From Eledone cirrhosa (Eukaryota), in assembly GCA_964016885.1 (NCBI GenBank), contig OZ024742.1:144460001-144524000 (forward strand): DNA of 64,000 nt, read 5' to 3'. Shown here one piece after another: positions 1 to 64,000 of this stretch. Positions within the stretch are counted from its first letter, which is position 1, and each line of letters begins with the position of its first letter. The translations under genes and the position numbers were made by a program. Below the pieces are notes generated by a model. It was not told the DNA's origin, did no database searches, and saw only the letters and a list, made by a program, of their open reading frames with translations.

Positions 1-27
1 AGACATACAATGTAACGGGAGGAAACA

Positions 28-275
28 ATAGTACCACTGACGATGTTGCAGTTGTGCAACGAAAGAACTTTGATAAACTATATATATGTGTTTGTGTCTA
101 TATTGTATCTGTATTATCTTTGACCGTTGGTCAGTCAATGGCAACATTGAGGACCGAATAAATTAGATTACCGATATAAAAGACACAGAAGCGAAAAGCG
201 AAAACCAACCAAACAGTGAGTGTGTTCTGTTATTAATTCTGGCAATATTACACAAATATGACCCTCCCCAAGTAT

Positions 276-281
<6 letters not shown>
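28..281 (+). mobile_element. Penelope-like element pLTR 3' end with hammerhead motif (family C)
   Basis: CTGACGA-t-GTTGCA-gttg-TGCAAC-GAAA-gaactt at 37-70. The end motif ...tatgaccctccccaagtataacaat abuts (TA)n and recurs at about 29600-29772, 43725-43750 and 55776-55870. Confidence 0.65.
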
Positions 282-346
<65 letters not shown>

Positions 347-384
347 TCATATGGAAACCTGCCGTATCAATGTAACATATATGA

Positions 385-443
385 GCTTACTGGTACGAAC
401 GACCTTTTGGAACGTAACTCGTTTGTAAGTTGAGGACTTACTG
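385..443 (-). mobile_element. pogo/Tigger-like DNA transposon terminus
   Basis: Minus strand reads TA-CAGTAAGTCCTCAACTTACAAACGAGTTACGTTCC, which resembles Tigger TIRs. Only one end is seen. Confidence 0.4.
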
Positions 444-445
444 TA

Positions 446-851
446 CAGGGTGGTCCGAAAGACTTGTCACCCCTACATATTGTTGTAACTTTCATTATTT
501 TTTGTTTTAATAATATAATATATAATATCATTAATTATAATATATAATTATGAAGGAGAGAGTTTCACATGAACGATACCAGAATAGCCAACAGTTGAAG
601 GACTCTGTTCGGGCAGCCTTTGCAACAATCATCAAAGCACAGCTTCGTAAAATATCACACAGGACATGGTGCCGCATCATTTTGTGCCACGAAAATGATG
701 GTGTTCATACAGACCTTCTCAATGGGTAACAGCGTCAATGAAAGTGAATAAACTGAATCCAGTAAATGTGCTTTGTATCACTGTATTACTTGTTCTTCTA
801 TTGTTCTCATTACTTTTTGGTAGGGGGTGACAAGACTTTCGGACCACCCTG
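446..851 (+). mobile_element. Tc1/mariner-type internally deleted element (MITE)
   Basis: TIRs of about 30 bp (CAGGGTGGTCCGAAAGACTTGTCACCCC / ggggtgacaagactttcggaccaccctg) with TA on both sides. The interior encodes a transposase C-terminal-like peptide, LKDSVRAAFATI...WCRIILCHENDGVHTD. Confidence 0.85.
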
Positions 852-2619
852 TATATTAAAATTTACTACCAATATACAGATTAATACGTCTTTTCGTGAT
901 TACTATTACATTTACAAGACATTATTCGGTCAATAGTTACGTATTTCCTTTGGATTGTTTGATGTACATATCCATCTACATATCCATATTCTCTGATAAG
1001 GATTTAAATCTATTAAAAATATTCATCAGTTTTTTCAATTTACGGAGAATATGTAAATTTGATATGTGAAATTAAATGTGTATATTTATATAGACATTTA
1101 CACAGTCTCGGTTAAACTCTGTACTGTATATATATACAGATATACATAACAGTTCTGGGACTCTTTTGCCACCATCGACAATAGGGCAATGTTCAACAAT
1201 TTGTTTCCGGGTCCTTGAAGGTTAAATTTTATTCGTTACATAGTACGTCTGCTAGTGTATGTATGTGTGTGCATGTTTTATTTTTCATTCATAAATTCAA
1301 AAAAATGTATTATGCAGAAGAGGTAGAGAATTCAACTTAAGTTAGATGCTTATATATCTGCTTGAAAACGCTTTTTCTCTACTGAATTATCATATTCTAT
1401 AAGCAGTTCTGTTTAACATTTCCTTCATACTATATCGGATGGAAAACAGAGTTGCAGTTTATAGTTTTCCATCAGATGTATGTAAACACTTACACACACA
1501 AACATACACGCATACACACACATAGACATATACCCCCCCCCCCCATATAAATATATATATATATATACACGCACATATACATGTATATAAGTATATGTGT
1601 GTTTCTGCATTATAGATTTATGTATTATTAGAATGTATGTTTATGGGGATTTACACACACGCACATACGTATATATATTCATGCATACGGTCACGCAAAC
1701 ACACACACTACATTGGAAAATATTTTGAAATCACCATGTAAGATTGATCGCTATGCTTTGCTAGATATAGACTGAATGTATTATTCAGAACTAAAAAGTA
1801 CTTCAGCATTGAACAACACCTAATCCGATTCGGTACTATCTTTGTATTGTTTCCTTCATATAGATTGCTACACGTAGAACAACCAATGTTTCGACCAAAT
1901 TGCTACAAAATCAATTTATAATCTTCGACGGATTATCTCTAGTCCTTTGCTCATCACTCTGTTGCATAAGATAAAATCCGTATCTTCGCAGTTTTTACCC
2001 CCCAGCAATGATTCCAAAGAAAATTTTATGTTTATTGATTTCTAATTGATATATTTAACATTAAGCTCAAGGCCATACAACTTTTTCTCCGTTTCTATTT
2101 TTCTATTTTGGAGCAGGGTATATTTTATTTAATCGACCCAGGTACTTGACTGCTGTTTGTATAATTAACTCTCTTCTAAACGCGTGATGGCTTTCTCATT
2201 GATTCGAGAACTATTTTATTTATTTTAATATAGTTTACTGGTATTCAACTTTCTAAAGGAAAGATATATATTTCGCTTATGGGGATTTTGAACTTTACGA
2301 GAGTATATATATATTATATACTAGACCACCCGTGAAGGTTATAATATATAGAAAGAGAGAGGGTTATAATACATATAGAGAGGGTTATAATATATAAAGA
2401 GAGGCTTATTGGTTACCACGGAGCTGTTGGCTATTTGTGAAGGTACTCGGAAAAAACCTGTATCTCGGGAACCTGTGCTCCAATTTACGCGAAACTTGTT
2501 TTATTCCATTTCAGGGGCAACTTCCGCAGGCATGATGAGGTCAGCGGCAAAACAATTTTCGTGACAAGTATTTTCCTAAACCTTGATAATTTGTCCCTAT
2601 TATAATAATGATTGCTACT

Positions 2620-2810
2620 ATAGGTGCAAGGCTAGAAACTTTGGGGGAGGGGAAAGTCGATTAAATCGATCTCAGTGCATTACTGGTGCTTTATTTTATC
2701 GACATCGTAAGGATGAAAGGCGGGATTTGAACTCAGACCGTAAATATCCGTAACTCTATGCTCCAAAGCATGGTGTCCGACATTCTACCGATACTCCAAT
2801 CCAGCGACCG
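2620..2810 (-). mobile_element. tRNA-derived SINE (Meta-SINE-like family 1)
   Basis: Minus strand has a B-box-like gagttcaaatcccgcc and the core ctttcatccttacgatgtcgataaaataaagcaccag. Many copies occur in the window. Confidence 0.7.
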
Positions 2811-2970
2811 CCCTGGTCCCCATTATAATAATATTTATAGGACAATTATTGCAATTTTCCCAAAACAATACAATAAAATGGGAAAAACAAAATTCATCTC
2901 TATTTGACCAACTAAGATATTTTAGTTAACGCGCTATCGATTTATTGCTAGTTTGGCTTACTATATATAT

Positions 2971-3361
2971 CAGGGGTCTCAAACTCAAGGTTTCAAAAGG
3001 ACCTTTACGTCTTCAGGGAAGCCAAAAGTGAGATGGTGGGGGCGTGATTTTCAATAGTTATAAATACTAGTCTGCTATACAACTGAATGGTTGCTATCTA
3101 TTTATTTATTTCATCAAAATGTATACACATATGATAGTAAGTGGGATATGTGGATTAGTACAAAATTTAGATGTACACGTTTTCGTTTTCAATTTTTCTT
3201 AATTCCATTTTTACTTTTGGTAAATTCCATTTTCTTCCATTTTATTGTATTTTATTGTATTTTATTGTAAATTTCAATAAATAGATATAATTAAAACAAG
3301 TTTTAGGAAAATATTAGTTACGAAGATTGTTCTGCCACGGGGCACGTATTTGAGACCCTTG
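2971..3361. mobile_element. hAT (Charlie-like) MITE
   Basis: TIR CAGGGGTCTCAAA / tttgagacccttg. The 8-bp flanks atatatat / atatgtat match at 7 of 8 positions (TSD). Confidence 0.75.
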
Positions 3362-3589
3362 ATATGTATGTCAAGAAGAGCAACTACGATGCGGTATTAA
3401 TAAGACAGAAATATATGTATAGTCCTGTAATACCTAATAGAGTCGTAGAGGTGCCGTAGTGACATACGGCGTTTCTTGGACATTTTAAGCCTGGTGGAGC
3501 CCATCTCTCTCCAGACCTGAGTACAGCAGATTTCTTCCAAAGAAAAATAGAAAGTAAGAGAAGAAATGAGAAAGAGATATAGAGGAAGA

Positions 3590-3720
3590 ATTGACCCCAG
3601 TACTTGACTGGTACTTCCTTTATCGACCTCGAAAGTCGACCTCAGCAGGATTTGAGCTCAGAGAGCAGAGAGCCGGAACGAATACCATAAAGCATTTCTA
3701 ACCGACGTTCTAACGACTCA
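3590..3720 (-). mobile_element. SINE family 1, degenerate copy
   Basis: ggtacttcctttatcgacctcgaaagtcgacctcagcaggatttgagctcag matches the family core. Confidence 0.55.
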
Positions 3721-3974
3721 AGACAGAGATACATGTGGACATATCGATCAACAGTCAGCTACTTAATAGTCAAGTACAGTGTTAAAAAAAAAAAAAAGAA
3801 AAACAGAAACAAAAAAAAAAAGAAACATAAAGCAATTTGACAAACTTGAAAATTTCTAAATTTAATGAAACTTGCCAACAGGGTGAACACAAGGAAAAAA
3901 AAAGAGAGGAAAAGGATAACCATATGAACCAACAACTACAAATGCAACAAGAACAAAAATATTTTCAAAATCAT

Positions 3975-4150
3975 AACGTAAGTTGTGAAAGTTCATTTTC
4001 AAAACTGAAATTAATAGAAACAGATATGAGGTCTTCTGTGTCGCAAATGACCAATTTGGTTTTGATCAGTATTGAAAACAGTATTGAAAAAGAACTTCTT
4101 CCTCACAGCTGAGCTACAAAATGAAATAGCTGAAGTGTTTTCTGATATGA
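3975..4150 (+). pseudogene. hAT transposase C-terminal dimerisation domain remnant
   Basis: SCESSFSKLKLIETDMRSSVSQ..NLVLISIE matches the hATC motif S(A/C)ERSFSKLKLIKxxLRSxMxQxRLxxLxxLSIE. Confidence 0.7.
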
Positions 4151-4304
4151 GATCTTATTTTGGGAACCGGATTTAATAAATGTGACTGATATTAAATTAA
4201 TTTTAAAAAGAAAGGATATATATGTCGATATAGTTATGAGGAAATGTCTGAATAGAAATAAATGACGGAATATCATCTAGTCACTGAGTGGTAATGTGGA
4301 GCTA

Positions 4305-4783
<479 letters not shown>

Positions 4784-5289
4784 AAATAACCAAAATTCAA
4801 ATCCGGTGGAAATCAAGCTCATAATTTAAATGTGTGTACCTCAATTAAGTGAACAAGTCATTGTTTTAACTTTAGAAGTTTGAGAGTAAAACGGATATAC
4901 ACAAACATTTAAACATATGTAATACATTTAAAAAACTGGCCACTTATTTATAAGCATTTACCTAAAACAAAAATACATTTATACATATAAGTGACACTTA
5001 AATAACAAGGTGATAAAAAATTATAATTCCGACAATCAGGATTAAAAACGGCCATGATCAGCACGATTGCTCGTTTTCATTGCTGTTATGAATGTATGTA
5101 TGGACATGTAACTCCCAGTTGAGTCGTAGGAGTACCGTTGTAGCATATTGAGTTTTGGGTGTAGGGGGTAGGCATCTTTTAAAACCGAGTAGAGCCCATC
5201 TCTTCTACAGGTCTGAACACATCCGAGTTCTTCAAGAGAAAGAGAGACAGGAGGGGAGAGGGGCAAGATGACGTAATAAACCCAATAAT

Positions 5290-5432
5290 GAGCTGGTATT
5301 ATTTTTATCGACCTTAAAGAAACGAAATGCAAAATTGACCTCTGCATTATTTGAACTCATATCGCAGAGAACCGGAACGAATACTGCAAAGTATTTTATC
5401 GGACATTCTAACGACTTTGCCATTTCGCTACC
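5290..5432 (-). mobile_element. SINE family 1, degenerate copy
   Basis: ggtattatttttatcgaccttaaagaaacgaaatgcaaaattgacc...tttgaactca. Confidence 0.5.
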
Positions 5433-6065
5433 TATGACACTTCAAAAACAAGGTTATAAAACAATAATGATAATTTTGACACACGGTGTTTAAAAAGGGT
5501 CACTATCACCCCGATTGCTCATTTTCCTTGGTAAAGGGAAATGATGAGTTGCTTTACGCATTAAACTGTTACAATTATCTAATGAAAATCATTTCCGTTA
5601 CTTATGTACAACTGAATAGATCACTAACAGGAAACCTACATATAAAGTTGCTAAAACTTTATCACGACAGGAAAGAAGGTTGAAACATAAGTCGTAGAGG
5701 TAAGGATCTAGTTTAATTTAGTATATGGCCAATGGAAAGTCTTAAATTGTTCAGATAAATCTACGAGGCATGAAACATAAGTATCAATCTTGTTTATTTC
5801 ACTTCCTGTTTTAAACAAGGTATGTATTTTGTTTTCAGTGAGTGTGTGATGTCTTGCATTTCGGTCGCGTAATCAAGAGGGAATAGGATATGGTGGCTGG
5901 CTAGACAGATACTGGGAACGAGAACTGAAGAGAAAGAAAGAGGTGGGCGAGAGGGAAAGGAAGGGTGAGCTACAGAGCGTAAGGATTGTATATATATAAA
6001 TATATACATACATATATATATATATACATACATATATTCAAAATATATAGATATACATACATATA

Positions 6066-6467
6066 TTCAAAATGTTAACAAATGAAAAATATTCGTATAA
6101 TCAAAATATATACTTTATTATACATATTTCAAAGGTACTATGGTGTTTAAGTACATTTTCATCAGACAAAATATATGATTTGATATGTCACATATCAAAT
6201 AATATATTTTGATATGTGACATATCAAATCATATATTTGATATGTGACATATCAAATCATATATTTTGTCTGATGAAAACGTACTTAAACACCATAGTAC
6301 CTTTGAAATATGTATAATAAAGTATATATTTTGATTATGTGAATATTTTTCATTTGTTAACGTTTTGAATAATATTAAAAACTTCAGGAAAACCTTTTGT
6401 TGACTGCTTCTAATCTATTGTAAAATTGTATTCGTTGAGTAATCAACGAACCATACTAATCTTTGGT

Positions 6468-6468
<1 letters not shown>
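6066..6468. mobile_element. Fold-back PLE-derived insertion with a hammerhead in each arm
   Basis: Arms at about 6066-6200 and 6235-6370 are reverse complements. The right arm continues about 95 nt further. Flanked by TA-rich repeats. Confidence 0.75.
6259..6327 (+). ncRNA. Type I hammerhead ribozyme (mirror copy at 6107-6176 on -)
   Basis: Stem I atatattttgt/ataaagtatat; CTGATGA; stem II aaacgtact/agtaccttt; GAAA; stem III t-atgt-a; AUA cleavage triplet. Confidence 0.75.
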
Positions 6469-6498
<30 letters not shown>

Positions 6499-6961
6499 TA
6501 CTGCTCCCTCGTTCTCTCTGTTTCTCCTACTTTCTTTCGCCCCCTCTGTCATGTCAGTTAACTCTTTCTCACACTTCCACTCACTCACTCACTGTTTCTC
6601 CCTTCTCACTTCACCCCGTTTGCGACGAATACATTTTCCTTCTTTCTTACATTTGGATTCATCTCGAAAGGTCTTTTTTCTAAGCGCTCATATATTCACC
6701 TAGCTTATGCTAACAGAATAACTATGTAGCTTGTTCTCTTCCTATCTACGGTTAGCTCTCCTCTTTGTTGTTTACTTGTCTCACTCGCTTTACGCGTTTT
6801 AATTGTCCTAATAACTTAATTTAGTTATTATTGCACCAACGTGAGGTATATGATTTTTAATGCAATGAAATATCTATGATCGTTGGCAAATCACTGATGA
6901 GGGACTCATTTTATAACATGTTATCCATGTGCAACCTGCAGTATTCTTCTCCCCATTTTTT

Positions 6962-7005
<44 letters not shown>

Positions 7006-7189
7006 GCGAGGGAAAAGTGGTAAGGAACCAGGTGGACCATAACGCACCAAAGTACTCAATACTTAGGGTAGTAGAGTGGGTAATAGGAGTAAGTAAGACC
7101 CCGACGGCTGAGCTCAAGCCGTTTCGACGGCTAATTCTGTACTGAATGAAAAATCAGTTCTGGTATTTAAATAGCCGAACTTGTCAAGG

Positions 7190-7500
7190 GGCAATTCCTT
7201 CAAGACCCGGCTATACCAACACAGACATACCTTCCGAAACCCGGCCCGGCGTCACGCCACCACACTTTCGGGCCACATATGGGACCTCAAGGACAACAAC
7301 ATCAACTATGATCTCACTTGGAAATTACTGTCCAGAGCCAACTCCTACACGGGAGGACGCCGTCCGTGCAATTTATGCTCGGAGGAAACATTACAAATGC
7401 TGTTTTCGACGGACCAACTCCTTAACAAGAAAGATGAACTGGTTACTGCATGTAAACACCGATTACGTAGGACTTACCTCGCCCTCAAACCCCATAATGA
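7190..7500 (+). pseudogene. PLE GIY-YIG endonuclease C-terminal half
   Basis: GNSFKTRLYQHRHTFRN..TTLSGHIWDLKD...WKLL...CNLCSEE....LLNKKDELVTACKH is typical of PLE endonuclease ends. Confidence 0.8.
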
Positions 7501-8032
7501 CCCGGGGGGGGGGGTAGCCTATAACACCCCACTTGCCTATTTTGTAATGAGTAACCCCTGCTTGCCTATGGAGACGTAAGATCTTCCTTTACACTTTTTT
7601 TTATCGATCCAGTATCTCTTTCTTTTTCCCTTTTTCCCTTTTCTCCTTTTTTCCTGTATTAATTTTCCGTTCTTTATTTTTAATTCGTACGACTTTTCTT
7701 GTAGCCTGTATAAGACATTTTGTTTTGTTTCGTGGCGGTACCCTTAGAGTTAGTACCAGTACTTTTTTGCGGGACCCTGAATTACATTCTCATACTAGTC
7801 TACTTTCTTGCACTGGGTGGTTGCTGGCCCGGTGTTTGGAGTAGAAACCGTTATTTATTTTTTTTTTCGTGGTGGTCTCTGTAGTATTCCGACCCCCCCC
7901 CCCCCTCTGTTGACCCGTCACCGCACGATACACGCACTTATACCCCGCATAAGGGTCCCTTTATCTCCGTCACACCTAGGTTTTTATTTCTATCATTATC
8001 ATTTGTTTTCTTATTCTTTTTATTCTAAATTA

Positions 8033-8063
<31 letters not shown>

Positions 8064-8094
8064 ATCTATCTATCCATCCTTTTACTCACTTATT

Positions 8095-8437
8095 TGTTTA
8101 TTTACTCACTTATGTATTTCTTGTGGAATATTATTTACGTATTTCTTATTTACTTATGTAGAATATTACTTATGTATTTCTTATTTACTTATGTGGAATA
8201 TTTTCTTATTTACTTATGTGGAATATTATTTACGTATTTCTTATTTACTTATGTGGAATATTACTTATGTATTTCTTATTTACTTATGTGGAATATTATT
8301 CATGTATTTCTTATTTACTTATGTGGAATATTCTTTATGTATTTCTTATTTACTTATGTGGAATATTATTTTTGTATTTCTTATTTACTTATGTGGAATA
8401 TTATTTATGTATTTCTTATTTACTTATTTATGTATTT
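8095..8437. repeat. 35-bp minisatellite (about 9-10 units) inside the PLE 3' UTR
   Basis: Unit tttacttatgtggaatattatttatgtatttctta is repeated. Confidence 0.9.
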
Positions 8438-8752
8438 CTTCAGCCTATTTCCTAGTAACCAGATTCTGCTTATATTTCTTTTCTCTCTCAGTACTCTTTA
8501 CAGTTTTACATTTTCATCGTTCTACTTACCGTATTGACCTCATCCCCCTCCCCCTCCCCTGCCTCCTCTTTGACCTCACACCCAGCTGTAGCTGGCACCA
8601 CCAACGCATGAATGGGTCTACTCCTCCCCCTCTCCCCTTTTCTCCTACTGGCAGGTTTGGCTACCTCCCCCACCAACTTGCCATCGCTGAATTACTACTA
8701 CCTTGTGGGATGACCAATCCTGGTGATTATCTCTTTGACCATATATGGAATT

Positions 8753-8847
8753 GCCCCTTGACAAGTTCGGCTATTTAAATACCAGAACTGATTTTTCATT
8801 CAGTACAGAATTAGCTGTCGAAACGGCTTGAGCTCAGCCGTCGGGGT
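8753..8847 (+). ncRNA. Hammerhead ribozyme, U3-A8 core variant (mirror copy at 7098-7192 on -)
   Basis: Stem I gcccc/ggggt; core TTGACAA; stem II cggcta/tagc(c/t)g with a long insertion; GAAA; stem III cggct-tgagctc-agccg; GUC triplet. Confidence 0.65.
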
Positions 8848-8857
8848 CTTACTTACT

Positions 8858-8927
<70 letters not shown>

Positions 8928-8932
<5 letters not shown>

Positions 8933-9160
8933 CGTCATTATTTGGAGCGGTGAAAACAATTACACGCAAAGACAAAACCACGTTTATGGAAGTCGTAGAC
9001 TAATATTCTATTAGGTGGTTCATCGAGACGTTCTCTGGCAATGAACGGAAAAACGAAGATAATACGTCATATGTGGATCGTGGAGAACAATTGCACGCAA
9101 AGACAAAACCACGTAAATGGTATAACTGAAGTCGTAGACTAGAATTCTAGCTAGGAAACC
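8928..9160. repeat. Imperfect tandem duplication, unit about 130 bp
   Basis: aatacgtcat...acaattacacgcaaagacaaaaccacg...aagtcgtagacta occurs twice. Confidence 0.7.
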
Positions 9161-9769
9161 GAATGATTCGCGGCTTCAGAGTTAAGAATAAAGTAAATAA
9201 AATACAGAGGTAATTGAAATTAAATAAATACATACACGCATCTACGGTTCTTATATATTTGATATATATTTATCCTTATCTAGCTCTCTTTGGATTTTAG
9301 TCTTCAAATTTATTATTATTACTATATATATATATATATATATATAGATGAACAGACCTCTTCAGCACTTAATTTAAAATTTTTAATTTTTAATTCTTTT
9401 TAATTCCTTTTAATTGTAATATTCAACATTTGATACATCGAAGCCGGTCATATTTGATATATTTTATATACATTATAAAAGTCCTTTTTTTTTTAAAGAA
9501 TTGTTTCTCTCATTTTTCCAATAATGTCACTTTGACGAATCAAGGAAGAAAAACAGAAAAACAGATCCTTAAATATATTTTCCGTGCTATTTCCAATTCC
9601 ACCTTTTCTCTATAACCCCTGTTTTGTATAGAACTTAAGATCTCGCCTGAGACGATTGCGTTTTTTGATTAGACGTTTTAGCTCCGTTGTCATCCATGGG
9701 CATTCATTCTTACGGATGGCCTTCAAGGGAACTGCCACGGCTTCTGCCCTTTTAAGGAGTGTGAGAAGT

Positions 9770-11625
9770 GCTGCAAGATATGATGCGGCTTGGCATTCCC
9801 CTACGTTTCGTCGAGTGGTTATCCGCCAGGTTTACAAACCACTGGTCGCAGTCGCGTGTTTAAAGAAGGGCTACCGCAAGGTTCCGCCCTTTCACCAATG
9901 CTATTCACAATCTTCATAAATGGTCTACTTGATCAATTCGACAACACAACACATGTTAGCGCATACGCCGATGATCTTGCTATCGCGTGCTGCGGTAAGA
10001 AAAAGGAGGAAATAGCGCAACGGTTACAAAAGGAAGTGGATAGCATGGAGTAAAGAAGTTAAACTCCCACTTAACACATCAAAATGCGAGTCAACCTTCT
10101 TTGGAACATCCAGTGCAGAAGCGAGGTGGCAACTAAATATTACTATTGACGGGGTAAGACCATCCTTTAACCCCAATCCCGTCTTTTTAGGCGTCACATA
10201 TGATAGGACACTCTGTAAAAAAGATCTGCTAAAAACTTCAACAGCGCGTCAACATCATGCGCACCCTTGGGGGTACCTCCTGGGGCTGGCATACCGCAGA
10301 TCTTCGTCAAGTATACATCGCAGTGCACCGCAGCCTGGCCGAGTACGGCTCCCCAGACTCCCTGGTTGTCAGTCACTAACATCGGCAAGCTTGAAAGAGC
10401 ACAACTAGAAGCAGCTCGAGCGATCACTGGACATGTACGCACAACACCAACTGAGGCTGTCCTACTTGAAGCACACCTTCCACCGTTGAAATGCCGCTTT
10501 CATGCTCTCTCCCCCTTGAAAGCGGATGAATGGGCACACCTCCCCACCTCCAATCATCGAAACCAATTACTCAATGCTAACGTAAGGCGCCGACTTCGCA
10601 GTCTTGATTGGCGATGTAGACAGCTGTCAGCCCTTGATCGTCTTGGCATACCCTCGACAACAGACACCCAACTACCACATAAGAAGCCGCCGTGGGAATT
10701 ACCACCACCAATCCCTGCTACCTTTACCCCGGTGAACAAATCAATGCCAGTAGCACTACAACTTAAAGCGGCACTGGATCATCTATCGACATTCCCCCGG
10801 TCGACATTTACGTGTATACAGATGGATCAACATGCAACGGTACAACCAATGGTGGTGCCGGTCTCGTAATCATCCAAAATGAAGAGGTAGTTCACGAGTG
10901 GCACGCTCCCACGGGCGCTCGTAGCAGTTCCTTTCATTCCGAAAGAATTGCATTCAAACAAGTCCTCCTATGGTTACAGGCAGACACCAGCTGGGAGTCC
11001 TCCAATGTCATCTGTGACTGCAAGTCGCTGGTTCAAGCAGTCAACAACCCCTTCCCCCATGACCCTTTCATTACCGAGCTGCAAGGGATCGCTAACAAAA
11101 TCAAAAAGGGGAGAACCATAGAAACTGTTTGGGTCCCGGGGCACTGCAACATAAAAGGGAATGAACTGGCGGACGCCCAGGCGAAACAAGGCTCAGCATC
11201 GACTCAACTGGAAAGTTCAATCGATGCCGCCACTCGACTCGCCGTCATTCGCCGGGAATTTCGCCCACCACCGATCCAGCATCAACGTCTACAATCAGTC
11301 TTTAGCCGCCACCCAAATGAAGAGAGTGAGCAAACTCTCTCCAAAGCAGATAGGAACCATCTCGTCCGCTTCCGCAGTGGACATCACACGTCATTAAGGA
11401 GATGGCTTCATATGATCGACCAAGCGGAAATCAACACATGCCGTCTGTGCGGAGAGGAAGAAGAATCCTCCGAGCATCTTTGGATGAGATGTCCGGCCTT
11501 GATGGTGGATTGCTATCACCACCAACTCGGCTCCGGCATGGATGAACTCGTGTGTCTCCCACACGCCAGTCTCGCGCTACTGAGGGTAATCCTCAGGCGC
11601 CTGTGGTAAGAGAAAAAAAAACAGC
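9770..11625 (+). mobile_element. 5'-truncated, frameshifted I-group LINE (RT + RNase H + CCHC)
   Basis: RT: GLPQGSALSPMLF..AYADD. RNase H: YTDGS..SSFHSE..CDCKS..WVPGHCNIKGNELAD. CCHC: CRLC..EESSEHLWMRC. Followed by an A/(CAA)-rich tail. Confidence 0.85.
10812..11609 (+). CDS. RNase H plus zinc-knuckle portion of the LINE ORF2 (pseudogenised element)
   Basis: RNase HI catalytic motifs YTDGS, CDCKS and WVPGH..GNELAD. Confidence 0.75.
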   Translation: MYTDGSTCNGTTNGGAGLVIIQNEEVVHEWHAPTGARSSSFHSERIAFKQVLLWLQADTSWESSNVICDCKSLVQAVNNPFPHDPFITELQGIANKIKKGRTIETVWVPGHCNIKGNELADAQAKQGSASTQLESSIDAATRLAVIRREFRPPPIQHQRLQSVFSRHPNEESEQTLSKADRNHLVRFRSGHHTSLRRWLHMIDQAEINTCRLCGEEEESSEHLWMRCPALMVDCYHHQLGSGMDELVCLPHASLALLRVILRRLW

Positions 11626-11829
11626 AACAACAACAATAACAATAGCAGCAGCAACAATACCAACTGCACCGAAAACAACAACAACGGCGGCACCAAAGAC
11701 AACAATGATAACAGCAACAGTGATAACAGCAACAGTGATAACACCAAAAAGAACAACAACAACAACACCACCAACGACAACAAGAAGAACACTTTCGCTG
11801 CCGCAGCAGCCACAAAGAGGCCATGCTTC

Positions 11830-14800
11830 AGCATGAACCTCTCGAACAAAGATGAAAAGTTGACCCATGCCTAGAAGCTCATCAAGCAAGAGCAAACCTG
11901 GGCCAACCTAACTGTCCCAGTAGAAGCTATTGAAGCAGTGGAGCGCAGAACGGTGCATTACAGATGCATCTCAGCAGAAACCAAGAGGGCAGCTTTAATT
12001 CCACAAGCAGATGTCGAAGTCGCGCTGTGGTGCATCAGGGATGAACACCGAATACATAGCGAGGGGCAGACAATACGGCACCATTTCAGTGCTGTTTAAG
12101 TCAGAAGCCCTCGCTATGAAACACGCTATGACACCTTGCAAAACCAGCAAGGTCATAATGTACCCCTCCCACCAGGACTTGACATCTAGTGGCTTCTGGG
12201 ATGTGTAATTGTGGAGGAAACGGATACCGTCCCGATAGAAGTAACAAGAAGTGCCAGAGAGGACTGGTCCGGGGTTGACCTGGAGATACTCCTGGAGAAT
12301 GTCAAAACAGTCCTGGACCACATCCGTCTTCATTCATATTATGACTGAGGGCAAAAGGCCGCATTGTTTCGTTTGTGGGGAAAAAACCCATTTGCGAGCC
12401 TTCTGCCCTCAACTGCTGAAAGATGCAAGGGGTCGAAGGGCTCCACTGTTGCCGACGCCGGGGCGAGGACCACAACCTCACCAGCAACAACACCAATAGA
12501 AAGACCACCACTAACATTGACCACCCAGGGGGGAAACGAGGAAAGTTGTCAAATCCCCCCCCCCCCCCAAAAAAAAATACACACATCAATAAAAATATAA
12601 ACACACACACAGATACAGACACACTTACAGACACAGACCCCTCATCTACCAATAGTGAAGATGAGGGAAAACCAAAATCCCCCAAAATACATAAAGGAAA
12701 CACAAAAAGAAGAAAAAAAACTCAACAAAGCACAAAATCACCCACAATAAAAAATACAGACATCACTCACGCAAACATCTCCCCAACAACACCAACATCA
12801 ACACCACCATCACCATCACCATCACCAGAATCTCCCAAACGCAAACAACCTAAACAGACGCAAGAACAAATACACACACAAACATCTGAAACCACAGACA
12901 CCGAACTCACAACAAACACAGACACAACCGAAACAACACCATCAAAACCATCACCACCACAGCCACGTAAACAAATAAAATCTCACCAACAAAAAATACA
13001 AAACTTGGTGCTCGTCAGGACGGCTAACAAGGAACTGATGGCCCTCGTAGCACAAAGTGAACAAATACAAAAAGAGGGGGAAATTTTTAAATCGAGCACA
13101 TTTCGTGTGCCGGAAGATTTGTTTCTGGTGCGAATGTCGCTCGATTTATACAAAGAAATACGAGACAGCTTTCCTCGGGACGTGGGAATCCCGAACGTAA
13201 AACCCACTTCAAGACTTTTAAAGGGGTTCCCAAAAGAAACCCCACCAACTATGGAGGTCGAACCAACAAACCTTCACAAGAGCACGGAAGGTAAGTAAAC
13301 CTTTTCTCTCTCTTTTACCCTGCCAACATGGCCGTATAAAGAGTAGGAAGTTTAAATGTTAGAGGCCTGGGATCGTCCTGGAAGCAGGGTCACCTGCTCA
13401 ACGACCTCAGGTCTCTAGAAATGGATGTAATTGCCGTCAGCGAGACCAGGATTTCCGACACGCACGCACTAGCCCCTATTTTCGATGACTATCAGATCTT
13501 CGCATCTGTTAGTCGGCCGGGAATGGGAAGTGGGGTGGCAGTGCTGTTTAGGAAAAGGCCTCTTGGATCTCGAGGTAAGGTCGATCTTTCAGGACCGGGG
13601 CGGTAAGTTGGTGGTCCTGGACGTGAACAATAACGAAGGTGGTGCCTTTAGACTGGTGGCCGTCTACGCCCCTACTGGGGCAGGACGGCCGGACTTCTTT
13701 AGACGCCTGGAAGCCTTTCTGGGTACGTCTCGCCCTTTACTGTTAGCGGGGGACTGAAACGGCATCTCAGACGCACACTGGGACTGTGTGGGAGTATCCG
13801 ATAGGAGCGGGGACTGCAAAAGTCTCAAGTACCTGATCAGCCAGTTCCAACTATCTGACAGGTACTGACTAGATTTCCCTAATGCGCCAGTGTGGACCTG
13901 GACTAACCGCATAGGGTCATCTAGATCGTATATAGACAGGATATTCATTAGGAAAATAGACAGAAATAGTGTAAGCTGTCCACGTTTTAAAACGGTCGCC
14001 TTTCAGATCACAAGTTTGTGATCTGTATGGTCGACCGAGATAAGACGCGTAGGTTAGGACCTGGTTACTGGAAGCTGAACATGTCATTTCCGGCACGTAA
14101 GGCTTATAGGGACCGGGTCAACAATTTAGTTAAGAAAAAGTTGACAGGGGCAGTCGTCAACAATAGATGGTGGGGTGCTCTTAAAAGAGAGATTAGAGTA
14201 ATGTCAATAGAATTTAGCAAAGAAGTAGCGTTAGAGAAAAATAGAAAGGAGGGGGAGTTGGTAAATAAGTTAGACGAGGCTATTTCTAGTGGCATTGCAA
14301 CTGACGTGCTAGCAGCGAGAATGGCGTTAGATCATTTCTTCAATGCGAAACACGAATGTCGCAAATCGCGGGGGCAAACATAATACCGATAACTCATCGT
14401 CATCTATTATTGTGTTGCCGTATATATTTGTGTTGTTGTTGTTGTTGAACTCATCCGTTAATGAGGTGTCGGCCATATTTATACCGTCAATTTTGTCGGG
14501 ATGTCTATTGGTATTCTCTATAGTATCCTGATTTAGCTTTATCTGCTTAAGCCACTTTAGTTTCTTGTTAAAGTGCTTATCACATTCTTGAGTAATGTAC
14601 TGTTCTTCAGGACGTATAAGGCTTATAAATATCAGTTTCTCACTTGGTGTGGTGATCCTAGCTATTTCTTGTATTAGGTTACGCTTATGTTTTTCTTGAT
14701 GACTTAATTCTCTATAGATCTTCTTTTTTATGTTTAGAATTAGTGTTCGTTTTAGCCTATCTGCTTGTTTTTTGGTGAGTTGTAATCTTCTTACGTCGGT

Positions 14801-15961
14801 GTTGATGGTGTTGGTGTAAACTCGGGACGAGGCACATTCTTTTATGAAGTGTAGTTGTCGAGATGTTATGGTTTTTCGTAGACAACAGAACATGGTGGTT
14901 TTCAGTATCTTGTTAGCCTGGCTAAGGCTTACGATATTTCGTTTCTGAATTTGTTCAGGAAGATTCTTTATCTTAAATCGTGTGTCAGAGCTAAGGCGTG
15001 CATTGTCAGAGCTAAGGCGCGTGCTCTGAGAAACGAGGGAACCAAAGTTGGTAGATGGGCCCGCGTGACAGAGGGGCAGCGTGGTAATAAAAGCACGATT
15101 CGGTCATTGACGGACCGAGACGGACACGAGCCGAGCGATTCCAAGCGGATGTGTGAGGCCTTTCGCCAACATTTTGCTCGGTTGTTCGGGGTAAGTGGCG
15201 GGTTAGAATCGGTGGCGGACTTCAGTCCCTACCCCTATGGCAGGCACGGAAGTGGTGTCAGACGGACCTGTCCGAGATGCGTGCAGAGCGACGAAACCGT
15301 TCTACACGCACTCGTCCAGTGTCCGTGCATTACTGACTTGTGGAATTACATCAAACAACTTTTGTCGCGTGTAGAACAGATCCGGCTATCGACCGAGTCC
15401 ATAATGAAGATAGACCCGCCGCCTACTTCTGGCCAGGAAGGGCAGGCAATTTTCCTCTATCTGGTGGCAGTAGCGAAAGAGGTTGTATGGGGGACTAGGT
15501 TGAAAGGACTGAAGACAGACACTTTTCTCTTCGGCCAATCCCTCATCAACTTTTTCAAGTTTCACTTGGAAAGGAATGTGAGGGTGGAGAGAGAAGTGCT
15601 GCCCCCCAGTACATTTGCTGAAAGGTGAGTGAATGTGGCGAGAATGGCCCGTGTGAGTGGGCCTACTCTGATCATGCGCCTGTAGGTGGGTAAATTTGAG
15701 GAGGAGAGGGGTGCCCTTCTCGGGTGCTCTCGAAGCGTCGGGTCGTTCAGGATTGGTGGGGTACCCGAGTGAACCCTGGGTGGTCATCCCCCCTATTGAG
15801 GAATTTTTCTTGTTGTATTTTCTTGTTACTTTGTTATTGTTATTTATATTGTTTACACGTTGTATACGTATATGTAAACAACCACTGTCCCAGTCTTTTG
15901 TATTGTCCCCTATATGTCGGCTCTTGTGGCCAATAAATGAAATCATTATTATTATTATTAT
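11830..15961 (+). mobile_element. Decayed L1/Tx1-clade LINE: ORF1, APE, inserted PLE fragment, RT deleted, (ATT)n tail
   Basis: ORF1 zinc knuckle CFVCGEKTHLRAFC and a T/P-rich region. ORF2 starts at 13328 (LNVRGL, SETR, YAP, GDW, SDH, GPGYWKLN). C-terminal CPRC..ETVLHALVQC. Ends gccaataaa..(att)n. Homologous to 32470-37062. Confidence 0.9.
14357..14980 (-). mobile_element. Fragment of a Penelope-like ORF N-terminal region inserted in the Tx1 ORF2
   Basis: Interrupts AKHE|..CIVRAKAR. The ORF ends IDDDELSVLCLPPRFA, resembling the PLE pre-RT motif LxxxExxVLxxGPKF. Confidence 0.55.
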
Positions 15962-15962
15962 T

Positions 15963-16490
15963 TTTCTTTGAGTCTCAGTCATTGATGTTATTTAACTGGA
16001 AAGTTTGTTGAAATGAATATCAAGCCGCCACCTGCAGCCTCAGACATTCAGGACGTATCGGAGGGTTCTTGCTGTTCCCAGCAAGCATGCATTTTGAAGT
16101 GTTCCAAAAAGCGGGGCTGGACTAATCTTCTTTAACCATCCTTGGAAACTCTTTGAGATAGTACCTAGTGCGCCTATGACAATCGGGACGACCTTGATTT
16201 CATGGCAGTTCCAAATCCTTTTTAACTGCCACTTTAAATCCTGGTATCGGTTAATCAGGCACGATCTTTTTTCCTTATCCAAAACCACCAGGTCAGGTCG
16301 ATTGTGTTCCGGTTTCTTGTCCGTCTGTATCCTAAAATCCCATAGCACCTTCACCTGATCATTTTCTATCACCGACTCTGGCTTATGCTCAAACCACTTC
16401 TCAGAATGTGGTAAATTGTTTACTTTGCATAGATGCCAGTGGATCACCCTGCCGATCACATCATGTCTCCAGCCTTTATAGTGAGTCTGG
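15963..16490 (-). mobile_element. R4/Dong-type RLE LINE, short 3' fragment
   Basis: DFRIQTD..NRPDLVV...PIVIGALG. Near-identical to the 3' end of 23930-25537. Flanked by (ATT)n. Confidence 0.85.
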
Positions 16491-16509
16491 ATTATTATTA
16501 TTATTTTTA

Positions 16510-19500
16510 TTTTCTTTCATTATTGTTTCTGAGATATATGCCGAGTGTCTTCCTGACACCTAGGGCAAATAAATTCACAGTGTGCATTGGTAAGCCAGTT
16601 AATACAGCACATTGATTATAATTAAAAAAACAAAACAAAAAAACAGTATACATATATACACATGTGCATATGCATATCTAAATACAAGGAGGGATATCAA
16701 TCTTACAGAGATAGTCCTCTTCTCAATACGTGTGCAGTACCAGTCAAAACAATTTGTTTGCACCTCGTACAGAGAGGGTAAACGAGGAATCATTCGCAAA
16801 TATTGTTCTGTTCCTTTCTTGATCATTCCCAGTCCTCCCACAACCACTGGTATTATAACGACCTTGAGGTGCCACATTTTCTCAATTTCAATAAGCAGAT
16901 TTTTATATTTTCGTAGCTTGTCAAATTCTTTTGCCGTGATATTGTGATCACATGGGATGCTTATATCTATCAATAAACAGACCTTGTTATGTTGATCTTT
17001 TACAATGATGTCAAGTCTATTTGCTTTTATGGTCCTGTCAGTATGTGCAGGAAAGTCCCAGAGAATTGTTACTTTTTCTCCTTCAGTTACAGCCTCAGGG
17101 TGTCGATTGTACCACTTGTCTTCAGCTTTGATTTTGAAATGCCGACATATTAACCAGTGTAGATATTGGCCAACTCTGTCATGTCTATATTTGTATTGTA
17201 CTGGTGCTAAAACTTTACATCCAGAGACTAAGTGATCCAATGTTTCAACCTCAGCATTGCAGAATCGGCACTTTGGGTTTATTCCGTTTCTCATCACACT
17301 GGCCTGATAATTAAGAGTCAATAAGCTTTGATCTTGGGCAGCTAAGATGAAGCCTCCACTCTCTGCCTTTAGAGTAGCCACTGATGGGTGTGCTTTTGGT
17401 CAACATCAGCTTGTTTGCTACGGGCCACATATTTGCAATGCAGAGGTTTCTGCTCCCAATTTGATGCTAATTGTCCTTCCCCTTTTGCTTTTGCCAGTGA
17501 GTTTATGTGCCTAGCAGCATCAGTTGCAACAGTTTCTTTAGTCTGTCCAGCCTGGGTATCAAGCATGACATCAGTAGCATATTTTTTGCTCTCCTTCAAG
17601 ATAGAATGAAGCTTCTTACTTCTCTCATGCTTTTCAACAAGTTTCAACATACAGTCCTTAGTTGTTTCAAGGTATTTGGCCAGTCCAATGATGGTGGTCT
17701 TGTAAGCAAGTTCAAATTGGATCAGGCCACGGCCTCCTTGAATTCTAGGAAGGTAAAGACGATCCACATCTGCTTTTGGGTGGTGCATCCTATTACAGGG
17801 CAGTAGCTTACGGACTTTGGTGTCGATTCTTTTGATTTCACTCATATTCCAGTTCAAGCTATAAGTGACAACTGGGACTGCCAAGGAATTTATGGCTAGC
17901 ACCTTGTTACGAGCGTTTAGTTCTGATCTCAGAACTGCACGTACTCTCCTGTAACATTCTTTCCTTATCCTCTCTTTCATATTTGCATGCTGTATGCCAG
18001 AGCCCTCATTAATCCCTAAGTATTTATGTTTGTTCCTGCTCAAGTTCCTTTATGATTGTTTCAGCATCCAATTCAACTGAGTCTGAGTTGACAAGCTTCC
18101 TCTTCTTGAAAGTGGCTTTTGCACACTTGAAAATGGCTTTTGCACACTTGTCAAGTTCAAACTCCATCCTGATGTCATCGCTAAACGTTTATACTGTCAG
18201 CAAAAGGCCTTCCAGTTCGTCATTATCTTTGCAATATAGCTTCAAATCATCCATATAAAATAGGTGGCTTATTTTTTTTGTTATTGTCAATTCTATAACC
18301 GTACCCTGTTCTATTAAGTTCGGATGTAAGGGGTATTAAAGCTATGCAGAAAAGCAAGGGTGAAAGTGAGTCACCTTGGAATATACCTCAGTTGATGTTT
18401 ATATTCCTAGAGCACAGTACCCCAGTGGAATGAGTCAATTGGAGATTTGTGTTCCATAATGACATATTGTGTTTCAGGAAGTTTGAGATCACAGGTGAGA
18501 TTTTGAAGATGTCCAGTGATTTCAGAATCCATGAGTGTGGTATGCTGTCAAAGGCTTTTTTTTTATAATCGATCCATGCAGAACTGAGATTTCTGTGTTT
18601 ATTATGACAGTTCTCAGGGATCATACGATTAATCAAAACTTGATCTTTGCAACCATGTGAACCTCGTCGGCACCCTCTTTGTTCAATGGGGAAAAGATTG
18701 TTCTCCTCCAAAAACACGTATGCTTTTTCCATGAGAATAGAGGTTAATAGTTTATAAGTGGTGGACAAGCAGGTTATGGGCCGATAGTTTTTTGGATCTT
18801 TGGTTTCGTTGCTCTTTGGTAGAAGGTAGGTAATGCCACTTGCTATCCAATCAGGTGTATATTTTGGATCTTTTATGATTCCATTAAACAGCTTGACCAA
18901 TATATTGTGAGTGCACGGGAGTGAGGAAAGCCAGAAATTTGGTACCCTGTCTCTACCAGGAGATTTCCATTTATGAGATTTATTGAGTGCTGTTCTTAAG
19001 TCCGCTATAGAGATGTCTTCTCATGCCTGTTCTTCTAAATTTGTGTAGGATTTTTCCAGGAGACTAATCCAATCTACATTAGCATTATATGTCTTTTCAT
19101 CATTCCAAATCTTACTCCAGAAGTTTTCAACATTTTCTATGGTCTTCAATAATTAATTTTTTCTTCACTACTTCTCTATAAAATGACTTGGCATTGGATG
19201 AGAACAATTTATTTTGCCTGTAGAAGTCGTTTCGCTTCTCGAATCTACGAATTCGTTGGGCTTTTCCTTGGACTTTTTGTTTCAGAGATTCTTTTGTTGA
19301 AACTATTGCTTCTCTAGAAGACAGTCCATATTTTCTCTTTAGCTTTCTTACCTTCTTGGATCTTATATCATTTCCAGCAGTTAACTCACTCAATAAAGAT
19401 ATTTCTCCTCCCACTACGTCAAACTCCTTTTCGATTCTACTCCTCCAAATTGGTTTACCTCGAAGGTTCGACTATTTTTGTTTTTTTGGTGGTAAACACC

Positions 19501-20645
19501 TTGTTTCAATTACTCTAGCAGATGCATAAATGATTTCATTTAACTCAGTAAGATCAGGTTCTAGTTCTTCTATGATTTCTTTTGTCACAGAATTACCAAT
19601 CATTATTTGTTATTGGCAGTGTCGGTAGAGGGTTGGACGCCATGCTTTCTAGCATAGTTACGTCCCTTTACGATCTGAGTTCAAATCCCGCCGAGGTTAA
19701 CTTTGCCTTTCATCCTTACGGGGTCGATAAAATAAAGTACTAGTAATGTACTGGGTAATTGCTGGCCTTGTGCCTAAAGTAGAAACAATTATTTGTTGTA
19801 TTTGGGAGTTTTTGAAATGGTTCTCTATCATTTATTCTAGAATGTCTTACTACTGCAAGCTCATTCAGTATTTTTTGCTTTAATTCCTTCATAGTCTCCC
19901 CGCGTTCTTCAGCAGATGTTTGGTTTTCAATTACTGTTTCTAAGTCCCCCTCCTGGCTATTTTACGCGGGTTCAATAGGGCTTCTCATTTCTACAAACCT
20001 ATTTGTGATTTGGTCAGATGGAGGTCTTTCAGTAAAGACTTGTGACTGGTTACTATCTCCAGGATATTCTTCAGTTCTTTCATCATTTATATTTATGTCA
20101 TTCTCCACAGCCTGTGAGATCGCAGTTAGTTCAGTGTCTCTGAGTCTATTATTTCTGAAGATATACCTCCTTACATTTGCCAACTTATATCCATCCATAT
20201 CACGTCTGCTAGCTTGATTCCGAGTTTTCCAGATTTTATAGGAGTTTAAAGTGTGTCTGTCTAGTGATGGCTTACCTAATGCATAGTAATATGCATATGT
20301 TACTTTATACTCTTCTCGGATCTATTTCCTCCTTTTAGGTTTTTCTTTTTAAGGTGGTTTGGGTGGTGGATCTGGAGGGCTCGAGTTGGGGCAATCCCCG
20401 ATCAAGTGACCATCCAGGTCCATAATTGGAGAAGAGTTTGTGCCAGAGGACGACTTTTCGATCTCAGGTTGGCACCTTCCTGAGGGACGCGTTTCCTGAT
20501 TAACCATAGGAAAAGCGATTTGGTATTGTGTATTAATTTTTATTTGTTCATCTCGCAGTACATGCTTGCGTTACGCATGGTATTGGACGTACATGGAAAG
20601 TTGCCCGGCTCTTTGGGTAGTGCATTTGCTGACTGGCACTGAGAT
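16510..20645 (-). mobile_element. Near full-length, frameshifted R4/Dong-type LINE (RT + CCHC + restriction-like endonuclease)
   Basis: PKNYRPITCL, WIDYKKAFDSIPH, FYMDDLK, YKYLG-like, CRFC..ETLDHLVSGC, RHD, NRLDII, IPVVVGGLG. ATT repeats at both ends. Confidence 0.9.
19613..19790 (+). mobile_element. SINE family 1 nested in the Dong element
   Basis: ttggcagtgtcggtagag (A-box-like)...gagttcaaatccc (B-box)...gcctttcatccttacggggtcgataaaataaagtac. The sequence attatttgtt is repeated at both flanks. Confidence 0.85.
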
Positions 20646-21377
20646 CATTATTACTATTATAACAGTATAGTTATGGTCATTGCTGTTGTTGATTGAGGTG
20701 ATATTGTTATGGTTGCAGCTGTAAGAGGTGTACGAGAATTTTCTCAACTGTTCTTGTGGTGTGAGTGGTGTTGGTGGTGGTGGCAGGGAGATTAATGCTG
20801 GGGGTGGGGGTGCTTGGAGGGGTAGTGGGTAGGTGACATTGTAGCTTATAGGATGTTATTTTCTGTCTATTTTGAGTTTGAGGTGTAAATGGGGTGCTAG
20901 TATTTTTTTCCCCTTTGTTTTGTCCTTTATGTGGGCTCCATACACATACATAAATATACCTTCACACGTGCATACTTATACACACGTATGTATATACACA
21001 CACATATATATATATATACCCACTCATTAGACACTGAGAAGGGAGGTAGGTACCAGTCAGTGACAGTAGTCTAAAAATAGATTGGGGATTTACTGGTGTG
21101 AATGTGTGAGGAAGTGGTTGTGAATGTGATGGTGGGAGAGAGAAGTGATCTTTCAACTGTCCATTTTCCTTTCAAAATCTGAAATTTAGCCACAATCGAC
21201 CAAAATGTAAAAAAAGAAGATTGTATTGGGGAAATATTAAAAAATATATATGCACCTTTCACATCTTCAGCCACAGAGATGATTGCATAATAATTAGTCA
21301 GATTTTTGATTAAACAGAACTATCCCCCGAAATAAACAGTGTGTTTTCCGATCTATGTCTGTTTCTTTTCTTCAAAT

Positions 21378-21565
21378 AATTGTTTCTACTTTAGGCACAA
21401 GGCCAGCAATTACTCAGTGCATTACTGGTACTTTATTTTATCGACCCCGTAAGGATGAAAGGCAAAGTCAACCTCGGCGGGATTTGAACTCAGATCGTAA
21501 AGGGACGTAACTATGCTGGAAAGCATGGCGTCCGACCCTCTACCGATACTGCCAATCTACCACCC
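21378..21565 (-). mobile_element. SINE family 1, full copy with TSD
   Basis: Reverse complement of 19613-19790. ttcttttcttcaaataat is duplicated on both sides. Confidence 0.85.
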
Positions 21566-22074
21566 TTCTTTTCTTCAAATAATAATATGTAAACAGCGAT
21601 TATAATGAGTAAATATATAAAAATATTTATGCACAACTAGTGTCAGATTATTTGTAGAGATAAGTGGTGAAATAATTTGTCGAATTTTCGTGTTAGGGAA
21701 TACCAAATTAAACAAAACTTACTCCTCGAAATAAGCAACGTGTGTCGTCCGATCTACGACTGTTTCTCTTCAAATAGTTTTTTTCTTTAAGTTCAAAGAG
21801 CGAACGTCTGTATATCTGCATGTTTGTTTTGTGTACATTTTTCGTTGTGTTTATAATACATGAATGTGTAATATAATCAATAGAGTTTGTTACTTACATA
21901 TATCGTTTTTCTTTTTGTTTTGATTTAACATTCTGAGTAGTGGCGCGGCTGATATTCAGTTTCTTTATTTACACATGTGGTCTGTTATTTTAATTAAGAA
22001 AATTATGTTATAAGGACGATCCGTGTACAAAACTTATTTTTTGTAGGCTTCTTTGGTATTCGTCCATTATGTTT

Positions 22075-23857
22075 CCACTTCGTTTGCTGAAAAGCCTCAC
22101 ACATCTGCTCGGGTTCGAGCAAACACGCGCCCGTTTTGGTCAGACAAAGACCGAATTGTGGCTTTGTTGCCACGTCGCGCCTCCGCCACCTGGGCCCATT
22201 GGACGGCTTTTGTCCCCTCGTGTTTCAGAGCACGCGCTCTAGCTCTGACAACGCAACCTTCGTGCTTTGCGTTGAAGAATTGGTCGAGTGTCAATCTCGC
22301 CGCAAGCATGTCGGTTGCGATGCCTGTCCTAAACACCTCTTCTAGCTTTCTGACTAGCTCTCCCTCTACTCTATTTTCCTCTATCACTACTCCTTTGCTA
22401 AACTTAATCGACTCTACTTTAATTGCCCTTTTCAGGTCGAACCACCACCTGTTGTTGACGACCGCTCTCGTCAACGCCCGCTTAACTAATACGCTAATCC
22501 GGTCTCTGTAGGCTTTGCGCGCCGGGAAAGACGCGTTCAGCTTCCAGTAACCAGGTCCTTGTCTATGAAGTCTGTCTATGTCGATCTCACAGATCACAAA
22601 TTTGTGGCCTGTGTAGTCGACTATTATAAATTGTGGACAACTTATACTAGCCTTATCTAGTTCTTTGCAGAATACCCCGAGGCTGCGACATCTCTGGTGC
22701 TCCCTTGACGGTGAACAGGTGTGGTCGCCGTTCGCCAGGCACGTTTTCCCAGAGCGCGTCTCCTTGACGGAGCTGCAGTCCTGGGTCAGAAAAAGACCGA
22801 GGGATAGCGCTTGGAAACTGGAATGTCTCCAGCGCTCACTGCCCTCTGCCATCTGGGCACCAGTATCGGTGGAACATCCACCTCGGCGTTCTATAGAGGA
22901 CTAGTGGAGGGGAAGAGCGACGACATTCTCGGAGAGATCCTGGACGTCGAAGAAGATCAGCTGTTCGCTCTCTTCCTGAGAACTTTCAGCCCGGGGCCTA
23001 TGGATAACTTCCAAAAATCCCTGGCCTGGCAGTGCTACCGGGGAGCGCTGCCGGTTCGAAATAAGCTCTACAGGCACGGAAGTGCCGTCAGCCGAGCCTG
23101 TCCGAGATGCGCGCAGAGCGACGAAACCGTCGTGCACGCACTCGTTCAGTGCCCGAGTATTGCTGACTTGTGGAGCTATGTCGAACAGTTGCTGTCGCGT
23201 GTGGGACTGATCCGGTTGTCGACTGAGTCCATTGTGCAGATGGTCTCGCCGTCTTCCTTCGAGAAGGAAGGGCAGGCGGTTTTCATCTGCCTGGTGGCCA
23301 TGGCGAAAGAGATTGTGTGGTGGACAAGGTTAAAAGGGTTAAAGACAGACACTTTCCTCTTCGGCGAATCCTTAATTAACTTTTTCAAGTTTCACTTGAA
23401 GAGGAAAATCAGGGTGGAGAGGCAAGTGCTGCTTTTTAGCAAGTTTGTTGATAGGTGGGTGAATGTAGCGAGAATGGTCCGAGTGAACGGAACCACTCTG
23501 AATATACGTCTGTAGTTTGAGAGATGGAAAAATTGAGAGATGGCGCTTGCCCTGGTGGGTCAGGGTGGCCGTGGCCTTTTGTGTGGTTTTCGCCACGAGT
23601 AACCCTCGGAGGTTTCCCCCCTATTGGGGAATTTTTCATTGTTTCAATTTTCATTTTTATTGTTTATATATATAAATGTTTCTATGTCCTTTTTTTTTCT
23701 TTTGTTATATAAATAATAAAAATATTTACACGCACAAAACCCACATCGTACCGTCTTGTACCGTCCTGTGCCGTCTGTAATGTTTTTCTTGATGTCAGCC
23801 CATGTGGCCAATAAAGAAATCATCATTATTATTATTATTATCATTATTATTATTATA

Positions 23858-23925
<68 letters not shown>
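22075..23925 (+). mobile_element. L1/Tx1 insertion with an inverted 5' segment and (ATT)n tail
   Basis: 22075-22670 (-) encodes the post-APE linker (GPGYWKLN..AKHEGCVVR). 22670-23515 (+) encodes the ORF2 C-terminus (CPRC..ETVVHALVQC). Ends gccaataaag then (att)n. Confidence 0.85.
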
Positions 23926-23926
<1 letters not shown>

Positions 23927-23929
23927 GTT

Positions 23930-25537
23930 GTTATTCCTTGAATCTCAGTCATTGATGTTGGTTAACTGGAAAGTCCGTTGGATTGAATATCAAGCCACTA
24001 CCTGCAGCCTCAGATATTCAGGACGTATCGGAGGGTTCTTGCTGTTCCAAGCAAGCATGCCTTTTGAAGCGTTCCAAAAAGCGTGAAGGGGCCGATTTTC
24101 TTTAACCATCCCTGGAAACTTTTGGAGATAGTCCCCAGTGCGCCTATGACAATCGGGATCACTTTGACTTCATGGCAGTTCCAAATCCTTTTCACCTCCC
24201 ACTTTAGGTCCTGGTATCGGTTAATTTTCTCCCTCTCCTTCTCTTGCACTCTCGTGTCGAACGGGCAGGCCACATCCACAATCAGACACGATCTTTTTTC
24301 TTTGTCCACAACCACCAGGTCAGGTCTATTGTGTTCCAGTTTTTTGTCCGTCTGTATCCTAAAATCCCACAGCACCTTCACCTGATTGTTCTCCATCACC
24401 GCCTCCGGCCTATGCTCATACCATTTCTCAGAATGTGGTAAATTGTTTACTTTGCACAGGTGCCAGTGGATCACCCTGCCCATCACATCGTGTCTCCAGC
24501 CCTTATAGTGGGTCTGGGCTAGGTGTTTACACTCGGACACAATGTGAGCCACAGTCTCCTCTCTCTCTCCACAGATCCTGCACAGTGGGCTAGCCTCCTC
24601 CTTGTAAATATGGTGCTTCAACCACTTCGTTTTGAGGGCCTGCTCCTGCGCAGCCATTATCATTCCTTCTGTAGCCTTTTTGAGGTCTCCTCTTCTCAAC
24701 CAGTTCCATGTCTGTGGATCTCTAAATTCAGTTTTCTCAAAGAAGGTACTATGAAGGGATTTTCCCTTAAGGCTGTTCTTCCTCCTTGATGTTATTTCCT
24801 CCTTGGACATCCCCTGGCCTACTGTCCCCTCCTTCAGTACAGCTTTGAGCATTGGCTCCTTACTATAGGTCACGTATTTGTATAGGTTGTTTTTCTCCAT
24901 CTGAACACAGTCCTCTATGCTGATAAGACCTCTTCCACCCTCAGATCTCCTTAGGTAGAGTCTATCGACATCACTCCTCTTGTGGAACATGTTGTAGATA
25001 GTCAATAGCTTCCTAGTCTTCCTATCCATTTCTTTTTGTTCAGCAACATTCCATCTCAGAATTCCCGCACTGTACCTAATAATAGACACAGCTCGGGAAT
25101 TTACTGCGCTTATGCCATTTCTGCTGTTCAGATGTGACTTCAATACGCTCCTTACTCTCCGAATGTATTCAGTTCTTAACAATTCCTTCATTTTTTTGTT
25201 CTTTATGCCATCAGCCTCCAGAACGCCCAAATACTTGTATCCTTCCTCAGAGTCAATTTCCTTTATCATCTCACCTGTTGGTATCTGGATCCCGCTACTT
25301 CTGCTCAACCTACCCCTCCTCATCACAATGACTCCACATTTACCAATACCAAACTGCATACATATATCACTGCTGAAAATACGGACAGTGTCAACAAGCA
25401 CATCCAACTCCTTCTCACTTTTCCCGAAGAGCTTAAGATCGTCCATGAAGAGGAGGTGATTGATGGTAAGCTCTCCCCTTCCCAACTTGTATCCTGCTCT
25501 CACTTTTCGCAGCATAATGGTCAAGGGCATTAGGGCA
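23930..25537 (-). mobile_element. 5'-truncated R4/Dong-type LINE in (TAA)n
   Basis: Pure (ATT)n on both flanks. Contains an uninterrupted ORF. Confidence 0.9.
24010..25530 (-). CDS. RT C-terminus + CCHC + restriction-like endonuclease of the Dong/R4 LINE (506 aa, 5'-truncated)
   Basis: HLLFMDDLK, YKYLG, CRICGEREETVAHIVSEC, RHD, NRPDLVV..DVACP..EK, IPIVIGALG. Confidence 0.88.
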   Translation of the reverse strand: MPLTIMLRKVRAGYKLGRGELTINHLLFMDDLKLFGKSEKELDVLVDTVRIFSSDICMQFGIGKCGVIVMRRGRLSRSSGIQIPTGEMIKEIDSEEGYKYLGVLEADGIKNKKMKELLRTEYIRRVRSVLKSHLNSRNGISAVNSRAVSIIRYSAGILRWNVAEQKEMDRKTRKLLTIYNMFHKRSDVDRLYLRRSEGGRGLISIEDCVQMEKNNLYKYVTYSKEPMLKAVLKEGTVGQGMSKEEITSRRKNSLKGKSLHSTFFEKTEFRDPQTWNWLRRGDLKKATEGMIMAAQEQALKTKWLKHHIYKEEASPLCRICGEREETVAHIVSECKHLAQTHYKGWRHDVMGRVIHWHLCKVNNLPHSEKWYEHRPEAVMENNQVKVLWDFRIQTDKKLEHNRPDLVVVDKEKRSCLIVDVACPFDTRVQEKEREKINRYQDLKWEVKRIWNCHEVKVIPIVIGALGTISKSFQGWLKKIGPFTLFGTLQKACLLGTARTLRYVLNI

Positions 25538-25667
<130 letters not shown>

Positions 25668-28007
25668 TACAGTATTCATTTTCTCATTGTCAAATGTGTG
25701 ATGTTAGCAAATGACAAGTGTTGAATTGATGCCATTGGCAGAATGAAAGTTTCAAGCAACAGATAAGTGGTTGTTAATTGACATTTAAATAAATAGGCCA
25801 TAAATTGGTTTCGAACACTTAATGAAGACGAAACTGAACAATGGAAAAATCTTAAGTAATTTTATATTCAAAATAGCTGCGATTTTCAATTTCCGTTTGT
25901 ATATTTTTAATGTTTTCCTTTTTTCTCCAACGTATATTGCAAAATCCTTCTCATACATTCAGATTTGTAGTATTTTCACGTAATTTGATACATGTAGGGA
26001 ATGTGTAGATGAAAGCTAAACCTTCATTCCTAAAAGTAGTTTTGAAACACTTAATTTCCTCTCCCAACGTTTATATATAATAGAGAAAACCACATGATAG
26101 GGATTATAAAATACCCGATAACAATTCCATTTTACAGAATGACGCTGGGAAATATCTACAAAAAATGTTTTACTTAGAAGTATCAAGCGTATTTCGAAAT
26201 ACTTCATTTCCTTTCACCATCTTGAATTATGATACGGAACCTTACTTGGCAGGGATTACAAAACACTTGATAACAATTCCATTTTACTGCAAACAAAATG
26301 AGGACCAGAAATAATCTCTAATCGAAACACCTTTTGCTAGAAATAGCAAACAAAGAAACACCAGTCGGTGGAACGATGATACAAAGAAGGGATTTGACTT
26401 ATATCCGAATCAACATGTGACTGCAAAAGTTTGAAATCACACCGGCCAAAGAGGAAGCTTCTTATCTGGTGGCGGAATTGCTAGAAATATAAGTTAAATG
26501 CTCTCCAATCCACTGTCTTAAAAGAAACTAAAGGTATAACCCGAATGTATTAAATTTGGTAACAGATGAGAATGTCACAGCCTCAACATTTTTGCCCATA
26601 GGTCTGCTTAATCCGTGCTGACATGAGGCTAATCAATAACACTAAAATTGAACCAGCGCTTAGAAGATTATTGAGCACGTGTACATATTTCAGATTGCAA
26701 TTACTCTTGGCAGTTTGTAATTTGTACTGCAAGATCAAGAAATATTTTCAAACATTACATAATCCTCCAACTGAAAGTTCACCAGTAAAGTTTATTAAAT
26801 TCTCTCTTGTCAGTATTAATAGAATAAGCAATGCGTGTTGGAAAGAACGCAAAAAAAAAAAAAATGGTTTCCAGCGACTACGAGCTAATCTGGTTTAAAA
26901 TACGACTTTGTGGTTCAGAAATTCGCTTAGCAATCAGAACAACATAATATACTATTGACAAAAACATTTTGAGAGAAATTTTGGAGAGAGCAACTGTACG
27001 GAAGATCATCGTATTTGTACATATAAATATATCAGTCTTGGCTGGAAGAAACGGTGCGTCGAACAAAAGTAGTTATGTTATTTTATATCACGCTAATTAT
27101 ATATCTTTATACCCAGATTGATTTTACTTTTCTGTCTAGGATATTGAAGAGATAAAGACAACAGAAAGTGCTAGGAGTCTATACAATAGACAAAAGCCTT
27201 TAAAGAATGTATACCAGTATGGTCATGATATGATGACTGAAACCAGTTAAAGAATCAATTTTCTTATAGAGTCCATAAAGTAGGGATGGTGAAACAATTA
27301 TTATATCTACAACATGTACACACCATTCTTAGCCTCTTTACGTAGCCAATTCTGTGACAGAGGAAGAATCGACACCAATACTCGACATATGTGCGTCTGA
27401 GTGTTTGTATGCGCAATCATCTTTTTTTCTCCTTTTTGTCTTGACTAAACCAACAATGGATTTATGCTGTTTTTTCGTAATCTTTTTGGGGGAAACTTTG
27501 TTCTTCATCTTCTTGTACACCATACTCTCTCAGATGATTAAAATATATTTTGAGATCACAAAACTATTGTGATATATTTTTTTTTATAAAATCACTCTAT
27601 TTAGTCAATGGTATAATGTCAGTGATGATCTGTAAAGTGATGATAGAATTGATCATATTGTTTTTCACCAACATGCCAAATAGTAGGCGAATTAATTTCA
27701 AAGTTTTCCTTTTCAGTTTCTAGTATTTGATTGATTTACATAATCAATCAGCTTACTTAAATGACTTTAATAAAGGGATGGCACACGAAACGATATAAAT
27801 ATAGACACCGATTCTTTCATCACATTTAAAAACGAAAGATTTCTTAACACAAATAAGGTAATGAGTATTAAAATACGTTAATGCAAGTAAGCCGAATAAA
27901 TTAACTAATAAAGCCTACTATTGAATTTAGGAACACAAATATTAGTTTAATATTTAAATTTGAAAGGGTTTTGAATTTCATTTCTCTATTAAACTGCAGA
28001 GTAATCT

Positions 28008-28067
<60 letters not shown>

Positions 28068-28072
<5 letters not shown>

Positions 28073-28586
28073 TAAACGGAAAAGAAAATGCTGACAAATT
28101 GTTCCCAGTGAAAAATAGTTTAATTAGGAATAAGTAAAAATTAGTAATAGTATTGGTTAGTATTCAGTTTTGGTTTTAAGTGTTACCGGTTGCGCATTTC
28201 TAATGCTTTTCAAAAATAATTTTGAGATAGAGCGCCCGTGATGTTTGCTCTAATCTGATTAGTTTGGGAAATTCTACCTGTTTTATGTGAAAAAAGTGGC
28301 TCCAGATATATTAAAATAAGTTTCGCGCCAATTCGTGTTGCAAAAATTCTTGTGGTCAAAACAATTTTGATTGGTCGGTAGAGGTCATGTGAATGTTAAA
28401 AATTGATTTTGCGCCAAATGTAGGTTTGTGTCGGCTGATTGAGAAGTCACTGAAAAATAAGTCTTTCAAAGCAAATATGTGTGTGTGTAGTAGTAGTAGT
28501 AGTAAAGAGGTTCGTTGTTGTGATAATGGTCAACAGGGATGTATGTGCGAACCGCAGCCTGTTGACAGTTCAAATGCCTATTAAGA

Positions 28587-28649
<63 letters not shown>

Positions 28650-28757
28650 CAGAGTAATTCGTGGTAGAGGGATGGTCAGTAGGAATGTGTCTGTACGTGT
28701 GTGGGGGATATTTTAACATGTTAAAAGATATTTTTCAGCTCTTGTCTTATACGGAGA

Positions 28758-28822
<65 letters not shown>

Positions 28823-29456
28823 CTCTTTGTATGTTAATGTACGCGTGTGTATGTGTGTGTGTATATATGTGTGTGTGTGTGTGAGAATGTGTGTGTGTGG
28901 GTGGACCAGTATTTAATAGGCATTTGAACTGTCAACAGGCTGCGGTTCGCACATACATCCCTGTTGACCATTATCACAACAACGAACCTCTTTACTACTA
29001 CTACTACACACACACACACACACACACACATATTTGTTTTGAAAGACTTATTTTTCAGTGACTTCTCAATCAGCCGACACAAACCTACATTTGGCGCAAA
29101 ATCAATTTTTAACATTCACATGACCTCTACCGACCAATCAATATTGTTTTGACCACAAGAATTTTTGCAACACGAATTGGCGCGAAACTTATTTTAATAC
29201 ATCTGGAGCCACTTTTTTCACATAAAACAGGTAGAATTTCCCAAACTAATCAGATTAGAGCAAACATCACGGGCGCTCTATCTCAAAATTATTTTTGAAA
29301 AGCAACCGGTAAAACTTAAAACCAAAACTGAGTACTAACCAATACTATTACTAATTTTTACTTATTCCTAATTAAACTATTTTTCACTGGGAACAATTTG
29401 TCGGCATTTTCCGTTTACCAATATATCATAACTCGTGTGTTACACCTCTATTCTTT

Positions 29457-29460
<4 letters not shown>
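28068..29460. mobile_element. Large fold-back element in (TA)n, probably PLE-derived (arms about 510 bp, spacer about 330 bp)
   Basis: 28068-28583 is the reverse complement of about 28913-29423. The right arm has a tail of about 35 nt. A hammerhead-like TTGAAAA-gcat/atgc-GCAA-ccgg-ta lies at 28180-28216 (-). Confidence 0.75.
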
Positions 29461-29540
<80 letters not shown>

Positions 29541-29543
<3 letters not shown>

Positions 29544-29773
29544 CGGCGATGAATTTGTTTTGCGAGGTTTTTGATATGAAATCGTGTGTCGAAACAAATA
29601 TTGTTATACTTGGGGAGGGTCATATTGTTGTAATAATATTCCCAGAAATAATAACAGAACACACTCACTGTTTGGTTGGTTTTCGCTTCTGTATCTTTTA
29701 TATCTCCACAGTTAATTCATTAGTTCATTCTAGCAATATTATTACAATATGACCCTCCCCAAGTATAACAATA
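29541..29773. mobile_element. PLE family C mini fold-back
   Basis: attgttatacttggggagggtcatattg / caatatgaccctccccaagtataacaat are inverted. One arm carries an extra tail also seen at 43748-43806. Confidence 0.7.
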
Positions 29774-30399
29774 TATATACATGTGTGTGTGTGTATGTGT
29801 GTGTGTGAGAGAGAGAGAGAGAGAGTGAGAGAGGGAGAGCGTGTGTGTCGTTCTCTTCATAGATAAAGCTCTCTATAGAAATAAACACCAGTAGTTACAT
29901 TGATTTATTTTACTAGTTGCATAACACTCTTTCGACTATATTTTTCTTTCATTTATCATGTGTGATTCTCTTTCACATCTTAGTACCAACAGAAAAGTTG
30001 TTCCATATCGCCTCTTAATTGGCTATATTTCCACTATTGATAAAGCTAGTCAGGGAGTGAATTCTCCACTCATTTCATTCATTGCACACTTCATGCCACC
30101 ACTATTTCCGGTCTCTTCGTTTCAGTACTCGCAATTGATTTGTTTTGTTTGTATGATTGATTTTACATTAACCAAAAAATTAATAAATAAAACAACAAAA
30201 AGAAAAAAATATATATTCTCATTTGTGACAAAGCTTTACTTCACAAATAAATGTAGTCCCTTTATGTTTCAGTTAGCTAAAATAAGCTGAGTAGACATTA
30301 GGTGATCATTGCAGTAGTGTGGGTATAATTCCAGGCTTAGCGTGCCTGCAACCTTGTTTCAATTCGAGATTGTAGCTATTTCATTTATTCCTATAATTC

Positions 30400-30606
30400 T
30401 TTCTGTTTTAGGCAGAAGGCCAACAATTTTAGGAGAAGAGAAAATCGATTAAATTGACCCTAGTGCATTATTGGTGCTTATTTTATTGACCCCGTAAAGA
30501 TGAAAGGCAAAGCTAACTTCGGCGGGATTTGAACGCAGAACGTAAAGGGGTATAACTCTATGCTGCAAAGCATGTGGTCCATCGATCTACCGATACTGCC
30601 AATCCA
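30400..30606 (-). mobile_element. SINE family 1
   Basis: ttttattgaccccgtaaagatgaaaggcaaag...gggatttgaac...taccgatactgccaat. Confidence 0.75.
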
Positions 30607-31135
30607 CGTACTCTACCGATGGACCAACGAAGGATTTTTCAACGAACCAACGAGGGAGCCTCGACGCAGCTGCTCAGCGTAGTGGTAATAACAACTAAAT
30701 ATATTACAAATTACACACTACCATCCTGAGTAAAGAATGGTGCATTGTATAATGCACTCCCAGCTATACGAAAAGACGAAATAACAACGGCTGGTCGCCT
30801 TTGAGCATATGTCGACTCAATCGTGGTTGACCTAGTGCTAAACAGTAACAACAGCATTTTCAAAGATATACATCTAATAAATCTCATTTTCAAACATATG
30901 GAATAAATAAGGTAGACCGTCCGTTGCTGGATACATTAAATCAGGGCCGGATTTAATGGAAGCAAAGAAGGCAACGGCGACAATTGCGGGGGATCCCACC
31001 AGATGGTTGTGGTGTTGTGTGTGTGTATGTCCATGTGTCAATTTTCCTGTGTGTTAGCAGACAAATTGCCACTGAAAGACTGGACAAGTTGGTGCCTCTA
31101 TATTTCTCTCTCTCTCTTTCTTTCTACCACTGTCA

Positions 31136-31193
<58 letters not shown>

Positions 31194-31312
31194 GATGACA
31201 GCTAATAAGCTAGAAACTAGTTCATCGTTCCTTTGTCAGTGTTGAACAAAAGGGCAACGATGATTGCCGAACACTGTACGTCTGTATACATATATGTATG
31301 TACGTATACATA

Positions 31313-31391
<79 letters not shown>

Positions 31392-31397
<6 letters not shown>

Positions 31398-31748
31398 GTG
31401 AGATTTTTTTTACAAAATGAAAAATAACCGAGGTGTCCTACACGAGTGAAAGTATAAAGAAAAAGAGATGAAATCGAAAATGCAACTGGAGTCTTATTTT
31501 TTTAAAAAATATATATATTTATTTGGTTCCTTTAGGTTTCGCAGTTCTTCTGCTTTTCAAAAGGTGAGTTGAGATGGAGGGTCTGTGGTTTTTCTCACAG
31601 AGATGTAAGAAAAACCACAGACCCTCCATCTCAACTTACCTTTTGAAAAGCAGAAGAACTGCGAAACCACCGGTAAAGGAACCAAATAAATATATATATT
31701 TAAAAAAAAAATAAGACTCCAGTTGCATTTTCGATTTCATCTCTTTTT

Positions 31749-31753
<5 letters not shown>
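31392..31753. mobile_element. PLE family B fold-back in (TA)n
   Basis: Arms at about 31453-31597 and 31607-31753. The left arm has a tail of about 60 nt. Sister copy at 39230-39580. Confidence 0.8.
31639..31679 (+). ncRNA. Minimal hammerhead ribozyme, U3-A8 variant
   Basis: cctt-TTGAAAA-gcag-aagaa-ctgc-GAAA-cc-acc-gg-TA-aagg. Confidence 0.7.
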
Positions 31754-31789
<36 letters not shown>

Positions 31790-31792
<3 letters not shown>

Positions 31793-31990
31793 CGAAAACA
31801 AAGAAAATGTGGTAAGAATCCAGGTGGACCATAACGCACCACAGTACTCGATACTTAGGATAGTAGAGTGGGTAATAGGAAAAGAGTCAGTACCCCGACG
31901 GCTGAGCTCCGGCCGTTTCGACAGCTAGAGTTCGGATCTAGCTGTCGAAACGGCCGGAGCTCAGCCGTCGGGGTCATGACTTTTTTCTTA
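31790..31990. mobile_element. PLE family A mini fold-back in (TA)n
   Basis: Same tail as 7006-7085, plus a palindrome centred at about 31932 that contains GAAA-stem III-GUC-gggg. Confidence 0.8.
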
Positions 31991-32010
31991 TATATAAAGA
32001 GAGGGAGAGA

Positions 32011-32080
<70 letters not shown>

Positions 32081-32110
32081 CAGATATAGGCAAAATGATG
32101 AGCGATATAG

Positions 32111-32157
<47 letters not shown>

Positions 32158-32254
32158 CAGAGATAGACAACAGAGAGTCAAATTTAGCAACAGTTCAGAT
32201 GAAAAGCCAACACAAACACACAGACACAAACACACACACACCACACATGGGCGT

Positions 32255-32328
<74 letters not shown>

Positions 32329-32384
32329 ATATATATATATATATAAATACATACATATATATTTATACATATATATATATACAA

Positions 32385-32415
<31 letters not shown>

Positions 32416-32426
32416 TAGATACATAT

Positions 32427-32469
<43 letters not shown>

Positions 32470-32733
32470 TATTTCTTTTATTTGCCACTAGGGCATCAAA
32501 AGTGGGACAAGTACAAAGGGGGGAGTTTACACAAAAAGGCGTCCTCAATAAGGAGGAGGCAATAACAAAATATAAAAATAAAATAAGATATAACAAAAAA
32601 TAAAATTTTTAACAAAATCCTCAATAGAGAGGAGGCGCCTTGGGGGGTCGCACACACCCCCGAAAAAAGTGTGCAACCCTTCTCCTCAGGAGCACAGAGA
32701 AGGGGTGCTCCCTTGGTCTTTCATCTTCCTCAC

Positions 32734-35700
32734 CTATAGTCTGATGTAGAGTGAAGGCCCATTCACACGGGCCATTCTCGCCACTTTCACCCATCTTTCA
32801 TAGAAACGGCTGGGGTGCAGCACCTCTCTCTCCATCCTGATCCTTCTTCCGAAATGATATCGGAAGAAACGGACCAGTTGTTGGCCAGAGAGAAAGGTGC
32901 CCGACCTCAGTCCTTTCAGACGCGTCCACCATACAACCTCTTTCGCCATGGCTATTACGCACAGAAACACCGCCTCTGCTTCATCTTTGAAGGGGGGAGG
33001 CGGCTTGATCATTACAATAGACTCGGTGGTCAACCGGATCGGTCCCACCCTTGACAGCAGTTGTTCGACATAGCCCCACAGATCGGCTACGCCCGAGCAG
33101 TGTACTAATGCGTGTGCAACGGTTTCCTCGTCGCACACGCATCTGGGACAGATCTTTTTGGCGGGGTCCCTACCCGGGCGCCCGTGTCTGTAGAGCCTTT
33201 CTCGAACGGGTAAAGCCCCTCGGTAGCACTGCCAGGCCAGGGACTTCTGGAAGTTGTCCATAGGTCCCGGGCTGAATGTCCTACCGAACAGGCTGGCCAG
33301 TTCGTCCTCCTCCATGTCTAGGGCTTCTCCGAGGGCGTCGTCGCACCTGCTGCGTACCAGCCCTCTATAGAATGTTGCGGTGGAGTCTCCACTGACAACC
33401 GGATCCGCCTGCCAGAGGGCGGTGAGCGCCTGGGCACACTCAGTGTGCCAGGCGCCCAGTTTTCTCGGTCTTTGCTTGACCCAAGATTGCAGCTCGGTGA
33501 GTGAGACGAGTCTGGGAAAGGTTCGTCTCACAAACGAGGCCCACACCGGTTGTCCGGTGAGGAATACGTAGAGGTGCCGTAGCCTTAATGCGTGTTTACG
33601 CATCATTAGCCACGGCATCCCCAGCCCTCCTTTCGAAGGGTGTTGACAGCAGATGGATCTCCTCACCATAGGAGCCCGCCTCTTCCAAAGGAATTGGAAG
33701 AGCGCGCGCTCCATCTTGGTGAGGGTTTCCCTTGGGCAGGGCACTACGGTCAGGCGGTAGTAGATGACGGACGCTATGTAGGTGTTCGCCACCTCCGCCC
33801 GACCTTTCAGGGATAGTTTGCAACTGGCCCACTTCTGGGTCAGTGCAAACACCCTGTTCGTAACCTCCGCCCAGTTTTTCTCCACCTGGAGGTCCGGTCC
33901 GAACCAGACCCCGAGCAACTTCACCGGGCCCTCCGTCCAGCGTCCGACGACGCTATCGGAGGGCATCGGTCTGCCCCTCCACGTGCCGAGTTGCAAACCG
34001 ATCGACTTGTCCCGGTTCAGCTTAGCCCCTGTGAACTTTTCGTACTCCTCCAGTAAGGTGCCGACCGCCTCGATTTCGGAGGCCGTCGACACCATTACTG
34101 TCACGTCATCGGCGTAGGCCGACACCGCTTTCCGCAATCCCGGTTCCAAAGGGATGCCCTGCAACAACTCCAACTTCCGCAGTAGTGGCTCGAGAGTCAA
34201 CACATACAGAAGGGAGGAGAGAGGGCACCCTTGTCGGATGGACCGCGCGATTTTGAACGGCTCCGAGAGGTAGCCGTTCACCTTGACCCTAGAGCAGATG
34301 CGGCTGCTGTGCATAGCAGTGATCCAGCCCCTGAAAACGGGTCCGAAGCCTGCCGCCGCTAGCACCGCATCCAGGTAACCATGGTCGACCCTATCGAACG
34401 CCTTAGATTGATCCAAGTTGATCAGAGCCCCACCAAAGCCGGGTTCGTTCCCAACCCTCTCTATGATGTATCGCATGAGGTGGAGGTTGTCATGGATGGA
34501 CCTGGACGGGATAGCGCATGTCTGCGCATCTTCCACCAGGTTGCCCACGACAAGCGCCAACCTCTTTGCTAGCACCTTGGCCAAAATCTGTAACTCTGTA
34601 TTTAGCAGTGTTATGGGCCTGAAGTTACTTATTTCGTCCCCCTTGTTCTCGTCCTTCCTCACTAGCGTGACTACGCCCTTGGTCACAGTACAGGGAATTC
34701 TCCCGTTCTGTTGCCAGTTGCAGTAGACCGCCTCGAGGAGATCGGGGAACAAGTCCGGCATAGCTAGATATAATTCGTAAGGAAGACCATCGAGACCCGG
34801 GGATTTGCGTTTGCCGCATTGGCTCAGCACGTCCTCTATCTCAGCGGCCGAAATCGGCTCCTCGCAGGACTTCGCCTCCCTGTCCGAGAGGCGCGGCAGG
34901 CCGTCGAGGTATGGACCGAAGTCCACGTTCCCAACCGGCTCCCCGCCCCTCCCGAACAGTCGGGCAAAGTGCCTTTGAAAGGCCTCACACATCTGCTTAG
35001 GCTCAAGAATCGCCCGTCCATCCAGGTCTCGCAAAGACCGGATGGTGGATTTAGTTCCACTGTTGGCCTCTGTCACGCGGGCCCAGCTAACAGCTTTGGT
35101 CCCCTCGTTCCCTAGAGCACGTATTTTACTTCGGACAACGCAGCCTTCGTGCTTCGCGTCGAAAAACTGGCTCAAAGCCGTTCTCGACGCTAGCACTCTG
35201 GCCACGTCGCCGCTTCTAATTGCCTCTTCTACTCTATCTATTAGCTCCCTTTCCTTCCTATTCCTATCCGCAGCTAGAACCTTACTAAATTCTATCGAGA
35301 CTACTCTAATCTCTCTCTTTAGAGATACCCACCACCTGCTGTTGACGATCGCTCCAGTCAACCGTTCCTTAACTAACGTACTAATCCGATTCCTGTAGGC
35401 TCTACTTGCCGGCAAGGACAAGTTGAGCTTCCAGTAACCGGGGCCCTGTCTATGAGTTCTGTCAAGGTTGACCATGCAGGTCACTAATTTGTGGTCTGAA
35501 TAGCCAACCATGCGCATTTTTGGACAACTTAAAAAGTCCTTATCCTTAATTCTAACTAAGAACCTATCTAGGTACGACCTAGATGATCCGCTACGATTTG
35601 CCCAAGTCCAGGTTGGCGCAGTCGGAAAATCTAGTCGATATCTATCGGCCAGGTCAAATCGACCGATTAACCCTTTGAGGCTATTACACCCCTCTCTATC

Positions 35701-36171
35701 GGGGCAGGCCCCTACGTAGTCCCAGCGTGCATCTAGGATACCATTCCAGTCCCCCACTAATAGCAAGGAGCGGGACGTCCCTAGAAAAGTCTCCAGACGA
35801 TGGAAGAAGTCCGGCCGCATTGACCCGAAAGGGCCGTAGGCGGCTACCAACCTAAACGCTCCGCCTTTACCACTGCCAAGGTCCAGAACCACTAGTCGAC
35901 CCTCCGGGTCCAAATGTACCATCTGTGTTGCGAGACCCAGATGTTTTTGCAGCAGAACGACAACTCCACTCCCACCTCCGGGCTGACAGAGAGATGCGTG
36001 CATCTCAAAGTCATCAAAGGTGGGGGACAGCTGTCGCACGTTGCTGATCCGGGCCTCGCAAATAACCATCACATCTATACGTTGTGACCTGAGGTCATTT
36101 AGAAGCATTGCTTGCTTCCAAGTTGAGCCCAGGCCACGCGCATTTAAACAGCCTACTCTTAGCATAGCCAT
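32734..36171 (-). CDS. LINE ORF2: APE endonuclease, reverse transcriptase, C-terminal zinc finger (uninterrupted)
   Basis: LNARGL, GDWN, YLDRF, SDH, KSPGLDG, NFRPITLLN, LDQSKAFDRVDH, IRQGCPLS, AYADD, CPRC..ETVAHALVHC. Confidence 0.95.
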   Translation of the reverse strand: MAMLRVGCLNARGLGSTWKQAMLLNDLRSQRIDVMVICEARISNVRQLSPTFDDFEMHASLCQPGGGSGVVVLLQKHLGLATQMVHLDPEGRLVVLDLGSGKGGAFRLVAAYGPFGSMRPDFFHRLETFLGTSRSLLLVGDWNGILDARWDYVGACPDREGCNSLKGLIGRFDLADRYRLDFPTAPTWTWANRSGSSRSYLDRFLVRIKDKDFLSCPKMRMVGYSDHKLVTCMVNLDRTHRQGPGYWKLNLSLPASRAYRNRISTLVKERLTGAIVNSRWWVSLKREIRVVSIEFSKVLAADRNRKERELIDRVEEAIRSGDVARVLASRTALSQFFDAKHEGCVVRSKIRALGNEGTKAVSWARVTEANSGTKSTIRSLRDLDGRAILEPKQMCEAFQRHFARLFGRGGEPVGNVDFGPYLDGLPRLSDREAKSCEEPISAAEIEDVLSQCGKRKSPGLDGLPYELYLAMPDLFPDLLEAVYCNWQQNGRIPCTVTKGVVTLVRKDENKGDEISNFRPITLLNTELQILAKVLAKRLALVVGNLVEDAQTCAIPSRSIHDNLHLMRYIIERVGNEPGFGGALINLDQSKAFDRVDHGYLDAVLAAAGFGPVFRGWITAMHSSRICSRVKVNGYLSEPFKIARSIRQGCPLSSLLYVLTLEPLLRKLELLQGIPLEPGLRKAVSAYADDVTVMVSTASEIEAVGTLLEEYEKFTGAKLNRDKSIGLQLGTWRGRPMPSDSVVGRWTEGPVKLLGVWFGPDLQVEKNWAEVTNRVFALTQKWASCKLSLKGRAEVANTYIASVIYYRLTVVPCPRETLTKMERALFQFLWKRRAPMVRRSICCQHPSKGGLGMPWLMMRKHALRLRHLYVFLTGQPVWASFVRRTFPRLVSLTELQSWVKQRPRKLGAWHTECAQALTALWQADPVVSGDSTATFYRGLVRSRCDDALGEALDMEEDELASLFGRTFSPGPMDNFQKSLAWQCYRGALPVRERLYRHGRPGRDPAKKICPRCVCDEETVAHALVHCSGVADLWGYVEQLLSRVGPIRLTTESIVMIKPPPPFKDEAEAVFLCVIAMAKEVVWWTRLKGLRSGTFLSGQQLVRFFRYHFGRRIRMEREVLHPSRFYERWVKVARMARVNGPSLYIRL

Positions 36172-36195
36172 GTTGGTGGTGAAGAGAAAAGGCAC

Positions 36196-37062
36196 TTACC
36201 TCTCTGCGTCCCGGGTATCGGGCTGCACAATTTCCATTAGGGTGGGGGATGGGTTGTTGGGTGGGGTGGTGGTTTGTGGAAGTGTGGGGGCATCAGTGTG
36301 TTGTGTGGTTGGGGAGCTTGGAGTTGTGAGGGTGTTTGGGGAGGGGGTGGGATAGTTTTTTAGGAGGACGCGGTTAATGGGCCCGACGCAGGGGGGACCC
36401 ACGTCCTCTTTAAAATTGTTTTTTAAAGTTTTATAGGTGTCCTGTGGGGCCTTAATCATTTTGAGGTGGGGGAAATCCCCTGCCTGGGTGAAGTTAGGCC
36501 CTTGTGTTTTTATTAGATTGTTGTTGTACACAATGTTTAACAGTTTTTTGTTTCTTGTATTTATGTATGTGTATGCATGTTTTTGTTTTTGTGTGGTGTT
36601 TTTTGTTTGCTGTTGTGAGCTCTTTTGTGTTGGTGTCAGTGTTATGTTTTGGGGAGGGTTTTTTTTCATTTGTGTGTCTGAGGTGTGTTTTCTTTTTTTT
36701 CTTTTGATTGTGTGGAAGTGCTCCTCCTCGTCTGACGACGAACTAGGGTCATCTTCCGCGTTGGAGGGGAGGGGTATATTTTCGGGTTGTGTTTGCGGTA
36801 CGGGTGTTTTGGAAATTGTTTTTGTTTTTTGAGTGGAGGGGATGGGTTGGACATTGTTTTGTTTTGGTTTGAGCTGTGGTGGTTGTTTTTGTAGTGGTAG
36901 TTGTGGTGATTGTGTTGGTTGTGCAGTTGTTGGTGGTGTAGGCAGGATTGGGGTTTTCTTATTAAGTTGGGGACAGACAGCCCTCAGGTGACCTCTGGTT
37001 CCGCAGAGGTAACACGAGGGCCGTCTACCCTCAACGGTAATGTTGATGAAGGTTAGATCATC
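36196..37062 (-). CDS. LINE ORF1 C-terminal part (CCHC zinc knuckle, P/T/Q-rich)
   Basis: CYLCGTRGHLRAVC. Homologous to ORF1 at 12330-13298. Confidence 0.8.
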   Translation of the reverse strand, partial: DDLTFINITVEGRRPSCYLCGTRGHLRAVCPQLNKKTPILPTPPTTAQPTQSPQLPLQKQPPQLKPKQNNVQPIPSTQKTKTISKTPVPQTQPENIPLPSNAEDDPSSSSDEEEHFHTIKRKKRKHTSDTQMKKNPPQNITLTPTQKSSQQQTKNTTQKQKHAYTYINTRNKKLLNIVYNNNLIKTQGPNFTQAGDFPHLKMIKAPQDTYKTLKNNFKEDVGPPCVGPINRVLLKNYPTPSPNTLTTPSSPTTQHTDAPTLPQTTTPPNNPSPTLMEIVQPDTRDAER

Positions 37063-37063
37063 C

Positions 37064-37096
<33 letters not shown>

Positions 37097-37654
37097 CACA
37101 TGCTTCTTTGACCGCTGATGGCAACAAGTCAGTTATAAGTTCTAGCTAAAAGTAAGTGTGGTGAGGGATCGAGGGCTACAGTGTTTGGCAATCGAATGGA
37201 GAGAGTATAGTGTATAAGGGAACGCTTTAGTCTGACCGAGCATATGACGACCTCTTTAGTACTAGTGACACGATAAAATGCACTCAGTACATCCTGTAAA
37301 TTGTTAGTGTCGATGTCTTAATAAAACGTACCTAGTCAACTGTGTAAAGTGGTTGTGCTGGTATCGCAGAAACAATGCACCCAGTATACACTCTAAAGTG
37401 GTTACGTTAGGAAGGGCATCCAGCCATAGAAACCATGCCAAATATGTAATGTATGAGCAAGATGAGGTCGCACCGATATGTCTGGTTTCGGACTGACAAT
37501 CCGTCCAACACATGCCAGTGTGGAAATTGTATGTAAAATGAGGATGGTTAGATTTTTTTGAATTTAATACCTGTATGTATAACTTCAAAAAAATCTAACC
37601 ATCCTCATTTTACATACAATTTTTTTTGAATTTAATACCTGTATGTATAACTTA

Positions 37655-37872
37655 GTGAAGGCGTGTGGCTGAGTGGTTAGAGTATTGGATTCACAATCGC
37701 GAGGTTGTGAGTTCGATTCCTGAACCAGGCGATGCGTTATGTCCTTGAGCAAGACACTTTATTTCACGTTGCTCCTTCTACCTGGAGTTGCGACCGATAG
37801 ATAGTATTAGCAATTGGAAAGACCAACGGAAACATAGTTTCCTCGGTCCGATTTGACGAAAGTCGATCGACT
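37655..37872 (+). mobile_element. tRNA-derived SINE family 2
   Basis: tggctgagtgg (A box), gagttcgattcc (B box), gtccttgagcaagacactt core. Other copies at 45116-45292 (+), about 47985-48240 (-) and about 46617-46890 (-, different tail). Confidence 0.8.
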
Positions 37873-37900
37873 AGAATATAAATGTATAACTTTTCGATAC

Positions 37901-38184
37901 CAATTTCTTGCGCCAAAGCGACTTTGATATGTATATTTGGGAGTTTGCGGTGTATTCTAATATTTTGTGCATGAGCTCCACCCCCAAAGCTGAAGTGCCC
38001 CGGCCCCCAATGTCTAAATGCGGCTCTGTATTTGATAACTTGTATCCCAGTAATAAATCCCGGAATAATATATATTTACTCATGTAAATATCTAAAGGTG
38101 TCTGTCGGATGCTGAAGTGTAGAAGTAGACTCCCACTCAGCTGCGCCATAGACTCGGTCTCGCTGCCCAGTTGTAAGATTTTTA
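37901..38184 (-). CDS. Candidate host-gene exon (open frame KILQLGSE...SLWRKKL)
   Basis: Non-repetitive sequence with acceptor tttttaaag| and donor |gtatcg. Phase is compatible with the candidate exon at 45535-45724. Confidence 0.3.
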
Positions 38185-38357
38185 CTTTAAAAACATGCTG
38201 CTACATCACAGTTTTATTTTCCCGTCATTGTAGATGTATAATCTGGTGCCTAAATAGTAAATCAATATGAAAGTAGGCATGGTTGTGTGATAAACAAGTT
38301 TACATAACAGCCGTATATTTCCGAGTTCTATACCGTATATATATATATATATATGTA

Positions 38358-38390
<33 letters not shown>

Positions 38391-38393
<3 letters not shown>

Positions 38394-38528
38394 AAAAAGT
38401 ATGACCCCGACGGCAGAGCTCAAGCCGTCGGGGTCATACTTTTTCCTATTTCCCACTCTACTACCCTAAGTATTGAGTACTCTGGTGCGTTATGGTCCAT
38501 CTGGTTCTTTACCACAATTCCTTTGTTA
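38391..38528. mobile_element. PLE family A, smallest fold-back
   Basis: aggaaaaagtatgaccccgacggc / gccgtcggggtcatactttttcct plus the family tail. In (TA)n. Confidence 0.8.
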
Positions 38529-38716
38529 TATATATATATATAAGTAACAGCCGTACTAGGAGTGGGAAATGAAATTTCCTTTCATTTTTTCCGTTTATCG
38601 TTTTCGGTGCACCCGGCCGATTAACCCACTCGATATGCAAATTGGGCTACTCAGCCGTTAATATGCATAAGGAGAGTATATACTTTCAGACGTTCAACAC
38701 TCTGGCAGGAAGGTAT

Positions 38717-38759
38717 ACGTTGCTGACGATAGCTAATAAGCTTGAAACTAGTACAGCGT
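38717..38759 (+). ncRNA. Minimal type I hammerhead ribozyme (family D; inverted copy 39910-39952, partial copy about 31193-31228)
   Basis: acgttg-CTGACGA-t-agct-aata-agct-t-GAAA-c-ta-g-TA-cagcgt. Stem I covaries (acgatg/catcgt) in the second copy. Confidence 0.8.
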
Positions 38760-39128
38760 TCCTTTGTCAGTGTTGAACAAACGAGCAACGATGGTTGCTG
38801 GACACTACGGCTTAATACGGGATGTTTGTTTACAAACACACCGAGCATTGTAATAAATGTTTAGTGAATCCATACGTGCATATATATATGTGTGCATGTA
38901 TGTATATATATATACATACTACTGTATGTCTGTATACATATATGTATGTACGTGTATGTACTTATATTTAAGTAACAGCCGTACTAAGAGTGGGAAATGA
39001 AATTTCGTTTCATTTTTTCCGTTTATATATATATATATATATATATATATTTGGATGTGTGATAAACAAGTTTACATCACAGCCACGTACTTCCCAGTGA
39101 GTTCTATACCCCCCCCCCCAAATATATA

Positions 39129-39685
<557 letters not shown>

Positions 39686-41299
39686 GTAAGTATGTATGTA
39701 TGCATACGTACATACATATATGTATACGGACATACAGTAGTATGTATATATATACATACATGCACACATATATATATATGCACGTATCGGTTTACCGAAC
39801 ATTTATTATAATGCTCGGGTTGTTTGTTTGTAAACAAACAAACAACCCGAATTACGCCGTACAGTGTTTAGGCAACCACGTCACATTTTTGTTCAACACT
39901 GACACAGGAACGATGTACTAGTTTCAAGCTTATTAGCTATCGTCAGCATCGTATACCTTCCTGCCAGATGGTTGAACGTCTGAAAGTATATACTTTCCTT
40001 ATGCATATTAACGGCTGAGCAGCCTAATTTGCATATCGAGTGAGTTCGGGCTGTTTGTTTGTTTACCGAGCATTATAATAAATGGGTGGAATGGATGCGA
40101 CATATATTATACGAGAATAGTACATTAATTTAAATTAAGATTAAAATTAAAATTAAAAATTAAAAATTAAAAATTAAAATTAAAAGCATACGGTGGAATA
40201 CATGCGACAGATAATACAAGAGATTACTCTAATAATTAAAGAGATAGTACATGCGTTAATCATATATAAAGGAATGGAACAAGCAAATATATCATGTATA
40301 TATGAGTACTGTATGGCAAGATATTACATGAAATACAAATAAGCGAATATGTTAATGTATTATGGTGGGTGCAATGCGATGATATTTTCTGTATAGTTCA
40401 AATTTGTATGTGTGTAGAATATGAAAGTTACAGATTTCACATCCATTACATATGTTAAGTTATATCTGTATTGAATGTTTGTTATAGTAATGGATTGTAA
40501 CTTGGTGTTATTTTATCCATATTTATGGATTAGAGTTGTTCTACTGCGAGAATTTTCAACGGTTTAATATCCGGAAGTAGATATGGAATTAAGGGGAACT
40601 AATGCGTAAGGGGAGGTAACTAGCTCATTATAATAATTAAATTCCTTGCTCTAATAGACATTATATAGTGCCTCAATTGAATCCCTTATATAAAAAAGTT
40701 ATGTATTTATATTTAATTTTAAATACAGTCTATTCTCTCATAATATATTAAAGGTTTCAATAGATTGTTGTCTACCCAATATTATATAGTGCCACAATTG
40801 AATCCCTTATACAAAATGTTATATATTTATATTTAATTTCAAATAAATCTACTCTCTCATAATATATTAAAGGTTTCATTAGATTGTTGTCTACCCAATA
40901 TTTGGTAAGATATGGAATAACGTATAGCTGTTTGCATGATAAATTAGATACATCCCTTGAGTAAATAAATTAATCCCTTATATACAATGTTATTAATGTA
41001 TACATTTAATTATAAATGTATATATATAATTCATTGTTCCATATTACATTTAAGTTAGATAAATTCTTTATGTTAATAAATTAATCCTTTATATACAATG
41101 TTATTAATTTATACATTTAATTATAAATTATATTACTGCTCTGTAAAACAACTGATGTTCTTACATTGAGCTATTTCTCTTACTGGTAATAAGGTAGTAA
41201 TAAATTACTCACCTTCCCTGTTTATAGTTGTTTATAGTTTAGTATATACATAACAATAAATAGTATCTTTAATATTATATATATATATATATGTGTGTT

Positions 41300-42068
41300 T
41301 TTGGCTTAGGTGGTTAATGCCTTCTTGACCACTTTTTCAGTTTGTATGGCGTTTTAACATATTGTTTAGCTCTGGGTTTTTAACTATGGAGCGCTTGCCA
41401 GCAAAACTCCGATTTTGCGGTTCGTTTCGCTTTTTCTAAGCGCCGAAATGCGATTCTCGCTGAATTTATATTTGTATTAATCTCCCGAGTATTACAATTA
41501 ACCTGTTAATAATTCTATTGACAGATTAATTGCATAAATTTATTTTAAAAACTACCCGGTTGAGTGCTTATTGTATTTGTGCTATTTATGCAATTTTTTG
41601 CATGATATACACATACTGAATTCATTTGCCAAAATCTGGGGTTTTTCACCTTGTGAGTTACACATGTGCTTTTACAAAGCCCTACGTCATTGACAAAGTT
41701 GGTACAGAGCAAAATACCTGTTGATAACGTGATATTCCTTGTTCTATCATTATACCAAAAGCTTATATTTTTAAGCAGACAGTATTATTGATTTAGGTGT
41801 CATAGAAACCCTGCATTTGGATTTTACCATCAATTCCAATGGGTCCAGGTCTGTTTTTATCATTTATTTTGTTTGACCTGTTTAGATTGATTTGTTTTGG
41901 GCTTAGGTGGTTAATGCCTTCTTGAGCACTTTTTCAGTTTGTATGGCGTTTTAACATATTGTTTAGCTCTGGTTTTTTAACTATGGAGCGCTTGCCAGCA
42001 TAACTCTAATTTTGCGGTTCGTTTCGCTTCTTCTACCCGCCGAAATGCGATTCTCGCTGAATTTATAT
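41300..42068. repeat. Direct repeats of about 170 bp, about 597 bp apart
   Basis: ggcttaggtggttaatgccttcttg...gcgattctcgctgaatttata occurs at about 41303-41470 and 41900-42067. Confidence 0.85.
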
Positions 42069-42084
42069 ATATATATATAAACAT

Positions 42085-43352
42085 ATGCCCAAGAGGAAGG
42101 AGCAGCCATTGGTGTTAGCATTGCAGGCGACATAGCTAACTTATTCATGGTATGGTGGGACAGTAGACTTAAACTTAAACTTAAAGAACAATTAGAAGAC
42201 CCCTTAACCCTGATAATGTACTCCCGCTACGTTGATGATATAAACATCGTAGTTAAAACACCGCCACTAGAGAACAGTCAGGAATTAGAGAAAAACACAA
42301 TGGAAAGCATCCAGCAAATAGCTAACTCCATCCACCAGAGTATTAGAGTTACTATAGACTACCCAAGTAAACACCCCAACCATCGATTACCTGTACTAGA
42401 CACAGAGCTCTGGTTAGATACCATTAATAACAAAAAACAAATCCTCCATTCCCATTATGCCAAACCCATGACTTCCAAATATCTGATCCACCGAAACTCA
42501 GCTGTTTCGGACCATACCAAAATCAACATACTGATTGCGGATTTGGTACGGGTGATGAGAAACGTGTCCCGCATGTGCAACCCCGAAGAACTAGAGAGAC
42601 ACATACAACACTTCATCCACCGTATGCAGTTCTCTGGTTACAATCAGAGAGATAAAATCAGAGTGTATAGAGGAGCCAGAACCAAATGGGAAAAAATGGT
42701 ACATAATGACACAAATGGGACCTGCCCCTTGTATAGGAGCACATTTTGGAATAGAATAGAAAGAACTAGGAATAAGGCTAATAGAATAAACTCATGGTAT
42801 GATAGCAATAAATATCAGAGTGTAATGTTCATCGATACAACCCCTAGCGGTGAATTAGCTTACAAATTTAGAAGGGCCATAGACAAACATAAACTCAATA
42901 TTAAGATAGTAGAAAGACCAGGTACCTCCGTAAAAACACTTATTAGCAAGACATACCCTTTTCAAAGACCCCCCTGTATAGATAAGAAATGTATAACCTG
43001 TAAATTAAGCCCACATATTAACTGTAAAACTAGAAATGTAGTATATAGCATAAGATGTACTGAAGGACAATGTAGAGACAAAAATATAGTGTACATAGGT
43101 GAGACAGCTCGTAGTGTAGGGGAACGGATAAATGAACACTGGCGAGACCTTCAAGATAGTAAAGAATCATCTGTACTCTACCAACATGCTAAAATAGAAC
43201 ATAAGGGTAAATTAGAGAACATAGAAATAAAAATAGAATCTACACACAGAAAAGACGCAATGTTTAGACAAATCAGAGGCAATAAACATAAATTACAACC
43301 AAAATTAAATAGAAAATATGAGTGGAACAGCAACATCACAACTTACAATTAA
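42085..43352 (+). CDS. Penelope-like RT (C-terminal part) + GIY-YIG endonuclease, 5'-truncated
   Basis: YAQEEGAAIG..ANLFM, YSRYVDD, LPVLD, C-x4-C-x2-C linker, NVVYSIRC...YIGETARSVGERINEH. Confidence 0.9.
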
Positions 43353-43553
43353 GGACAAAATGAAAACACACACACACATAGAACAAACAACCAACCTGTA
43401 ACATGTAAATAAACAAATAAATAAACGAATATAAACACACACAGACACCCGGATGTGGCGCATGCGCAGACTGAGCACACAACACACACACAGAAACAAA
43501 ATGGCGTAGGACAGAACAAAGGAGAGGCACAAAAACAAAGAAAAGAATCCCCA

Positions 43554-43596
43554 GTCACTGAAGAGGTCACAGAATGTGTGACGAAAGAACTTTGAC
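43554..43596 (+). ncRNA. Minimal hammerhead in the pLTR of the PLE at 42085-43806 (family C)
   Basis: gtca-CTGAAGA-g-gtcaca-gaatg-tgtgac-GAAA-g-aa-c-TT-tgac. A degenerate relative lies at 56813-56866 (-). Confidence 0.7.
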
Positions 43597-43808
43597 AATA
43601 TATAAACAACCATCTGAATATGGAACCAACCAACCAACCGGAAATTTATAAATTCCTAAATTTATAAATTTATTATAATAAATTGAAGTGAAAGCAACTG
43701 GTGCGTGTGTTTCTTATTGGCAACATGACTCTCCCAAAGTATAACAATATCGGTTTCAACACACGTTTTCAGATAAAGAATCTTGCTAAACAAATTCAGA
43801 AACGAAAT

Positions 43809-43938
<130 letters not shown>

Positions 43939-44318
43939 CATATATGTATGTATGTATCAATGATGCCCGACTGAATATGCACGTGTTTTTTTTTCTCCCC
44001 CGTTCTTTCCATATTTTCCCCCACACCTTCCTCTTATCAATCTTTACTTTCTATTTATCTTCTATTTTTCTATTTCTAACTCTATCTTCTGATGACGGCC
44101 TAGTGTCTGAAACTTTGACTCTCTTCCTGCTATTTCAAGCGTTAAACTAATATATTTTGTCCATGCACTGTGTCGTTTGTTTTTGTTATTTCTATTTATC
44201 TTTTACACACACACACATACACACATGTATATATATATACACACAAATATATATATATGAGCAAGTGTCGTTTCCTGTAAGCTCTCATTGCCCAATATTT
44301 TGCAAATGTTCAGAAGCC

Positions 44319-44428
<110 letters not shown>

Positions 44429-44756
44429 GAGAATAACGATTTAAGATATCCACATAAATCACATTATTTACGAAAAAATATAGCAGTCTAAAAGCTTTTA
44501 TATATACTAAATGTTTTTAAACAAAATAACATATAACCAACCAGTTTACACGCGTATCGGGTTTTTAAAGGTTTGGTTTTGAAAAATATAAGCGGTATCG
44601 CTTTTGCATTTATAACATCAAGGGAGCTAATAATGGTCCCTGAATTTTTGTAAAGTTTTGCAAAAACATTTAATAAAGAAAAGAAATGCAACCGTTGCAT
44701 TGTGTTATTTTGTTTTAAAACATTTAGTATATATAAAAGCTTTTAGTGCACTTTTG

Positions 44757-45112
<356 letters not shown>

Positions 45113-45534
45113 CAAATGTGAGGTTGTGAGTTCGATTCCTGGACCAGGCGATGCGTTATGTCCTTGAGCAAGACACTTTATATCACGTTGCTCCTTCTAC
45201 CTGGAGTTGCGACCGATAGATAGCATTAGCAATTGGAAAGACCAACGGAAACATTGTTTCCTCGATCCGATGTGACGAAAGTCGATCGATCCTAAAAAAT
45301 ATATATATAATGTATGTATGTATATATATATATATATGTATGTATGTATATATATACACTCACATGCACACATACATACACACACAAACATACACTTACA
45401 TACATTGAAATCACGACTCTTTAGTTTCATCTTTTTCTAAACTTGCAACTGAGATTGAATGGGAGCTACCCCAGTAGACCTCTCTGCAACTAAGCAGTTC
45501 TATACTGTATATGGACCGCGCTGCTTATCTTAAC

Positions 45535-45724
45535 CGAGGGAAAACATAGAAAAGTTAGTCTGAAAATTATCCACAGCCCAGTTCCCTGAGCAGGTAGCCG
45601 CACCTGTCAGGATATTCCAAATAGCGGTCGCAAAAACAAAACTAACATACTTCTCAGGCATGTCATATGGAATTATATAGAGACAGCTTGACTCCAGTTT
45701 TGAACGGACGGTTTTCATAGCCAG
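45535..45724 (-). CDS. Candidate host-gene exon (LAMKTVRSKLES...FSMFSL)
   Basis: Acceptor cattgtag|, donor |gttaag, open frame, phase 0 to 1. Confidence 0.3.
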
Positions 45725-48700
45725 CTACAATGTTGATATAGCCTCATACATTAAGATCAGCCTACTTGGAGAGGGTTCTCTTACCAAGGTGGGTGAAGGA
45801 TATACTTTCTCAGTAAATTAGCAGATTCATTAGAACGTCTGATATTCGTTCCGAGTTCAAAGCCCACCAAGGTCACCTTTGCTTTTTATCCTTTCGAGGT
45901 CGATAAAAATGTACCAATCTATTACTGAGATCTTTTCTTCCTCTATATCTCTTTCTAATTTCATCTCTCTCACTCTGTCTTATTCTCTGGAAGAAATTGG
46001 GTTTGTTCAGACCTGAAAGTGGAAGGGTTCCTCCATTTTTAAAATGCCCAAGAAACGTCATATATCAACACGGCGTTCCTACGATACCAACAGGAATTAC
46101 GGGTTCATATATACATGCATGCATATTTACATACATACATACATACATGGTGGCTGCCAACTCGTTTTCGAGTACGGCCACTACTTTATATCCATGTAGG
46201 AGAACTCCTACCGATGCGCTGAACGAGTGTGACTTTTTAGTCCAGCCAGCGACTTGATAACTCTGGTACCAACACTACACTTGTGACAATTATTGACACA
46301 TAGTGCTGGGCCCATGTGACGACAAGTGCAGAGAGATCTCCAGATATAAAGCAATGCCTGTGCCATGAAGCTTTTATAGTGAGCAAAGGCACTGCACAAA
46401 GCCAGTCCCACTCTCTTAACCAAGATGATATTTACCAAAAAGAAGAACAAGTCAACATCATTGGATACCATCAGGGTTGCAGGTGTTATATCAGAGTTTT
46501 CCTTCTCCTAGAATTCTGCCTTGACAAAGGCTAAGGGGTCATCTCTCCCGTACATACATACATACATACATACATACATACATACATACATACATCTAAA
46601 AGTCTAAAGTCTGTCTTAAGCCAGAAGGCTCATTTGGCTGGTGCTTATCCCGGTTCCATGGCGTGAAGCGACTGAGAGCACAAGACCTCCCCCCTGGACA
46701 GGACGCCAGTCCATCGCAGGGTTAAATCCCCAGCTATTGCTGGTACTCATTTCCAGCTGAGTATACTGGAGTAACGTAAAATGGAGTGTTTTTCTCAAGA
46801 ATACAACACACAACGCAGCCCAGGAATCGAACCCACGACATTATGAGCGTAAGTCCAACACCCTTACCAGTAGGCCTCGTGCCTCCACTCATATATACAA
46901 ACATACAGACCTTCTACCGGAAGGTCTGTATGTTTGTTGTGAGAAACTGTTTGCTGGGTTTATATCAATGAGCGCCTAATGTAATTCCGTATTTTCATTA
47001 CAAAAGCCGCTATGTCACATGCCAATGAACCAACTCTGCCATCTGATAACCAGAACAAATTCCGCCTCTATCAGAGACTAGATCAGGCTCTAACTAAAAT
47101 ACCACAAGAGGATAAACCATCGTAATGGATAAATATAATTCAAGAGTAAATAGAAACGAAAAAAGAAAAGAAAACGCGACAAATTACCGGGAACCATGGT
47201 TTCCAGAAAGCTAACAGCAATGGTATCAGTCTTATTTCTGTGTGTGCAGGAAATGATTTCACCATCTTCCAGCAGAAGAATAAGTGTAATACCTCATAGA
47301 TGCATCCTAGATCGAAACGCTGACATCTTATTGATTATATCATAGTCTGGCTGATAGATGTCAATGATGTTATGCTCACCTGTGTAATGAGGGGAGCTAA
47401 ATGTCAGACCATCGCATAATATTAACAAATGTCGGGAAAGCACAACCAACTAGACGTGGATTTATCTCTCACCTGCTTCAAATGGAGCCATGAAAGACAT
47501 TGTTTTGATTAATCAATAGGTAGTGCTTATAACCCTTTCCATGGGGCTCCAGGATTAATGGAATGAAGATATCTTGCTGGTCAGAATGCTCGCAAAAGAG
47601 TTGAATCCGGTAAGGGTATCCAAGGGCCAAGTGGTAGTGTTAAATCTACCCCCCCCCCCCCCACGTAGGTCACGGTGGGATTTGCCCTCAGAACGAAAAC
47701 AACCGAAACAAACATTTCAAGCCATCAGAACCGACGTTCCTATGACTTTGCTACTCCACCGCACTTGACCAGCGTTTTATTTATCAATCCATGGAGAATG
47801 AAAGGTAAAGTTGACCTTGGAGTAATTTAAACTCAGAATGCAAGGAGCTGGAATAAATACCGGAAGGTATTTTGTCCTGCGGTTTAACACATCTGTCAAT
47901 CCACTGCCTTGTGAAACAAATTGTTGTAGTAAAATTTGTCAATGCAGACCATCGCTAGTTTTCTGGGATTCTACTGTTTTAGATCGAATCGATCGACGGG
48001 ATCCCAGGCCACATTCGCTTACCAAGTGGATGGAACTCATCAAATAGGACCAAGTAAACAGTATTTCCATTGGTTTTTCCATTGCTAATACTATCTACAG
48101 GTCGGAACTCCTAGCAGAAAGAGCATCGTAAAATAAAGTGTCTTACGCAAGGATATAACGCATCTCCCGGTCAGGGAATAGAACTAGCAACCTTCCGATT
48201 GCGAATCTAATTCTCTGGCCACTAGGACACACACCTTCACTGTTTTACTATAATTTTAAATAGCCAGTTTTTTCCATTACACGGGAAACTGAAAACCACA
48301 TTATTTGGACCTAAAGTCATGTTTTTAGAATAATAGCCAGTGGTATGAGGGGAGATTTGAATATTATTTCTAGCAGGTCAAGTGACCATGTAGAGGTAGC
48401 CACATTGGGTCCCTGTTGCTACTATCGTTGTTATAGGCGATTTTTTTTAGCCCCAAAGACAGTCCTGATTGAGTAGATCTGTATAACCACTGGTTTCCTC
48501 AGTCTGGTGAGATTTTCCCTTTATTTACACTACTCGACTGGTTAGCATATTCACTCTCCAGAGTCTATTTAACAGAAATGCAGCAAACAAAACATTCTGA
48601 TTAATTATTTAACGCTGACTCACACCATAGTTTTTGTCCTGTTCTATTATTCTTTTTTAACAAATTTTTTCCCAATCATCCATTTCGGCACTTTCTATGA

Positions 48701-48898
48701 ATTGAGGAAATTACTATTGTTCTCAAAGCACCGGTCTGTAAACACAAACATAAAGACCCCCCCCCACACACACACACATACAGACCCCCCACACAGACAC
48801 CCCCATATATATATATATACACACACACTATACACTCATATGCATGCGCACACAACATCACCATAAATACATACATATATATATATATATACATACAT

Positions 48899-48989
<91 letters not shown>

Positions 48990-49449
48990 CAAATACTCGC
49001 AAACACATAGATTATCTACACATATACACGCACATGCGCAGACGTGTAAACACAAATACATTCATGTCTTTGGTGACGATATTTAAGTAGGAATGATAAA
49101 CGAAGGAGACCCCCTCCCCACGCCTCACTATAAAAACCTAAAAGAGTGAGAGGAAACCTTTTAGTGAATGATTAACGATTACAAGTAATATTTACATGAA
49201 CAACAATGATAAAAGAATGAGTCAGCTTTAGCACTAATCAGCTGAAGATGGCCAAGTATTAAAATTTCAATTTGATAAATAAACCAGCCACACTTTTCCT
49301 GAACTCATCTTTTATGTAAAATGTATTACCGTTATGTTTAATATTTCTTTGTTATAATGAAATTAATATACCGTATTTCGGGGCTTATAAGATACTCCAC
49401 TTTATAAGACGCACTTCAATTTCTGGTTATCTGGTTCCTGCAGTATCAC

Positions 49450-49830
49450 CGGGGGGGGGGGGGGGGTATTGCCTGTCCTAAGTTAGGTTGAGAAAGGAAA
49501 AGAGTTGGGTGTAGGGCCCGTACCCTTACCCTGTAAAATGACTCACTCACTGGATATACTACAATGAATTTTTCAAATCAAAACTGGCATAGGATCAAGG
49601 GACCAATTCAATATAGATTGACGGTGACGGGCCTGAATCAGAGCTGAAGGGAGATCCGGATCTTGATTAAATATGTTTTCCATGTCAAACAGCATCACAT
49701 GGAATGTCCACACTCTTAAAGAAATGATCAGATACAATCTAGATATACGAGGGTTTGCCGAAATGAGGTGGACTGTGAGTGGCTCATTTAACCATTAAGG
49801 AGTAACCATCTAGTAATCAGGTCATACATA
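49450..49830 (+). pseudogene. RTE-like LINE 5' end / APE remnant
   Basis: WNVHTL..EMIRYNLDI.G.AEMRWT.SG resembles an APE N-terminus. Confidence 0.5.
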
Positions 49831-50359
49831 TAACCTCAATTTAGAAGGTAATAAAATAAAAAGAAAGAATTGCGAATGTCTATTACTAACTAATATTAAC
49901 TCAACTGAAATTTCCTCCAGTTTAAAATCCTCGTTAATCGTGAAAAATTATCCCAAACCAGGATGTAATTTTGAATACAGAAATATGGTTAGATTTGATT
50001 TACAGGTAGGTTAAAACATATGACAGACTTAATATTCACTTGCTGAACATCTTATTTTATCTAGAAATGTTCAATCCAAACTTATAACTTCCGTCACTCA
50101 TCTTCAACTTTTAAGCCGTTTTTTTTTTATTTTTTAGACATTTTATAGTGGAATATATACATCTAATAAGCTGCGAAATATGGTAAGTAACTCTCTATAT
50201 GTAACTGACACACTGCAAACCCTTTCTCCTACCACCATCTATCACCAACTCTATTAGTGACTCATATTTGGTATTTGGAATCAGCATCACAAATATCTCA
50301 ATAAATTGGTCTCATCTACTGGAAAGCAGAATCTTGTTCTTGTTGGTTAATATTATTTC

Positions 50360-50740
50360 TGTGGATTGGTAGTATCGGTAGAGGGTCGGACGCCATGCTT
50401 TGAAGCATAGAGTTACCACCCTGTATGATCTGAGTTCAAATCCCACCGAGGTTAACTTTGTCTTTCATCCTTACAGGGTCGATAAAATAAAGTACCAGTA
50501 ATGTACTGGGTAATTGCTGGCCTTGTGCCTAAAATAGAAACAATTATTTCTGTGGATTGGTAGTATCGGTAGAGAGTCGGACGCCATGCTTTGAAGCATA
50601 GAGTTACCTCCCTGTATGATCTGAGTTCAAATCCCGCCAAGGTTAACTTTGTCTTTCATCCTTACGAGGTCGATAAAATAAAGTACCAGTAATGCACTGG
50701 GTAATTGCTGGCCTTGTGCCAAAAGTAGAAACAATTATTT
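50360..50740 (+). mobile_element. Head-to-tail dimer of SINE family 1
   Basis: Two near-identical units of about 190 bp. Another copy lies at 56896-57072. Confidence 0.85.
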
Positions 50741-51110
50741 CTGTACACAGACAAACAGAACGATAACACCCCCCCCCCCCCACACACACAAATACACACA
50801 CACACATACATACACATACATGGTCGATTTAGACGAATCATTTGAACTTTGCATATTTGTTCGAGGTTTCTGCACTCTGAGTTCAAATTCCACCAATATC
50901 TACTTTGTCTTTCCTCCTTTCGGTGTCCATTAGAAAGTACCAGCCTAGTTATGGGCCACCTACTCTCCTTTCAGCGGGATTTTCCGTTGGATCAAGAGAG
51001 AGAGGGGGGCCGTTGAGAGTCTGCTTGCTATTGCATGAGCACCAAAAACTTAGTGAATGCATTCTACACACTAATAAGTCGTACTCAGTTGTGAATAAAG
51101 GCTCTAGTTT

Positions 51111-51142
<32 letters not shown>

Positions 51143-51144
<2 letters not shown>

Positions 51145-51562
51145 GGAGGTGAGTAATATTGTAGAACAATAAAACTATGCATATATCAGATAAGTAGCAC
51201 TCGACAGTTGGTAGAACTGGAGTATATATAAAGAAGAAATTAAAAGATAGTTTAAAAAGTTCCATATATTTTATTATGCGCATTTCGAAAACAACATCAT
51301 CCTGGGACAAAAATTGTGTTCTCATCAGATAAAATAAGGTAACATGATATGAGGCCTCAAAACACTTGTGAACAAGAAATGTTGACTGGACACTTGTGAA
51401 CAAGAAAGTTTCCAGTCAACATTTCTAGTTCACATGTGTTTTTAGGCCTCATATCATGTTACCTTATTTTATCTGATGAGAACACAATTTTTGTCCCAGA
51501 ATGATGTTGTTTTCGAAATGCGCATAATAAAATATATGGAACTTCTTTAACCATCTTTTAAA
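51143..51562. mobile_element. Fold-back PLE-derived insertion with hammerheads
   Basis: Arms at about 51240-51390 and 51410-51560. The left arm is extended by about 95 nt. Confidence 0.78.
51465..51534 (+). ncRNA. Type I hammerhead ribozyme (mirror copy 51267-51336)
   Basis: tattttat-CTGATGA-gaacacaat...gttgttttc-GAAA-tg-cg-ca-TA-ataaaata. Confidence 0.8.
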
Positions 51563-51563
51563 T

Positions 51564-51635
<72 letters not shown>

Positions 51636-52220
51636 CAGGTTGCTCTCGAGTGCTACTGGTAACATGTAACCCAGTACAACATGTCTCACGCGGTCGGGTC
51701 GTTGGTGACTAAACCGCAACCCCACCAACTTTGCTTGGTGAGGAGGTTGATGTATGGACACCCTGCGGGATGAAATACAAGACCCCGCAAATGGCGAAGG
51801 AACTCAGCAGAGTCAACAGCCATCCAAATAATTTTTTTTTTTTATACGGAGAGGTTAAACTCCGAGGCATAAAAAGCTGGGGGCTATCGTTGTATTTTCC
51901 ATGGCAAACATTTGCACCGAAGATATGTGTCGTCAATTCCAAAAAGTGTGGTTGCTCCTACACAGACCTTCACCACTTAAAACAAAACTTTGTGTGGGTA
52001 GTTCAACATCAGTTCACTTTCTCACATTTCAACTTTTGTTGGACACTCATATGTCGGATATCGACGGGAAAGTCCATTATGTATGTATGTATGTATGTAT
52101 GTATGTATGTATGTATGTATGTATGTATGTATGTATGTATGTATGTATGTATGTATGTATGTATGTATTTATGTATGTATGTATATATATATACATATAC
52201 ACAAACATATATATATATTT

Positions 52221-52249
<29 letters not shown>

Positions 52250-52251
<2 letters not shown>

Positions 52252-53620
52252 GAAAAAGTGAGTCCTTCATCAGTGACCCTCCAACCGTCCTGGGCATTTC
52301 ATCGCTTTAAGGGCCATATGCCTCGGGTTGGTGCGAACAACGGCTAAAAAAAAGTCGTTGGGACACGTAAATAAAGGGGGACGCCAGAGTAACAACAAAA
52401 AAGTTTTAGCAACGGAAAGTGAGTAGAAATAGACAAGTCCCAGATCTCTATGAATAAAAACTCTGTGAAATCGTGAACAAGAGACAAAAGACCATCAAAC
52501 CTGGTTGAAATGTGAGCAAGGAAAGAATTTCGCCCAAGTTTGACGGGGGGGGGGAAGAGAGAGAGAAAAAGGAGAGAAGAAGAAGAAGAAGAAGAAGAAG
52601 AAGAAGAAGAAGAAGATAGAGACTGCTAGAAAGGGTAAAGATACAAACGAAACACGAATGGCAGCATGGAAAAAATATATGTGTAAATATGATAATAATG
52701 GAGCTGCGGCGTTGCAAATGGGATACATATGAAAAAGTGAGTCCTTCATCAGTGACCCTCCAACCGTCCTGGGAATTTCATCGCTTTAAGGGCCATATGC
52801 CTCGGGTTGGTGCGAACAACGGCTAAAAAAAGTCGTTGGGACACGTAAATAAAGGGGGACGCCAGAGTAACAACAAAAAAGTTTTAGCAACGGAAAGTGA
52901 GTAGAAATAGACAAGTCCCAGATCTCTATGAATATAAACTCTGTGAAATCGTGAACAAGAGACAAAAGACCATCAAACCTGGTTGAAATGTGAGCAAGGA
53001 AAGAATTTCGCCCAAGTTTGACGGGGGGGAAAAAAGAGAGAGAGAAAAAGGAGAGAAGAGGAAGAAGAAGAAGAAGAAGAAGAAGAAGAAGAAGAAGAAG
53101 AAGAAGAAGAAGATAGAGACTGCTAGAAAGGGTAAAGATACAAACGAAACACGAATGGCAGCATGGAAAAAATATATGTGTAAATATGATAATAATGGAG
53201 TCTTCTTCTTCTTCTTCTTCTTCTTCTTCTTCTTCTTCTTCTTCTTCTTCTTCTTCTTCTCTCCTTTTTCTCTCCCTCTCCCCCCCCCCCCGTCAAACTT
53301 GGGCGAAATTCTTTCCTTGCTCACATTTCAACCAGGTTTGATGGTCTTTTGTCTCTTGTTCACGATTTCACAGAGTTTATATTCATAGAGATCTGGGACT
53401 TGTCTATTTCTACTCACTTTCCGTTGCTAAAACTTTTTTGTTGTTACTCTGGCGTCCCCCTTTATTTACGTGTCCCAACGACTTTTTTTAGCCGTTGTTC
53501 GCACCAATCCGAGGCATATGGCCCTTAAAGCGATGAAATGCCCAGGACGGTTGGAGGGTCACTGATGAAGGACTCACTTTTTCATATGTATCCCATTTGC
53601 AACGCCGCAGCTCCATTATT

Positions 53621-53625
<5 letters not shown>
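52250..53625. repeat. Unit of about 475 bp present as two direct copies plus one inverted copy, in (TA)n
   Basis: Direct copies at 52250-52728 and 52729-53199. Reverse complement at about 53200-53625. Contains (GAA)n and a CTGATGA. Confidence 0.9.
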
Positions 53626-53689
<64 letters not shown>

Positions 53690-53691
<2 letters not shown>

Positions 53692-53884
53692 CGAAAGAAG
53701 TGTGGTAAGGAACCAGATGGACCATAACGCACCAGAGTACTCAATATTAAGGGTAGTAGAGTGGGTAATAGAAAAAGGTTTAACCCCGACGGCAGAGTTC
53801 AAGCCGTTTCGACGGCTATTTCTGGACCAGAAATAGCCGTTGAAACGGCTTGAGCTCTGCCGTCGGGGTTAAACATTTTCCTAT
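53690..53884. mobile_element. PLE family A mini fold-back
   Basis: Family tail plus a palindrome centred at about 53826. Confidence 0.82.
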
Positions 53885-54040
53885 ATATATACACACACCA
53901 AAGAGTCATATCTTTATGAACAGGATTGTGCGCAGCCAGGTTGGAAGTGTATCAAAACCAACAGGAAAGAAAATCAGTGTTACGATCACTGAGACTTTAC
54001 TTTCTTAAGGAATTATATTAAACAAATTACAATAAACTTG

Positions 54041-54148
54041 GGTATGTTTAGGAAGCCGTAGGTATGTTTAGGAATCAGGTGTGTTTGAAATTCTAGTATT
54101 TCAAACACACCTGATTCCTAAACATACCTACGGCTTCCTAAACATACC
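54041..54148. repeat. Near-perfect inverted repeat with arms of about 50 bp
   Basis: ggtatgtttaggaagccgtagg...tttgaaat / atttcaaa...cctaaacatacc. Confidence 0.85.
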
Positions 54149-54540
54149 GACTTTTCATATTCCACACGCTTTAAGAAAACTACGACACTATCTTTAAATA
54201 AACATGTTTTAATGAATATAATGCTTTCAATTATTTAGAGAAAAAAGGGGAGACAGAAAAAAAGGAAAGAAAAAGGAAGACAAAAATCACTCGATTCTCT
54301 CCCTTACTAAACAAAGGAAAATGCAATGTTTTTCTTGATAATTCACGAAGAATCGGAAATAGGAGGGAAGTAAATTATTAACACGTCATCTGTTTACAAT
54401 TCAAGGTCATTGTAATTCGCTTGTTACATACATCATCAATACACTTAAAAAGACTAGATCTTCACAATATATGTGTGCGTATATATAGTGAAATAAAATA
54501 TCAAGGACAATTGGTTACTCCTTCATTACGTTTATTGGAT

Positions 54541-54619
<79 letters not shown>

Positions 54620-54649
54620 CAGATATACATACATATATATATATATGTA

Positions 54650-55572
<923 letters not shown>

Positions 55573-55591
55573 CATATATATACATATATAA

Positions 55592-55688
<97 letters not shown>

Positions 55689-55946
55689 TATATATATATA
55701 TATATATACATATATACATATATATTTATACATATATATGTATGTATACATATGTATATATATATATATATATATATTGTTATACTTGGGGAGGGTCATA
55801 TTGTTATAATATTGCCAGAAATAATAACAAAACACACTCACTGTTTGGTTTGGGTTGGTTTTCGCTTCTGTATCATTTATATCTCCATAGTTCATTTATT
55901 TGGCAATCAATGTCTATCATTGATTGACCAGTGGTTAAAAATACAG

Positions 55947-56817
<871 letters not shown>

Positions 56818-57068
56818 ATCAAAGTTCTTTTGTCACACATCTGCAACATCATCAGTGGTACTATTATGTTTGCTCCCATTATTTTGTATTATATGGCGGG
56901 GGATTGGCAGTATCGGTAGAGGGTCGGACGCCATGCTTTGACGCATAGAGTTACGGTCCTTGCCATTCTGAGTTCAAATCCCGCCAAGGTTAACTTTGCC
57001 TTTCATCCTTACGGGGTCGATAAAATAAAGTACCAGTAATACACTGGCCTTGTGCCAAAAGTAGAAAC

Positions 57069-57154
<86 letters not shown>

Positions 57155-58098
57155 CAAGAACTCATTATTAACCATTAACCGCAGAAGTGTTTCCCAATAT
57201 TATTAAGGGTCTCTGCAGTTTATGTAGTATATATAAAAGAATCTTCCCAGAAAATATTGGTTATAGATTTATGAAAAATATCTTCCATTTTAATTCTAAT
57301 TCAAAACTTTATTCAAAGATTAAGAGAAATCCTGCGAGGCAACATTTAGTCAACATCATTCTTTCATTATTCTTTGTTTCCGTTGAAGAGGAAAAACATC
57401 ATTTAAAACATCAATAACAAACAACAACCAGTTACGTCAGCTGACTTAACAAGTGGAGAGCAGATTAAAACTACTGGCGAATTCCACATCAAGGCAGATG
57501 ATCCCTTGTTTATTCTTCACGTGCGTGTAATCCTGAACGAAATAGTTATCTAATTAATATAAAGCAGAATGGCTTCTTTGCTTGATAAAGCAGCTGGGAA
57601 TCAATTTTGATGATATCACAATAGAATACAAAGCTAGAGTTTTATATTAAAAGACAACGGCTTATTTTGTTAATGAAAGAAATTAAGCTGGAAGACACAT
57701 TAGGCATATTCTGGCGTCATGGCGTTCAAATCAACGACAGACTTTGTGTATATAAAACAGACATATTTCTTGAAATAGGTTATTGTCTAATACTATTTAG
57801 TATTAGATCGTCCTTTTGGAAATTTATCATTGCAAATAAAAGGTTTCAACATGTACAACGCAATGATGATAAATTTAAACAGTATATTGACACTTTAAAA
57901 GCATTTTATTCGTTAGTGACATTTGTCAAGAAAATGTATCGATAATTTCTTACAGAAATAGAAACTTAGAAATAACTTATTGACACACGGTCGTTCTGTT
58001 AAACTATTGTTCTGTTTTCTTAAGACTTAACAGTTTGTATCTTGTCACTTGTGCTGCGTCCAGGTTATATATGTCTACAATAGGGAAAAGCTACTCAC

Positions 58099-58185
58099 CA
58101 TTGGAAGCAGTGGGGCATTATAAATTGATGGGCATTTCGATACATTACAGAGTGAATGAAGATCAATACCGTACACGAGAAAATG
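58099..58185 (-). CDS. Candidate 87-nt host-gene exon (HFLVYGIDLHSLCNVSKCPSIYNAPLLPM)
   Basis: Acceptor ttacttttcacgtag|, strong donor ATG|gtgagt, open frame, phase 0-0. Confidence 0.35.
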
Positions 58186-58344
58186 CTACGTGAAAAGTAA
58201 AGTTTCCTATAAAAGTGAGATATTTGTGTATCTTACGAGCTTTACAATCCGCCAAAGCGGAAATAAACTCAACAGATATTCTAACTAGAATGTTCGACAG
58301 TTCTCAAAAATAAATAACCTTGTTGTTGTTGTTGTTGTTGTTGT

Positions 58345-58385
<41 letters not shown>

Positions 58386-58666
58386 AAACCTAGTTAGCTC
58401 TGATCTATTGGATATATTACCAAAAGCAAACGCTAGACGTCCTTGAATCTTAAGAAACCTAAAGCAGAAGTCCTGATAAAAACCAGCTTAAATAATATTT
58501 CATTAATATATTGAATATCATACATATATTCAATATCATACATATTTTAATATTATATATATCCTACATCGTATTTGTAATTCATATAAGTATATATGTA
58601 TTTATGTAACACAAACACATATATTATTGTATCAAAGTTTTATACAAACACATTATTGTATCAATG

Positions 58667-58713
<47 letters not shown>

Positions 58714-58800
58714 CAACACGTACACACACACATATATATATTGTATATATATATATACATATATGTGTGTGTGTGTGTGTGTACGTGTTGTATATATAAA

Positions 58801-58883
<83 letters not shown>

Positions 58884-58889
<6 letters not shown>

Positions 58890-59470
58890 GACGTAAAATA
58901 AGAAAATTAAAAAAAAATTAAAAATCAACTTACTTCCTAAAATTTTCACTCCAACTAATTAGTTTCTGTAATGGGATAAATATAGTTACGCAATGTAACT
59001 ATCGAGGAGTGAAAATTTTAGTAAGTAAGTTGATTTTTAATTTTTTTTAAATCAGTGGTAGTAGGCTCTTGTCATAATACCACCCCACTCCTACCGACTA
59101 GCCTCAGTGTCACGTGATTGATTCTTTAGAATCTGCCACTTGACCAGAGACAGTGAACTTTTTCAGTGCTATGGAATTCAGTCCCCGCTAGCTGTTCCAT
59201 CCACTGAATTATTATTTTTATATGAGTTCCTAGTGTCCGCGCATCGCCTGGGAACTTAGCTGAGAATAGACTCCCTGATGACGTAATGAATTCTCGATAG
59301 TTACATTGAGTAACTATATTTATCCCATTACAGAAACTAATTAGTTGGAGTGAAAATTTTAGTAAGTAAGTTGATTTTTAATTTTTTAAAAATTTTCTTA
59401 TTTTACGTCTTTCATATATTTGTTCTGCATCCCCCTGCATAGAACCACCTAGGTACTATGACATAACTTA
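58884..59470. mobile_element. Fold-back PLE-derived insertion; hammerhead at 59270-59351 (+)
   Basis: 58884-59005 is inverted relative to about 59293-59415. Hammerhead: actcc-CTGATGA-c-gtaatg...cattac-a-GAAA-cta-at-tag-TT-ggagt. Confidence 0.75.
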
Positions 59471-59560
59471 TGTATTTGCTAGCATTAGTGTACATCTGTA
59501 CGCATATGTTGGTAAATATACTAATTCTCTCTCTCTCTCTATATATATATACATATACAT

Positions 59561-60795
59561 ATAGAATTCACAAGAATCAAAGCTATGTTCAAACCATTTA
59601 TTCACTTACAATTGTTTCATCCAAACCTAGGCTTGGAGTCTTCGGAGCATTTTTCAATGTTTGTACACATAATTGACCTCCTTTCCAACGCAAGAGACAT
59701 ACAGATACATATGTATATATTGATGTGCAGTGGAGTGACATATATTATATTATATTATTTCTGTATAGCAATTCAAATTCAAAATCAAAATCAAAATTAA
59801 AATTAAAACAAAATTAAAACAAAATTAAAATACATTCGGCAGTTAACATAGGTAATGTAAGAGGATAGTTTGTTAGTCAGATGTAGTAGTTAGTGTATGC
59901 GTTAGTTACACGTGGGGCATGCACGTGTGTCTCATTTATATATGATTATTGTGTGGCAGGGTGTTACATGTAATACAAGCACTTTAAGCGGGTAAGTAAG
60001 AGTATTATGGAGGTTGTAGTGGTAAGGTAATTTTTGTATATAATAAAAAAGTATGTGTGCAGAAAAATAAAAATAAAAAGGAGAAGCAAAAGAAAGTTAT
60101 AATTTTCGTATCCATTTTGCTTCTCCTTTTTATTTTTATTTTTCTGCACACATACTTTTTTATTATATACAAAAATTACCTTACCACTACAACCTCCATA
60201 ATACTCTTACTTACCCGCTTAAAGTGCTTGTATTACATGTAACACCCTGCCACACAATAATCATATATAAATGAGACACACGTGCATGCCCCACGTGTAA
60301 TTAACGCATACACTAACTACTACATCTGACTAACAAACTATCCTCTTACATTATCTATGTTAACTGCCGAATGAATTTTAATTTTGTTTTAATTTTGTTT
60401 TAATTTTAATTTTGATTTTGTGTTTGAATTTGAATTGTTATACAGAAATAATATAATATAATATATGTCACTCCACTGCACATCAATATATACATATGTA
60501 TCTGTATGTCTCTTGCGTTGGAAAGGAGGTCAATTATGTGTACAAACATTGAAAAATGCTCCGAAGACTCCAAGCCTAGGTTTGGATGAAACAATTGTAA
60601 GTGAACATAGCTTTGATTCTTGTGAATTCTATATAACTGCTCTGTAGAACAACTGATGTTATTACATTGAGCTATTTATCTTACTGGTAATAAGGTAGTA
60701 ATAAATTACTGACCTTCACTGTTTAGGGTTTAAAATATATATAACTATAAAAAGTGTTTGTATATACATAACCATAAATAGTATCCTTAATATTA
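59561..60795. mobile_element. Palindrome of about 1.07 kb with a tail; hammerhead variant at 60558-60602 (+) and 59604-59648 (-)
   Basis: Arms meet near 60095. Motif: gct-CCGAAGA-c-tccaagc-ctag-gtttgga-t-GAAA-ca-at-tg-TA-agt. The tail 60635-60790 is homologous to 41134-41275. Confidence 0.78.
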
Positions 60796-60828
60796 TACAT
60801 ATACATATACATTTATATATATATACAC

Positions 60829-60975
<147 letters not shown>

Positions 60976-61619
60976 TGTATATGTGTGTTTGTGTGTGTGT
61001 GTATGCGTGCGTGTTGTATATTGAATAATGTACGCGATGTTTATGAAAAACATTTGAAAGCCTTTCGTTATGAATTTTTAATGTTGTAACCAGCGTCACA
61101 CACCCAATCTCAGCAAAAGCAAGAGGAAGTAATGGACAACGCATTGTTTCTCGCTCGTTGGTGGTTATCAAGATTACATGTCTCCTTACTTCATCAGTTG
61201 GTTTGTTACAACCTTAAAAGGTCATAACGAGAGGCTTTCAAATGTTTTTCATTAACATCCTGTATATTATTTAATATACAACACTTACATATATATATAC
61301 AACGCTGTGTTGGAACCCCAATATTTATATTAATAGCCTTATATATTTTTGCATTACTAGACTTCATCGTTATGTGATAATCACAGTTTTCTTTCGAAAT
61401 AGGGAATAGGATCGCCAAGGCTAGTGATGGAAAGCTTCGAGTAGAGGTATGGAATGAGAGAGGATTGAGTTCAAAAACCAAAATCTCATTTTATTGTGTA
61501 GTTGTCATCTCAACATTACTGTAAAGGTCTGAATCGTGGGCACCATACAGAAAACATATTACACAGCTAGATATTTTCCAGAAAAGATGTCTCAGAAATA
61601 TCTGTAGTTTTACATGGGA

Positions 61620-61930
61620 GGACAGAGTCTGTAATGAACAGTTGTTTTATAAATGTGATATACAAATCATAGAGACCTTCTTAATAAAGTCTCAATCGTG
61701 ATGGGCTGGCTATGTTGCTAGGGTGAATGATGAAAGACTACCGAAATTTTCACTTATGGCCAACATCATGCAGGAGTGTGAAACGTAGGAATAACCCTTC
61801 TTAAATAAAGGATAATCTGAAGAATAATATCAAACATATCATAATATAAGGAATGTGTTGCTGACCGTAATAGCTGCAGGAAAATCTGTGAAAATGGCAC
61901 CAGGAACCATGTTAACACAAGGATTGAGCA
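61620..61930 (+). pseudogene. RTE-clade LINE 3' remnant
   Basis: WAGYVARVNDERLPK resembles the RTE motif RWAGHVxRMxDxRLPK. Confidence 0.6.
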
Positions 61931-62105
61931 CCTAGATGATCTTAGGCAATGCAGTTTCTGTTCAACAATGTGTGTGTGAAGAATGCGGTCTGGTTTGAAA
62001 AAGCAGGGTAGGTTTAGTTCTCACAAAAGACACACACATTAAAATGTAAAGATAAAATATAATCCTTTGGACCTCATGCGTCAAACATGATGAGTGGGTC
62101 AATCA

Positions 62106-62212
<107 letters not shown>

Positions 62213-62289
62213 ATGAGTGTATACACATTTTTTACGCCTTTACTTTTTCCAGCAAACTGGTTGAGGTGACGGTGGGAAACTGACAATGC

Positions 62290-62620
62290 TGTTATATTTT
62301 CCATAATGGTTAGCTATTGATGAAAGATAAAGTTTGGTACCGCTGCCCTCATTTCAGATTCTTGCCGCGATATGGTCTTATCTGGGATCTTAGAGAGCGA
62401 TATGTCAAGATGCTTCTTGAAATTGTGTATATTAACCCTGTGTAGATATATCCGATTTTTAGCAAGATATTAAAGATCCAGAGGCTCCTGAACTTCTTAC
62501 TAATCGAGCATCTAGTCTACTTTAACTATGGAGGGTGAGACTTTGGCATTGCACAGTGGTGTCCTCTTCCTTGCTTCTTGTAGCTCTCAATGTGAGAATT
62601 AGCTGGTTGCCCTTCGAGGA
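62290..62620 (-). pseudogene. CR1/L2-group LINE 3' remnant
   Basis: GRGHHCAMP...FKKHLDISLSKIPD...RAA resembles FKxxLDxxLxxIPD ends. Confidence 0.45.
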
Positions 62621-63329
62621 TCGTCAACACACAAACACACACGCACATATATACATATATCATTACGTATCTGTCGCGTTTTCGCACAAAAGAGTAGAGT
62701 TTTAATATGCTTGGTCGCACCTACTAGCTTATCTCTTTCATTGAGACAATCTTCTTTATCTAGCATCGTTGGATTGTTTCAGGTTTCGCAATAAATTTGA
62801 TACTGTTTGGTTAAGGCTCCAGGTAGCCGGCGACAAATGTCCCCCAATTATTTCAGAATTTTTGCTGCACATTACCGCCATTTTGATGATATGCGCATGA
62901 AACGATGCATCATTGCTTAGATCAATTCACAGGTCACACACTAATGTTAACTCAGGTATTGCAATTCCTCCTATTTCAAGTTAACTTTGTGTTGTATCGA
63001 CCTTGTTTTAGCAGATTGAAAGCGGAGGGCCTGTACATTTTTGGCATTAAATTGAATACTGTTGTCTTCAACACGTTTGTATACGGCATTTAAATCTCGC
63101 AATAGGAATCTGAATTAGTTGTGTTATTTTCGCATCGCCAGCATAGCTTGTAAGAGTCGCTGCCCGTACAGCCATGGGCATATGTGAAAAAGCCACTGCA
63201 AACAACAGTGGCTTCAAGATTCCACTTACTATTGATGTTTAATTTGAGAATATTCCATTAGCTGCAACAGCCTGGTTTTTGCCTTTTGATAAGTATTGTA
63301 GCCATTCTCTTAAATTTGCAATTATGCTG

Positions 63330-64000
63330 CGATGGCTGAAGGAAAGGATGGATTATTCGCAGAGAATTTTAGGTATGGCGTTGAGAGACTAGAAGAAATC
63401 ATGCATAAACTACTTCTCGAAATATGGCGGGAGAAAAAGTACCTAAGGATTGGAAAGATGCAATAATGATCCTTTTATACCAGACCAAATGCTAGCTCTT
63501 GTCTGTGCCGCAGGGAAAATTCCTGCATCACTTATGCTTTCAAGACTAAATGTTACATCAAACCCGATCTTACCAGAATCACAATGTGCCTTTCACCCCC
63601 CCCTCCTAGTACTAACTATATGATATTGACAGTCCGTCAAATTCAAGAAACGTGTTACGACAACAACAGAACTTGTGTCAGGTATTTTTGGATTTAACAA
63701 AAGCTCTTGATAGTTGCTTTGTGGGAAATTGTTGTCAGGGTAGGGTTCCCGAAACACTTTTCTATTATAACCGAATGCCTTTATATCGACATAGAAGCTG
63801 GGATAAATATTGGTGGTACTATTTCAGAGCCTATCAAAGTTAAAAATTGTGTTAATCAGAGTAATCTCATGCTTGTTATTCTTTTCTCTATCTATTTCTT
63901 TAAGGGGTTGAAATAAAGGCATCATCATCTGGTATCGCTCCTTAGGAAAGCTTTTCAACATCAGGCGAATTACTTTACGCTGATGAGTGTGATCCAGTTT
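63330..64000 (+). pseudogene. RTE-clade RT remnant
   Basis: PKDWKDA, LPESQCAF, VRQIQE, VFLDLTKA.DS, with frameshifts. Confidence 0.7.

What the first reader, a model, noticed from the sequence alone, without database searches (positions are those of the whole stretch)
7098..8847. Second, unrelated U3-A8 hammerhead (UUGACAA) with a long stem III in PLE family A
Seen in sequence: gcccc-TTGACAA-gttcggcta...tagc(c/t)gtc-GAAA-cggct-tgagctc-agccg-TC-ggggt is present in both pLTR copies. The GAAA-cggc..gccg-TC-gggg half and the palindromic GAGCTC loop are largely conserved across five diverged insertions. Unlike typical PLE minimal hammerheads, stem III is stable and stem II has an insertion of about 40 nt. 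Inference: an independent family with the same rare core swap that might cleave as a monomer.
Basis: partly seen in the sequence, partly recalled or inferred. Interest (0 to 1): 0.72.

Follow-up and report, generated by a model that had tools for sequence, protein, structure and literature searches.

The report
Retrotransposon hammerhead with promoter inside
This is a hammerhead-ribozyme motif with an already published U-A core swap at the end of a very abundant Penelope-type jumping gene, and the ends of its genomic copies pile up at two exact spots, one inside the motif's big loop (likely where the element's RNA starts) and one at the predicted cut site (likely a record of real cutting), which would make the role of these ribozymes testable.

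Summary
Observation confirmed: a type I hammerhead with a U3-A8 core (8753-8847; inverted copy 7098-7192) in the pLTR of a Hydra-clade Penelope-like element with over 30,000 copy ends genome-wide. Only N7 varies freely in the core, and stem II covaries. U3-A8 is already published for PLE hammerheads.

The 40-nt "insertion" likely holds the transcription start. Of the first 100 copy arms that reach the A of TCAGT (8802), 52 stop within 6 nt of it, and an untemplated G precedes it in 35 of 100 junctions to TA repeats (background 6%). A second, single-base peak of copy ends lies at the predicted cut (336 hits versus 59, 72 and 38 at neighbouring positions), without extra G.

Efficient monomer cleavage is not supported: most complete-ribozyme copies came from uncut RNA, and the GAGCUC palindrome favours a dimer. 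One subfamily is 75% C3·A8-mismatched yet shows cut-site ends at the normal rate, which suggests cleavage in trans. No RNA data or assay was available. The scan reported these features earlier on other DNA of this genome.

The parts
7006..8862 (.). One two-armed insertion of a Hydra-clade Penelope-like element in a (TA)n repeat
7006..7198 (-). Short inverted arm: full hammerhead plus 77-nt tail; 3' end at 7006 is the inferred second RT start point (+138)
   Evidence: inference from PMC11167929
7098..7192 (-). Hammerhead copy 1 (core 7187-7181, predicted cut between 7103 and 7102, initiator A at 7143)
7199..7504 (+). 3' remnant of the RT-EN ORF: 102 codons of the GIY-YIG C-terminus with CxxC and CxH motifs
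   Evidence: longer frames in L031 and L228
7505..8752 (+). 3' UTR / pLTR, with a 35-bp tandem repeat at about 8098-8430
8753..8757 (+). Stem I 5' arm (pairs with 8843-8847)
   Evidence: 94.6% of cells paired, no double change
8758..8764 (+). Core U3-U4-G5-A6-N7-A8-A9
8765..8819 (+). Stem II: G10.1-C11.1, 2x1 internal loop, 6-9 bp helix, 38-nt loop region
   Evidence: 4 pairs with changes on both sides
8800..8804 (+). TCAGT/TTAGT initiator-like motif; A8802 is the inferred capped transcription start (+1)
8820..8842 (+). GAAA, stem III (5-6 bp) with palindrome GAGCTC at 8830-8835, and GUC triplet
8842..8843 (+). Predicted scissile bond (+41/+42); single-base peak of copy ends genome-wide
8843..8862 (+). 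Stem I 3' arm and spacer to the first inferred RT start point (+61), then TA repeat
31797..31989 (.). Back-to-back stub, subfamily B; one arm starts at the initiator with an extra G, the other a few bases downstream
38389..38532 (.). Back-to-back stub joined at the GAGCTC palindrome
44866..45076 (.). Back-to-back stub; both arms start at about -4
53685..53884 (.). Back-to-back stub, subfamily E; arms start at about +2 and +4

Best explanation
The motif is a type I U3-A8 hammerhead in the pLTR of a Hydra-clade Penelope-like retrotransposon; its loop II likely contains the element's transcription start, and it likely cuts only part of the RNA, probably as a palindrome-joined dimer that can also act in trans. 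SHOWN: the motif, the 784-aa RT-EN frame in a 3.53-kb tandem unit, stem II covariation, two fixed copy 3' ends (+61, +138), and two peaks of copy 5' ends (about +1 with extra G; +42 without). INFERRED steps: (1) Pol II starts at the A of YYAGT, so the capped mRNA begins with only the 3' half of the ribozyme and cannot cut itself there in cis. (2) RT starts at +61 and +138; on this 5' copy it runs off the cap and leaves the common ~200-bp back-to-back stubs. (3) Read-through into the next pLTR gives a complete ribozyme; RT on uncut RNA gives long copies such as this one. (4) Cleavage at GUC leaves uncapped RNAs starting at +42, recorded in roughly 3% of tail arms. PREDICTED only: a complete ribozyme pairs through GAGCUC with a promoter-born half and cuts it. 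Cleavage is likely not required for copying.
For: Core. Stem II: 4 pairs with double changes, 24 cells, 0/500 shuffles (related sequences, so not a probability). Start site: 52 of the first 100 of 16,694 arms reaching +1 stop at -5..+1, 46 run on 24 nt or more, 2 stop between (counted by eye). 112 of 150 coreless arms end at -5..+7. Extra base at -1 beside TA repeats is G 35, A 7, C 58 of 100 listed of 105 versus background G 73, A 340, C 872; G:A odds ratio 23. Spacing from initiator A to G12 is 18 nt in 80 of 81 copies, while the upstream loop varies 33-41 nt. Cut site: 336 hits (86 of the first 100 real junctions) versus 59 one base 3', 72 one base 5' and 38 three bases 5', among 30,132 tail arms. 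In 36 of the first 100 of 263 symmetric insertions both arms start at G1.1, joined only by 1-3 A/T. An extra G at the cut end is rare (80 hits, about 34 real). Trans dimer is 7.4-11.7 kcal/mol below the separate folds in 12 of 12 pairings (hand-built structure). Subfamily F is C3.A8 in 75 of the first 100 of 613 full copies yet gives 18 of 86 cut junctions versus 17 of 100 arms.
Against: No RNA or biochemical data. The subfamily F result also fits cut-site ends that have nothing to do with the ribozyme, residual C3.A8 activity, or over-production of stubs by F's U3 quarter; the 3' half cannot tell the branches apart. 37 of 100 symmetric junctions have no spacer and can arise by CG microhomology, so I did not count them. 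C is the commonest extra base at -1 (58), explained only by background. The start peak is broad (-5..+7). RNAalifold prefers a competing hairpin that hides GAAA, and it is the MFE for this window's inverted copy and for L004. Stems I and III show no double changes. The four position patterns pass different fractions of junctions (roughly 0.3-0.43 by my estimate), so raw counts are not exactly comparable. No DPE match to the D. virilis consensus was seen.
Confidence: 0.68

Rival explanations
1. Efficient monomeric cis ribozyme: the long stem III lets each complete copy cut itself at GUC, as in fungal PLE hammerheads.
For: Active fold equals the MFE in subfamily D and is within 0.8-2.6 kcal/mol in A, E and B. 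Stem III has 5 pairs, 96% of cells paired. A Serpula PLE hammerhead with a large helix III cleaves as a monomer (PMC4209133).
Against: 4 of 20 tail arms in L231-L260 run through the whole uncut ribozyme versus about 3 of 100 ending at the cut. The C3.A8 subfamily shows cut ends at par. The palindrome is kept in all subfamilies.
Confidence: 0.15
2. The ribozyme is a near-inactive relic whose sequence is kept as promoter DNA and RT signal; the +42 peak comes from an RT stop at the end of the G4 run or a host nuclease.
For: Subfamily F multiplied with a broken 3-8 pair (about 460 full copies extrapolated) and still shows the peak. PAc ribozyme mutants insert normally in vitro (PMC11167929). A competing hairpin exists.
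Against: The peak is one base wide at exactly the hammerhead bond; a stall at stem III would be expected one base further 5' (inference), where counts are low. The upstream core and stem II 5' arm are conserved and covary although absent from the promoter-born RNA.
Confidence: 0.11
3. The pile-up near 8802 is an RT stall at a loop II hairpin, not a transcription start.
For: A 4-5 bp hairpin ends at TCAGT/TTAGT in several subfamilies; the peak is broad.
Against: Extra-G excess. The hairpin is weak and variable, while RT passes the stronger stem III. The motif and its spacing are fixed.
Confidence: 0.06

Closest known systems
Hydra clade of C-terminal EN+ PLEs (Craig et al. 2021, PMC8557442; section 11, passages and supplement parts 1-2 of 59 read)
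   Same: RW(K/R), DKT, CxCX5C linker, CxxC and CxH around E and N, (TA)n targets, inverted truncated arm, tail, hammerhead in the pLTR.
   Different: All 26 Hydra rows of File S2 have C3-G8 cores, loop II of 10 nt or less and loop III of 1-3 nt. Here: U3-A8, 55 nt between A9 and G12, 7-9 nt loop III, a 3.5-kb unit and a 77-nt tail.
U3-A8 minimal hammerheads of Schistosoma Cercyon PLEs (Cervera and De la Pena 2014, PMC4209133, parts 1-2 of 4 read); natural U3-A8 cores (Perreault 2011, PMC3088659, section 8 read)
   Same: Same core swap, type I topology, pLTR location, palindromic loop III.
   Different: Not minimal: a real stem III and a long loop II; no extra base between A9 and G10.1.
PAc (Anolis Poseidon PLE; Frangieh 2024, PMC11167929, parts 1-2 of 4 read)
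   Same: Two RT start points bounding the tail; uncut RNA is the main template; cleavage not needed for insertion in vitro.
   Different: No reads began or ended at the PAc cut site; here copy ends peak at the cut.
Drosophila virilis Penelope internal promoter (Schostak 2008, PMC2377424, passages read)
   Same: Internal promoter with an initiator in the pLTR drives the downstream copy.
   Different: Its start lies 46 bp upstream of an intron whose end abuts helix I (PMC4209133), so the RNA holds the whole ribozyme; here the inferred start splits it. No intron was looked for here.

Membership tests
Type I hammerhead | Core N3UGAN7N8A / GAAA / NUH with a 3-8 Watson-Crick pair | tested here: met
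   U3-A8, with one subfamily mostly C3.A8
Type I hammerhead | Three helices, stem I open, G10.1-C11.1 and A15.1-U16.1 | tested here: met
   90.8% of cells paired; double changes only in stem II
Type I hammerhead | Match to a curated Rfam model | tested here: not met
   no hit at gathering score; E-value mode not run; the long loop is a likely cause (inference)
Type I hammerhead | Self-cleavage 3' of C17 | not testable with these tools
   indirect: single-base peak of copy ends
Type I hammerhead | Loop I - loop II tertiary contact | not tested
   an extended stem I with an internal loop is predicted in D, E and B; no contact identified
PLE minimal (dimer-type) hammerhead | Stem III absent or 1-2 bp | tested here: not met
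   5-6 bp
PLE minimal (dimer-type) hammerhead | Palindromic loop III | tested here: met
   GAGCTC in all subfamily majorities
Hydra-clade PLE | RWK-like motif, DKT, C-terminal GIY-YIG | tested here: met
   RWR and DKT in L228; VIY..YIG in L031
Hydra-clade PLE | CxCX5C linker; CxxC and CxH beside E and N | tested here: met
   CNCPDRSSC, CNLC, CKH
Hydra-clade PLE | (TA)n target, inverted/tandem copies, tail | tested here: met
Hydra-clade PLE | RT phylogeny groups with Hydra references | not tested
   no tree built; Pfam gave no hit for 2 of 2 proteins
Non-LTR retrozyme | Short non-coding tandem unit | tested here: not met
   unit is 3.53 kb with a 784-aa frame

The most novel reading that the evidence does not exclude
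A promoter-split hammerhead: transcription starts inside loop II, so every mRNA begins with a substrate-only half ribozyme that a complete ribozyme, at its own 3' end or on another family member's RNA, cuts in trans through the GAGCUC palindrome. This would decap the mRNA and leave ends that could close a circle. A catalytically broken subfamily would then be processed by its relatives, and roughly a thousand genomic junctions record the cut in vivo.
Probability: 0.3. Interest if true: 0.8.

Novelty: new variant of a known kind. Interest (0 to 1): 0.52.

Why it matters
[quoted passage not shown] Here the genome itself holds base-exact marks at the predicted cut and at a likely capped start inside the ribozyme, plus a natural C3.A8 subfamily as a control. 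That yields a small set of constructs to test monomer versus dimer versus trans cleavage and whether cleavage helps or limits copying. The U3-A8 swap itself is not new.

Tried and rejected
Rfam at gathering score: no hit. Pfam: no hit for two ORFs. Unconstrained folding of the window copies gave unremarkable z-scores (-0.71 and -1.42). Sequencing runs: no RNA holder listed. Contigs of X1 and X3 show far higher depth over the 3' half and tail than over the ORF but cannot show RNA ends; not used as evidence on expression. A metagenome scan gave 8 loci; relatives of about 37-44% identity carried short C3-G8 hammerheads in 5 of the 6 scanned (L261-L266), so no outside U3-A8 homologue was found. 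Naiad membership was rejected because the endonuclease is C-terminal. G at -1 in back-to-back stubs (14 G versus 1 A) was set aside because the partner arm can supply the G; only TA-flanked junctions were used. Zero-spacer symmetric junctions were set aside (CG microhomology). The 595-bp retrozyme shows no significant DNA similarity to this element (best E 0.05). Lunse et al. 2017 and Martick and Scott 2006 were not held; the former may already list similar PLE hammerhead variants. Literature searches listed no paper reporting a transcription start inside a PLE hammerhead or copy ends at the cut; one search returned nothing, so I have no measured rate for a C3.A8 mismatch. Subscription journals and bioRxiv supplements are not covered.

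Full report
OBSERVATION. The quoted sequence is present at 8753-8847 (+) and 7098-7192 (-). The heptamer alone is not enriched, but these two copies are the only hits with a non-C3-G8 core and full hammerhead topology in the strict window scan. The copies are the two inverted arms of one insertion, 7006-8862, in a TA repeat. The long arm carries 102 codons of a GIY-YIG C-terminus, about 1.25 kb of 3' UTR and the ribozyme. Four more window insertions are short back-to-back stubs holding only the right half.

THE ELEMENT. Genome searches gave full-length copies with a 784-aa frame, some in tandem arrays of 3,531 bp. The protein has RWR, DKT, a CxCX5C linker, a C-terminal GIY-YIG, and CxxC and CxH motifs, the diagnostic set of the Hydra clade (PMC8557442 section 11). 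I built no tree. The family is abundant: 30,132 exact matches to a tail pattern, and about 8 insertions in 400 kb of evenly spaced stretches, none reaching the core.

IS IT A HAMMERHEAD? In 87 distinct full copies the core is conserved except N7, which takes all four bases (the set is enriched by core-containing queries). On 26 chosen copies, 90.8% of cells pair and four stem II pairs change on both sides; stems I and III show no double change. The active fold is the MFE in subfamily D and within 0.8-2.6 kcal/mol in A, E and B, but 9.7 above it in one B2 copy. A competing hairpin that hides GAAA is the MFE for L004 and the RNAalifold consensus. U3-A8 is a known, active covariation (PMC3088659 section 8) and was reported in Schistosoma PLEs (PMC4209133). 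The 26 Hydra hammerhead rows in File S2 are all C3-G8 with short loops, so this architecture is unusual for the clade.

THE INSERTION LIKELY HOLDS THE RNA START. Of the first 100 of 16,694 arms that reach the A of TCAGT/TTAGT (8802, +1), 52 stop between -5 and +1, 2 stop between -6 and -23, and 46 run on (counted by eye). Scripted mapping put 112 of 150 coreless arms at -5..+7 (pooled loci, partly selected by query). Where such an arm abuts host TA repeat with one extra base, that base is G in 35, A in 7 and C in 58 of 100 listed, against a background of 73, 340 and 872; the G:A odds ratio is 23. Untemplated 5' G is the accepted sign of a reverse-transcribed cap in L1 and SVA (PMC4859970). The motif sits 18 nt before G12 in 80 of 81 copies, while the loop upstream varies from 33 to 41 nt. 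That YYAGT resembles an initiator is my recollection; D. virilis Penelope has an internal promoter with an initiator (PMC2377424). Copies end 3' at two fixed points, +61 and +138, as expected from two internal RT starts (PMC11167929).

COPY ENDS AT THE CUT. Tail arms that end exactly at G1.1 (+42) number 336 hits, 86 of the first 100 being true junctions. Comparable patterns give 59 one base 3', 72 one base 5' and 38 three bases 5'; some of these are also indels or microhomology joins, and the patterns pass somewhat different fractions. In 263 insertions both arms start at or near the cut. Of the first 100, 36 have both arms at G1.1 joined by 1-3 A/T only, 37 have no spacer (ambiguous), and 15 have one arm a few bases longer. 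An extra G at this end is not enriched (80 hits, about 34 real; my rough expectation without a cap was about 75). So two kinds of RNA 5' end are recorded, one cap-like at +1 and one uncapped at the hammerhead bond, the latter in roughly 3% of tail arms.

MONOMER, DIMER OR TRANS? Four of 20 tail arms in L231-L260 run through an intact ribozyme, as do both arms here, so uncut RNA was the commoner template. Stem III can fold alone (-7.1 kcal/mol), but two copies form a duplex of -30.7 through GAGCUC. Following a lead from note e1-9570153, I found that subfamily F has C3.A8 in 75, U3-A8 in 24 and A3 in 1 of the first 100 of 613 full copies. F supplies 18 of 86 cut junctions and 17 of 100 arms; about 4 would be expected if only its U3 copies cut in cis. 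This counts against simple cis cleavage. It fits trans cleavage: a hand-built complex of a complete ribozyme with a promoter-born half scores 7.4-11.7 kcal/mol below the separate folds in 12 of 12 pairings. It also fits residual C3.A8 activity or a non-ribozyme cause, which I cannot exclude. The palindrome at +29..+34 could also be kept as promoter DNA.

INDEPENDENCE. The window's other U3-A8 motif (31564, 31639, 39404, 39469) is a minimal hammerhead of unrelated sequence. A 595-bp tandem repeat in L116 and L068 has a third one, with a similarly bulged stem II and long loop II but no significant DNA similarity to this element. A single or repeated origin of the swap is untested.

PRIOR WORK AND VERDICT. 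I reached the start-site and cut-site results before the first look-up of earlier notes. The scan had reported both, and the mismatch subfamily, on other DNA of this genome; those notes are not independent support. My literature searches listed no paper with these features, but Lunse et al. 2017 could not be read. Verdict: a real hammerhead, a new variant of a known kind. The core swap is ordinary; the promoter inside loop II and the cut-site footprints are the valuable part. Interest 0.52.

Noticed in passing
   Followed up: partly
window 6165/6270, 38723/39946, 43558, 51328/51473, 56194/56584, 59275: Several C3-G8 hammerhead motifs in other repeat families, most in palindromic insertions.
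   Followed up: no
L116:2300-3100 and L068: 595-bp tandem retrozyme-like unit with a U3-A8 core, bulged stem II, long loop II and a perfectly palindromic stem III.
   Followed up: partly
L037:702-3059: A second Hydra-type PLE with an open 785-aa frame, 37% identical to this family, in partial tandem; a C3-G8-like motif lies upstream, with poor stem I.
   Followed up: partly
L041, L044, L045, L051, L052, L055, L057, L060, L067: In these stubs the tail arm reads GAACTC and the short arm GAGCTC in loop III. The query carried GAACTC, so selection may explain it; otherwise two templates or a mutation hotspot.
   Followed up: no
versus one search lists: Subfamily E types give 4 of 36 clean both-arm cut junctions but 37 of 100 tail arms; E has a U-U mismatch beside the palindrome. 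The gap is small (26 of 86).
   Followed up: no
window 8815-8827: Stem II 3' arm and stem III 5' arm can pair into a CGAA-capped hairpin that hides the catalytic GAAA; a possible off state.
   Followed up: partly
window 32734-36195 (-), 24010-25683 (-), 42081-43352 (+): Long stop-free frames of 1153, 557 and 423 aa; not identified.
   Followed up: no
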